DNA from: Podarcis vaucheri
Lineage: Eukaryota
Length of the DNA stretch: 64,000 nucleotides
Assembly (NCBI GenBank): GCA_965113315.1
Contig: OZ220370.1
Reading direction: 5' to 3' (one strand)
This document shows, piece by piece, positions 1-64,000 of the stretch. The position numbers and the translations under genes were made by a program. A model generated the notes under the pieces. It had not been told where the DNA came from and did not search any database. It saw nothing but the letters and a program-made list of their open reading frames with translations. Position 1 is the first letter of the stretch; every line of letters begins with the position of its first letter.

Positions 1-2193
1 CAATCCTAATTGCAATGCAGTGGATCAAGGCTGAGGAGCAGAGTGAGCCCTTCTCCAGCTGTGGCCACTCCTGAAATTGGTCTCTGTACCACAGTTAGTC
101 TTGAAAAAAAGGCTTTTCTCAGATAACATTTTTCAAGCCAAATTGCACTCAAAAGGGGGGCAAGGTGTAACAGGTCGTCTCAGTGACACCAGATAGGGCT
201 TTGGTAGGCCCCGAATTGGCAATCCCCTTAATTTTACCCATTTAAACAAAGAGGTTTTATTTTTTATTCTTTTCTTTCTCACATTATGTATTGTAAATTG
301 TGGGTAATTATTCAGATATGACATGCGAGTGTGGTGTTTGGAAATCTGTCATCTACATTTCATGCTTTTAAACTGTGTGAGAAACATTAATAAACAAGCA
401 GAGTGGATACATTTTAGAATCAAAACAGTTAAAAACCATCGTATAAACTACAAGGAAACAAATTACTATAACTAATAATAATGCATAGTTTTTTTATATA
501 GAGTTGGATCCAAAGTTCTATGTCAGATGCTCCTACTGGTGAATATTTCCCCCCGTATCATTTCTGCACTCAGGGCCACCACCTTTCGTTCGTTTTCTAA
601 AAGGGGGGAGCGTCACTGTCACTTTAAATTGGGACTTCATATGCAGTGGCAACCAGTACAATACAAGTTTAATATGACATCTTTCCTTGCCTGAAAGAGG
701 TGCATATTCTCCTAACTAGCTTTGACACATCAAAACAGACTTACGTCCTACTTATTGATAGCCCAGAAAAGTGCACCTTTTTCACGACTGGGCAAGAAAG
801 ATGAAATTGATTGAAATAAACAGGTTCAGATAGTGCCTGATTTTGTATTTAGTTGTGACCCTTGAGCCATGCTGAAATCATGCAATTTTCTCCACAAGTA
901 GCTAGCAAATTCACCACAGTGGACTGATTAAATTTTTGGTGGAGACAGTCCAGATTTAAAAGGCCATTCACCATCCAAAATAGCTCAGCTGGATAGAACT
1001 TTGCAGAGGCACTGGCAGCTGAGAAAAAAGGGATTTCTTCTCAACTGTAGTGATATAATCCTTTAAAAGGGATCTAGGCCATAATTTTTCAGATTTGGCA
1101 TGAATCAAGAGCATCTGTACTCTAGGCCTCTCTGTTTCATGCACCTTGGGTCCCCTGTAAAGCAGCATAGTGAAGACGTGGAGGGAGGAGAGGATGTGTT
1201 GAGAGACAAAACCACAGATGAGCCAGGCTAGCTGACAGGGTAGCTGCCCAAAGCTAGTGGGCAAAGACCTCAAAGACACCTGGTTCTTTTCATCTGGAGA
1301 CAGAGCCTCCCAACTAGTACTGATGGGCAAGGAATGGGTAGAATCTCTTTTTGGGGGAGACAGAAATTCTCACAATGATACTAGTGTCATATAAATGCTA
1401 CCAACAACTACAACTACTGGTTCCAGGCCAGTTATTTGTGCAATACCAGTGTTACTGTGGAGCCATGACATGCTTATCCTGAAGAACTGTGCATGTATTT
1501 CCGTAATCCTTAGCCATGTAGCCTAGGTCAATATTATATTCCCATGTTGCAGATGAGAATTGCTTAGGTTAAATAGTGTATTTTGAGGTGAAGTGAGAAT
1601 TGGACCAGGGGCTTCGTGGCCCACACTCTTAGACACCACAGTACACCAGCTCTCAGGGATTACTTGAGCACACATCATAAATAGGAAGCTTACTGATAAA
1701 GATAGAGAAGGTGAAAAGAGTGAGAATTTTGCAGTGGTCTTTTTATTTACTTGTTCAGGAATAATAATCTATTTTATACAGCAATTATGCAACTTCTGTA
1801 CTTGCGTTTTTATGTCACTTAGCATACATGGCTCTAGTTTTTTTTTTTTTACTGCAAGCTGCAATCTTCAAGAATTCTAAATGCATTGCATGCTATAAGC
1901 CCTTTCGATTGCTCATTAGTGAATTGTAATTTCACACTTCATTTAAAATATTCTTAAACATTCTCTCACAGTAAAAGGTTTCACACAGTAATTAAGAGGC
2001 CCAGTTAACAAAGTCTGAGAAGTCTGATTCCCTCACGGGGAGCAATCTTACTGAATTGTTGCATTTCAATTAACATGTTGACATTTGTCAAATATACATT
2101 ACGTATTACTGTGGCCCCCATTTTTTTGTTTTCTGAGAATATTTGCTAATAGAAATTTCTGATATTCTATTTATGCTTTTCCCTCTTAAACAG

Positions 2194-2277
2194 ATAGATG
2201 ATGAACTTTTTAATCCCGATTATGTTGAAGTTGATCGAATAATGGATATTTCACATAGCAAGGATGATAATGGAGAG
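2194..2277 (+). CDS. CHD7: CHD7 exon 9 (start of chromodomain 2: [18 protein letters not shown]...GE)
   Basis: cag|ATA...GAG|gtaag, 84 nt; translation matches the CHD7 chromodomain 2 region. Confidence 0.95.
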
Positions 2278-3480
2278 GTAAGGGAACCTGACAGAAGTGT
2301 GTATTTATGAAGTAGCTCTGTAGAACTAATATTAGCAAGATGACATTCTTTAGTTTAGCTTGTAGTTGATAGATGTTGCCATGTTGGTCACAGAGATTGA
2401 TATACTTAATGGGTTTTGTTAGTGTATAGGTATAGAAGTCTAAATTATAGAGAAGCATTCAGCTTGAAAACATCTGTTTCTTTGCTAGTCGAAACATTGC
2501 CTTACCTACTTATTTATATTACATTTAATAGTGGTGATAAGAATATGCCTAGAGAGAAAGCAGAATATATGTTCTTATGGGGACAAGAAACAGAGGAAGA
2601 CTGTTTCAATTTGAGCACTGTTTTTTCCGTCTCATGGCACTGATCTTTCTAGTTATAGGATTTCATAATTACATTTTTTTGCAATAATAGTATGGCATGT
2701 CTTATCTGAATATTTTTGCTCTTTAGCTTATAAAAAATTAAGTTTGACAAGGTGAATCTCATTTTGCTAATGAACTACATGTGGCACTATATTAAAGTAC
2801 CAAATATTCTCAAATTTAGAAATAGCCCTAATTTTCCTTTTTAGTGTTGTTCTCGTTTGTTAATCAATGCAAGCATTTCTTCAAGTCCTGCATTATATGG
2901 TAGCCAAGTAATTGTTAAAATAAATGTCAATTTCATCATCATGGTATGTAGATGCCAGTTAAGGAGGCTTTGGGCAATGAATTAAATATTTTGTTATTCC
3001 TTTATAGCCACTTTCCTTGAGCTGCATCTCTTCAAAGAAACTCTAGTGGGTTATTTTAAATAGAAGAGCAAGTAGTTTTATAAAGGAACTGTTAACCTTT
3101 ATTTATCACTGTTTATTTAAAAGTGTCATAAATCAACAGCTGTAATCTTAATTATTTTAAGTTGCCTGCTGGGAAATTTTTGCTTATAAATTTATGGGGA
3201 AATCTTGTAACTATTTGTATGGATTTTCTTCAAAATATTTTTGTTTTGCAGTGAAAAAAAATACAGTATAATAAAAATGTTGCAGTTTCATGATGAAATA
3301 CTAATATTGTATCAACATATCAGCCACTTTGTTGTTGAACTGGTTTTGTCACTGGTAAAATGTTAATAAAATGCATTGAAATAAGTCTTATTGTAAATCT
3401 TATTCGGTCTGCAAAGTTCCAGTATAGTTATGCTTTGTTTCTCACTTAATCTCATTTTTGTTTCCTAATTAAAAACAAAG

Positions 3481-3618
3481 CCTGTGACTCATTATTTGGT
3501 GAAATGGTGTTCACTTCCATATGAAGACAGCACATGGGAATTAAAGCAAGACATAGACCAAGCTAAAATAGAAGAATTCGAGAAGCTTATGTCCAGGCAG
3601 CCAGAAACAGAACGTGTG
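3481..3618 (+). CDS. CHD7: CHD7 exon 10 (chromodomain 2: [20 protein letters not shown]...)
   Basis: aag|CCT...GTG|gtaag, 138 nt; chromodomain YLVKW/YEDSTWE motif. Confidence 0.96.
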
Positions 3619-3713
3619 GTAAGATTTGGCTCTGAATAGATGATGTTACTTAAAAATAACATAATAATGTGGTTTTTGTAAATCACTAATGTGTTTTGCT
3701 GTATTTGAAACAG

Positions 3714-3835
3714 GAGCGACCTCCTGCTGATGACTGGAAGAAGTCAGAAAGTTCCAGGGAATATAAAAACAACAACAAACTCAGGGAATACCAGTTGGAA
3801 GGAGTAAACTGGCTTCTTTTCAATTGGTACAACAC
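3714..3835 (+). CDS. CHD7: CHD7 exon 11 ([40 protein letters not shown])
   Basis: cag|GAG...AC|gtacgt, 122 nt; SNF2 Q-motif [12 protein letters not shown]. Confidence 0.96.
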
Positions 3836-4179
3836 GTACGTGTTACAACTTCATTGTCAAAGAGAATGAATAGCTTAATTGTTGAAGTTTAACATATACC
3901 GCTATTTTAAAATGTGATTATTTTAAATGTCCCAGCTATATAAAATAGCAAATTTTATGATGGAATATGTGTGTGTGTGTCTTTTGCATGCTCATATAAA
4001 ATCTAGAGATTATTTTAAAAACATACTTTATAGTAACAACTTCCTTATTTTGAAAGAATAGTATTCTTTCCACATTCAAATAAGCAAAGCAGTTGCATTG
4101 TGGGAGTTCCATTTTTTTGAGAACTTAACATTTTTTTATTTTATGATGGAATATATGTGTGTGTTTTTAACACTTGATT

Positions 4180-4226
4180 AGAGTGGCTGGGGAAACTCAG
4201 CCAGATGGGCGGGATATAAATAATAA

Positions 4227-4268
<42 letters not shown>

Positions 4269-4280
4269 TTATTTATTTAT
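4180..4280 (+). mobile_element. 3' tail of an L2-type LINE with (TTA)n microsatellite
   Basis: AGAGTGGCTGGGGAAACTCAGCCAGATGGGCGGGATATAAATAATAAA(TTA)n; same motif at 45138 and 60128. Confidence 0.75.
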
Positions 4281-4285
4281 TCCAG

Positions 4286-4529
4286 GCGAAACTGCATTTT
4301 AGCAGATGAAATGGGATTGGGAAAGACGATCCAATCTATTACATTTCTCTATGAGATATATTTAAAAGGAATCCATGGTCCTTTTTTGGTTATTGCCCCA
4401 TTGTCCACAATCCCCAACTGGGAAAGGGAATTCCGTACCTGGACAGAGTTGAATGTTGTTGTATATCATGGGAGTCAAGCCAGTCGAAAGACCATTCAGT
4501 TGTATGAAATGTATTTCAAAGACCCACAG
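4286..4529 (+). CDS. CHD7: CHD7 exon 12 (Walker A: [14 protein letters not shown]...FKDPQ)
   Basis: cag|G...CAG|gtaaat, 244 nt; ORF 4311-4661. Confidence 0.97.
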
Positions 4530-5190
4530 GTAAATGTTTCTACTCTAATAATAACATATGACTTCTTTCTTGTATACTTTATTCTGGATCATTATCCTCT
4601 ATTATTTAAGATAGACATGGGCAGCCTAGGACCACATGTAGCCCTCTACCTTATTGTATGAGGACTTGGTTGTGCCCCCTGTTTCATCCTTTCTATTATC
4701 CATTCCTTCTGCCCCACTTTGTGATGGGGAGGGGGACAGAGAGTTGCATGTATGAGCTCAGCCATGGAGCATGGCAGCAAGAGCAGCGTAGCATTCTTCA
4801 GAAAGGTGCTCTAACCATACATCCCATATTCAGGCCTCCAGGCTCATGTGTGTGCCTACCTCTCCGCTTTCCATAGCCTCTCTGAACCACACCTCTGGGT
4901 GCTGCACATAACAGCACAAATTGCCACTTGGCAAAGAAGGCAGACATGGCACAGTGAGCCAGGTGGACAGAGAGCCCAGAAGAAGGCAGGCATGAGCAGG
5001 GGAGTGGTTAGAACAAGCTCATACCTCTTCTGCTTCTGCAGATTTTAGCTCATGTCTCTTGTCTCTTCTCTAGTTCCAAACCTATTCTATCTATGCCATG
5101 TTTTTACGGATTCTTTGAAAGTGTCCACCCTTCTCAGTGAGGTCCAGCATTCAGCATATTCTATTCATTCTAAATAACATACTGTTGCGT

Positions 5191-5225
5191 CTACACTTGA
5201 GCTTAGTCAAAAGGCCGAAAAGCAT
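5191..5225 (-). pseudogene. U2 snRNA 5' fragment (first ~35 nt)
   Basis: Reverse complement ATGCTTTTCGGCCTTTTGACTAAGCTCAAGTGTAG versus U2 ATCGCTTCTCGGCCTTTTGGCTAAGATCAAGTGTAG. Confidence 0.85.
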
Positions 5226-5320
5226 CAATCAGTAACACATGAATATATTTTGGTAGATGATAATAGGTTGATTCATTTTCAGTGTTGTGTAACCTGATAA
5301 AATACTTTCTGTACTTTTAG

Positions 5321-5497
5321 GGTCGTGCAGTTAAGGGGTCATACAAATTTCATGCCATCATCACTACATTTGAAATGATTTTGACTGATTGTCCTGAGCT
5401 CCGTAACATTCCATGGCGCTGTGTAGTAATCGATGAAGCTCACAGGCTGAAAAACAGAAACTGCAAACTGTTGGAAGGGCTCAAGATGATGGACCTG
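5321..5497 (+). CDS. CHD7: CHD7 exon 13 (Walker B: [11 protein letters not shown])
   Basis: tag|GGT...CTG|gtgagt, 177 nt. Confidence 0.97.
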
Positions 5498-6180
5498 GTG
5501 AGTACTAATACTCTCAAAGCTCCAAGAGATGTCTGTACAGACCATCCCATTAATCCGATGGGAAAGCGGGTGTATGTTTCAGATGGCTTTACTTCTCTTC
5601 TCTTTTTCAATGTAAAATTATGAAAATGCAGAGATCAATTAACAAAAATCCTTTTTCATTTAACATGTTGTGTTAAGAGCTTTCCGTGCTCACTCAAGCT
5701 CCAAAATGCTTTGAAATTGCAGCTTGTAAGGGTCAAAGATGCATTATTTAGGCAATATGGATGTGCTATGGTATCCTATATTGTGATTAGTTCAAGCTTC
5801 ACCACTTCCTTAGAGGTGGATGACTGTCAGTGACAGATGAGTAGACCTATGTCACAGATTTGTGTGTTCACTGGAATAGAAATATGGAGTCTACGCAACT
5901 GAAGCTACCATTCCATGCTGCAAGCACCCAGCTGACAACCTAAACCATTCACACAGAATGATAAAATCTAGAAGAGACCTTGAAGGTCATCTGGTCCAAC
6001 AGCCTACCACAAATAAAGCATTTTATTAAAGCTTCTGGAATTGGAAAATATGAAATATATGCATAGATTATAAAGACAGCCTAATAATTTTAGGATAGAA
6101 ACTAGAAAACTTATCTCGGAAGAATATGCAGCTTCAGAGTTCAGGATTGTAGACTATTCCAGAGTCTTTGTTTCTTGCAG

Positions 6181-6324
6181 GAACACAAAGTGCTTCTTAC
6201 AGGTACTCCATTACAAAACACGGTTGAGGAGCTCTTCAGCTTGCTTCATTTCTTGGAACCAACTCGTTTTCCTTCAGAAACTACTTTCATGCAAGAGTTT
6301 GGTGATCTGAAAACTGAAGAACAG
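6181..6324 (+). CDS. CHD7: CHD7 exon 14 (motif III: LLTGTPLQN)
   Basis: cag|GAA...CAG|gtaaat, 144 nt. Confidence 0.97.
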
Positions 6325-6689
6325 GTAAATCACCCAGTATTAATTTACTTCACTATATGAAACAATTGCTGATTGCTCCAAAACTTGTGGGGCTTTAAGC
6401 TTCTTCAGAACCATTTTCTCTGCTCCCACATGATCACTTACACAGTGGGGGACAAAGCCCTTCTGGCAACCCCTGAAACAGTCACTGGTCCAGAGTGGTG
6501 GTGGGCTGAGTGAACCATGGCATGCCAGATGGTAAATATCCTCTGAAGGCTGACTAAATTTCTGATGTTCAGTTTAGCTAATCTCAAGTACTTGAGCCTG
6601 AGACTCATTCCAGAGGAAAGGAAGTAGTATTTGAACATGACTTATCTATGCAGAGTATAATACTGAGACTAAAAACAAATTAATTAACT

Positions 6690-6747
6690 TGTGAAAAAAG
6701 AAATACAACTTTTAAAAATGTGAAAAAAGAAATACAACTTTTAAAAA
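6690..6747. repeat. Perfect 29-bp tandem duplication
   Basis: TGTGAAAAAAGAAATACAACTTTTAAAAA x2. Confidence 0.9.
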
Positions 6748-8593
6748 TTCAAGGAAATTCTCAATAAAAGTGAACAATTTGCATAACATTTCTCTTTTGC
6801 TTTTATTTTGGAATACTAAGATCCACCTGTTGTTGTTGCTCTTGTTGTAAAAACTGAACTCTAAACAGAAATAAAGCAAATTAAAAACCAAGAACCAGTT
6901 TTTATTAAGAACAGGAGATCAAGTAGACAAGTTGCAGCTTCAACTGGAGGGTATACTCTGTGGGTCGTGTATCAAATAAGATTGAATTCAGGTGACCTTT
7001 GCCATTGATTAGTGCTTTTCCTGTTGCTTTCTGGAGGTGCCAGCAGTTATAGCAGGTGGCCAGTAGAAGCTTTGCTGTGCTCTATATTTGCCCTTGACCT
7101 CTGCAAGACTAGGGGGAAGCATGCTTCACTGCTGACCTTGCTAACAAATTAAACCATAATGAAAAGAGAAAAAAAGAACTTCCACCTGCAATGAGGCATT
7201 CTTAGCTGTGTGAAATATTTGACAGTCCATTGACTGGAATGCCAAACCTAATCCCCCAACCCTTTGTTTTAATGTATCTATTTGGTTGGTTGGTTGGTTT
7301 GTAAGTCACTTTGGGTTGCCTTGGGAAAGATAAATTGACTAACAAATTTAATAAATACTAACAATTTCAGTATCTTACATTCCAATATAGTAAACAATTA
7401 TGCAGACCTATGCAGAATAATATTACATATTTGCTTGTTTATTTGCACATAATAATGAACATTGTGACCTATTTGTAACCCATAGAACTTCCTTCCACAT
7501 AACATGCTTACATAAGAGAGAGAACAAAATTAAGCTCTAGAACTTAGAAAATCTTTCCTGTGCAATCATGTTTAATAGCACAGCATTATATCTGCACAAT
7601 GGTTACCTTTAAAAGCAAGGCTAGAAACTGTTATGCAAACCCTCCTTTAAGCTAGTCAGGGTTAGCACCCATGTAAATGTGACACTGCACCATAATTAGT
7701 GCATATCAGGGAGACTCTTATTTTCTCAGACAATTTGCTTAATTCAAACCTGTGGCTGTATACAGGGGACTAAACAATACATAAAGTGTACCTTCCATAG
7801 ATTCACAATCATTAATACAGGAGTGTCATTTGACTAGAATGTTATTCTGTGTTCCTTTCAGAATTTCAACTGTTCCTGCTGCAATTACTTGTAGAGCCAT
7901 AAATTCCTTTCTTAATTACCTAAATGTTAAATCATACAAATAGGTTTCTGATTGATTATAGAATGTAAAGAAAGGGTACCACAGAAAAAGTGTTATTAAT
8001 TATATGTAACAAGTGTGACTGAATTTGCATAGACAAGGAAAGAAAGGAAGATGATAATTTGAGGCAACTGTACACTCCCAGTCTTCTAATCTTAGTTAGG
8101 AGATGAATCACTAATCAAACTAATAACAAGTAGTGCAAAGTTTAAGTATCATATGAAAAGTTGAGGAAGGCATTAACAAGTGAAGTTTACCAAAATTATG
8201 AATAGTGCTAGGTACTGGAGTTGCTAATAACATTTTAATTTATTGGTGTATTAGCCAAGGTCACATCAGTACAGTTCCTAGAGTTCCATCATGGAAGACA
8301 GGCAGGAAATCTATAAACAAGTGGTGAGCCATGAGCATACTTGAAAGTTGTTGCTTATATTCTGACACTCCCCTCTGCCTATAGTGAAGCCATTGGTGTC
8401 AGCACAGGACACTGTCTTTAGCAGTACATCTCCCTTGCCATATGAGAAAAAGTTATGAATGTTGTGGTCCATCTGGCTCCCACTGTCTCAACTTTCTGAT
8501 ATCACAAAGAATATTTACACCGTGGGGATAGAACCAAAATATAAAAGAGTATGCAAGATTATTATTTTAAACTTCATTCATTTATTTAACTAG

Positions 8594-8849
8594 GTGCAAA
8601 AACTCCAAGCTATCTTGAAACCAATGATGTTGAGACGACTCAAAGAAGATGTTGAAAAGAACCTTGCACCCAAGGAGGAAACCATAATTGAAGTTGAATT
8701 GACAAATATTCAGAAGAAATACTACAGAGCCATTCTTGAAAAGAATTTCACTTTTTTGTCAAAAGGTGGTGGTCAAGCGAATGTACCCAATCTCTTAAAC
8801 ACTATGATGGAATTAAGAAAATGCTGCAATCATCCATACCTTATCAATG
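8594..8849 (+). CDS. CHD7: CHD7 exon 15 ([20 protein letters not shown]...[14 protein letters not shown])
   Basis: tag|GTG...ATG|gtagga, 256 nt. Confidence 0.97.
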
Positions 8850-11718
8850 GTAGGACTGACTTTTTTTAAAAAAACAGAAAACAATGAGGGGAGTTTGGTA
8901 TGTGTGAATAAAAACTAGAAAGCGTTTTTCAGTTGAGCTGAATATATTTTGCTAAATTTTCCTTTTGCATTTTAGACCAGAGTATCAGGACCTAGGCTTC
9001 TCTAACTCTCAAAACACTAAAAGGGTAATAGGACAGGAATGAATTCTCAGAGCTCTAGGCAGCAGCAATAATTTCTAGCTATGTGAGATTGATTAGATCT
9101 ACTGCAATTTACATGCACGTCCTCATGCATTGGAAACTATGAGCGCACTGAGGCAGGACTCTCTGGTGTCCTAGGAAATGCTATGTGGCTTCTTTGTGAC
9201 ATGATGTTAAGTGATGGAGAAAAGGACAACCCCATCTGTTCAGTCATGACAGAAACAGTGTAGCAGTTGAGAGACTCACCTTTCCTCTTCCAGTACTGGG
9301 AAAAATTCAGCCTTCACCACCATAGCTAACAATCTACCACAGCTAGCCATTGGTGGCTACCATCCTGATCCTATTGGTATTGTGATTGCAGGTGTCAGGA
9401 TCCCATTTCACTTTGATGTCCAGCTAGCTTCCCACAGCAAGTGCAACACCTAACTCAATATTTGCCTTGCTGCGCTCCCTCTTAGAGGCTGCAGTCATTG
9501 AGGATGCTAAGTGGAATTTCTCTGTTTCTACTGCAGAAGTGAGCTGCATTCTACACTGGGATCTGAGTCAGGGTGACAGCAGACTGGGATTGTGCCCAGG
9601 ATAGATAGGAAAAAAAACAGACATACTTTAGCAGAGAGCGTGTAAAATACTGTCATTACTATTGAGGCGGGGAGGCTGCAGAGACCATGCCTGGTCAGTA
9701 CACATTCTGTGTATGGACTGGAAATACAATTCCTCTTTACTGCAGTTTTGCAGTTTAAAATACATTGTGGGATTGCAAAGAATTGTAGGGTTATAGTGAT
9801 AGAATAAACAATGGGGAAATCCCCATAGACCATTCAGGTTTAGGATGTAGCAGCCATCCTTAAATCTTCCCATGAATAGAGGATTTGAAGGTCTTTAACT
9901 TATGACAGGCACACAACCTCCAAATGGGACTACTCTCTTAGCAGCTTAAATAGCCCTTGCTGGGGGTGGGAAGTGCTTTTATTGTCTAGTCCCAATTAAC
10001 TACCCACCATGGTTTTGTTTTTTTTTAAAGAGAAGATTCAGGGGTGGGGTGTCGCATCCCTGATTCCAATTTCCTTTTCTCCATTCAGACCTAGAATGAA
10101 GGGAGGCAAATGGTAGGCTAGCCAACATACTGAAGTTTTGTGCTTATGCTCAGCCTTCATGCTGTTCGTACTCTTGGATTTGGTTCTACCCCTTATTTAA
10201 ATTTTTTTAGCCAATATTTAGTATTTGCCTACCTAGTGCTACCCAGTAAATTATATGTTTGAGCAAAGATTTAAATCCTTGTTCCTGCCTTGCTACACCA
10301 CACTGGCCATTTAAAGAGTTTGATATGGTACAATAATAGAAACAATATTTCAAAAACCTGTATACCATTTAATCACATTCCTCCCTAAGTGAGCTGCATA
10401 TGCAAGCTACCCTTGCTGCTCAGCTGTTACTAATTCCATCCAAGTTGTAGGGGAGGGAAGGTGGCTAGGAACACTTTCTCTGAGCTATGAAATGTTTTTT
10501 ATCCCTCTGTAGGCTGAGGGTTCCTGAGGTATGAGTTTTATAGCCTGTTGCAAGTGGCATAAGTCTCGCTCTGAAGCGTGACTGAACCCGGTTAGAGCAC
10601 ATAATCGTACCTACTATGTGGCAGTGCAGGCTACAAAGAAGGCTCATTTTTCAGCATGCATTGCAGCCTCTAGTAGCTGGCCAGTGGAGTTTTTTGGGAC
10701 AGTCTGGAGCTTACTGACCCCCACTGTGGGAAAGAAACCTCTGGAGCATTTGAGGACCCACTGACCAACCGGCAACACACTTTGAGGTAGCTCAACTTCA
10801 GAGTGATCGTGACTCTGCACTTCCTGCAGCCCCAGTTGAAGTACTCAGTGCCAGAATTGATAATGTGTTGTGGGATTGGTTTCAGTTTATACAGTCAGCT
10901 GATGTGGACAAGGTGCTGGCAGCAATATGTTTTCAACCATGTGCCCTCTTGACCCCTGTCCCTCCTGTCTTATTAAACCTGGTCTGACTGGTTGGGTACA
11001 GAGAGTGGCTAATGTTTCACTGCGTGAGTGAATAATCCCTTCTGCTTTGAAAGAGGTGGTGGCATGGCCGCTTCTAAAGAAACCAGCTCCGGACCCCTTG
11101 GGCCCTGAATGGGGTTGCACCTTCACAGTCTGGAGGTACTTCTGGAGGCAGCTTGTCACTGGAGACTAGAAGCACCTTTACCAGCTGTCACTGGTATGAC
11201 AGCTAGGGCCGTTGATGGGGTGCAGGATCTTGGCTTCAGTACTTCCGACATTGCTTACTTCAAGTTTGGATTACTGCAGTGTGCTCTGTGTGGGGCTTCC
11301 CTTGTGCCTGTTTCAGAAAGCTATAGTTAGTGCAGAATGATGCAACATGATTGCTGACAAGAGTGAGACCCTGTCAGCATATAACACCTCTGCTCAGAGA
11401 CCTGCAGTGGTTGCTGATCTTCAACCAGGCCAAGTTCAAGATGTTACTATAAATATATAAAGCCCTTAACAACTTGGGAGCAGGTCCCTTGTGAGATCAT
11501 TTTACCCTACAAATGCCCACCCGACCGCTTCTATCTGCAGAACTGGCACTGTTGCAGGTGCCACATAATACTTGTTCTGCACTCACAAGAAATTGATCTT
11601 TAGTGTGGCAGCACCTATGCTTTGAAACTCCCTGTCTATTGGTGTCAGGCAGACACCTTTACTTTTTGGTGCTTGCTAAAAAGCTTTTTTTTTATTTAAA
11701 AAAAATGCAACCCTATCC

Positions 11719-11862
11719 CCTCCCCACCTTCTCACTATCTAGAAGGATCTGGCAACTTCTGTTTCAGTGTATCTGAAGAAGTGTGCATGCACACGAAAGC
11801 TCATACCAAGAACTAACTTAGTTGGTCTTTAAGGTGCTACTGGAAGGAATTTCTTTATTTTG
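11719..11862 (+). mobile_element. Penelope-like element terminal-repeat fragment nested in the L2 3' region
   Basis: Contains a minimal hammerhead motif; flanked by CCTATCC direct repeats (11712-11718, 11863-11869). Confidence 0.7.
11769..11806 (+). ncRNA. Minimal type-I hammerhead ribozyme motif (Penelope type)
   Basis: GTAT-CTGAAGA-A-GTGTG(CATG)CACAC-GAAA-GC-TC-ATAC: core CUGAnGA/GAAA/UH, stem I GTAT:ATAC, stem II hairpin, palindromic AGCU in place of stem III. Confidence 0.78.
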
Positions 11863-13649
11863 CCTATCCAGACATGTAGAAGCTGTCGTGTGTTTTAATC
11901 TGTTTTTAGCTTATTGTTCATTTCAGTTATTTTTGAAAGTTGTAAATACTTGCTTTTACTGTTTTTAACTGGTCATTTTATTGTTCTTATTCTTTTCATA
12001 AACTGCTTTGAAGTTTTATTACCATTAAACAGTATGTGAATGTTCTGCAATTAATTAAATAAATAAAATGGCCTTGCTGCTCAGCTGGCTAGTAACACCT
12101 TGTCTGAGTTATAAAATATTTTTATCCCTCCGTAGGCTGCAGGTACCTGAGGTATAATAGTTTTATAGTTATTGTACATTTAAAATGCTCTAAAACTCAA
12201 TATTAAGGGGTTTGGTTTGCTGCTTATTTAAATGGATTATCCCTGCTTTAAAAACCTTGTTGTTGAGGGACAATTTCTTGGATGTGTTTTCTGTGTCTAA
12301 ACCTTCCCCCCCCCCCCAGTTACATTAAAACATCAAAAATTGGTTGTAATAGCACAAGTGGTACTAGGACTGTATGTGAGAGATCCAAATAGAAAATAGG
12401 AACAACATGTTGGCAGCTGATCTTCTAAAACTTATTTTGACAAAGTTAATTTAACTAAGCTGATAAAAGTCCTGCTATCAGTGTTCTATTTCAGAAGATG
12501 CACACATACACTTAAATGTGGCAAAATAAAAGGCTATAGCATAAATGTTCTTTATATTTATGTTTCAACCACATAACTTGCTATGTTTGCAAATGAGATG
12601 CATGTTTGTACATGCTTTGTGCTAATGTTTTAGTCTTAATTACTACTTATCAGATGTAAATAAGATGCGAGTCCTCCAGTTCCACTAGAGAAGAGGGAGT
12701 TTCAAACTTGTAACACGTTCTTGCTTTCCATAAAGTGTGCGTGTTCATGTTTATCTTGTTGATCGATAATTAACATGCATTTATATGCAGTTGGTTTGTT
12801 TCTTAAAGAAGCATGTTACTATCATAGCAAAGCTTTTCTGATCAACTGTGTTAGCCACCCCTGCTATAAAAGTTAATGGCTGGAAAATTGTCAGAATTAA
12901 ATATTGAGTCAGTAGTGTGAGATGCTCAATGTGAAGCTGACTTTTTACAAGGCAGTACTTTCTAGACATATGAGGACACCGGAACAATCAGAGGAAGATT
13001 TTGCTGTGTCTTTTTTATATGATATAGATAATTATAGCTGAAGATACTTGGTTGGTTCGCCTTATTTCGTCTTAGACTCTTAGCAAGTTACTATAATTTG
13101 TGTATGATTTGAGCCAGTCAGACAGGCTAGAGCACAGGATAGTCATGGCAACCCTCCGGTGTGTATACGCTTCTGCAGAGCCAGAGTGGTGAGTGGCTAG
13201 TATGTTGGAAACCCAGGTTCAAATCCTTGCTCAACACTAAAGCTCCCAGAGCAAGACATTATCTCTCACTCAGTTGTCATTCTAAATGCCTCTGAGGAAA
13301 GGAAAAATGTAAATACTAAAACCGGCAGTACAATTTGGGACATAAATAATTTCCTGAATTTTTTACCGCAAGAGTCTCTGGCATGTCTTAAGTATGAGTA
13401 ACCTGAAAATAATCACTTGCTTTACTTATCTCCTCTTGCTTTATCTCCTCTCTACTGGAGTTGGCAAGACTGGTTGGCAAAGCATCCTCCATAACAATAT
13501 TTTAGGAATTTTGGAGACTAGTTCTTTCCCCTTAGAGGCACAATATGGCCTAGCTGCCACCGTGCGTCATAAACTTCAGTGTACTTTGTTGGTAGAATGT
13601 GGTGGTATTACTCTGGCGTTAAAAGGGTATTGCTTTGTAACTACTTAAG

Positions 13650-13828
13650 GAAAGGTAGCTTAGTGATAGAGCACCTGTTATTCATGCAAAGCACCAGATT
13701 CAGTCTTTGGCATCTCCAGGTAGGGCTGGGAAAGATTCTTCTTTAAAAACCTGAAGAGTCACTGCCAGTCAGTGTTGAGCCAGATAGTCCAATGGTCTGA
13801 CTTCATATAAGACTGAGTTCTATGTTTT
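13650..13828 (+). mobile_element. tRNA-derived SINE (Squam3-like), degenerate
   Basis: A-box-like TAGCTTAGTGATAGAGC and body GGCATCTCCAGGTAGGGCTGGGAAAGA...CCAATGGTCTGAC; related copy at 63704. Confidence 0.65.
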
Positions 13829-14730
13829 ATGTACTGATCAGAAACTTCATTAACACCACATGTGTGTTTTCATTGAAATAGGATACAAAATTTGAGTGTG
13901 TGTTTTAATAGGAACAAGTAACATCAGCACAACGGTCTACAGTGCTAATGAACATGAAACATGGGCAGGAAATAGTCAGAAAATGGGTTGTTACTTATGC
14001 TTGATCCAACTGTCAGGCACTCCCTGCTGGAAAGGTGATAATGCCTGTTTGGACCAAAAGTGGACCCATGGCTATTGGACAATGCTGCCTCTAAAGACTT
14101 GGCATTAACATTAGAATGCATAGTATTTCTGGGGGTCTCCCCTGAAATTTTTTAATAAATGTCCCTTTGGAAGGGGTCATAAGTGTTTCTGTTGGGACCC
14201 CCTAAGGCCCGAGCACACCAAATTTATGTAGACTGCTTGTTCCTCACTTTGTAAGCTAACAAGTGTCCATTTTGCCTCACACTAATCTTTGCCTTGTAAA
14301 AATTTGGGATATTTAAATTAGAATGTGTTTATCATCAGAATACTGCTACCGTAATGAACTATTACTATTGCACTTTGACTGTTAATACTGATAGGTTTCT
14401 AAGACCCTTTTTGAAAAAGGATTGGCTTTGCCATTACATCTTTCAACCTAGCTGTTAGATATTGTCTTTATATCCTTAATTTACTAATTAATTATTCAAT
14501 CACTCCTTCCCCCCTAATTTGTTATGACATCTGGCTTGGCACCTCTTTGTTGTTGTGAAACTTGTTTGCTGGAAGCTTTTGGGTTCATTGTTCATTTGCG
14601 CTTCCATATTTTCCATGTTATTTTTAGCTAAGCAAATGCAGCTATGTAAATATTTCTTCACTTATAAAATCCATAGACATTGTATAGGGAACTGGAAACA
14701 GGCTCGTAGTTTTATTAATAAAACCTTTAG

Positions 14731-14870
14731 NNNNNNNNNNNNNNNNNNNNNNNNNNNNNNNNNNNNNNNNNNNNNNNNNNNNNNNNNNNNNNNNNNNNNN
14801 NNNNNNNNNNNNNNNNNNNNNNNNNNNNNNNNNNNNNNNNNNNNNNNNNNNNNNNNNNNNNNNNNNNNNN
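14731..14870. other. Sequence gap (140 N) covering the 5' part of CHD7 exon 16
   Basis: N run. Confidence 0.99.
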
Positions 14871-14974
<104 letters not shown>

Positions 14975-15844
14975 TGAGAAAAATATAATCCAATTCTAGG
15001 AAATAGCAGTTATTCAACGTGCTATCAAGTATTTAACCTGTATTGCAAAATGTGGAAACAATGAAACAGGCGCTTAACATCATGAAATGGGAAAGTGGAT
15101 AAGTATAGCAATAATTGTTCTGTTGGTTGTAACCTTTCACTCACAATCATAACAGACCACCATTGTATTCATGGTTAGGCTTGACAACCATGACTTTGAC
15201 TTTTAGAATAACTGGTGCACATTATGAATAGGATAAAAATGTGTTTTCTACTAAAGACATATTCGGTCGTAAATATTACTCACAAGCTAACCAAGCTAAT
15301 ACAAAAATATTCTGTACCTTTATTCTTCTGCTGCCTCTTAATGCTGGCTGAAATATTAAAACAGAGCAAGAAATCGATAGCATGAGTATTTTCTTAACCA
15401 AGTTATTTTGTTAACTTGCACTCATGCTTTCAGGAAAATGCAAGATTATTGTCAATGTGATTTTGAAATCAAGTTTGAAAACAAGGGAAACATTTGCTAA
15501 AGGCAGAAAATGGGAGTGAATTCTATCTCCTCTTTATATTTGCTTCCCTTTACACTCTACCATTTGAGCCTGGGCTGGTTGGCATTCATCTGTCTCAGAA
15601 GACAGGGGAAGAGGGCGCCTTCAGGGGTGAAGTCAAACCATTGGAAAGTTACAGAGCCTGCTGTGACTGTAGAGACTGATACGAGAGAGACATGTTTTGT
15701 TGCAACTGGGGCAGCAAGATTTTAAAGTTATGGGGTGAGGAGCACAACTATAAATATTGTAATTGTTTAAGTACATAATGTTGATTCCCCCCCCCCTAAA
15801 TTCTTTGCAAAGATACTCGCCTTGTTTTTTGGTTCTGTTTGTAA

Positions 15845-16240
<396 letters not shown>

Positions 16241-16262
16241 TAACAATTCCATATTTTTCCAG

Positions 16263-16430
16263 GCTCAAGCTCGATGTCACAGGATAGGACAGAGCAAGTC
16301 AGTGAAAATCTACAGGCTGATAACAAGAAATTCTTATGAAAGAGAAATGTTTGACAAAGCAAGTTTGAAACTTGGTCTTGATAAGGCTGTGCTTCAGTCC
16401 ATGAGTGGAAGAGAGAATGCTACAAATGGG
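16263..16430 (+). CDS. CHD7: CHD7 exon 18 (motif VI: [10 protein letters not shown])
   Basis: cag|GCT...GGG|gtaaga, 168 nt. Confidence 0.97.
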
Positions 16431-16893
16431 GTAAGAACAGCATTAATATATTCACTCAAGAGCCACCTAAATTTGCAGTGCACTTTCCATATATTCTAAT
16501 TTCATCAAAGAGCTTGAGTTGTGCACATACTTTTATTCTTTTTGTAAACCGCTTTGAGGTTTTTTCTTACAATCAAGCAGAATATAAATTTTATGAAATA
16601 AAAAAACTAGTCATGATCTATTTTTACATTTAATGTACTTTTTAAAAAAATGTGAAAAGCATCCGTTGGGAGGGCTCATTATTACTGGGATCGTGGCAGG
16701 CAGAGCTTCAATATTCCTCCTAAACTGTGTTCTAGTTTTGCCTCCCCATCCCAAAAGAAGACTGTTAGAAGTCTTTTCTTTGAATTTAGTAAACATTTCT
16801 TAAATCAGTTTTTTTTTGTGTGTGGAGAAAGCTGATTGTAAACTGTTTTACATAATTTTAACAAGAGCTTTTTCTTTTGCGCACATATTACAG

Positions 16894-17073
16894 GTACAGC
16901 AACTATCTAAAAAAGAGATAGAAGATCTATTGAGGAAAGGTGCTTATGGTGCTCTAATGGATGAAGAGGATGAAGGTTCCAAATTCTGCGAGGAGGATAT
17001 AGATCAGATTCTTTTGAGGCGGACACACACAATCACTATTGAGTCTGAGGGCAAAGGCTCTACATTTGCAAAG
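16894..17073 (+). CDS. CHD7: CHD7 exon 19 ([19 protein letters not shown]...STFAK)
   Basis: cag|GTA...AAG|gtgagc, 180 nt. Confidence 0.96.
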
Positions 17074-18279
17074 GTGAGCATTAACATTTATGGGGTTGTT
17101 TTTTGTATAAATGGAAACGTATGTTGAGTGATCTTTTGTCTCTTGGTGTGCCTCTTTATAGCTTAAAACCCTTATATCCCACAAGGCAAGCAGGACCTAA
17201 GGAGTCACTATGCCAAAATATATTCCAAAATTTTCCTCAGTCCTGCACAAGTGTGTGTTGACACAAATGCAGCCTCAAAATCATGCTCTTTGTATGTCTG
17301 TGAGCCCCGCAGAGGACAGTTTGAAAATTTCAGAACATAAAAAGGCCTTGACAGGCTAATTCTTCTCTTACTTTCTTTTTAAAAACATTATATACCACTT
17401 AAATGTAAAGATAGATGAATTTCAAAGCAGTTTACAGATTTCAAAGCAGTTTAGATTTCAGATCTAAAGCTGACACAAATGGCCATAGAGAATATGTGTT
17501 TTGGTTATTGGAGCACTTAACCCCATTCTTCATGGCATATCAGCAGTGAGCATTGATGGCAGTTACAGACAGGAGTGTAGTCTGTTGCATCTTAAAACTA
17601 GATGAAAAGTGGAGATGGGCCTAGAGCTTGCAGACCCTTATTGCAAAGTTCTTTGTACAGATAAGCAGTAGCAAATCATAGTGGCTTAAAATGTGTCTCC
17701 ATCAATGGTTTATAGAGAAGGCTACAACCCTTTGGGAATACATGGACTAAAATGCACATTGTGCGCACAGATAAGCATGCACATGCACATATCAAAGCAG
17801 TCATCCAACCCCCTCTTCTCCAGTTTTTGCTGCTCTGCAAGAGATCTTTGCCCTATCGCTGAGAATAGAACAGGTCTTTTTTTCCAAAGGGAATTTTACA
17901 TTTTAAGAGAAAGCATATCTACCCAAAATTCAGACACTTAGTTATTTACAGTCTCAAGCTCCTGCAGGTAGCCCATCAGAGTACCTGACTTTGTTGTCAA
18001 AAAAGGGGCCCAACCATTGCTTAATTTATAACTTGATACCTGCAGCACCTAGCAGACTTTTATTCAAAGTGCAGGCCTCATGGCTGCAACATCCAAACAG
18101 TTGATTTTATTCCCACCCCCCACAGATATCGAGCCTCACAGAGCTGTAGAGAAGTCAAAAGGTTGCTCACTGTTTTGTGGTGTTTTGGTTGGTTCTAACA
18201 CAGGTATTGCTCAAGTATGGATTGGGGGGGGTTTCCTTATAAACGCAACTTGACTGCCTTTATTTTTATAGGTATTTCA

Positions 18280-18517
18280 CAGTGGACCCTCCGGATACGA
18301 ATTAAATTTGTTCCGGAGGTCCGTACTTAACCTGAAAAGTTCATACCTGGAGGTGCCCCTTCTGTGCAATAAAGCGCTTCTGTGCATGCGTGCAGCACAC
18401 AGAGCGCTTCTGCACGTGCGCGGGCGGCAAAACGTGGAAATATACACTTCCAGGTTTGCTGCGTTCACAACCCAAAAGTTACGTATCCGGAGTGGTACGT
18501 AACTCAAGGGTCCACTG
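18280..18517. mobile_element. Tc1/mariner (Tigger/pogo-like) MITE
   Basis: TIR CAGTGGACCCT / AGGGTCCACTG, 3' TA (5' side reads CA), subterminal inverted CTCCGGATACG. Confidence 0.8.
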
Positions 18518-18632
18518 TACTTACATTGTTATACCATAGATGTAAAAAACCCAAGGTGAATAAATTCATATTTATTTATTTTTGTTAATATATATCTTTG
18601 AATAATGATTGGAGATAATTGTTGTATTTTAG

Positions 18633-18743
18633 GCTAGTTTTGTTGCATCTGGTAACAGAACAGACATTTCACTGGATGATCCTAACTTCTGGCAGAAGTG
18701 GGCAAAAAAAGCTGAGCTTGACATTGATGCCTTAAATGGAAGG
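18633..18743 (+). CDS. CHD7: CHD7 exon 20 ([37 protein letters not shown])
   Basis: tag|GCT...AGG|gtgaga, 111 nt. Confidence 0.96.
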
Positions 18744-18841
18744 GTGAGAGAATGAAACCATTAAATACTTTTAGATCACTATAATGTGATTTTTTAAAAA
18801 CAAACAAACAAACAAACAAAACATCTCTTTTTTAATTATAG

Positions 18842-19047
18842 AACAACCTAGTTATTGATACACCAAGGGTAAGAAAGCAAACTAGACTATACAGTGCAGT
18901 CAAAGAAGATGAACTGATGGAATTTTCTGATCTGGAAAGTGATTCTGAAGAAAAACCCAGTATAAAACCCCGTAGACCACAGGACAAATCTCAGGGTTAT
19001 GCACGAAGTGAATGCTTTAGGGTGGAAAAGAATCTGTTGGTTTATGG
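18842..19047 (+). CDS. CHD7: CHD7 exon 21 ([15 protein letters not shown]...[12 protein letters not shown])
   Basis: tag|AAC...GG|gtaagt, 206 nt. Confidence 0.96.
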
Positions 19048-19550
19048 GTAAGTAAAACGAGCCTCAAATGACTTACTGCCGTAAATTTAGCCAGACTGCC
19101 TTAATGAACTACCATTAAGGTGAGATTAAGAGCCTCTGTCTAAACTTTGCTCCTATAAAGTTGTATACAGTTATTACAAATAAAGGATTACAGGATCAAG
19201 CTCAAATTGATCCCCAAATCTCAAGACTGCAGAAACAGCTCTGGCATAGAATTTCCTGAATAGATTTTCCTGCTCTGAGCCTATAAGGGCTATTGGCATT
19301 AAACATGTGTATTTTATTATTTCCAGTATAGTTAAATTGTGGCTTTTATGAGCAGTGAACTTGCTGCCTGCTCAGTAAAATAAATATTCTTAAGTCCTTG
19401 GTGCTAGAAACTGGATTCCCTGATGTGACCTGCAAATTCAAAATGTATTTAATGCTAACACCAGAAGCCCCATTCTAGCTGTCATTTGGGAGCTAATGTC
19501 AAAATGTGAAATCCAGTTCTAGGTATGTACGCTTTCTATTTTTCTTGTAG

Positions 19551-19750
19551 TTGGGGACGATGGACTGATATCCTCTCACATGGGCGCTATAAACGCCAAC
19601 TAACAGAACAAGATGTGGAAACCATCTGCCGAACAATCCTTGTGTATTGTCTCAATCATTACAAAGGGGATGAAAACATCAAAAGTTTTGTCTGGGATCT
19701 AATCACTCCCACTGCAGATGGACAAACACGAGCCTTGGTTAACCATTCTG
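19551..19750 (+). CDS. CHD7: CHD7 exon 22 ([15 protein letters not shown]...ALVNHS)
   Basis: tag|T...CTG|gtaggc, 200 nt. Confidence 0.96.
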
Positions 19751-20767
19751 GTAGGCTTCTGCACATTTTTCTTTGGTATCAAACTCTGTAGCATGCCTAG
19801 CACAGCGTTCTAAAGCTGAGATGGGGAACTTGTGGCTCCCTAGATGCTGGGCTCTAGCTCCCATCAGCCTCGGCCAGGATGGCCAGTGGTCAGGCATGCT
19901 GGAATTTGTGGTGCCATAACAACTTAGTCACCATATTTGGTGTGGTGGCTTGGCGTTGACTTTGAGATGGGAAAACCGGAATAAACTCCCTGTTGTAACA
20001 TTTGTTCCAGGTAACCAACAGATCCATGCAGTCCTTTCTTATAATGATTTTTTGGGGGGCGGGGGGAATGAATGTACAAAAGTTTTTTGTTTGTTTTTTT
20101 CAAAAAAATTCACAGTGCTCTTGAATTGGTACAAATTAAAACCAAATTTATGATGGTGGCATTTTTCAAAACAACTTTTGAGAAGTTGTTGTGGAAGAAA
20201 TGGACCCTAGTTAGCTGACTTAGGTGTTTAGCAGTTTCATTTTTGACTCATTTCAATAAGGGTAAATTGGACTGCTAATAACTTGGAAAGTTAAGCATAT
20301 TTTTTTGAAGGGAGCGAACCCTGAAAGGGCAGGGGTGATGGCTAACATCAAAAGGCAACTAAATTGGTTCCAAATTTCTTTTCCCCCTTTTTTTTCTTTT
20401 AAAAAGGGTTTAACAAATATTTAAAACAGCTGCTGGGGTCGCCTTTATAACACAACAGGATTGAAAATAAAAGCTGAGATTCTTAGGATGTTGAATTGTG
20501 CTACAAGTACTACAATCTGTACTTTACTTTGTTTCTGCCATATCTTCCTGCACCTGCAACCCTGATTGTAGTCTCACGGACAGTAGTGCAATAGTGAATG
20601 AGAATTAGCTTTCCACATGTCACTCTGTGCGCACTTTGCAGTTTGTCAGGAGTGAATGCTGAAAGAAGAGCTATATGAAAGTGATTTCACAGATGGGTGT
20701 CCCCCTTGAACATAGAATCAGTGCTAATGCTTTCTGTTGAAAAAGCCTGCATGTGTGTGTTTCTTAG

Positions 20768-20927
20768 GCTTGTCTGCTCCAGTGCCCAGGGGAAGAAAAG
20801 GCAAAAAAGTGAAAGCCCAGAGTGCACAACCTGTGCTACAGAACGCTGACTGGCTTGCAAGTTGTAACCCAGATGCCTTATTTCAGGAGGACAGCTATAA
20901 GAAACACCTCAAACATCACTGTAATAA
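20768..20927 (+). CDS. CHD7: CHD7 exon 23 ([13 protein letters not shown]...[10 protein letters not shown])
   Basis: tag|GC...AA|gtaagt, 160 nt. Confidence 0.96.
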
Positions 20928-23159
20928 GTAAGTTTTTAAATTTCCTTGCTTTTACCCAATGACCTAGACTTTGATGTTTTCTCAGTATTCATATCTTAGT
21001 ACCATGCAAAGACCTATAGATTGCTGTGTCTATTGCATTTAATTTGTGGTATATCACTAATCAGCTCCAAAGTTGACTTGGCTGTTAACAAGCTTTCTCT
21101 GAGTGATTAATTTTAATCAAACCTTCTAAGGATGCAGTTTTTATTTTAGCACAAAGAAGTGTGGGTAACTGTCATGGCAAAAATGTTCCTTGCATCTGCT
21201 ATCACCATCATGATAATCATCTATTGCCTGCACTTCATCCTAATGTGAATAAGATTGGTCCTAGGAAAAAAACACACCCCAGGTGTCAAAAGCCAGGGTA
21301 AAGAGCCAAAATGATTTCTCTACAAATTTATCTGTATAAATTGCTACCTTTCCTCTAGCTTTCTCTGTTTGTTTAAATACCTGGTAAGATGCTTTCACAA
21401 GTATACCAGATTGATTTATGGTATTCTTATGAATGATACTGATATGTAAAAAACGGGGGGTTGTAAATTCATTGGAGTGCTATAGCTTACTGCTACTCGT
21501 GTACCGTGTGTATGACATTAATCCTATCATGCTACTCAAAGAAAGTATTAAGCGATGCAAAGTGTCCTGTGGGTGTTTTGGGGAGAGAACAGATATAGGT
21601 TGTAATCTTACTTGGAAATGAGCGTCATTGAAATCAATAGAACTTTAAAGTAAATATGAGTGGGATCAGGCTGAAACATTTATAAGGATTTGTTGTCTTG
21701 AGCAAAGAAAACATTTCACTTAACAACTTGATGATGAGTTCATAACAAACCCACTGTATACAATTTAAGCAGCTTCCATAAAATCCACTTGTAGCATTCA
21801 GTGCCTGTTCAAATGTGTGTCTTGCAGTATAGACTTGGTGTCCTGTCCTCTTGTTGCATTACAGTATAGGAAGATCTAAACTACAGATTAAAATCATTCC
21901 AATCTCACCTTTTGTAAATATTATTTCTGTAAGTGTAAAACAATGTAGTTTAGAGTTATGCAGAAAATTCTGTCAGAGCATCTTCTTTGCCTACTTACTA
22001 TTTGCTTCTTACACCAAGAATGGCTAATTGCCATACAGAAGCAAATTAAATCCTGGAAGAGTGAAATGGGGGTGGGGGGGGAGAGAAGGAGAAATAGCCA
22101 TCTCTTTTCTAGAGTTGCTTTAATTGGTGAATAAAGAGTCTACAAATCTTAATGGGAAAAGTTTGTGCTTTTATCTGCATGCTATATTTCCACAGTATTA
22201 ACCTGTAGTACCGTACATTCAGCTGCTTAAAAATGCTGCTGCTGGTCCTTAAAGTGCCTAGGTGCTGTATATAGATTATTTAGGGCACTTTCTCAAGAGG
22301 TACAGCTGATAGATGCACGCCTTGGACTTGCTTGTGTTCCTTGAGCATCTCCTTCATCCCTTCTTCCCTTCTCTCCATCACTCGCCCTCCAAAAAAAAAA
22401 AAAAATTATATGGCAAAAGATTTCTGAAATTGAGCAGAGTTATAAAAGCAGTTTGTGATATGGCATGAAGGTTTGGCATTAAAGAAAAACAAGTCAAAAA
22501 TTCCAATGGGTGAGCAGAAGCCCTCGGGCATGTCTAATGTTGCTCTTTGTATCCCAGTCATTGTGCTTGTATGCGTATTATTTATTGGGTGCCCTACTGA
22601 ATAACAGATGTGGTGGTTTTTCTATGTCACATCCATAGACATTGCAGACTTGTCTTTGGATAGATGTACATTCAACCTGGTGACATGACCCTAGGTGAAC
22701 TGCATGTTTTGAGCACAGAAGTAACTAATTAAGAAGTTTCTGTAGAAGTAAAGAAACTAGAAGTATAAGAAGTTGTGCCAATGCTTTGCATCCAGATACT
22801 ATAATGTATGAAGCAGAACTTACACAGCTTGCTGTATTCAGATCCAGGAGCCCCTCAGGGTCATGGATATTTCTTCACTTTTTACAAACCCAAGAAGATA
22901 AAAGTGTGATGGTACTCATTTTTCTGTACCATGAGCACCATATTGTTATAAATTATTATAATTTTTTAGAACTTCTCAAGATTCCACTGTATCTTGAGCA
23001 GGCCCATTCTGTGAGTAGTTGTATTTTTATCTGTGCTAAATCAGGAATGGCCATTTCCTTCAGCCTGGGGTACAGGCTTTCCCTAGCCAATCTTCTCAGG
23101 GACCATCACCCACTCCTGTAATCCCTCCACATTGGTACATTGGCTAAGGATAATCTAAG

Positions 23160-24495
23160 CATCTGGTTTTGGGACTGAATTGGACTTGGTCACCCTTAAT
23201 CAGGAAAAGGACAGAGGAAATGTGGCCCTGTTGCTTCTGCTAGATCTCAGTGGCCTTTTGATACTATTGACCTTGGTGTCATACTGGACTGGCTTGGTAG
23301 GTTGCAGGTTTAAGGCACTGTATAGACCGGTTTCTATCTATAGGGAGAGTTCCAGAGAGTGACTTTAGATGACTGCACCCCTGACCCCTGGCAGCGGTGC
23401 TGTGGGGTGCTACAGGTAATGTATTGTCCCCAGTGCTGTTCAACATCTATATGAAGCTGCTGACAAGCAGTCAGAATGTTGAAAACACCCAGCTCTGTTG
23501 CTGTGTTATGTGTGAGTGAACATGCATGTCCTGGACTAGTGTCTGGATATATTAGTGGGCTGAGTGAGGTCCAGTAAGCTGAAGTTGAATTGTGATAACG
23601 TGGAGGTCCTTTGGGCGAGTGATCTCCAGCTCTGGGAATTAGGCGTATTGCCTGGTCTGAACAGGGTTCCTCTCCCCTTGAAGGAATAGGTATGTAGTCT
23701 GATGGGTGCTTCTTGAGCCATCATTGTCACTGAAGGCCCAAAATAAGCCTTTTACCACCTTCAGTTGAAACATAGGTTACATCTGTTCCTGGCTGAGGTA
23801 ACTTGGACACAGTGATCCATTCAGGGCTTTTTTTCAGCTGGAACTCACAGGAACTCAGTTCCGGAACTTCTCAGATGGGCGCCATTGCCATTATAAAAGA
23901 ACAAGGTTCACGGTGGGCTATGACACTTCTTTTTCTTGAAAAATAGCACTGGATCCATGCACTGGTAACCCTAGGACAGTCTAGACAAAGGTGCCTACAG
24001 TTATTAGTTGAAGTTACCTACAATGAACATGTGATACACCATTAAAAGAAATTGCTTTAACTGCCAATCTGTTGCTGACCCAGGTTTCAACCTAAAGAAC
24101 TTGGGAGCCAGATTAGCTGAGATTACTCCTTCTTCCATATAGACCTGCCCATTCATAAAGCTATTTAGCTGACACCCTCCTACTACCTGCTGAAATCCAT
24201 CCTGTGGCAACCCAGATGAGGGCTTTTTCTGTGGTAGCACTCAGTTTGTGGAATAGTCTTTCTTCTTAAAGAAGGCAGGCGCTAACTGTGAAATGTTTTC
24301 AGCTCTTGGTAGAAACATTGTTATTTGCCCAATCATCTTCTGGCCATTGATACCCATTTCTCAAATTGTTCTGGTTGTTGCTGTATTCATGTAGTTTTAA
24401 TGTTTATTTTATTGAATTGTTTTATATTATTGTTGTACACCGCCTTGCAGTGTTCAATAAATGCAGCATAGAAGTATTTTAGATTAATAAATAAT
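23160..24495 (+). mobile_element. Degenerate L2-clade LINE (RT region to 3' tail)
   Basis: DRGNVALLLLLDLS..FDTID RT motif, GV.QG..LSPVLFNIYM, DTVIHALVT, RAF.VVA..LWNSL; AATAAATAA tail. Confidence 0.8.
23822..23951. mobile_element. hAT-type MITE nested in L2
   Basis: Ends CAGGGCTTTTTTTC / GAAAAATAGCACTG; 8-bp TSD GATCCATT/GATCCATG interrupting the L2 DTVIHALVT codons. Confidence 0.8.
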
Positions 24496-25345
24496 AGTTT
24501 TTCCCATTTTCAGATAGTTTTCTAGCATCATTGGGAGTGAATATAATTGCGTGTTTGGTTATATCAATTTAATCTTTGACTGGGAGCATACGATTATAGC
24601 TTCAAAACAGTTTTACAGCATGTCAGAGGTGTTACATTGTAAATTTGAACTAGGTTCCGTTCCGTTGTCATCCAATCTAGGCAGGTGAAATAGTAGTAAA
24701 TTTGGCAGAACTTTTTTTCCCCCTTTTAATCCTGTCTTTAGGAAACACTGACTTTTCCGTTCTCAGAAGCAAAAAATTGTACAATCGTAACAAGCCTGAC
24801 ATTCCNNNNNNNNNNNNNNNNNNNNNNNNNNNNNNNNNNNNNNNNNNNNNNNNNNNNNNNNNNNNNNNNNNNNNNNNNNNNNNNNNNNNNNNNNNNNNNN
24901 NNNNNNNNNNNNNNNNNNNNNNNNNNNNNNNNNNNNNNNNNNNNNNNNNNNNNNNNNNNNNNNNNNNNNNNNNNNNNNNNNNNNNNNNNNNNNNNNNNNN
25001 NNNNNNNNNNNNNNNNNNNNNNNNNNNNNNNNNNNNNNNNNNNNNNNNNNNNNNNNNGGTTGGGCTGAGCTCGATCCCTCTCTGTNNNNNNNNNNNNNNN
25101 NNNNNNNNNNNNNNNNNNNNNNNNNNNNNNNNNNNNNNNNNNNNNNNNNNNNNNNNNNNNNNNNNNNNNNNNNNNNNNNNNNNNNNNNNNNNNNNNNNNN
25201 NNNNNNNNNNNNNNNNNNNNNNNNNNNNNNNNNNNNNNNNNNNNNNNNNNNNNNNNNNNNNNNNNNNNNNNNNNNNNNNNNNNNNNNNNNNNNNNNNNNN
25301 NNNNNNNNNNNNNNNNNNNNNNNNNNNNNNNNNNNNNNNNNNNNN

Positions 25346-25394
25346 AAGTTATAGGGGACCAAGCTGACAAGATCTTGGAGGGTGCTGACTCAAG
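25346..25394 (+). CDS. CHD7: CHD7 exon 24, visible 3' part (VIGDQADKILEGADSS); 5' part lies in gap 25086-25345
   Basis: Translation matches CHD7; donor AAG|gttagt. Confidence 0.9.
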
Positions 25395-25834
25395 GTTAGT
25401 GCAAATTTAGGTTGATATGTTGCTTTATGTGAGCTGTAACCTGTGCATATTTATTTTAGATCAGAGGAATTTAAAGATTTAGCAGTTGCATATCTGTTCA
25501 GGGCATTTTATCATTTCATGCTTTGAGTGTGGTTGGTGAGGGTGACTAGAAGATGGGTAATGGGGATTTTTCATTTCATAGGGAGGAAAAATTCATTAAT
25601 ACCTGCTTTGATAGGGTGGGTCAGATTCTAATATTTAATATAAATATTTTAGAGGGGAAAGTATTAATCAATAAATAATATTAACACTTCTATTGTTTAT
25701 AACCACTTTGGGATTTTTCAAGTATCTTGATGCCTTGTGTAATCAAGTTTGCTCTTCCAACACTTAGTGTGAACACATTTAAATGTGATACCTAACCTTC
25801 AGAGGTATTTCCAAATGTGTAACTCTTTTTATAG

Positions 25835-25938
25835 TGAGGCTGATATTTGGATTCCTGAGCCATTTCATGCTGAAGTTCCTACAGACTGGTGGGATAAGGA
25901 GGCAGATAAATCCCTTTTAATTGGAGTGTTCAAGCATG
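25835..25938 (+). CDS. CHD7: CHD7 exon 25 ([35 protein letters not shown])
   Basis: tag|T...ATG|gtaagt, 104 nt. Confidence 0.96.
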
Positions 25939-27262
25939 GTAAGTGATGTCTCACTTCGAACAGAACTCCTTGGTAAAAGCTTTCTGTGTATACCAATATT
26001 CAGTCACAATATTAACAAGTGTAGTTCCAAAGAATTGTTGGCTTCTCGCTCCTTTTTTCCTTCTGCATTGAAAAAAAAATCTATTTGAGTTGTAAATATC
26101 AGATGCTGTTTTTAAATGTTTGCAGAACATTTCTGGAGAAAACATTACTTCCTTGGCTGTAAATAACACAAAACCATATTTGTTTAAATAATAGCCAAGT
26201 AGTATTATAGATCTCCATAAACTCCGCTTCCAGCACTGTTTCACTTGCNNNNNNNNNNNNNNNNNNNNNNNNNNNNNNNNNNNNNNNNNNNNNNNNNNNN
26301 NNNNNNNNNNNNNNNNNNNNNNNNNNNNNNNNNNNNNNNNNNNNNNNNNNNNNNNNNNNNNNNNNNNNNNNNNNNNNNNNNNNNNNNNNNNNNNNNNNNN
26401 NNNNNNNNNNNNNNNNNNNNNNNNNNNNNNNNNNNNTACANNNNNNNNNNNNNNNNNNNNNNNNNNNNNNNNNNNNNNNNNNNNNNNNNNNNNNNNNNNN
26501 NNNNNNNNNNNNNNNNNNNNNNNNNNNNNNNNNNNNNNNNNNNNNNNNNNNNNNNNNNNNNNNNNNNNNNNNGCAGTTAAGGACAGTGTGTTGTAGTACA
26601 AATCCTAATTGAATTGTGCTGTTCTGCCTATGTACAGCAGCTCTGTTTTGTGGGCTCAGCTGAGGCAAGTCTAGTCTAAAAATCATTTTCTTGCTGTGCA
26701 CTGTTGGGATCTGCCATTTTCCATCTAGTCAACTTGGATGGCACAGAAAAGTAAACAGCAGTTTGAAAACCATGGAGGGAACGGTGTCATCTTACTGACA
26801 TGCATCATCCTAAACCGAATAAGACAGGTTTGCTGGCCTTACGTATTTTCCCATGTATGCATTTCCAACTGTAAGTGCCAGTTTCAATAGGGCTAGTACC
26901 ATTGAAAGGAAGGTGAGTTGGGGGATGTTAAATCTAGAGGTGAAAGGGTAACTAATAAAAAGCTTTGTGCATGGCTACTGCTCCCATTTTTTTGCCTTGC
27001 TCGCCCACTCACCCAGCCAAACACTGCCTGGAAATCTTTAATGTCTCCATGCTTTCCACAGGTGTATGGCACATTCTTGTTTGTAATGAAAGGAAGTAGA
27101 AATGTGGAAGTAGAACTTGTCTTCACACATTCTTGTATGTCATGGGAACGGAAAAGTAGAAATGCAGTTTTCTCGTTCTGCATCAGTATAAAAGTGTCAT
27201 TCACATGGAGCTATTTTGTTTATACTTGTGGGTGCTTGGTGTGTTTTTCTGTCTGGGTGCAG

Positions 27263-27392
27263 GCTATGAGAAGTACAATTCAATGAGAGCCGACTCCACA
27301 CTCTGTTTCCTGGAACGTGTTGGTATGCCTGATGCCAAGGCCATAGCTGCTGAGCAGAGAGGAACAGATATATTAACAGATGGTGGTGATGG
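27263..27392 (+). CDS. CHD7: CHD7 exon 26 ([33 protein letters not shown]...)
   Basis: cag|GC...GG|gtaagg, 130 nt. Confidence 0.96.
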
Positions 27393-27702
27393 GTAAGGAC
27401 ATTATAAAAATTTAATAAACTTTACAACACTATCATAAATACTGGCCTGGCTTCACCTATTGCATCACATTTGAGGATTCTCTTTCTTATAACAGTGTTT
27501 CCACATATATGGTGAAATAGTTAAAAAGCAAGTTTGAGATTCATTTTAATGGATATATAATTAGACATTAAGAAGCTTTTTTTGGTCATTTAACATTGTC
27601 CCTCATGATACTGCATAATAAGGTTTGGAAAGGATTTGTTCTTTAGCTCTGATAGTTGTGTTTCTCTCCCCCCCCCCCCCCCGCACATCATATTTCCTGT
27701 AG

Positions 27703-27775
27703 GGGTGATTTTGATAGAGAAGATGAAGATCCAGAATATAAACCAACCAGGACTCCATTCAAAGATGAAATTGAT
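27703..27775 (+). CDS. CHD7: CHD7 exon 27 ([24 protein letters not shown])
   Basis: tag|G...GAT|gtaagg, 73 nt. Confidence 0.94.
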
Positions 27776-28003
27776 GTAAGGATCTTGACATGCTAATACA
27801 TGGTTTTTTTATTAATGTGTAATTTTTATTAATGTGTAATATTTGAAGAAAGGTTATTTGAAATATTAATGTATTGTCTCATGTAATGTTCTTGTGTGTA
27901 ACAAAAAAGTTATTTTCAGCTTTTTGAAAGGTCATTTCCTCTGCTTCCTTAAAGCTAAATTTTTGAAAAACAAATGCTGAAGTAACACTCTTTTTTCCTA
28001 AAG

Positions 28004-28055
28004 GAATTTGCAAACTCTCCTTCTGACAAGGAAGAATCCATAGAGCTCCACACAA
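28004..28055 (+). CDS. CHD7: CHD7 exon 28 (EFANSPSDKEESIELHT)
   Basis: aag|GAA...CAA|gtaagc, 52 nt; phase fits exons 27 and 29. Confidence 0.9.
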
Positions 28056-28518
28056 GTAAGCCTGGGAATGGGGTGAGGGAGAAGTGTTAATAATCAAATA
28101 TTATCTAATGTTGATTGTGGTACACAAGGGACCAACTTTTTGTGCTTTAATTTTCAGAAAAATTAATGGCTTTATATCTTTTTTGTAATAATTTGCCACT
28201 TACATATACTGTTGCTTTGTATATGCTTTATTCAGTTTGGTTACATAATGGGATATGTGCAGTGGCAGAGCCAAAGCTATAACCATTTTGGAGAGGGATA
28301 ACCATTTTAGCTGTGTGTTGTCACCAGAACTTCACTGAGTGTGTTGTTCACAATAGTGAAGTTCAAGACGTAAATGTTTCAGAATTCATCTTAAGAGGAC
28401 TTCAGTGTTAGATATTTGATTTGTGGGGTTTTAAACTCAATGTGCTTTTCATATATAGCAAATTAGCATTTGACTATAATTATGAATGTCTAATATTAGC
28501 TTTGCTAATATTTTGTAG

Positions 28519-28747
28519 GCAAGCACAGTGAAAGCAATGCAGATTTTGGCCAACTCTACTGGCCTAACACTTCAACCCTGACTACCCGCTTGCGCCGCCT
28601 CATTACTGCCTATCAGCGTAGCTATAAAAGGCAACAAATGAGGCAAGAGGCGCTAATGAAGACTGACCGACGCCGTCGACGACCTCGTGAAGAAGTGAGA
28701 GCATTAGAAGCTGAAAGAGAAGCTATAATAACGGAAAAACGTCAAAA
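28519..28747 (+). CDS. CHD7: CHD7 exon 29 (...[25 protein letters not shown]...EKRQK)
   Basis: tag|GC...AA|gtaagt, 229 nt. Confidence 0.96.
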
Positions 28748-28899
28748 GTAAGTTTCTTTAGGCTCCGTTCTCATAGAAATGAGCATCTGCTTGCAACATC
28801 GCTCATTTTCTTTGAAATAGATCCTGGTATCTGGTATCAAATTGGGGTGTGAAAAGCTCTTAGATGTGTCCTGACATGCTAATCTCTTCCTTTTTCCAG

Positions 28900-29108
28900 A
28901 TGGACAAGAAGAGAGGAAGCAGATTTTTATCGTGTTGTGTCTACTTTTGGGGTTATTTTTGACCCTATAAAGCAGCAGTTTGATTGGAACCAGTTCAGAG
29001 CTTTTGCCAGACTTGATAAGAAGTCTGATGAAAGTTTAGAGAAGTACTTCAATTGCTTTGTAGCTATGTGCAGGCGAGTGTGCCGAATGCCATCCAAGCC
29101 AGATGAAG
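28900..29108 (+). CDS. CHD7: CHD7 exon 30 (SANT-like: [18 protein letters not shown]...)
   Basis: cag|A...AAG|gtaggt, 209 nt. Confidence 0.96.
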
Positions 29109-29945
29109 GTAGGTTTGCTGATAACTGTAACTCTAATAAATGGAAAGTTATAAACTGAGACAAGTTCCAAGCGAAGGTGCAAGTGGATATTTAAAATACA
29201 TCTTCTATGTTTGCTTCCCCTTCACATATACTCAACTTTTTTCAATTCACACACACACGCAAGTATTCATTCAAATGTAGAAAGTATATAAAAATCCTAA
29301 CGTGTGGAAGATGAAGTATTTGGATTGGTCTGTTCCTCTTGCACGAGACTCAGGCAGGAGCAAAGAATTGTGGGAAGTAGATAGCTCCTCATTTTTTCCC
29401 TCCTGCCTGGACAGAGCAGCTTGATCCTCCCAGCTCTCATGGTTTTGTTCTCTGTTACTCAGCTGAATCCTCTTTAACTCCTGTCTTTGTTGTTCTAAGT
29501 TACTTAGTAATCTTTCTCTTGCTTACTTGTTTGTTGGATAAATTTTCCTGTCTTTGTTGCCGTTTGTGTCCTTTTTTTCTCCGCCACTGAGGTAACAAAA
29601 AAAGAGAGAGAGAAGTATCTTACTCACTCATAGATGACTAATGCTACAGTCCACTCTTCTCTGCTTCACCTCCCCCATCCCATCAGGCCATTTGGACCTA
29701 GTGTTGACACTTCTTAAAAACTATTGAGCACTTGGAATGTTCACCATTATTCCGTAACTTCTTAGCAGCTGACCCAGTGATTTGGGGTATCTGAGTTCAA
29801 GTACCTTAAATTAGAGATCATAGCAAGATATTTAAGAAAATGCAGGTCAGTTATTTTTAGGGTTCTCCCCCCCCCCTTTTGTTGAGTAAAATGTAGTAAT
29901 TTTAAAATCTTCCTAATATCTACTTATTTATCTCTTTTCCTATAG

Positions 29946-30626
29946 AACCCCCTGATCTTTCTACTGTGATTGAACCAATCACTGAGGAACGTGCTTCTCG
30001 AACTTTGTATCGCATAGAGCTCTTGCGGAAAGTCCGAGAGCAGGTTCTCCATCATCCACAATTGGTGGAAAAGTTAAAACTGTGTCAGCCAAGCTTGGAT
30101 CTGCCAGAGTGGTGGGAGTGTGGCAAACATGACAAAGATTTACTGATTGGTGCTGCTAAACATGGAGTCAGCAGGACAGATTATCATATCCTGAATGACC
30201 CTGAACTTTCTTTTCTTGATTCTCATAAAAACTTTGCTCAAAACAGGGGTGGAGGTAATCTGAGTACTTTGTTAAACCCATTGGGTGTCTGCTGTAGCCA
30301 GACAGCCTCTGTTATCCCATCCACACCAGCACAAGATGAAAAGTCTGCAGAACAAGCTGAAGTTAAACTGGAAGGACCTGAGAAAACTTCAGCCAAAGAG
30401 GAGTCTGATAGTAAAGAGGAGGAAGATGCAACAGATACTGCAGGAAAAAGTGATAAGGAGGAATATGAGGCTGAGGCTGAGGCTGGTCCTGTTAAATGTG
30501 AAATAAAGGACATGGAATTGAGCACAGAGGTAGAGCCAAAATCTATTTCTGAGAAAGGTTCGGAAGATGATGAAGAAGAAAAACTCGATGATGATGACAA
30601 ATCAGAAGAGTCATCCCAACCTGAAG
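29946..30626 (+). CDS. CHD7: CHD7 exon 31 ([20 protein letters not shown]...acidic linker...SSQPE)
   Basis: tag|AA...AAG|gtaatc, 681 nt; ORF 29966-30652. Confidence 0.96.
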
Positions 30627-31532
30627 GTAATCGTGAAGAAAATAAGGGTTGATTCAGAATAATATTGTCCATATTTGGTACACCATATATGCAGTCTCCC
30701 ATCAGACATTTTTGAGCTGAAAGGAGACCTACCTTTAATTTTATGATCTTACTCCTACCTTTGCAGTTTTAGGATTGCATGAATTCAGTAGGTTTTTTTT
30801 AAAGCATTCTGTCTTCAGAGAGCCTGTCCATATTGACTTACCTGCCAAGGCAATCTCTACATCTGACTAGATAACCTTGTACAATCCAGACGATTCTGGA
30901 GTATGTTATAAGAACCCTTCCTGGATCTGTTTTGGCCTCGTTATTCCTTTGTAAGACTGTTGCATCCTTGAACAACTAGTGCTGGCCTACAGTTGGATAC
31001 TGCATAGGGGAGATCTGTAGTTGTAGTGGGTAAGAGTTGCATAGGATGCAGTTTGAAAACCAGTGTTTTATTTGGTTCCAACAAAGCAGGTCTACAGTGC
31101 AGTATAAATGTTTTTGTTTTTTAAAAAACAACACAGAATTGCCTCAGTTGATAGATAATCCTGAGCTGACTGCAAAACTGGAATATTATCATTGTAATAA
31201 ATATGGAGCACAAAAGAGCAGATATATATCATACTCTGTTCAAAACACCAAAGTCATGGAGCATAAGAAGAGTACTGTACAGTGACATGGCAAAATAGCA
31301 TACTAAAGTCGGCTTGTTTAATTTGAAAAATTGCCATCCAAATGCTGCTTTTGGGATCTTTCTTCATCTCATTAACATATCAAAGAGTACATTATCAACC
31401 TGAGTGAATGTTCAACATCTTTAATGTATAGAAAACTGCCCGTAAAGACTTTGTCAGATCAACACTACAATGATACTGTAAATAATGGTGGCTTACTTCT
31501 GTGACTAATTCTTAGTGATTAATATTTCTCAG

Positions 31533-31693
31533 CAGGAACAATTTCTCAGGGTAAGAATTTTGATGAAGAAAGCAATGCATCCCTGAGCACCGCAAGGGAT
31601 GAAACACGTGATGGATTTTATATGGAAGATGGAGACCCATCAGTAGCTCAGCTCCTTCACGAAAGAACATTTGCTTTTTCATTCTGGCCAAAG
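31533..31693 (+). CDS. CHD7: CHD7 exon 32 ([17 protein letters not shown]...FAFSFWPK)
   Basis: cag|CAG tandem acceptor...AAG|gttggt, 161 nt. Confidence 0.93.
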
Positions 31694-34439
31694 GTTGGTT
31701 CAACAGATGACTTCCTACCATCTGACTGTTGAAAACTGATCACTTCTGAGGAGTGATGTGCTTGTTGCATTACTTATTACATAATGTAGTTTTTCTCAAA
31801 CTATGAAGCAGGGGTGCCTTTCAGGGGACATGAGAGACACTCAAGGCATGGCAAAGGTTTGCCAGCCTGGTCACCAGTGGCTCAACTGCAACTGAGTGGC
31901 CTGCTGGGAGCATACACCCTTTCTAGTATAATAGCAGTAGAGGAAAGTCAAACTGCCTTTGCATTTTGCCAAGTCTTCCTTCCCTTTTCTACTGGCTCCA
32001 TTGCTGCATGGATAAATTTTCCGTTGCCCCTGTGGGGCAACCTGTAGGCCAGATGTGGTCCATGGATCCTTGGGACTCTGAAGTCTAATTGTAGATAGCA
32101 TGGTGGGGATATTTTGGCAGGTGGTAGCTGCAGGTGGAAGGATTAACTCAATATGTGCTGCCACCCCTTAAGAATCCCTCCCGGGCATAGCAAGAGGGCT
32201 TTGGGGTAAACTTTATTACCATGAAGGATAGAAAGAGATGATGGGAGGTTTAAATGACTGTATGTGAACAGGGGTTGTATAGATGGCTGTGCAAGGAATC
32301 TCCTGCCCACTTTTGGTCTCACTTACCATCGCTATTCAGTGCCAAACCCGTTTCCCTTCTGGTGACTCATTCAGAGGCAACCCATTCAGAATTGGAAACT
32401 TTCCTAAATTTCCAGAACAGGTTTTTGGAGAAGGATGTTGAAGGAAGGGATATCCTTTTAAGTTTCTGTGTAGAGTTCTGCATGCTGCTCCTTGGATCCT
32501 GTGTATTTTTGGAGAGGGGGTGGGGGTTGGCAGGGGGGGGAAAAGAGTACATTCAGAAGGGTGGAGCCAAGTTCAAAAGTACTGGAAAACACTTGACAAT
32601 ACAGCCTAGGGATTACATCCAATGTAGTGCTAAGTTAAAGTCATTTGCAATATACTTGTTTTGCCGGCAAATCTTTTTTTCTGGCAGTGGAATGTTACTG
32701 CACAAGAGAATGCATAAGTGGGTTGCTTGTAACTTTCTTTGCACAATAGATTGCACAATCTGTCGCTTGAGTTTCCACTAGCACAACTGTAGCATTGGAT
32801 ATTGTGCATCATCATCATCACCATTTGATTTATATTTCACTTTACATGCCATATTATTAAATCGTGCCTGTTTGCGCAAATGCCCTTGCACTAGTAGACA
32901 AAGAATGTTGGATAGAGCCCTGTAGGTTTAGGTAGTTGCCCCCTAAAAGCAATTCAAATTAGCATGCAGAAAGAGATGGGACTGGAATTGTGAAAGCTAT
33001 GTAAATATGCATTATCATATTTAATAGAACATATAAGAATATAAACTAAAATTTGGCGAGCTCTTCCTTTATGAATTGAAGGAAGTAAAATAAGGAAATA
33101 CTGTAATCCTAAATAGCTTGTAATATAAAATAGGAGAACATTTGTCTACTAGAGCTATCACTTTTATTTTTGCAACAATTAAAAAAAACAACACTTTACT
33201 GGACAAAATGCAGCGGTGATAATTGTACTAGTTCTATATACCACTCAGGTTCTGGTTTCAGAGGGTGCTGGAGAGAAATAAAGTAGTAATAGTCTTAAGC
33301 TTCCTAATCACCATAACAGGGCCATCTGGTTTGGGGGGGTTGAAATAACCCCTGCTGTAATAGGCTTATTCCTGGGCAAAGCAAGCAGCTGGTTGCAGCT
33401 GCTGAGATCTGCTAGTGGCTTTTACACTGTTCAGGTAACTGAAGGTTGATTCTATTTAGTAATCAATAGCCAATTTTCAAAAGTTGATTGTGTATGCATG
33501 TATGTATGTGGGTACATGTTTGTTTGTGTGTGTGTATCTAATATGTTTATATTGTGTTTCCACCAAATTTGTTCAAGGTGATTTACAATTATGTAGAACA
33601 ATTTAAATAAATCAATATAATGCAGCAATATAAAACAATTAGTAAAGCAACAGGCAGTCAAAGCAGCAGCAAAGATAACATGTTTATGATGCCATTAACC
33701 AACAACTCGGGAGAATAAAATAGTCTTCACATGGCACAAAATGACAAAAGAATGGATGGAAAGCAAATGTTTCCAGGGGTGGTGTTTTGACTCCCCAGAA
33801 AGGGAAGTGATGCATCATTATTAACTAGTGAACTAAAAGACCATTAAACACATTTTGAAAATTATCCAACTAGGTTTCAAAGCCCTTTTCTCTATGCAGT
33901 AGCATTCATATTGTATTTGCCTATATTCTAAGAGGGCTTAGCTGTAATTAGAATTTTTTAATGTACACGCTTCAGTGGAACCTGAAGTGATAATGGGCGT
34001 GGAATGAAAATTGACATTTATTAGATGTCCCTAGGTTGGTGCCCGTTTCATAACATTGAACTTTATTAATAGTGACACTAATGAGGAACTACTTCCTGGG
34101 ACAAAATTGCAGATGCAGCCTGTTGGCTCTGACATACCCAAGGCAAAGATGTTGAGTTACAAGAATTATACTACTAGTGGTTTAACTGATGTTTTGTTTT
34201 AGTATATGATAGCAGTACTGAGAACTGAGAAAATGTGTGTCAGATGGCTTGCAAAAGGCTCATGCTCCTCAACATTCCCAATAATTTAAATGACAAGTGC
34301 CTGTAATATTTCTTCTGATCCGGAGTTTCAGTTGCAGTTTTGTCAAGCAGTGCAGCCTGTTAAGCTGTGTGTGCATGGCCCGACTGAGCTCAAATGGCTA
34401 CTTTCACATGACATTCATTATGTATTTCCCTTTCTGCAG

Positions 34440-34667
34440 GATCGAGTAATGATCAACCGATTAGACAACATCTGTGAAGCAGTGTTGAAAGGGAAGTGGC
34501 CAGTAAATAGACGCCAGATGTTTGATTTCCAGGGCCTTATACCTGGGTATACGCCAACAGCTGTGGACAGCCCTCTACAGAAACGGAGTTTTGCAGAGCT
34601 CTCCATGGTTGGTCAAGCCAACATCAGTGGCAATGAAGATATCACAGTCTCTCCTCAGTTGTCCAAG
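34440..34667 (+). CDS. CHD7: CHD7 exon 33 ([21 protein letters not shown]...SPQLSK), non-canonical GC donor
   Basis: cag|GAT...AAG|gcatgt, 228 nt; alternative in-frame GT at 34677. Confidence 0.88.
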
Positions 34668-35012
34668 GCATGTTTAGTATGAGAGTCATAAAGTTGCTTT
34701 TAAAGATATAAAACCAGAAGGGGTCAAAACAGTAGCAGAAAAAACATCCATAGTTATAAACCTACTCTGAGAAAGATAGTACTAAATATATTAAGGTACA
34801 AAATAGGTCTGATGTTACATTTTTCATTAAGATGAAATCTGTAACGATCTCTTCTTAGAACTAGTTGATCTGACAAGATGTAACTAGTTGGGCTTGTGCA
34901 ATCCTATTTAACTTTTTCCATCATTTTAAAATATTTAGAAAATTGAAATCACACCAAAAAAAGCAAGGGGTATTTCATTGCTCATAATAATAATGTGTTA
35001 ATTTTTCTTTAG

Positions 35013-35456
35013 GAAGATGCACTCAATTTGTCAGTTCCACGCCAGCGGAGGAGGAGGAGAAGAAAGATTGAAATTGAGGCTGAAAGGGCAGCCAAAAGGA
35101 GAAATCTCATGGAAATGGTTGCCCAGTTGCGAGAGTCACAGGTTGTCTCAGAAAATGGACAAGAAAAAATTGTAGACTTATCAAAGGCCTCACGAGAGGC
35201 AACAAGTTCTACCTCAACTTTTTCAGCTGTTCCTTCAAAGTTTCTATTACCTAATGTTTCCACACCAGTGTCTGATGCCTTTAAAACTCAGATGGAGTTG
35301 CTACAAGCAGGTCTTTCACGCACACCCACAAGGCATCTACTAAATGGTTCTCTAATTGATGTAGAACCACCCATGAAAAGGAGGAGAGGAAGAAGGAAAA
35401 ATGTAGAAGGGCTTGATCTGTTATTTATGAGCAACAAGCGAGCATCGTTGACAGCA
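35013..35456 (+). CDS. CHD7: CHD7 exon 34 ([18 protein letters not shown]...[16 protein letters not shown]...LTA)
   Basis: tag|GAA...GCA|gtaaga, 444 nt. Confidence 0.96.
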
Positions 35457-36184
35457 GTAAGAGAGAAGACTTTTTCTTTGACGTTAATTCTGCATTATGT
35501 GAGGCAGAACACCAAAATTGGCATTTTATTCCCAGATATAAATATTCTATTTTGTATTTTCAGTTCCATATTAACATTTGGGCATGCTCCTGTTCTAATA
35601 TACAAAACACTGGTCAGTTGAACACAGTAAGAATAAATTCACAAAATACCTCTTAAGAACTAAACTCACTGCAAAAGAAGAATTTCATTTTAATTCACCA
35701 GATTTGCTTTGAGCTGATGTAGAATAATAGCAGCAGCCAAAGGAGGAGCTGAGTGGATGGCAGCCAAGTCAGGGGGTGTGAGGAGAGGCATAGAGTTTAC
35801 CACCAGCTCCCTAGGTCTGCCAAGATGCTGTTTCTGGGAGATGCTTTAACATCAAAAGGATGCCCCACTGAGGCTGTGCTTAAGACACGCCCCAGATCAG
35901 CTCATCTTGCATTGGTGGGGCTGGGGAAAGGGAATGATATAAGCCAAGTCTTCTAGACATGGTAGGTTGAGCCATTGGCAAGCGCAACCCCAAAGAGGTT
36001 TTTGTTTAATTCTCTGCTTTGGAGGGCAACACAGGCTTGAGCTCACACACCTTCTAATTCATCTTATTTGACATGGTTGTGTGATTGGGGTTTTTTTCCC
36101 CTCTGGGGAAACAAAGCTCCTCTCTCTGGGTCATTACACAGACAAGAGGCTGGAGATGGCCTGTAGAAGTGAGAGACAAAAGTT

Positions 36185-36722
36185 GTAGTGGATGTACAAC
36201 ATAGTAGCTGGCTGGCTTGCAAGTCAACTAGCCCCTTGCAAGCAGGATTTGTACTGGTTGCTAATTTGCTACCAGACCAAGTTCAATGTGTTGATTCTGA
36301 CATATAAGGCCCTAATCAGTTCAGGACCTGGTTACTTGAGAGACCACCTTAATGCTTTAATACCCAGAAGGTCTCTGGAGTATAAGGAAGAGCTTCTCCT
36401 TCAAGATCCAAAGACATTAGAAGCCTGCTCTGCAGTCACTCAGTGTAGGGCTTTTAGTGTGGCTGCCCATGTTCTGTGAAACAACATTCCTATCACTTAT
36501 ACAACATGTGCCCACTCTTTGCGCTTTCCAGAAGCAATTGAAGGTATTTCTGTTCCAACCAGCTTTCCCAGTTGGACAAATTGGGCCTCTGCTGTGAGGG
36601 TCTACTTTGTGTTGCTTTAATGTTTGTCTGATGTTATCTTCTGCGTTGTTCTAACTGTGTTTTAGCTGATTGTATTGCATTTTGTACATCACTTTGAGAC
36701 ATTTGGAAGGCGATTTAATAAC
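36185..36722 (+). mobile_element. L2-clade LINE 3' fragment
   Basis: ORF 36192-36479 DLYWLLICYQTKFNVLILTYKALISSGPGYLRDHL...RAFSVAA is the L2 ORF2 C-terminal signature. Confidence 0.8.
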
Positions 36723-37717
36723 AGCAACTGAAGGCTGTATGTCACAAAGGGTGGGGCCAGGGCCAAAAAGTGGGCAAAGGCTATGGACACACAAAATGAG
36801 CCTTCTTCAATCTTACCTTTTTAAATATTATTTAATGCATTTGTTAGTATCTTTACATGGAAAAGTCTTCAAGCAACTTAATATAAAATACAAACAGATA
36901 AAACATATGAAGAGCTAGAACATTTTAAAACAATGTACAATACAAAAAAACCCCCCAAAATGCTAATGTGAATAATCAGTGGTGCTATTTGCATAGAGTG
37001 CTTCTCAGGTGGCTCTGAAGATGGTTCTGAGGGAAACAGAGACTTGAAATGCCCAAATGCAGCCAAACGCTTGTGGAAATCTCCTCTTAAGTGTTTCCAA
37101 AGTTTTTTTCCCCTGAGGTCTTGAGAACACTGAAGGAGTAGCAGGGCACAGGAGAACATGCACAGTAGGGCTGATTGCCCGAGACAATGTATGACCATGC
37201 TAGTCACACACTAGCAGATTGGTGGAGCAAAACCAAGGAGAGGGCAGGGTTTCAGAAAAGAATCTGGAGACCTGGACAGAGAAGCTGTCTGTGCTGGAGC
37301 AAGCTTGTGGGCTGGTATTTCCTCACTCCTGTTACAAGGATTATAAAATGATGCACATGAATTGTTTTGAATAGTCTGTACAGTTTCCTGAAATTTGTTC
37401 CTTTAAAAAAAGCATCTATCGACTCTGCAAACTGTATTCAAAATAGAAAATATTGTGGGTAAACTACCGATTAGCTTGAGTAATCAGTATTCTATGTATA
37501 ACTGTTGAATGCTTATGAACCTGTAGGGATTCACATTCACATATGTCCTGGCAGGTACCTCTATAGTAGGCTTTCACCTTTCATACCTACTCAGCATGAC
37601 CTTTCCAGCACATGCACCCATGGGGAAAACCCCTGCCCATTTGGGTTTCCATTTGCCATACTCTTGTCTGTGTACAAAGTGTATGGCCCCACTAAGTTTA
37701 ATTGTTTGATGGAAGTA

Positions 37718-37928
37718 CAGTTGTACCTTGGAAGTCGAACAGAATCCCTTCCAGAAGTCTGTTCATCTGCCAAAATGTTCAAAAACCAAATTGTGGTTTC
37801 TGATTGGCTGCAGGAAGCTCAATTCAAAGCCGCAGAAGCCCTATCAGACGTTTGGCTTCCAAAAGAATGTTCGTAAACCGGAACAATCACTTCCAGGTTT
37901 GCAGCTTTCGCGATCCAAGGTACAACTG
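37718..37928. mobile_element. Tc1/mariner (Tigger/pogo-like) MITE
   Basis: Perfect 15-bp TIR CAGTTGTACCTTGGA with TA on both sides. Confidence 0.88.
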
Positions 37929-38011
37929 TATTCCCATTTTAAGTTGTATGCTTTTGAAGCAACTCTTGTAATGTTCTCCTGAAAGTTGATATAATTGTCA
38001 CCTTTCTCCAG

Positions 38012-38233
38012 GAGGATGCAGAAGTGACCAAAGCATTTGATGAAGAAATGGAAACCCCCCCATTGAGAAACATTCCATCTCCTGGGCAACTGGATCCTGA
38101 TACTCGCATCCCTGTCATTAATATGGAAGATGGGACCAGGCTGGTGGGAGAGGATGCTCCTAAAAACAAGGATTTAGTTGAATGGCTTAAATTGCATCCA
38201 TCATACACTGTGGATATGCCAAGTTATGTACCA
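38012..38233 (+). CDS. CHD7: CHD7 exon 35 (BRK domain 1: [25 protein letters not shown]...WLKLHP)
   Basis: cag|GAG...CCA|gtaagt, 222 nt. Confidence 0.96.
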
Positions 38234-38637
38234 GTAAGTGGATGTTAATCAAGGGTGGGGGGGGATTAGTCCAAAGCTTTAACTGTCTTTCAATCACTTG
38301 GGAAGATTTCCAAAAGCAATAATTCTTAATCCTTTGTCATAATTCGATTTGGATTTATTACATTTCTAGTTGCTTTTCATTCAAATGAATCCCAAAGTGG
38401 CTTATAAACAATAAATAACAATTAACATGATAGAACATAATTAATTAATTGTTCATTCCTTTTTTTGTTTTGTAATGACTAAAAATGAAAGATGTACAAA
38501 TTCTAATAATGTTTTGTTCCAGTGCTGAACCTGGAAAACACTATATACATACATGCCTAGTGGGTTGAAAAGTTACTTCTATAGATGAGATAATAAAACT
38601 CCCCAAGTAATGCACTGTACTTTTCCTCCTCTCTTAG

Positions 38638-38778
38638 AAGAGTGCAGATGTGCTGTTTTCCCCATTTCAGAAACCGAAGCAGAAACGGCACAGATGTCGA
38701 AACCCTAATAAACTGGATATAAACACCTTAACTGGAGAAGAGAGGGTCCCTGTTGTAAATAAGAGAAATGGCAAGAAG
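38638..38778 (+). CDS. CHD7: CHD7 exon 36 (BRK domain 2 start: [17 protein letters not shown])
   Basis: tag|AAG...AAG|gtagtg, 141 nt. Confidence 0.95.
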
Positions 38779-39159
38779 GTAGTGCTTTTCCAAGTTTGCT
38801 CTAATTCCAAACTTGCATTTTTAGTAGGATACTTAGATTACAGATTATAACCTTTAATTATATAATAAAAATTATATTATAATAATAATACCTTTAATTA
38901 GTTGACTTAATAGGTTGATGCAAGTTCTATAGATTTCATCACTTTGTTCAAAGTAGCATTCTGAATTTTGAGTTGCAGAAATCTTCGGATATCTGGCAAA
39001 GACTTTTTCCACACTTAATGCATGGCTGAGTTTAATTTTTGTCATGTTTTTATTACCAGCTCTGTACTTGTTCTCTAACAAAAAATATACTTTGATAAGT
39101 GGCATATAAAGTATGTACTAGTAACTTTTCGTTAATAAAACATAAAAATGTTTCATTAG

Positions 39160-39264
39160 ATGGGTGGAGCTATGGCCCCTCCAATGAAGGACCTGCCAAG
39201 ATGGCTAGAAGAGAACCCTGAATTTGCTGTTGCTCCAGATTGGACTGACATCGTTAAACAATCT
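39160..39264 (+). CDS. CHD7: CHD7 exon 37 ([35 protein letters not shown])
   Basis: tag|ATG...TCT|gtaagg, 105 nt. Confidence 0.96.
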
Positions 39265-39385
39265 GTAAGGAAAAGCTATATTTCTGGATAGGTTTTGATT
39301 TTCATTTTTAACTGTTTTTAGAGTCTTGTGATCTATATACTTTAAGAGCATGTTATGTGGCTTTATCCTGTCTTCATCTCTGGAG

Positions 39386-40099
39386 CAGGGTGGAGAAATG
39401 CTTCCAGCCAGCAGGCCAGATGCTTAGGTTCCCCAACAGTCATTTTGACTGTCACCTAGCTGTCAATCACCTAACATCACAATGATGGCACGTAAAGTGT
39501 TTTCTTTGCCTGTACAAATTGTCTGCATTTGCAGAGCTCTGTGCCTTTGCCAGCACTGGTGAACATGGTGGCACTTGGAAAGGCACAGGGCTTTATAAGC
39601 ACCAACAACCAGCTGATCGGCAGTGCCTACAAACACAGCTTTTGACAGGGAGCCACTTTTGACAGGGTGGGTGTGGCTTGTCTGAAACAGCCTTGCAGGT
39701 CAAATGGGGAGGCCTGCCGGGTCCATTTAGGCCAGGGGTCTGCAACCTTTAAGACAAAAAGAGCCACTTGGACCCGTTTCCAAAGGAAAAAAAACATGGG
39801 AGCTGCAAAACCATTGCGACATTTAAAACAAATATATCTCCAGAGCCACGATCTGACAGCGGGCGGGAAGGTGACGTTGGGACGGTGCGTGACTAACGCA
39901 CGCACCGCCCCCATGCGACGTCACAGCCAGTACAGCGCCCGCCACAGTGGGGAGTCTCGGGGCGCACAATGCGCCTCCTCCCCTCGCTAGTATCCGCCCT
40001 GGAGCCGCGGCAAAGGTGTAAAAGAGCCACATGCGGCTCCGGAGCCGCGGGTTGCAGACCCCTGATTTAGGCTGACAGGCCAGAAGTTCCCAACCACTG
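39386..40099. mobile_element. Older degenerate hAT-like non-autonomous element hosting a younger insertion
   Basis: Imperfect ends CAGGGTGGAGAA / TTCCCAACCACTG; GGCC-rich subtermini. Confidence 0.5.
39733..40064. mobile_element. Young hAT MITE
   Basis: Perfect TIR CAGGGGTCTGCAACC, perfect 8-bp TSD ATTTAGGC, CpG-rich interior. Confidence 0.92.
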
Positions 40100-40788
40100 C
40101 TGTGAAACGGTAGCTACCCGCTTTGGTGGACATTTGTAACTGCTTCATTATTAGTGTACGACTGTCTTAGGAATACCTATTAAATACAAGATTAATACAC
40201 AATTGATTATGGAATAAAACCTTCCATGCTTGTAATAAAACTTGTTCTTTGATTAAGTATGTAGACTGCCTTGTTTGAGTTCTGTGAGGAATTTCCCTGT
40301 TCTCAACCTCAGGCATTGGACATGGTGTGTGCAGAGGCATTCTGTTTCTTAAAACCTAGAAGCCTAGTACTTGTCAGACAAAGGACCACATCATGTTTAA
40401 TTTGCTTCGGATTTTGCAAGGCTTTATAAATCTGGTGTGTTTATCGTATCAGATTTCTTTGGAAGTCTCGTCTTCGGAGCATTACCTACTGTTTCTGGTT
40501 TCTTTGTTTTTACCATTGTTTTGTTTACTATATCATATTGATGATGTTGAAGGGAGAGCTTATTTACTGGACAATGCTCAAAGGTATGATCTGGCCTTTA
40601 ATGGGAGGAGGGAAAGGGCTGCTTTGTGAACAAGATCTAATTGGCAGCATACCTGTTCTTTTCCTTGCCCTTGGGATTATACGCTCTGCTTTGTCATGTG
40701 AGCCGCCCTACATGAAATTCTAAATCGGTAGGCATCCCCGTAGGTAGAAGCGTAACAGCATGGAATGTTTTTTCTTCCCCATATGCAG

Positions 40789-41757
40789 GGTTTTGTTCCA
40801 GAGTCCATGTTTGACCGTCTTCTCACAGGACCTGTTGTGCGAGAAGAGGGAGCAAGCAGAAGAGGGAGAAGGCCAAAAAGCGAAATTGCCAAAGCAGCTG
40901 CAGCAGCTGCTGCTGTAGCTTCAACTTCGGGAATTAACCCACTGCTGATGAACAGTCTGTTCGCTGGAATGGATCTCACGAGCCTTCAGAATTTGCAGAA
41001 CCTACAGTCTCTCCAGCTTGCAGGTCTCATGGGCTTCCCTCCAGGACTAGCGACAGCTGCTGCCGCTGCTGCTGCTGCTGGGGGTGATTCTAAAAATCCA
41101 GCTACCATGCTGCCTCTGATGTTGCCAGGTATGGCAGGGTTGCCCAATATGTTTGGACTCAGTGGATTGTTGAATAACCCAATTACAGCTGCTTCTGGAA
41201 ACACCACTATGGCTTCCAGTCAAGGAGAAACTTCTGAAGATGGCACTTCAAAAGTAGAAGAAAAGAAGACTGAGAATGAAGAGGAGAACAAAGACTCTGA
41301 GAAAAGCACAGACACTGTTTCTGCTACTGACTCCGCAAATGGATCTGTCAGTGTAACTGCTGCCGCCGCTGCAGCAGCAGCAACCACCACCACCACCACC
41401 ACCACAGGATTGCCTGCCAACCCTCTGACCTTCAATCCTTTCCTTCTGTCCACCATGGCTCCTGGCCTGTTCTATCCTTCTATGTTTCTACCTCCAGGAC
41501 TGGGAGGATTGACACTACCTGGTTTCCCAGCATTAGCAGGACTTCAGAATGCAGTGGGCTCCAGTGAAGTGAAGGTTACTGATAAAACTGAAGGAGCTGC
41601 CTTTAAAGATGAAGAAAATCTAGAGGGCAGTGATGCAGAGGAGAGCCTTGATAAAACTGCAGATTCCTCTGCTTTAGAAGATGAAATAGCACAGGGTGAA
41701 GAATTAGACTCGCTTGATGGGGGGGATGAATTAGAAAACAATGAAAATGATGAGTAA
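40789..41757 (+). CDS. CHD7: CHD7 exon 38, terminal coding part ([15 protein letters not shown]...ENNENDE*)
   Basis: cag|GGT; ORF 40765-41757 ends in TAA; characteristic CHD7 C-terminus. Confidence 0.97.
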
Positions 41758-42675
41758 GCAGTACCAGTTACTGTTAAAGTGTTTTAAACTTTTGACAAGT
41801 GGTAGTCCTACTGTTTACACTCACAGTTAATGTCCATAATTAGTTTTTATAAGCTGTTCTGTAACATAGTGTAGCAAACAAAAAAGTTCAAGTCATGTTA
41901 TACAGATGTGTCAAAAGGTATCTTGGTCATTAAGTATTGTGCAGTGCATTATTTATTATCCCTAGGAGAGATGAAATTGAGAGGTGATCATGTCTTTTTA
42001 AGGAAATTGACATAATGCTCTGCTTTTTTTTCCCTTTTGGTACCATTGGTATTATAAAAGCAGCAATTTGTAATAGAGTGGCACTAAATAGAAGGAAGTG
42101 CTGCTTAAAAGGAAGTATGAAGTTATATATTTAATTTTTTATTTTTATTCTTTGCTGTGAAAGTCAAGATGAAATTTACCACACATATCATACTCGGGCA
42201 TCATTTTGACTGTATGGGGGGTTGCTTGTGCATGTACACATACACACATTCTCTGACAATCTCCATGATAGTGTGAATGTCTCTCTGTCTTGAGACACAG
42301 CAATAATAAGGCAGCTGTTGAATGTGAAGAGTACCTTTTGGAAATTACCCACTGAAAAGGTTCTTGCAGGATAAAACTACAGTTAAATCGTCTCGTGATC
42401 TTGTAATGCACTGGTAAAACAAAAAAAAAAAATTAAAATCAGGTACCTTTTTGAATTAAAGGACTTTGTTACTTTAGCCACAAAGCTAAACAGATTACCT
42501 CAACTCTAAACTAGCCTTGAAGTTTACAGACATGACTTTGTAAATGTATTTGTTTTTCTTCGTTGTGATGTCTTTTTTTTCCCTTGGAAACTGCTATCAT
42601 GTAAGATAAGATGTAAATTGCTGCCAACTGTAGTAATGATGCTTTTAATAAAAGTGACTCATGATATGCAGAGAT
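41758..42675 (+). other. CHD7: CHD7 3' UTR (to the proximal polyA site; may extend further)
   Basis: AU-rich sequence with no recognisable transposon between the stop codon and AATAAA at 42647. Confidence 0.7.
42647..42652 (+). terminator. Polyadenylation signal AATAAA
   Basis: First canonical hexamer noticed after the stop; upstream TGTA motifs and downstream GT/T-rich tracts (~42713-42785). Confidence 0.7.
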
Positions 42676-44620
42676 GTAATTTATAGAATGTAGTGATTAG
42701 GGAAATCACAACTGGTGTTTACTATTTTTTGTATTCTCAATAGTAGCAAATATATAATTGTGTTTCTTTTTTTGGTACCTTTTTTAAAAACTATATCTTC
42801 CTTTGCTAGCTTTTTCTGTCCCTAAATATACTGAATTGGTAGGTTGTGAGAAATAAGACAAGAAGAAAAATCCTGAATTATGTTCATATTATTCCACTCT
42901 AGCTAAAGCTTCAGAAAGACACACAAAACCCTGCATTACTCTTTCAAAAGGGCTTGTGAGACTAGGAATACTTTCAAATGTGTTCAGCGTGTGATAATGT
43001 GGTACATTAAAGAACAAAAGGGTAAAGAGAAATGAGGCTTTGATAGGCACAATATCTAGGTCATTTATCCTTGGTTAATGGGTAGAAAAACACAATGCTG
43101 TAGTTTGAGCAGAGGACATAAAGGCTCTGTGGTTTCCTGTAGACCAGAGCCTGTGATGCCAGAAACCACTGTCAAACAACCTACAGGAAACTACAACTGA
43201 CCCACTTTAAAGAAAACTTAAGCTGCTTCTGGAAAGCTTCTGATTTGTAACTTCATATGACCTTTGATAATGTATCAATTGAGAGTTATTGTTTTCATTG
43301 TACTGTGTCGCCAGGATGAGCACACAGCAACCCTGACATAAAGTTAAAGGGTGAGGCACTTCACTGTGGAGGGTGAAAAGCTGGATCTGCTGGGTGCAGA
43401 GCTCTCTTTAGAGAAATACTTCAAGCACAATGCTGTTGGTGTACTCCAGAATCCACTAACAGTTGATAGAAATCTCAAATAATTTATGAAGCTCGTTTGC
43501 ACATTTGTCTAGCTGCTGTGCAGCGCCCAATAATGCAAACTTAAAGTGACCTTTATTCTAAGGACCAGTTCAGTTTAAAGCACATGCGTATGATGACAGG
43601 AGAGGGCAGAATGTGGGAAAGAGGAGTCTCTGCGAACAATGAAAACAAAGTTAGTAATGAACAGCTGCAAAGTGAATATTGTGTGAATGAAAGATGTGCA
43701 CCGTTTGAATTAGTGAAGATCAAAATGTCTTGTTACCTCCACTTTAATAGATCATAGAGAGCTAATAGAGGTCAGGAAAGATTTTTTTTCCTGTACACAT
43801 TATTGCACAGTTGACTGAATGCATTATTCTTTCCTGTCAAGCCTCACATATGGAGCAGATCATAAAAATCTAGAAACCAACTTGGAGGGGCCATCAATCT
43901 GATCAAGAGTGGCATATCCTGTGTGTGCATTCATATTATCAGCTTGTTAAATTTTTCACTTTTTTTAATGACTCATTTTCAACAAACTCTGGAATTTATT
44001 GTAAAAGTACCACCGTGAAAGATTCTTTGTCTCTATTCCTAGTAATGCATTAATTTTTATACTCCCAGCAAGGAACTTAATGAAGGTTAATGATATCCCA
44101 GGGGAAGGAGTTTTAATTGTCAAGAGCAAAGGCAATTAAAAAACAAATAACACACACAAACCACCAACCTATAGCATCCTTTATTTCTGGCGGCTGTGTG
44201 TCCATTTTACGATGGTGTGAGCCCTCACATATTTAATGTCCTTGGAGAAGATGTCTGGTGTGAAACAACTCATTCCCTTGCGCAGCCAATAGAAACAGTG
44301 CAGAATCTATGAGAAGGTTCAGCACAAGCCCCACTTCTCTATCTGAAAAGGAGGAGGTCCTGATAAATTGTGACCATAAAGTCTATATGAATTAAAGAAA
44401 GCAATAGTGAAGCCTTATCCTCCTTGATGCAGACATATTTAATATGATTGTGCTTTTTTCCTTTGGTAATGGCATGAGTGACTGAATGTTCCATGGAGAA
44501 GGGTGCAGTATCTACAGGTAAAACTGTTCATTCCCCACTAAGCTGTCATATGTGTGCACAAGCTACATACCAGGGCAGTATACGGAGACAATGTATATTC
44601 CTCTTATTCATACTATATAG

Positions 44621-44854
44621 CAGGGATCGGCCAGGTTTGCCTTGCCTGGGCGAGTTCACTCCAGCAGAGATCGCTATGTGGGCCGGATTGCATGCGAACT
44701 TGCAATTTCCGGCGTCTGCACAGCTGCGATTTCTGGCGCCACGGAAGTGAGTCCCTGGACCGGTTTAGCGCAGTGCGCAGGGACTCACCAAGCAGGTGGC
44801 TCGGTTCGGGGACCGGTTAAATAACCCCCGTGGGCCACTTGTTGCCTATCCCTG
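44621..44854. mobile_element. hAT MITE
   Basis: Ends CAGGGATCGGC / GCCTATCCCTG; TSD CTATATAG/CTGTATAG; GC-rich interior. Confidence 0.8.
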
Positions 44855-45067
44855 CTGTATAGTCTTTGTGTGCTGGATCTTGAGTGACTTGCACAGCACA
44901 GGGCTGGATGTAACTAAAGAAGGCACACAACCACCTCTCATTACCCCCATGCTGTGCCCGTTGTGTTGCCCTCTATGTAGGCTGGGGTGGGGATGGAACA
45001 GGGAAATGTTCCCCTCTTCTCATGTAAACATAGCCACACTTAAGAAATTGAAGCAACAGAAATAAAC

Positions 45068-45199
45068 AGGCCTGTTTAGGGAAGTTTTTAATGTTTGGAG
45101 TTTTATTCTGTTTTTAGTGTTCTGTTGGAAGCCGTCCAGAGTGGCTGGCGAAACCCAGCCAGATGGGCGGGGTACAAATAATAAAATTATTATCATATT
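45068..45199 (+). mobile_element. L2-type LINE 3' tail
   Basis: GGAAGCCGTCCAGAGTGGCTGGCGAAACCCAGCCAGATGGGCGGGGTACAAATAATAAA. Confidence 0.75.
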
Positions 45200-47207
45200 A
45201 AAATTGGAGGAGGTAAACAGAAAGGGAGAGTGGAATAGAGGCAGAGTTGTGGGACATGTTACAGTGAAGTGGGGGGACACCGCTTTCCTTGTGGACACAC
45301 TGCCATCACCCATGGAATGATAGGTTAAGGATTCTAACCTGGAGGTATTTGGTATTCCTTTACTCCTACCAGCTGGTTTCTAATTAAAACCAGGCACATG
45401 TGCTTTCATTTTAAAAGAATGGGATTCCTAATGGAAGCATAGCTACTTTGAGGAGGGGGGGGGCGGTTGGCTTAGGATGAAGTTTAAACCAACCCAAGGG
45501 ACTGAGGGCCTGAATCTTGATATGAAAGTGTTGGTGACTGGGATTGAACCTAGTGATCGGGGCTGAATCTTTGCATTAAAGTAAAGTATTTCCAGTGTGA
45601 AAACGCTACTTGTTCCTCTTTAGAAGAATGTGTGTCTTGAAAAATGGCTGATTCTGGAAATATTTGGTATATTGACATGGGTTGTTAGAATAGGAAATAA
45701 TGATCTGCACTGACAGTAGGTTTTCATGAGTTACTTCAAGAAATTGGAGTATTTATATAATACTTCAATGTACTCAATTATTTCCAAATTTGTGGACTCC
45801 AAAAACCAATTTAGCAATTTCCACTCCAATTTCTGCCATAAAGAAAAGTCCAAAATCTATATGAAAGCCCTATTTGTAAAAGAGATGGATTAGAGAAAGT
45901 ACAGTGGTGCAAATGTGCATAATTTGCACAACTCCTGCTTTATTTCATTTTTTTAATGTTTTAAAATAAATACAGTTCTATTGATTTCTAATATATAACA
46001 ACTACAAAAAAGGAAAAGATACAAAAACAAAATCCCAACTTGCTCCCCACTCCAGGACAGATTGATCTAGTTAAGTTTGCCAAAGTCCAATATGTGATTT
46101 TGGTGGTTGTGTAACTCATTCTTGTAGAATTTTGGGGACAGATTTGGTTTCAAGGGTAATCACATACCACTTGAATGTCGCAAGCTTGCCCCAGTGAGGC
46201 ATATAAGAATCTGGATAAATGTACAAAATTGAGAACGTGGTTACATAATGGTGTCAACTTTCCCAATATCTATTATAATTCATTTACTATACTATACAAA
46301 CTTTTTCTGTAAGTGTTTTGGGCCCCAAACTGGAACTTTTGTGGCTTTCAAATTAAATTCTATTTTCTCTCTTGCTAGTCTTGCTTTTATGCAAACAGAC
46401 GGGAGACCTCTGACAAGTATCCTGATGTTCACTCCACCAGCACCATTTTAAATAGCCATGGAGATGAAGGGTTGCAATTTTGATAGTAGTACTGCAGGAT
46501 GAGATTTTTAACGCTTTCCCCCTTGGAACATTTCCCTAATGTAATCACACCACCTAAAACTGCTATTAGCTCTGTTTAAAAAAACAAAACACAAGAAATG
46601 CATTGTACAGGTCCCCACCTTCTATGCTGTCAGCAAAACAGGTCTAAAAGCAACTTAAGTGTTACGTGGTTGTAACTGGGAAAATAACAAGAAGGGCAAG
46701 ACTAAGTTCCCACTCTCCATAACAACACCGTTGCTGTCCATGGGAGACTTTAAAATACAAATGACACATCCCTCCCACCCATTTGTAAGGGATGGGAAAC
46801 TTGTGTTCCCTAGATGTTAACAGACTGCAAGTCTCTAATCTCTGATCAGCGGCCATGTTGATAAAACTAGAGTGATGATGCATTTGGGAAGCAGGTCTTT
46901 CATGCTGTACTTTCTCCCCTTTCAGTTTGGTGGTAGTTCTGAATGTTTGAGACGTGGCCCATTAGAAAGTATAAAAGCACTTCCACAGGCTGTCTAACTT
47001 CTTGGTGTCATTTGCCTTACATCTTCTGTATTTTGACTGAACGAGGAAGCAGATTGCTGCCCCAGTACACCCAGTTTGTTTTCAGTCATAAGTTACAAAC
47101 CTACCATATTTAGAAGGAAGTTCTACTGAGTACTGTGGAACTGTTCTCTCCTATTTCTGGTTTATTTTTGCTGAGATGATTGTTTGCATCCTGGTTTTGC
47201 TGTAGAG

Positions 47208-47491
47208 CATGGGTAGGCAAACTAAGGCCTGGGGGCCGGATCCGGCCCAATCACCTTCTAAATCTGGTGCACGGTCCAGGAATCCGCATTGTTTACATGA
47301 GTAGAATTTGTGGGGTCTGCCTGGTGTTTTTACATGAGTAGAATGTGTGCTTTTATTAAAAATGCATCTCTGGGTTGTTTGTGGGGCAAAGGAATTCGTT
47401 CATATATTTCTTTCAAAATATAGTTCAGGCCCCCCACAAGGTCTGAGGGACAGTGGACTGGCCCCCTGCTGAAAAAGTTTGCTGGCCCCTG
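47208..47491. mobile_element. hAT MITE
   Basis: Imperfect TIR CATGGGTAGGCAAACT / AGTTTGCTGGCCCCTG; perfect 8-bp TSD CTGTAGAG. Confidence 0.88.
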
Positions 47492-50231
47492 CTGTAGAGT
47501 TTTTCTTCCTTTCATCCTATCCCCGATTCCTCCATTTTTATTTTATTTGGATTTGGCCTAGGAAGAGATCTGGCTAAAGAGTGACCATCACCAACTGGCT
47601 GAATACTTAATCTACAGAGAGAACGGCACTGAGGAAAATAATAATTAAGGATCCCTGCTCTCGATTGAATCTTGTCTGGTTTTAAGCACAAACAGCACAC
47701 TCAGCTTTGTTGACTCAGTGATGCATTTGTGTTAGTGGCTGCTTGAGCTGTACACCAATTTACAGTGTGACCTTCAACAAAATGGCATTATTCTTAAATG
47801 CTGCCTGGAGAGCCATGACAGATTACATCAGCCTAATTCATTTCCAGTTACATTCACCCCCCTCTCCGACAAGGAGGAAACCATGCTGCCACCTTCAAAG
47901 TGTTCAATGGCAGAATCCCACAACTGGAGCCTTGGTTGTGAAAATCATTATTGATTTCTTGATCATCCCTGCAACAACTCCCACATTCTCTTTTTTTAAA
48001 CCGGCGGTGGGGGTGGGGTTACCATGTATACAATATTAGCGTCACTGGGAATTAAAACTTCATTACAACAGAATGGAGACTTGAAATGCCATTAAATATA
48101 AGTACTACCAGATTTTGCATGCTGCTGAGACCATATATTTGTCCCCCCCCCTCTTTTTAGGCAGCACTGATTACCAGGACGATCTATTGAAGACTAGTCG
48201 ATACACCTTATTGTTATTTTTGTGGGGGCTGAGGGTGGAATAGTATTCATCTCTATTTGAAGAGTACATTTCACAGATTGCATTTCTTACCCTTTTCCTA
48301 TTGAGCTTTTTTTCAATTCCATTAGTTGACACCTATCTCTTCTCCTGCAACTGTGTGGATTACAGGGTTTATTTTCCTCAAGCAATTGTCAATCAAATGG
48401 TTCCTTAGTTTCTTTTTGATCTGCCTTCATTGCTTCATCTTGATGCCAATGTTGTTACAGCTTTTCATGTCGTTTTGACAACCCTGGGCACCATTTTTCT
48501 TTCGCTGTGACTATTGGGATCAGAATGGAGGCCAGCTGCATCTCTTGGTAGGGATGTTTGTGAATTGGTGTTTGGCTAGAATAGGATTTTGCAAATTGTG
48601 TTGGCATGAACCTCCCCAAGTATGTGCGGCTGGGTTTTTTTTAAGCGTAAGCCAGCTCAGCTTCTTCTGCAGAGCCTGGAGACAACAGATCAAAGAAAGA
48701 GAAAGAGATTGGTACCATTTGGTCCATAGTGTGTTTTGGGATTCTGGTACAGACTTGAGGGAAACATAACAGCCATAAAAAGGGCATTGCGCTAAGGACC
48801 ACTTTACTGCATCATGCCCAAGATCCATCGAATCCATGAGTCCATTTCCATCACATCCCTGTAGATGCCTGCAACACACACATGATGTCTGTTTCCAGCA
48901 TCAGGTATTCAAAGAACTGCTGTCTCTGAACATAGATGTTCCATTAATGGCTAACAGAACCACCCTCCGTGAAACTTACAAACAAACAAAAAACTTATAA
49001 ATGAATGAGCACCTCCAACTGAAAACTGTGGCTGAAAACCCTGCAAATCAATGTGTTGTGTGAATAACAGCTTCTCTTTATCAGCGCTGAACCTACTGCT
49101 AGTCTTCAATGGAACTCCATTTGAGTGTTCAGTGCTTGATGTGTGCAGAAGATATGAACATGCTCTCTAGACCATACCCAGCTAAGCACACACTCGGTGT
49201 TCAAAACTCCCATTGTCTTAGGTGCATTTGGCGACAAGGAATTTCATTACGGCGAGTAGTTTCTGAGTTCTGGGCACAGTACTGCACCTGAAATTTCAGA
49301 TCAAAAGAGTGAAGTGGAAGGAAAGGAGGACATTTTCTGCCTCCCCACTTCCAGCTACTCTCTGAAGACTGGAGAAGAGACCATCTTAAGAATATTAGGG
49401 GGTGGGCAAGGGAAGGACTAGACTATGTGAAAAGTGAACATAATATTTTAGCTGCAGTTCATTCATTTTAAGCTTTGTATTCTTATTATACATAATGCAT
49501 GCCTAGACATTCCGTTGTTGCTCCCATAACCTAGGTTTAAGGTGCCATTTAGCTCCTAGCTTTCATTTCTCAGCTTCTAAGACTGCACACACCACAGCAG
49601 ATACACCCTCTGCATCATTCTGAAGGGGGTCTCATGCTTGCAGCTCTTTCCATGGGGATGAGAACACTGGTTGAAACAAGGTTGTGTCCCCATAGTGCAG
49701 CTGATCCCAGCCATGTCTACCTGCCCCACATATGACAGGGGTGGGCATGGTTCGGGGGAAACCACCTCAGATACCTAATTGGATTACCTGACAGGACTAA
49801 TTAAGCCTGTGGGCTGAAGCTTCCCCACTGCTGCCCTACAGCACCTCCTCCAACCTAGTTCCCTCCATATGCTGTCAGACTATGGGTCCTGTCCTCCATG
49901 CTGACTGGGGCTGATGGAAGTTATGTTACCGAAATATCTATTTGGAAGGGTGCTGTTAAAGAAGCTATGTACACATGCATCCAGGGTGTGGAGCTCATTT
50001 CAGACTGGTGTTGATGGTGGACTGGCCACAGTGAACATGACATGTCAGTGTCTAGTCTCTAGGGTACAAATGGGGAGTCTTAAGTTTCTAAAGAGTCTTT
50101 CAGGTGTTCATTCTGAATGCCTGAAGGGGGCTTTTGTGACTCCCTGTGTCCAGTAGGAGAAAAAGCATAATATCTCTTTGTTGTGTACGATTTCATAAAC
50201 CCTTGCATTAGGAGTTGATTTAGCAGTTAAA

Positions 50232-50580
50232 GGTAAAGGACCCCTGACAGTTAAGTCCAGTCGCGAACGACTCTGGGGTTGTGGCGCTCATCTCACTTTA
50301 CAGGCCGAGGGGGCTGGCATTTGTCCGCAGACAGCTTCCAGGTCATATGGCCAGCATGACTAAGCCGCTTCTGGCGAAACCAGAGCAGCGCAGGGAAACG
50401 TTGTTTACCTTCCTGCCGGAGTGGTACCTATTTATCTACTTGCACTGCGTGCTTTCGAACTGCTAGGTTAGCTGGGACCGAACAATGGGAGCTCACCCTG
50501 TCGTGGGGATTCGAACCACCAACCTTTCAATCGGCAAGCCCAAGGCTCAGTGGTTTACACCACAGCGCCACCCGCGTCCC
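50232..50580 (-). mobile_element. Sauria SINE, full length
   Basis: Minus strand begins GGGACGCGGGTGGCGCTGTGG, has B-box GGTTCGAATCC and ends in an ACCTTT tail; 16-bp TSD TGATTTAGCA(G/A)TTAAA. Confidence 0.9.
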
Positions 50581-51278
50581 TGATTTAGCAATTAAAAATC
50601 TCCAAATGCTTTTCCTCAGAGGGAAGGTGTCTCAAATTTATTTTAGTTACCTTTTACGTTTCTTTCAACTCTTAAATTTTGCTATGAGGTGACCAGAATT
50701 GCAATTGTACTAGATTACATACGGTTCCCTGCACACCAAGAGTGGTAGTGGTGTGTTTACAGGGGGTTGCAGAGAGAGAGGGTCTGGAAATGCCTTTGTG
50801 CATATGTCCATTTTTTGCCACAACTTCTGTTTCTATGGAATGCCAACACATATGACATTAGCCATTGTTGAAATGGTATGGGCAAATTCAGTAGTTTAGA
50901 GCAGGGAGGCGGAATGTGTGACCATCATGAATATCCCCCAAAGGGAATGTTCAAGGATCCCATTCCCTTTGCTTTTAGAACTTTTCAACTTTATATTACT
51001 CAACTTCACGGCACTAAGATCTGTAAAATGACTAAATGCAAATTCCCATCCTTGAAGTACATGCAAACTGACCACTGCAAATCTATTCAGGAATCATCGT
51101 ATTTGACTTTTAACACAACAGCTGAACCATGGACTCGGCAATTCAGGGAGATATAAATGGCTGCATTATAATAAGCAGACACCTATTTCCAGCATGATCT
51201 ATGTTTTTGTGAAAATTCATTATAATAAGTCTTACAATACCAAGCTCTTCAATGAATTTTTCATGTCTGCATACCTAG

Positions 51279-51303
51279 ATATATATATATATATATATAT
51301 ATA
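51279..51303. repeat. (AT)n microsatellite
   Basis: About 12 AT units. Confidence 0.9.
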
Positions 51304-52987
51304 AAACGATGGTAATCATACACCTTTAGGGCAATGCTGAGCACCAGCTGTTTCATAGGTGATTTATAGGTTGCCATGCTCAAGGTTAATAATCAGGAGA
51401 AACAGGTTAGAGTATGCAATGTATTTATGTCAGGTTAGAAGTTCAGGAGTGGGAGGGGACAATATTAAAAAGATGTGTGCTGATTTAGTTAATCAGACCT
51501 GTACTTTGTGGCCAACAAAATATGTTAACATATTTCACAAAGGTAACGCGAAGGTAGAAGTAAAACACCCAACTTGCTTTTAAAGTGCAACAGAGAAACA
51601 CTAGTTGAACACTCTATACTTACACTTCCATGACATTATATAAGCTGGCCAGATTTTCATGTTCTGAAGTAGTCATTTAAGGAAAGAACTTCCCTTTAGG
51701 GGAACCAAAAAAAGAGAGTACAAAATCAACACCTTCCCACCTTTTAGTGTAGTCATTTCCTTGGTTACAGGAAGGAAATTACCATAAATTGTTGATGAAA
51801 ATAATTATAATATGGTACACCTTTATATTAATTTTGCACAGCATGAAGAGTGGTCAGTATAAGCAGCAATCTTATTCCTTACTAATTACTGAAGAGCGAT
51901 ACCTCCAGGGTTGGGGTAGGTGTGTGTGTAAGATAAGTGGAGATTCAGAGAACCTGGGGTGGGTGGGTGTAGAATGACCTACATTGACTTTTAAATCAAG
52001 TGTGGGGAAGAGGACTGGGCCAATGGGCTGGGCCATAGCCAAACTAACTTGCAATCCAGTTCAGGAAGTGATCCACTGGAAACGGCAGGAAGGGCTTCTT
52101 CCTAGCCTTGGTTGTCTGAACTATGACTGGCCAAGGACTAAGAAACACACATACATTCTATGACTACAAACCAGGAAGATGTACTGAACAACAATTCATA
52201 AGGTAAGACCTAAAGAGTGGAACATAGCAGCATAAATTTAGATTTCTAAGCTGAAAGCAGTCATTAGCCAGTGTGCTCTGATGATGATGGCATTACTGTA
52301 TTTCTTGAAAGTTTGATATATACCGGTACTGTACCATGTATTGGCATTTAAAGCAGCAAAAAGTTCAATTTAATTTTGGGATTGTCCATAGCAGGGGTGA
52401 GGAGCCTGTGTCCCTCCAGAGGTTGCTGGACCACAACTCCTCCCGTATAACACCTGTTCACCCTGGTCTGGGGCTGGTGGGAGCTATAATCTGACAGCAT
52501 CAGGTTTCCTACCCCAGGCCTATAAGGACACCACCTCTAGCTCGCTAGTAGTTTCTGCTAGGTGAATTAGAGAAGTTCCTGCAAGTTTCCATTTTGTTTG
52601 CCACAGTTTGAGTGTATTTTTTACCCTCTACTGGTAAAAAAATACATATAAAGAATATAAACACACATAAAAAGTGTAGTTCTTTTTAAAAAATCTAGTT
52701 CTGGTATTGAAGAGCAAGGAAATATTCCTTTCACTAATATGCCTTATTAATAGCTCCAAAAGAGATGGCAACAGTGGCTGAAGGAGCCAGGATAGCTGCT
52801 CCTCAATCTTTAATGCCTGCTGTGTAGCTCTGTTCCATCTTGGGAGTGGTTTAGGTGGGTGGGGATGGTAATGATTGATTTAGTAAAATAGGGAGGGTAA
52901 CTAGTACAAACCATGTGCTCCAGTAACCAGGGCTAAGGTATTTTTTAAAAAAAAAAATGTGTACAAGGAGGGGGATTATCCTACATA

Positions 52988-53064
52988 TCCCTGTGTTGCA
53001 GGGTGTTGAACTAGGTTTCCCTTTGGTTCCCTTCCAACTCTACAGTGTTATGATTCCATGATTC
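52988..53064 (+). mobile_element. CR1 LINE 3' end
   Basis: TCCCTTCCAACTCTAC...TATGATTCCATGATTC, the CR1 terminal octamer-type repeat. Confidence 0.7.
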
Positions 53065-53734
53065 AGTTCTTCATCTGTTTGTACAATTCCATTCCTAGAA
53101 TTGACCTGTTGGTTATTTGGCTTTCAGTCTTTGCAGGGATCTCACATCTTTGCTGATTTGAACTGAACATAGAAAAATGAAAACTTTACTATTGTAGAAG
53201 GGAAGAGAAATACTCCGTTGTAATACAAGCATCCTGATTTCTAACATCTATTGGTGGAAATGGGATCTCCTAGTTTTATGGAACTAAGTATTTTGAAGTA
53301 TGCAATTTTTTTTTTTAAAAAAAAGCTTGCAGATTTCATGAAAATCACACATTCACTTGGCTTGCCTCCTATGAGCCCCTTGTTCATATTACATAGTAAA
53401 GTGTACCTATTTTCTGTTGTCAAACCATGCTACAGAGTAGAAATACAGTATTTCTCTTTTAAAAGGAGAGTCCTTTATTTCTGCATTAAAAGATGCAAGC
53501 GATACAATGTGTAAGTACCTTAAGAGGTAAAATGTTATGCAAAGTGATGGTGCAAAATGAATACTCCACATGCTTTCATAAGATGCTGGCACAGCTTTGT
53601 GAAAATCCTTCTGTATGAAAAAATATAACATGGAGTGACTTCAACCAGAGACACTGGGATTTGCCTATCTCAGTAGAAAGCTGTAACCATTTTGGAATTA
53701 TTGTTTCATGACACATTTGATTACAAATAATATA

Positions 53735-54000
53735 CACCCTTGTGCAAATTAATTGAAACAAAGCATGTTTTCTATCTTACTCATAATCCTGTACTCAAAA
53801 CAAACACGAAAAGACAGTTGATCATTATGGTATCGGAAGCCTGCAGCCAATGGAAGGAATGATGCACTCGCCATAATATATTGAAGCTCTACGAAAGAGA
53901 GTTATCCCAGAGCTGGAAAAGAGGTATCCCTGTATGTATGTATATGTGAGTTTTATACAATAAATTGCATTGTTTGTTTCAATTAATTTGCACAAGGGTG
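53735..54000 (+). mobile_element. Tc1-family short deletion derivative (MITE-like)
   Basis: Perfect TIR beginning CACCCTTGTGCAAATTAATTGAAACA, TA on both sides, transposase remnant shared with 60247-60978. Confidence 0.92.
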
Positions 54001-55439
54001 TACAATGTCCAGAACTCCATCCACCTCTTAGTGTTATGGGCTTAATGGGGAAGTGCCTGTGTATTTAGCGATGCACATACAGTATGACACATGGTTGCTT
54101 ATTCTGCCCTGATAGAATAGCTGCAGTGTGGAGTGGACATCCATTTGCAGAACCAACATTGGATCATGCAATGGAACTTTCTCCCCTCCCCTCCTCTTCA
54201 GCACCTTCAAAATCTGCTCCAGGGGATTGAGGGAATAATAGATTCCGTTTGCTTTATCATGTGTTGGAAATTAATTAGCTCAGTGTGGGCAATATAAATG
54301 AGTCAGGCAAACCTGAGTACAATTCCCACCTGTCCCCTCCTCCAGCAGAGCACTCCTTTCAACAGCTCTGTAGAAAGCTATGCAAAATTTAAAAATCTGA
54401 CCCTTGGATCTTCATACTGTTTTTATTTACATCTGTATTAATTTAATACTATAGGTATTGTAATTTGAAACCGTAAGGTGGCATCTCTAGCTAAGTCATA
54501 CTCAGAGCGGACACACTGAAATTCATTGCATAGTTGGAAACTATTCTAACCATGTCTACTCAGAAGTAAGTCCTATTGAATTAACTGGGGCCTACTGCTA
54601 TGTAAATTGGGTTAGAATTTCAGCCTTAGTGATTATTGGGAGGGGGGAGGGGGAATCCTCGTCACAGAAAAAACTTTATATCCAAGCCCTCTCATAGCCC
54701 CACATGCGTTTCCAAGTCTATATAAATGCCTGCTGAGCAACTTGTTGAGCTTTCCCCAAGTAATGAATGGTATCTGTCCTCTAAACAAATGGGAAGAGGA
54801 GCCCCGACATAATAAAGCCAGAGCCTAGGACACCGAAGAGATTTCATTCCCATAAATTGCATCTCTATTACACTTTGAGTATATTCACATTGAGAATGTC
54901 CAAATAAGATGAGGAGAGGGCCTAATTCATTTTATAAGCAGGGCTTTAAATCTCAACATGAACCTGTGCTGCAAAATTAATTATGGTTGAGATGGATGGA
55001 AGGGGAAATTCACACCAATAATGAAAAGTCCCATATCCTGCTTTGGCAATCCCTGTAATAGTTTTGACAAGACAGGGGAAAGCATTCATAAACATTAAAA
55101 CACTAAAAGGAAAACAGAAAAAGCTTACATTCAAAGGGAGGAGTGGTCACTTACCAAGGTTAAGCCAGGTTCAAGGTGAGGCCAAAGAAACCCCATCTCC
55201 AACCCCACCCAAATAATAAAGGACTAACAGAACCTGGGGAGAAGACACAACTGGCTCCCTCCTCGTCTCCTCAAAGGACAATTCTAAGTAGCATATTCAT
55301 GATGCCAGTCAAGGTAGCTAGCTTCATGTATAAGCTTAGACATGCATGTAAGCATTTTAAGTGCATACAAAGAACACGTAAAGTATAAATGCAATAGGTA
55401 AATACTGAAACTTCGGTATGAAGAATACTCATGGGAGAC

Positions 55440-55660
55440 TGTGGATTGGTTGCACCTCCCTGTCAAGTATGCTGTTGGACCACAGCAACTCTCACTCCAC
55501 CCGCCCCCATCCTGTCGTCTGTGTGAATGCTGCATTCCATAACTCAGTGGACAAAGCTGAGCCAGGCCAATCCTGCCCAGCTGGTGCACCCAGGTCTCAG
55601 TGACACAGGAGAAATTAAGTATCTTGTCCATTATTATAGAAAAATGCTTTCTTCTAGACT
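55440..55660 (-). mobile_element. L2/CR1-type LINE endonuclease fragment
   Basis: ORF 55284-55670: SCVTETWV...LCPLSY...HSHRRQDGGG resembles the APE-domain ITETW...PPGY...RGGG motifs. Confidence 0.65.
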
Positions 55661-55757
55661 GACCTGGCATTAACTAGTACCACCGGGTACTGGGTGACAG
55701 GACAACATAAATTTTGGGGGAAGGAGGGCGTATTGGTCAAGGAGACAGCTTCCAAGC

Positions 55758-56563
55758 CAGAGGTTTTCAACCTTTTAAAGTCCACGGCTCCCTAGACCAA
55801 CTACATTCTTTCTGCGGCACCCCTGTGGGACTCAGGAGCCCAGTTATGCCACCCCTTGCCTCCAGAGCTGGCAGCCTCTCACCCTTTTCCAAACATCCTC
55901 TCTTGTGGAGTGTTCCCACAGCCTCCTCTCCTCTCTTCTTTCTTTGGGAGTCCTCTGGGCAACTACTGCTGCCACCCCTGGTCACTGACCTGCCCCACAC
56001 CCCAAAGAGAGGTGCCTCCACATGCCACACCCTAGGGGTTTGGGAAGAGGATGCCCCAGCCCTAGTGGCCCGATGGAGACTGGCCAAAGGTGAACGTGAG
56101 GTCAGCACCTTACCTTGGGAGGCAGCAGTGGCGGCAGCGGGTGCCGCTGGACCTGCAGGGCAGAAAAACTCCCCTTCAGTACCAGGCACTCAGCTCCTAG
56201 GAAGGCCTTGCACACAGCAAGTACAAGAAAGGCCAGCACAACAACCGCCTGTCTGCTTGGTCTCCCACTTGTCTGTCCATTCCCAACAGCAAGGGCTGGT
56301 GGACTGGCTGACAGGGATACCCCACCCATTTGCTTGCTTACTCCAAGGCCACCTCAGCTCCTGGCAACCAGCACCCCCAGAGGCACCATTCCTCTGGGGA
56401 GCTTGTAGCCAGTGCTGCTGCAACAAACAGCTGTGCAAGCCTTTGGGAGGCAGAGATGCAAGAGGGAATCAGAGGACAGAGGGAAGGAAAGAGGGACAGA
56501 GGCCAGTGTTGCCCCTGACCATCGCATCCCAGGGTGCCACAGCACACTGGTTGAAAACCTCTG
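55758..56563. mobile_element. hAT non-autonomous element (~800 bp)
   Basis: Perfect TIR CAGAGGTTTTCAACC; degenerate 8-bp TSD TTCCAAGC/TTCTAGGC. Confidence 0.85.
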
Positions 56564-58344
56564 TTCTAGGCAATTCCTGTCCGCTCTCCCTACCCGACCA
56601 AGCCCACCACCAGGACCATATCTCCCCTTGCCTGTAGCTGTTGGAATTATGCTGTCCAGACATGTGTGCATGTGTGCGTGGATCCACAAAATTACCACCC
56701 CACAATACACTAGTGCTAATTTACTACTACTGAAATTGCTACTTTTATGCCCCATAATTTTAGGAAAAGAGCAACAGCATGTTCTGTTTATCACTAGGAT
56801 AGCCTCGCAAGAAAGGGCAGGCTATCCTCTTCTAAAGCACAGCATCTTCAAAAATTTACCAGGGTCACTATGAGATTCAGTGGGAAGGACAGAAAGCAAT
56901 GTGCATATTGTATTAAGACAGATTTAAGGTGGGATGTCTGGGGAAATTTACACTTTAAGCTGTAAAGATTGTTAGGGAATAAGCCAAATTATACAGGGGA
57001 ATCGGACGATCCTTTTCAATGAAATGTGCCATTGCAGAAGATCACACCAAAATATCTTCTGAACCTGTATAGAAAAGAGGTTCTAAAGAGCTACTAACAA
57101 CGTAATCCTAAACAGATTTACTCAGAAGTAAGGTTCTCCAAACTCAAAGGGACACATTCCCTAGTAAGTGTGCAAAGGACTTCAGCCTTAGGCTCATACA
57201 TAGAGCTTGTAGTAGCTTAGCACAATTGCTAACTATTTTCTTTAAACTGCTGACCTCGCTGCCATAACACTAACACATTTTGAGCTATTTAGCACTGCAC
57301 TTCTGAAATTTTCCAAGGTTGGAACTAAAACAGAGATTCCACACAGAGGTTAGTAAAGTGCTGTATTATCCAGCAATGCCCTTCTGCATGGTCAATATCC
57401 TTCTGTAATGTTTACTCACAAGTAACTCCCAGCCAGCAAAGCCCTTGTCTTCCAGTTTCTTGAAGGGTTTCTTGCCTCTGTGAAAAAAGGATTCAAATTT
57501 TCTGTCTCATTCTCGGGACACTTGAGAGGTGCTTGAGAATTTCTGTGGGTGTGGGATTTTGATCTTACCTTATTGCTGTGAGATAGTGTGCGTGTTCAGT
57601 AAACATTTCTCCAAAATTTTGCAGTCTCTCTGGCTGCCCATGCTTCTTAATCTAAAGAAGTCTAATGGGGGAAGTTAGCTCACAATGTCTTCCCCTGGGC
57701 TTTACTTGGAGTGAGGGCATCTTAGAAGGATGTAGTGTGCAGACCACTGGTGAGATTATTTGTAGAAGAAAAACCTCTCACAAACAGCCTTTAGCTACTT
57801 CAAAACCATAACACAAATGCACACCATCCTAGCAAAATAAAAACATCCCCTTTGATAATTTTCTGGGGCCATTTCTTTTTTCTTCAATTGATAGTGAATG
57901 GTAGAAAAATGTGGGAGAATTTTTCAGCACCTTACTAGTCCTCTAAAATATTAATTAAGAGTTTCCTGCTTGCAGGCCCTGCTATTTGCTTTGTTTTCTG
58001 TTGTTTACTTCTGAGAGATTAGTGATAAATAGTCTCTTAATTGCCCAAATGTCAGTTTCTGTTTCCATGTGTGTTACTGGGGTGGGTAGAGTTAATTGCT
58101 GGCTTCCTTGCACATTATTTTTAATACCAAAAAGTACAATTTTGATACAAATTTTAAGAAATCAGAAATTAAAGCTTTCAGCTGTCTTGTGTAACAGGAA
58201 CTGAAATTGTGGCAATAAAGGGAGGTTATTTAAGGGACAATTGAGGCCGTTCCTTACTAAATCCCAAGCCAGGAAAACAGGAAGCAGTAAAATGGGGGAA
58301 ACTTGCAAACAGGAAACAGGAAACAAAATTGTAAGATGGCACCC

Positions 58345-58480
58345 TTCCCCAACCTGCTGCCCTCCAGATGTTTTGAGACTCCCATACCTCCCATCCCATC
58401 AGCCTCAGTCAGCATGGCCAATGGTCAGGGATGGTGGAAGCTTAATCCAGCAGCATATGAAGGACACTATGTTGGTGAAG
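58345..58480. mobile_element. Short palindromic hAT-like MITE remnant (related copies ~19820-19925, 52392-52518, 61160-61240)
   Basis: CCCTCCAGATGTT...CCCATCAGCC...GCATGGCCAATGGTCAGGGATGGTGG motif recurs in the window. Confidence 0.55.
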
Positions 58481-58958
58481 GCTGTAATATGGGAAAGATG
58501 CCTACTTGTGTCAGTCATGAACCTAAGAAGTTTGGTATATTGCAATGTTCGTCAGGTGAGAACTCTCACAACTGCAATTGTTAACATTTGAAGTGGTCCT
58601 TATGAAGGAGAAACACCACTCAGTAGTAATCTCTTTTTGGCTGAAAGTGTTGTTGAAGATGACAATATTAATGTCTTCAGCACATCTAAGTAATCGTCAG
58701 TCACCTCAAATGTCAAAAGCAAATCTTACCTTTATAAGAGACCTTTGGTTTCTGATTTTATTTCTTCTTTCAAGGAACCTACCACAGGATAGGTTATTAG
58801 CTCTAACCTTGAAATAAAACACCCAGCCTTGAAATAAACCAGAATTGGCCCAATGTTGTGCTTAGGAGGCAGGAACAGAGGAGAAGTATCTCCCTTCTTA
58901 ATGGGAAGGAGGTGCCTAAGTCCTCAGACGGTGAGGCATGAGGTATGACTCGTAAATA

Positions 58959-59000
58959 CAGCAGACCTAAAGGAATCTGCAGCAGACCTAAAGGAATCTG
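58959..59000. repeat. Perfect 21-bp tandem duplication
   Basis: CAGCAGACCTAAAGGAATCTG x2. Confidence 0.9.
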
Positions 59001-59299
59001 GAAATATCATTATTTTCAGGGGGCGTTTAAGACGGGGGTATATTTATATTCTTTTTTTAAACAAAAGAACAAAAAAGTCACATGGTAGCTTGAGGTTCAG
59101 TGTGGAGGGTAGACCTAAACAGCTGGAGAAAGAGTTGATCAGAAATTAACTCTTGAAATAGTTTTGGCTTATTTATTTATATAAATGTTTATATATTGCT
59201 ATATCATAAAGATATATCACAGTGGTTTGCAACAATATAAAACATAAAATCAAACAAAACCATAAGCTGAAAACAACTTGGTTGGTACTGTCTCAGTAT

Positions 59300-59510
59300 C
59301 CTCCAATTGTTTAGCCATCCAGTGGCAGCTCTAGTTGCCATGTGCTCCAGAGGTCCACCCCCTTCGTCCGGAGCAACCAAACTCTGGACCGCATGGAGCA
59401 GCTCTGTCAGAGGGCTCTCCAAGGATGCAATGGAGGCAGCGAAGGAGGATCTCTTCGCTGCCCTCGCCACCAGATGGTAGGCCTGACTATGAGCCTGAAC
59501 ACGACTTTTT
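59300..59510 (-). mobile_element. L2-clade ORF2 fragment
   Basis: QAHSQAYHLVARAAKRSSFAASIASLESPLTELL parallels the peptide encoded at 10590-10710 (+). Confidence 0.6.
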
Positions 59511-59891
59511 AGGAATGTTGCCATGAATAAAGCAGAACATCAAGAGTAGCTAAGAAATGCATTGAAACAGAGGAAGAGGTTTGCTGGGGGCATTGGGCTG
59601 CCACAGATTTTTGCCGCAATGTGCAGAGTTGTTAAGAGTTCACACAGGTCTGCCTAACTTACATTCTTATCTCATTTTATCCTTTGAGCAGATGTAGGAC
59701 TGAGAATGGCCTGTAGTGCCTGAAGCTTCTCTGGCTAGATTTCTCTGTCAGTGTGCTGAGAGAATGTAAGAGCTTAGAAGGCATTCCTTAGTGCTTTACA
59801 GGAGAGGGATGGAGATAAATTACAGCTCTTCAGAAACCCTCAATTTGACTTACAGTGAAGGTTTTTTTTTTACAATAAAAAGAAATATCAG

Positions 59892-60059
59892 GAATCATAG
59901 AATTGTAGAGTTGGAAGGCACCCCGAGGGTCATCTAGTCCAAGCTCCTGCAATGCAGGAATCTCAGCTAAATCATACATGACAGATGGCCATCCAGCCTC
60001 TGCTTAAAAATCTGTAAGGAAGGAAAATTCACCACCTCTTGTGGGAATCTGTTCCACAG
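59892..60059 (-). mobile_element. CR1 LINE 3' fragment
   Basis: GAATCATAGAATTGTAGAGTTGGAAGG...GGTCATCTAGTCCAA is the reverse complement of a CR1 3' end. Confidence 0.8.
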
Positions 60060-60127
60060 TGAAGCAAAATAGATAATAAACAGCAAGATACAACCACTCA
60101 TACAAATAGGATAGACTTCACCCACTT

Positions 60128-60190
60128 CTGGGCAAACCCAGCCAGATGGGTGGGGTAGAAATAATAAATTGTCATCCTCATCCTCATCCT
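60128..60190 (+). mobile_element. L2-type LINE 3' tail fragment
   Basis: GGGCAAACCCAGCCAGATGGGTGGGGTAGAAATAATAAA. Confidence 0.65.
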
Positions 60191-60246
60191 TGGGAAGGGA
60201 ATTCCAAAACTACAGTGCCACCATACAGAAGGCCCCCTTTCCAGTG

Positions 60247-60978
60247 CACCCTTGTGCAAATTAATTGAAACAAAGCATGTTTTCTATCTTACTCGTAATC
60301 CTGTACTCAAACATGAAAAGTCAGTTGATCATTATGGTGTCGGAAGCCTGCAGCCAATAGAAGGAATGATGCGCTCACCACAATATATTGAGGTTCTATG
60401 GAAGAGAGTTATTTCAGAGCTGGAAAAGAGGTATCCCGACAGTGCTGAGATATTGCAGCAGGACCTAGCCCCCTGTCACACATTGAAAGTGATGAAGAAA
60501 TTCATGACAGAGCAGCAAATACAGGTACTTGATTGGTCAGGGAATTCCCTGGACATAAATCCCATTGAGAATTTGTGGGCTATATGCAAAAGTTGCCTCC
60601 ATGCTGTAGACTGTACATTGAGCAGCTCATTCAGGTGCTGATTCAAGTGTGGTACAGGGATGTGAAAATCAACAGTGGCTGTTCAAAACTAGTAGACTCC
60701 ATGCCAAACCGTGCTCAAATGCTGCTTAAAAATAGCGGAGGTCATATCCGTTATTAATGTATGCATATGTGAGTTTTGTACAATAAATTGTTGTTGTTGT
60801 TGTTGTTTAGTCGTTTACTTGTGTCCGACTCTTCGTGACCCCATGGACCAGAGCACGCCAGGCACTCCTGTCTTCCACTGCCTCCCGCAGTTTGGTCAGA
60901 CTCATGTTTGTAGCTTCGAGAACACTGTCCAACCAGTAACAATAAATTACATTGTTTCAATTAATTTGCACAAGGGTG
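60247..60978 (+). mobile_element. Tc1-family (DD34E) transposon, internally deleted, with a frameshifted transposase C-terminus
   Basis: Same TIRs as 53735; ORF QQD-LAPCH...DWSGNSLDINPI-E (34 residues between D and E), then LVDSMPNR...GGHIRY in another frame. Confidence 0.92.
60790..60935 (-). mobile_element. RTE-BovB LINE 3' end nested in the Tc1 element
   Basis: (TTG)n tail, then TTTAGTCGTTT..GTGTCCGACTCTTCGTGACCCCATGGACCAGAGCACGCCAGG; flanking repeat ACAATAAATT (60780-60789, 60939-60948). Confidence 0.85.
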
Positions 60979-63703
60979 TAGGTACCTGCCTCACTTCTGA
61001 AGGCAGGAGAATCTGGATAAGAGACTTGGAAGCTTAGCTTAATTGACAGGCAGGTTTGTACGGGACAAGATAACACTACAAAAAATGCTGAAAACCACCC
61101 TCCCCCTATAAGAACAACTGACTTGGGTGGTTTTCCAGAGGATCAACCAACTAGAGCAGTCCTTACCAACCTTATGCTCTCCAGATGTTTGGGCAACAGT
61201 TGTAGTCCAAACATCTGGAGACCAGGTTGGCAAGAGATCCACTGGAGTTTGAAATTTTCACCCTTCCCACGTAGGTCTTCTCAGTTAACTTGTAATCTCC
61301 ATGGCTGCATTTTGTAATGATCATTTATTTTAAAAGTCTTGGGGGAAATCTGCATGAGATGTAGCTGGCAGCTGTGTGTAATGTCACTTCACCTCTGGGC
61401 TTCAGTTTCATGACTGTTTGCCCCTCAGTATATCTCTAAGTCCCACCATACCTTCCTTCTGAGCCTCCCATTATCCTGGACTGGTCACATTCCATTTGCA
61501 TATCGACAAGTCATCTCCTAACTCCTAGAAATTATTCTGTCATTGTGGGATACGACAAAGCCAGAAAAACAGTGCATTGTTTTTGCTTTGGAAGTTGCTG
61601 TTTGTGTTTGGAGAATGGTGTTTTATTAGTGTTACTCCAGATAATTTTTATCTTATGCTTAGAATGCTTTGAAGTGCTTCAGTTTAACAATAACATTTTG
61701 AAGGCTTTGAGAGTTCAGTAGCTGCAGGCAAACACTTTAGGAAGCCCTAAAGACAGCAGGGTCTCTGGGGAAGAGCAAGAGGCAGGGGCTTCTGAGAATA
61801 TAAACTGGGAAAGGAGCACAAAGCTTGCAGCACCAGGCTCCTGAACTCTTATTCCCAACAATGCTGTTATTTGGTTTTATGGTAACCAGCGACAATGACA
61901 CTGTCACGGCTAGTGACAGAGGAGTGCTCACATCTTCCCTGGAGGAAACTGAAGTGCCAAAGCTGGGGAGTCCCAAAGCTTGAGTGGTGCTGTATTGCAC
62001 TCTAAATGAGATCCTTGCTTCCCAGGGGATGAATCAAAGAATAAAAGCTGTGGCTTTCTGTATGGATTTGCACGAATTGAGGAGACCTGCACAGCCAGAA
62101 TGTCTCCAGGACACCCACGCAGCAGAGCATGTTGTGAGGGTGGGACCCGACTTTCCAATGTGCTCGTGGAACACGCAAATCTGCAAACATATAAAAAGCA
62201 ACATAGACCACTGTTTCCCCACCCCACCCATTTCTTTCTTGTCCGAATGGTTTTCTCTAACACTAGTTCTTCCAGCTCTGATGTTCCTAAAAAGAACAGC
62301 TCAAATTTCAAGTTGGTGTGGCTTGCTCTTCAACAAGATGATAATGGATAGTTACTCTGGTTTTCATTTGTGCCTCTGTGCGAGGTTATTAAGTATCACT
62401 TAAAGGGCTGGTCGATGACATGAAGGCACATGAAAGCAGCCCTCCGCAGATAATGCACGCTGTGACTGCGTAGCTCCAGAAACCATCTTGTGAGAGGGTG
62501 GACAACTGGGCCACACAATATTCTTCTCTACAGGAACCTTGTACTGTATCTGAAGCCATCACAGGGAGTTGAACAGAGGCTGTTTGGAGCTCTAAGGCAG
62601 GTTCTGCCCTGCGTTAGCCCCTTTTTGCCTGCAAAGAATACCTCCCTTTATAGATGAATCCATATTATCTGGACTTGGGTGTTTGGTTTCTTAAATTCTC
62701 AGTGGGGTGGTGGTGATTTGAGTTCCGAGGAGAACAATATGTAGTTCCTTTGTCATGAACTGGAGCAGTTTTTCAATAACTCCTAATTTTTGCAGGGATT
62801 GGGAACCTATTTATTTATTTACTAGATAGTTAAACGTTCTCTAGAAGGCTTAAAACATACAACTTTATTTGCTTGTTTTCTTTTAGGAATTGCTTCCTAT
62901 GAAACATCAAGAGCAACCCACGTGGGAATCAGGGCTGGTCAGTTCACACATGCAGACTTAAAAGTTTCCTCCTGTACGTATCCACTCAGGCAGGGGTGGG
63001 GAACCTGTTACTCTCCTGTTTACCTTACAAGCATTTTTGCATCTCTACTGAGATAATGTATGTAGAACTCTTTTAAAAATTATGGCAAAATGCTATATAA
63101 ATGCCAAGTGTTTGTTACTACTCTCACAATCCTAATAATCAGAATCTAAAGAAAAATATGATATTACTGTGGGTGGATTTATCATGAGGAAGAAACCTGT
63201 AGGTCTGGGGAACTTTTAAAAGCAGATTTTGTGGTACACCATTCTTGGCTGCTGGGCGTGCTGGTTGGGGCTGCTGGGAGTTGGGACTAAAAAAAAAAAC
63301 AAAAAACAAAAACTTGAGTGACCACAGGCTCATCTCTTCTTTAAAGAGTGGCCTGATCACACCCTGAGATGTGACAAAAGAATGCTAATACTTATTAATG
63401 GTCCAGGATGGCCAGTAGATGCCCCTTTGTGGGAGCTAATTGTTAGAAGATCCTTTCTTGGGACAGAGATCTCTCTGGAATGTTTGGAATGGGAAAGCTT
63501 CAGACTTTGAAGAGGGGTGTCTGGGTAGTGTGAAGAAAGGGCAATTTGGGAAGATAGTCAGCAGGGAGCTGAAGGCACCTAGTGGATTATGTGTATCCCC
63601 TGGGGATCAGTTGCAACAGATCACATCTGCACCTGGTAGGACTGCACATACTGTTTGCTTCCATTTATGCCGTATATTACAGAAGCCTAGTAAGTCTCCC
63701 CTT

Positions 63704-63895
63704 TGGGGAAGGACCATGGTTCAGTCACAAAGCATCTGATTTGCACACATAAAGTTGCAGATTCAATCCCTGGCAGGTCTAGGTAGGAGTGGGAGAGAAT
63801 TGTGTCCGAAATCCTGGAGAACTGCTCCAGTCAGTGGTGCCAATACTGAGCTAGAGGAGCCCAATGGTCTGACTGAGTCACTTTCCTACGTTCCT
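63704..63895 (+). mobile_element. tRNA-derived SINE (Squam3-like)
   Basis: GATTCAATCCCTGGCA...CCTGGAGAACTGCTCCAGTCAGTG...GAGCTAGAGGAGCCCAATGGTCTGACT...TTCCTACGTTCCT. Confidence 0.7.
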
Positions 63896-64000
63896 GGGTT
63901 CTGGTGCTCTCTCCTTCAAAGGAAGCTAATTCCAGGCAGCACTTGTCCCTGGAACACCTCACTGGTCAGGGATGTAAAGTGGGAAGCACTTTAACAGTGT

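What the first reader, a model, noticed from the sequence alone, without database searches (positions are those of the whole stretch)
11769..11806. Intact minimal hammerhead ribozyme in sense orientation in CHD7 intron 15
Seen, in order: stem I GTAT (11769-72), core CTGAAGA (11773-79), extra A (11780), stem II GTGTG-CATG-CACAC (11781-94), GAAA (11795-98), GC, TC (U16.1/C17, predicted cut after 11802) and stem I' ATAC (11803-06). A further TTC:GAA pairing is possible after an internal loop. Stem III is reduced to the palindrome AGCU. The motif sits in a ~145-bp insert bounded by CCTATCC repeats inside an L2. Established: Penelope-like retroelements carry such minimal type-I hammerheads, which work mainly as dimers through the palindromic stem III. 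An extra A between A9 and G10.1 is a tolerated natural variant. Inference: each CHD7 pre-mRNA carries one catalytic half-unit. It could be cleaved only by pairing in trans with another copy, either another CHD7 transcript or another element-bearing RNA. That would be a copy-number-dependent cutting route in a dosage-sensitive gene. The ribozyme class is known and any function here is speculative.
Basis: partly seen in the sequence, partly recalled or inferred. Interest (0 to 1): 0.75.

Follow-up and report, generated by a model that had tools for sequence, protein, structure and literature searches.

The report
Solo Penelope hammerhead in CHD7 intron
A complete small "hammerhead" self-cutting RNA motif sits in an intron of a reptile CHD7 gene, but it is one copy of a very abundant repeat, likely the leftover end of a Penelope-type jumping gene, and it is predicted to be folded shut and unlikely to cut the CHD7 message.

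Summary
The motif is real at the stated coordinates. It is the only minimal hammerhead in 64 kb (strict descriptor: 0 of 300 shuffles) and lies in a 144-bp insert between CCTATCC repeats, sense to CHD7. Contigs of two related species pile on the insert at about 53,000-60,000 times single-copy depth, and the family runs on past both insert edges. This is a truncated solo copy of a very abundant repeat that matches the minimal hammerheads of Penelope-like elements described in 2014, most closely the turtle motif. No Penelope ORF could be linked here. Nothing supports cutting of CHD7: no partner lies in cis, the core is predicted to be paired shut in pre-mRNA context, the 4-bp dimer handle is weak, family RNA shows no pile of ends, and published motifs cut poorly or need the element's protein. 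CHD7-specific reads were too few for a direct test. One side lead: many family copies begin exactly at stem I, often after an extra G, as if the ribozyme opens the element's capped RNA. This scan has reported the same kind of motif repeatedly in shark and fish introns. Ordinary; interest low.

The parts
11769..11772 (+). Hammerhead stem I, 5' strand (GTAT); 11769 is also where many family copies begin
   Evidence: loose ends before 11769 in 4 of 4 runs (table 7)
11773..11779 (+). Catalytic core CUGAAGA (C3-A9), intact
11780..11780 (+). Extra A between A9 and G10.1, a hallmark of Penelope minimal hammerheads
   Evidence: listed as a conserved feature in PMC4209133
11781..11794 (+). Stem II hairpin, 5 bp with G10.1-C11.1 and loop CATG; the 14 nt are a perfect palindrome
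11795..11798 (+). GAAA (G12-A15.1)
11798..11801 (+). Palindrome AGCT, the only stem III material; 4-bp self-duplex of -2.5 kcal/mol
11802..11802 (+). C17; predicted cut after this base
   Evidence: standard hammerhead numbering (recalled)
11803..11806 (+). Stem I, 3' strand (ATAC)
11719..11862 (+). 144-bp insert: truncated solo copy of a very high-copy repeat, likely a Penelope-like terminal repeat that lacks its tail
   Evidence: depth 935,981 vs 15.5 (X11) and 4,399,140 vs 82.6 (X3); family sequence continues before 11717 and behind 11862/11867; no second copy in the window
11712..11718 (+). Left CCTATCC, likely target-site duplication (its last 2 bases may be shared with the element)
   Evidence: family reads align up to 11717
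11863..11869 (+). Right CCTATCC
11755..11767 (+). Segment complementary to the core (10 bp with a 3-nt bulge, -7.5 kcal/mol); it also reads as a pyrimidine tract plus CAG, like a splice acceptor
   Evidence: 13 of 1000 shuffled and 4 of 1000 random 15-nt flanks pair the core as strongly; noticed after the fact
11736..11745 (+). Degenerate TATA-like stretch about 30 nt upstream of 11769 (inferred promoter remnant, untested)
   Evidence: sequence; interpretation is inference
10567..12070 (+). Older host repeat, LINE-like (L2 by recalled motifs; left edge approximate), interrupted by the insert
   Evidence: raised depth from bin 10567 on and joints that bypass the insert; decayed frames; no library hit
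10411..10543 (+). Left copy of a ~90-bp direct repeat that flanks the host repeat (83% identical to the right copy)
12072..12168 (+). Right copy of the flanking direct repeat
8594..8849 (+). CHD7 exon upstream of the host intron (SNF2 domain; exon 15 by recalled human numbering)
8850..14762 (+). Host CHD7 intron, about 5.9 kb; its 3' end falls in the N gap and is estimated from the recalled exon size

Best explanation
This is an intact minimal hammerhead motif inside one truncated, solitary copy of a very abundant repeat, likely the terminal repeat of a Penelope-like retroelement, and in CHD7 pre-mRNA it is predicted to stay folded shut and likely does not cut. Shown: the motif, the 144-bp insert with flanking 7-bp repeats inside an older repeat, the very high family depth, the family sequence beyond both edges, and no partner in 64 kb. 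Inferred: the element's reverse transcriptase copied the end of a Penelope-type RNA from the T-rich region near 11862 back to 11719 and inserted it at a staggered nick. The motif's working context is the element's own RNA, where a second repeat in tandem supplies the other half of stem III and the element's protein likely helps folding. In the intron the partner is missing, flanking sequence pairs with the core, and the intron is likely spliced out with the motif uncut. Further inference, weaker: the element's own capped RNA starts at the first base of stem I (11769), so most short copies would be cDNAs running from the tail to the cap, while this copy, which reaches 50 nt further upstream, would come from a read-through (downstream) repeat.
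For: Descriptor met, 0 of 300 shuffles as good. All four features named for Penelope minimal hammerheads are present. The published turtle motif has the same core and AGCU palindrome and differs by one compensated pair in stem I and one in stem II (read by eye). Depth ratio about 60,000 (X11) and 53,000 (X3) over the insert bin; 7,800 and 17,675 contigs laid. RNA reads on the insert come in both directions (322/303 and 169/131), and 95% and 99% of laid reads run on into unlike sequence, so they come from other copies. No place with many molecule ends (table 6). Folding: stem I probability at most 0.02 and core-sequestering helix about 0.93-1.0 in the 280- and 460-nt contexts; core paired 0.74-0.99 in all 20 of 20 windows that start at or before 11755. 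Approximate active dimer -11.1 against -13.6 for two monomers and -30.6 for the non-catalytic duplex. Literature: no monomer activity and low cis-dimer activity; 1 of 9 cis dimers active; anole motif needs protein and is dispensable for insertion in vitro; 5' truncation and an optional 30-40-bp tail are typical of these elements.
Against: No Penelope reverse-transcriptase or GIY-YIG ORF was tied to this family: no genome is held, 0 of 20 window ORFs scanned hit either domain, and six collection scans were empty. The depth ratio is not a true copy number (the tool says so). The copy is fully intact in core and both stems, which selection could also explain; I could not measure how many copies are intact, because the variant table was cut (149 rows hidden). 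Nearest-neighbour folding ignores tertiary contacts, Mg2+, proteins and co-transcriptional order. CHD7-unique intron bins had no RNA reads and the exon had depth 0 (X23) and 2.6 (X21), so in vivo cutting of this copy is untested, and the RNA runs are from a related species in which the orthologous insert is not shown. Against the simple 'open only when started at 11769' picture: RNA starting at 11769 has stem I at 0.70-0.85 up to a 3' end of 11830, but about 0.005 once it reaches 11845, because downstream sequence then pairs with the core.
Confidence: 0.88

Rival explanations
1. One reading: each CHD7 pre-mRNA carries a half-ribozyme that is cut after pairing in trans, through AGCU, with another CHD7 transcript or another family RNA, perhaps helped by the element's protein, which lowers CHD7 output in a copy-number-dependent way.
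For: Intact core in sense orientation. Family RNA is present: about 4.6e-5 and 2.6e-5 of all bases read. The anole element's protein enables cutting in vitro. Retrozymes are under-represented in frog introns, which hints at some cost.
Against: The handle is 4 bp, -2.5 kcal/mol; the active dimer is predicted uphill from monomers and a 14-bp palindrome offers a stronger, non-catalytic pairing. The core is predicted to be sequestered. A rough count with textbook cell values (my assumption: 6e8 nt of mRNA, 0.5 pL) gives under 1 nM of sense family RNA. No pile of ends at about 625-fold and 300-fold depth (weak, since fragmented RNA-seq does not capture such ends well). Tens of thousands of copies make a sense copy in a given large gene unremarkable.
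Confidence: 0.03
2. The insert affects CHD7, if at all, through splicing: 11755-67 reads as a pyrimidine tract plus CAG with a branch-like CTCAC at 11731-35, a cryptic acceptor in sense orientation that could open a poison exon.
For: Sequence. In D. virilis the element's intron ends at the 5' end of helix I, the same arrangement. One RNA run shows 52 reads with a loose end before 11767.
Against: The main boundary is 11769/11770, which a splice at 11767/11768 would not give, and it is present in DNA contigs too. Two other AGs lie between the branch-like site and the CAG. No joint from the CHD7 exon to 11768 is among the rows shown, but exon depth was only 0-2.6.
Confidence: 0.04
3. The family is a non-autonomous unit (non-LTR retrozyme monomer or SINE-like derivative) that borrows Penelope enzymes, not the end of an ORF-bearing element. 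The conclusion for CHD7 would be the same.
For: Very high copy number, short copies with a preferred start at 11769, no ORF linked. Reptile retrozyme units average 176 bp and occur as monomers.
Against: No tandem unit in the window. The family continues on both sides of the insert. The same preprint derives such units from Penelope terminal repeats, so this is a shade of the main reading.
Confidence: 0.15
4. Chance resemblance to a hammerhead in intronic DNA.
For: No Rfam hit; the 38-nt fold is not more stable than shuffles (z -0.44); the bare core pattern occurs in 8 of 100 shuffles.
Against: 0 of 300 shuffles match the full architecture; it lies in a discrete high-copy insert; compensated pairs against the turtle motif.
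Confidence: 0.01

Closest known systems
Minimal type I hammerheads (min-HHR) of metazoan Penelope-like elements (Cervera and De la Pena 2014, PMC4209133), especially the Chrysemys picta bellii motif in its supplement
   Same: Core CUGAAGA plus extra A, G10.1-C11.1, short stem I (4 bp), no intramolecular stem III, palindromic AGCU, mostly solitary dispersed copies; thousands per genome reported in frog and coelacanth, similar motifs in turtle and snakes.
   Different: Stem I and stem II each differ from the turtle motif by one compensated pair; loop II is a 4-nt palindrome; family depth suggests tens of thousands of copies, more than the 4,000-9,000 motifs counted in that paper; no ORF link shown here.
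Poseidon element of Anolis carolinensis, PAc (Frangieh et al. 2024, PMC11167929)
   Same: Lizard Penelope-like element with a hammerhead in the terminal repeat, followed by an optional tail where reverse transcription starts; no RNA-seq ends at the cut site.
   Different: Different sequence family by eye; PAc's ORF starts at stem II, whereas the ATG in loop II of this copy meets a stop after 8 codons; protein-assisted cutting is shown for PAc only.
Non-LTR retrozymes of animals (Li, Clavereau and Pollet 2026 preprint, 10.64898/2026.07.22.740005)
   Same: Short non-coding type I hammerhead units related to Penelope terminal repeats, with solo monomers spread along chromosomes and about 42-44% of frog copies in introns.
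   Different: An active retrozyme is defined there by at least two tandem units; this locus has one unit and no tandem partner.
Canonical hammerheads in Rfam
   Same: Same catalytic core letters.
   Different: No stable stem III and no recognisable loop-loop contact; no Rfam hammerhead model matched even at E 10 on 601 bases.

Membership tests
Minimal hammerhead of Penelope-like elements | Core CUGANGA ... GAAA ... UH in type I order | tested here: met
Minimal hammerhead of Penelope-like elements | [quoted passage not shown] | tested here: met
   A11780; feature
Minimal hammerhead of Penelope-like elements | G10.1-C11.1 pair and a formed stem II | tested here: met
   5 bp, pair probability 0.97-0.98 in the isolated 38-mer
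Minimal hammerhead of Penelope-like elements | Palindromic 15.2-16.2 with no intramolecular stem III | tested here: met
   AGCT 11798-11801
Minimal hammerhead of Penelope-like elements | Member of a large dispersed genomic family | tested here: met
   depth ratio about 5-6e4 in two related species; not a true count
Minimal hammerhead of Penelope-like elements | Compensatory changes in stems | tested here: inconclusive
   two compensated pairs against the turtle motif, by eye; within-family variants hidden by the cut table
Minimal hammerhead of Penelope-like elements | Self-cleavage as a dimer | not testable with these tools
   needs an assay; RNA-seq showed no pile of ends
Penelope-like element (autonomous, EN+) | Terminal repeat joined to a reverse transcriptase plus GIY-YIG ORF | not testable with these tools
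   no genome held; no such domain in 20 window ORFs scanned; collection scans empty
Penelope-like element (autonomous, EN+) | 5' truncation and an optional 3' tail | tested here: met
   family sequence continues before 11717 and behind 11862/11867; variable 3' ends at 11844-11862; features
Penelope-like element (autonomous, EN+) | Partial tandem or inverted arrangements in the family | tested here: inconclusive
   single contigs join 11801-11838 back to 11767-11779 (table 5c), kind of joint not shown; this locus is solo
Active non-LTR retrozyme | At least two tandem units with complete motifs | tested here: not met
   one unit in 64 kb; definition
Canonical hammerhead (Rfam) | Match to an Rfam hammerhead model | tested here: not met
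L2 LINE (host repeat) | Detectable ORF2 homology | tested here: inconclusive
   recalled motifs visible in decayed frames; no hit

The most novel reading that the evidence does not exclude
The tens of thousands of dispersed half-hammerheads are a latent genome-wide cutting network: when the Penelope element is derepressed, its protein and RNA unfold the blocking hairpin and pair with sense-strand intronic copies, so host pre-mRNAs such as CHD7 are cut in proportion to element activity.
Probability: 0.03. Interest if true: 0.7.

Novelty: new member of a known kind. Interest (0 to 1): 0.13.

Why it matters
As found, it matters little: it adds one reptile locus to a ribozyme class described in 2014 and already studied biochemically in a lizard. 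It would matter if the motif cut CHD7 RNA in trans, because that would give a transposon-dose route to a dosage-sensitive gene and the first in vivo job for these motifs; the evidence is against it. The family-level lead is more realistic: if the element's capped RNA starts at the first base of stem I, the ribozyme is placed to remove the cap from the element's own RNA, which would give a concrete, testable role for a motif whose function the literature calls unclear. I put that lead at about 0.3 probability and 0.35 interest.

Tried and rejected
Own genome: none held, so no copy count, strand-bias test, family alignment or link to a full-length element. Rfam on the whole window at gathering scores: 0 hits; at E up to 10 on 601 bases: 2 chance lncRNA hits. 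Exact and degenerate motif scans of viral, metagenome and prokaryote collections: 0 hits in 6 of 6 scans. Earlier findings by sequence, by place and by a start-site wording: nothing. No RNA holder of the stretch was listed; this is no evidence either way. Presence of the insert at the orthologous site in organisms B and F: not settled, since none of the 16 listed pieces (26,192 hidden) spans an insert edge. Fold stability as evidence for the motif: rejected, z-scores -0.88 to +0.69 in 4 of 4 folds. 'Stem I is specially suppressed by the native upstream flank': rejected in that form, 78 of 300 shuffled flanks gave as low a stem I probability; only the pairing of the core is above shuffles. 'The ribozyme is open whenever RNA starts at 11769': contradicted for 3' ends at or beyond 11845. 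L2 label: Pfam, Atlas and homolog search gave nothing. Exon numbering from papers: not found. Lunse, Weinberg and Breaker (RNA Biol) is not held; I saw only its title and a review's account of it. Supplement text of PMC11167929 held no searched term; its figures, which show copy ends, could not be seen and may bear on the 11769 lead. Passages of PMC6431247 and PMC2386082 gave nothing of use.

Full report
Observation. A type I minimal-hammerhead descriptor run on both strands of the 64 kb found this motif only. Of 300 block-wise dinucleotide shuffles, 7 held a relaxed hit, 2 a hit with a palindromic stem III, and 0 a hit with stem II of 5 bp and stem I of 4 bp as well. Rfam has no match, and the 38-mer is no more stable than its shuffles; the signal is the motif's architecture, not its energy. 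CCTATCC stands at 11712-18 and 11863-69, so the insert is 144 bp, and it has no second copy in the window.

Host gene and host repeat. The + strand carries SNF2 and helicase exons and a BRK exon that matches solved CHD7 domains at E 1e-29 and CHD8 at 2e-11, so the gene is CHD7 and the motif is sense to it. The upstream exon is 8594-8849 and the next exon ends at 14973, with its acceptor in an N gap. 'Intron 15' is human numbering that I recall. The insert interrupts an older repeat with about 220-255 times single-copy depth in its best-covered bins; paralogous contigs join its two sides without the insert (5 such joints among the 15 rows shown, 126 hidden). That repeat is flanked by a ~90-bp direct repeat of 83% identity. 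Its decayed frames show motifs that I recall as L2-like, but no library confirmed this. I recall the insert family from lacertid lizards; no call names the organism. Penelope-like elements were not found in birds or mammals, which fits a reptile.

What the insert is. No genome is held, so I used public runs. The region is held by runs of six organisms. I laid 4 of the 24 listed runs, with one bin set exactly on the insert. In contigs of organisms F and B the insert bin has summed depth 935,981 and 4,399,140, against 15.5 and 82.6 in unique intron: ratios of about 60,000 and 53,000. The tool warns that this is no copy number, so I take it as an order of magnitude. Family sequence continues with a shared consensus before 11717 (agreement 0.71-0.77) and behind 11862/11867 (up to 0.94), and other copies end at 11844-11862. 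This locus is therefore a piece, cut at both ends, of a longer and very common element. The motif has all four features that Cervera and De la Pena list for Penelope minimal hammerheads (PMC4209133; I read parts 1-2 of 4 of the text, and part 2 of 3 of its supplement). The closest printed relative is the painted-turtle motif: same core, same AGCU, one compensated pair in stem I and one in stem II, read by eye. 5' truncation and an optional 30-40-bp tail are typical of these elements (PMC8557442, passages; PMC11167929, parts 1-3 of 4). I could not tie the family to a Penelope ORF, so 'Penelope-like' rests on the ribozyme type and the shape of the copies; a non-autonomous derivative remains possible.

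Does it cut CHD7? No partner lies in cis. In print, a single motif showed no cutting and cis dimers and trimers low cutting; 1 of 9 frog cis dimers cut (preprint 10.64898/2026.07.22.740005, parts 1-3 of 5); the anole motif cut only with the element's protein, was not needed for insertion in vitro, and left no RNA-seq ends at its cut site. A review says the same of dimers (PMC6765202, passages). Folding of this copy adds three points. First, in native context the core is predicted to be paired: 11755-67 is complementary to it (10 bp, 3-nt bulge, -7.5 kcal/mol), the helix has probability about 0.93-1.0 in 280- and 460-nt contexts, and stem I is about 0. Shuffled flanks pair the core as strongly in 13, 40 and 18 of 1000 trials for 15, 30 and 50 nt, and random window segments in 4 and 36 of 1000; I noticed this feature before testing it, and low stem I probability by itself is not special (78 of 300 shuffles). 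Second, the dimer handle is 4 bp and -2.5 kcal/mol; my approximate sum for the catalytic dimer is -11.1, against -13.6 for two monomers. Third, stem II with its loop is a perfect 14-nt palindrome, so two copies that meet would prefer an extended duplex of -30.6 that has no stem III. These models ignore tertiary contacts and proteins.

RNA. In two raw-read runs of organism F (about 12% and 6% of each read), 1,335 and 775 reads were laid, nearly all on the insert, in both directions, and 95% and 99% of them run on into unlike sequence: they come from other copies. Library strandedness is unknown. The family makes up 4.6e-5 and 2.6e-5 of bases read; with textbook cell values, which are my assumption, that is under 1 nM of sense RNA. 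No place showed many molecule ends (table 6), a weak negative for this kind of library. The CHD7 exon had depth 0 and 2.6 and the unique intron bins 0, so the CHD7 copy itself was not sampled, and the orthologous insert in organism F is not shown.

A side lead. Among the 24 loose-end rows shown (1,465 hidden), a boundary before 11769, the first base of stem I, appears in 4 of 4 runs with mixed flanks (agreement 0.37-0.47), and nearby at 11767 and 11770 in the RNA runs. The flank consensus ends in G in 3 of those 4 rows. Among the 12 joint rows shown (27 hidden), 4 land on 11769 and all 4 have G just before it, where the window has T. Extra 5' G is taken as a sign of a copied cap in LINE-1 (PMC2831318, passage), Penelope repeats hold promoters (PMC2377424, passages), and a degenerate TATA-like stretch lies about 30 nt upstream. 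I infer that the element's capped RNA may start at stem I, that many short copies are cDNAs from tail to cap (reverse transcription starts internally in the anole element), and that cutting after position +34 would remove the element's own cap. RNA starting at 11769 folds stem I at 0.70-0.85 up to a 3' end of 11830 but about 0.005 from 11845 on, so any active window would be co-transcriptional or need protein. An alternative is a splice acceptor at 11767/68, as in D. virilis, but it does not explain a boundary at 11769 in DNA. The evidence is a few rows of cut tables; probability about 0.3.

Comparison and verdict. It works like, and by the features testable here belongs to, the minimal hammerheads of Penelope-like elements; it fails the tandem criterion of an active retrozyme and the Rfam canonical models. 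Eight earlier notes of this scan describe the same kind of motif in other genomes, mostly shark and fish introns, several in sense orientation, all judged ordinary; they are unchecked and I use them as context only. New member of a known kind; interest 0.13.

Noticed in passing
window 11767-11770: Family copies often begin at the first base of stem I, with mixed flanks and mostly a G just before (4 of 4 shown joints, 3 of 4 loose-end consensuses), like a cap-derived G at a transcription start.
   Followed up: partly
window 11755-11767: Segment complementary to the catalytic core, also shaped like a splice acceptor; a second core-pairing segment lies downstream, within about 11831-11845.
   Followed up: partly
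window 11781-11794: Stem II plus loop is a perfect 14-nt palindrome, which favours a non-catalytic homodimer.
   Followed up: partly
window 10411-10543 and 12072-12168: A ~90-bp direct repeat (83% identical, with a 37-bp extra piece in the left copy) flanks the LINE-like repeat, unusually long for a target-site duplication.
   Followed up: no
window 53733-54003 and 60168-60980: Two related repeats with ~29-bp terminal inverted repeats; the longer holds a DDE_3 fragment (E 3.6e-5), likely a decayed Tc1/mariner element and a short derivative.
   Followed up: no
window 14731-14870, 24806-25057, 25086-25345, 26249-26436, 26441-26572: Five N runs; the first covers the start of a CHD7 exon.
   Followed up: no
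window 40756-41757: Last CHD7 coding exon holds long alanine and threonine runs.
   Followed up: no
window 12151-12582: No contig depth in organism B (run X3) over three bins, while organism F is covered: a deletion or a filter hole.
   Followed up: no
window 61162-61234: 73-bp imperfect inverted repeat.
   Followed up: no
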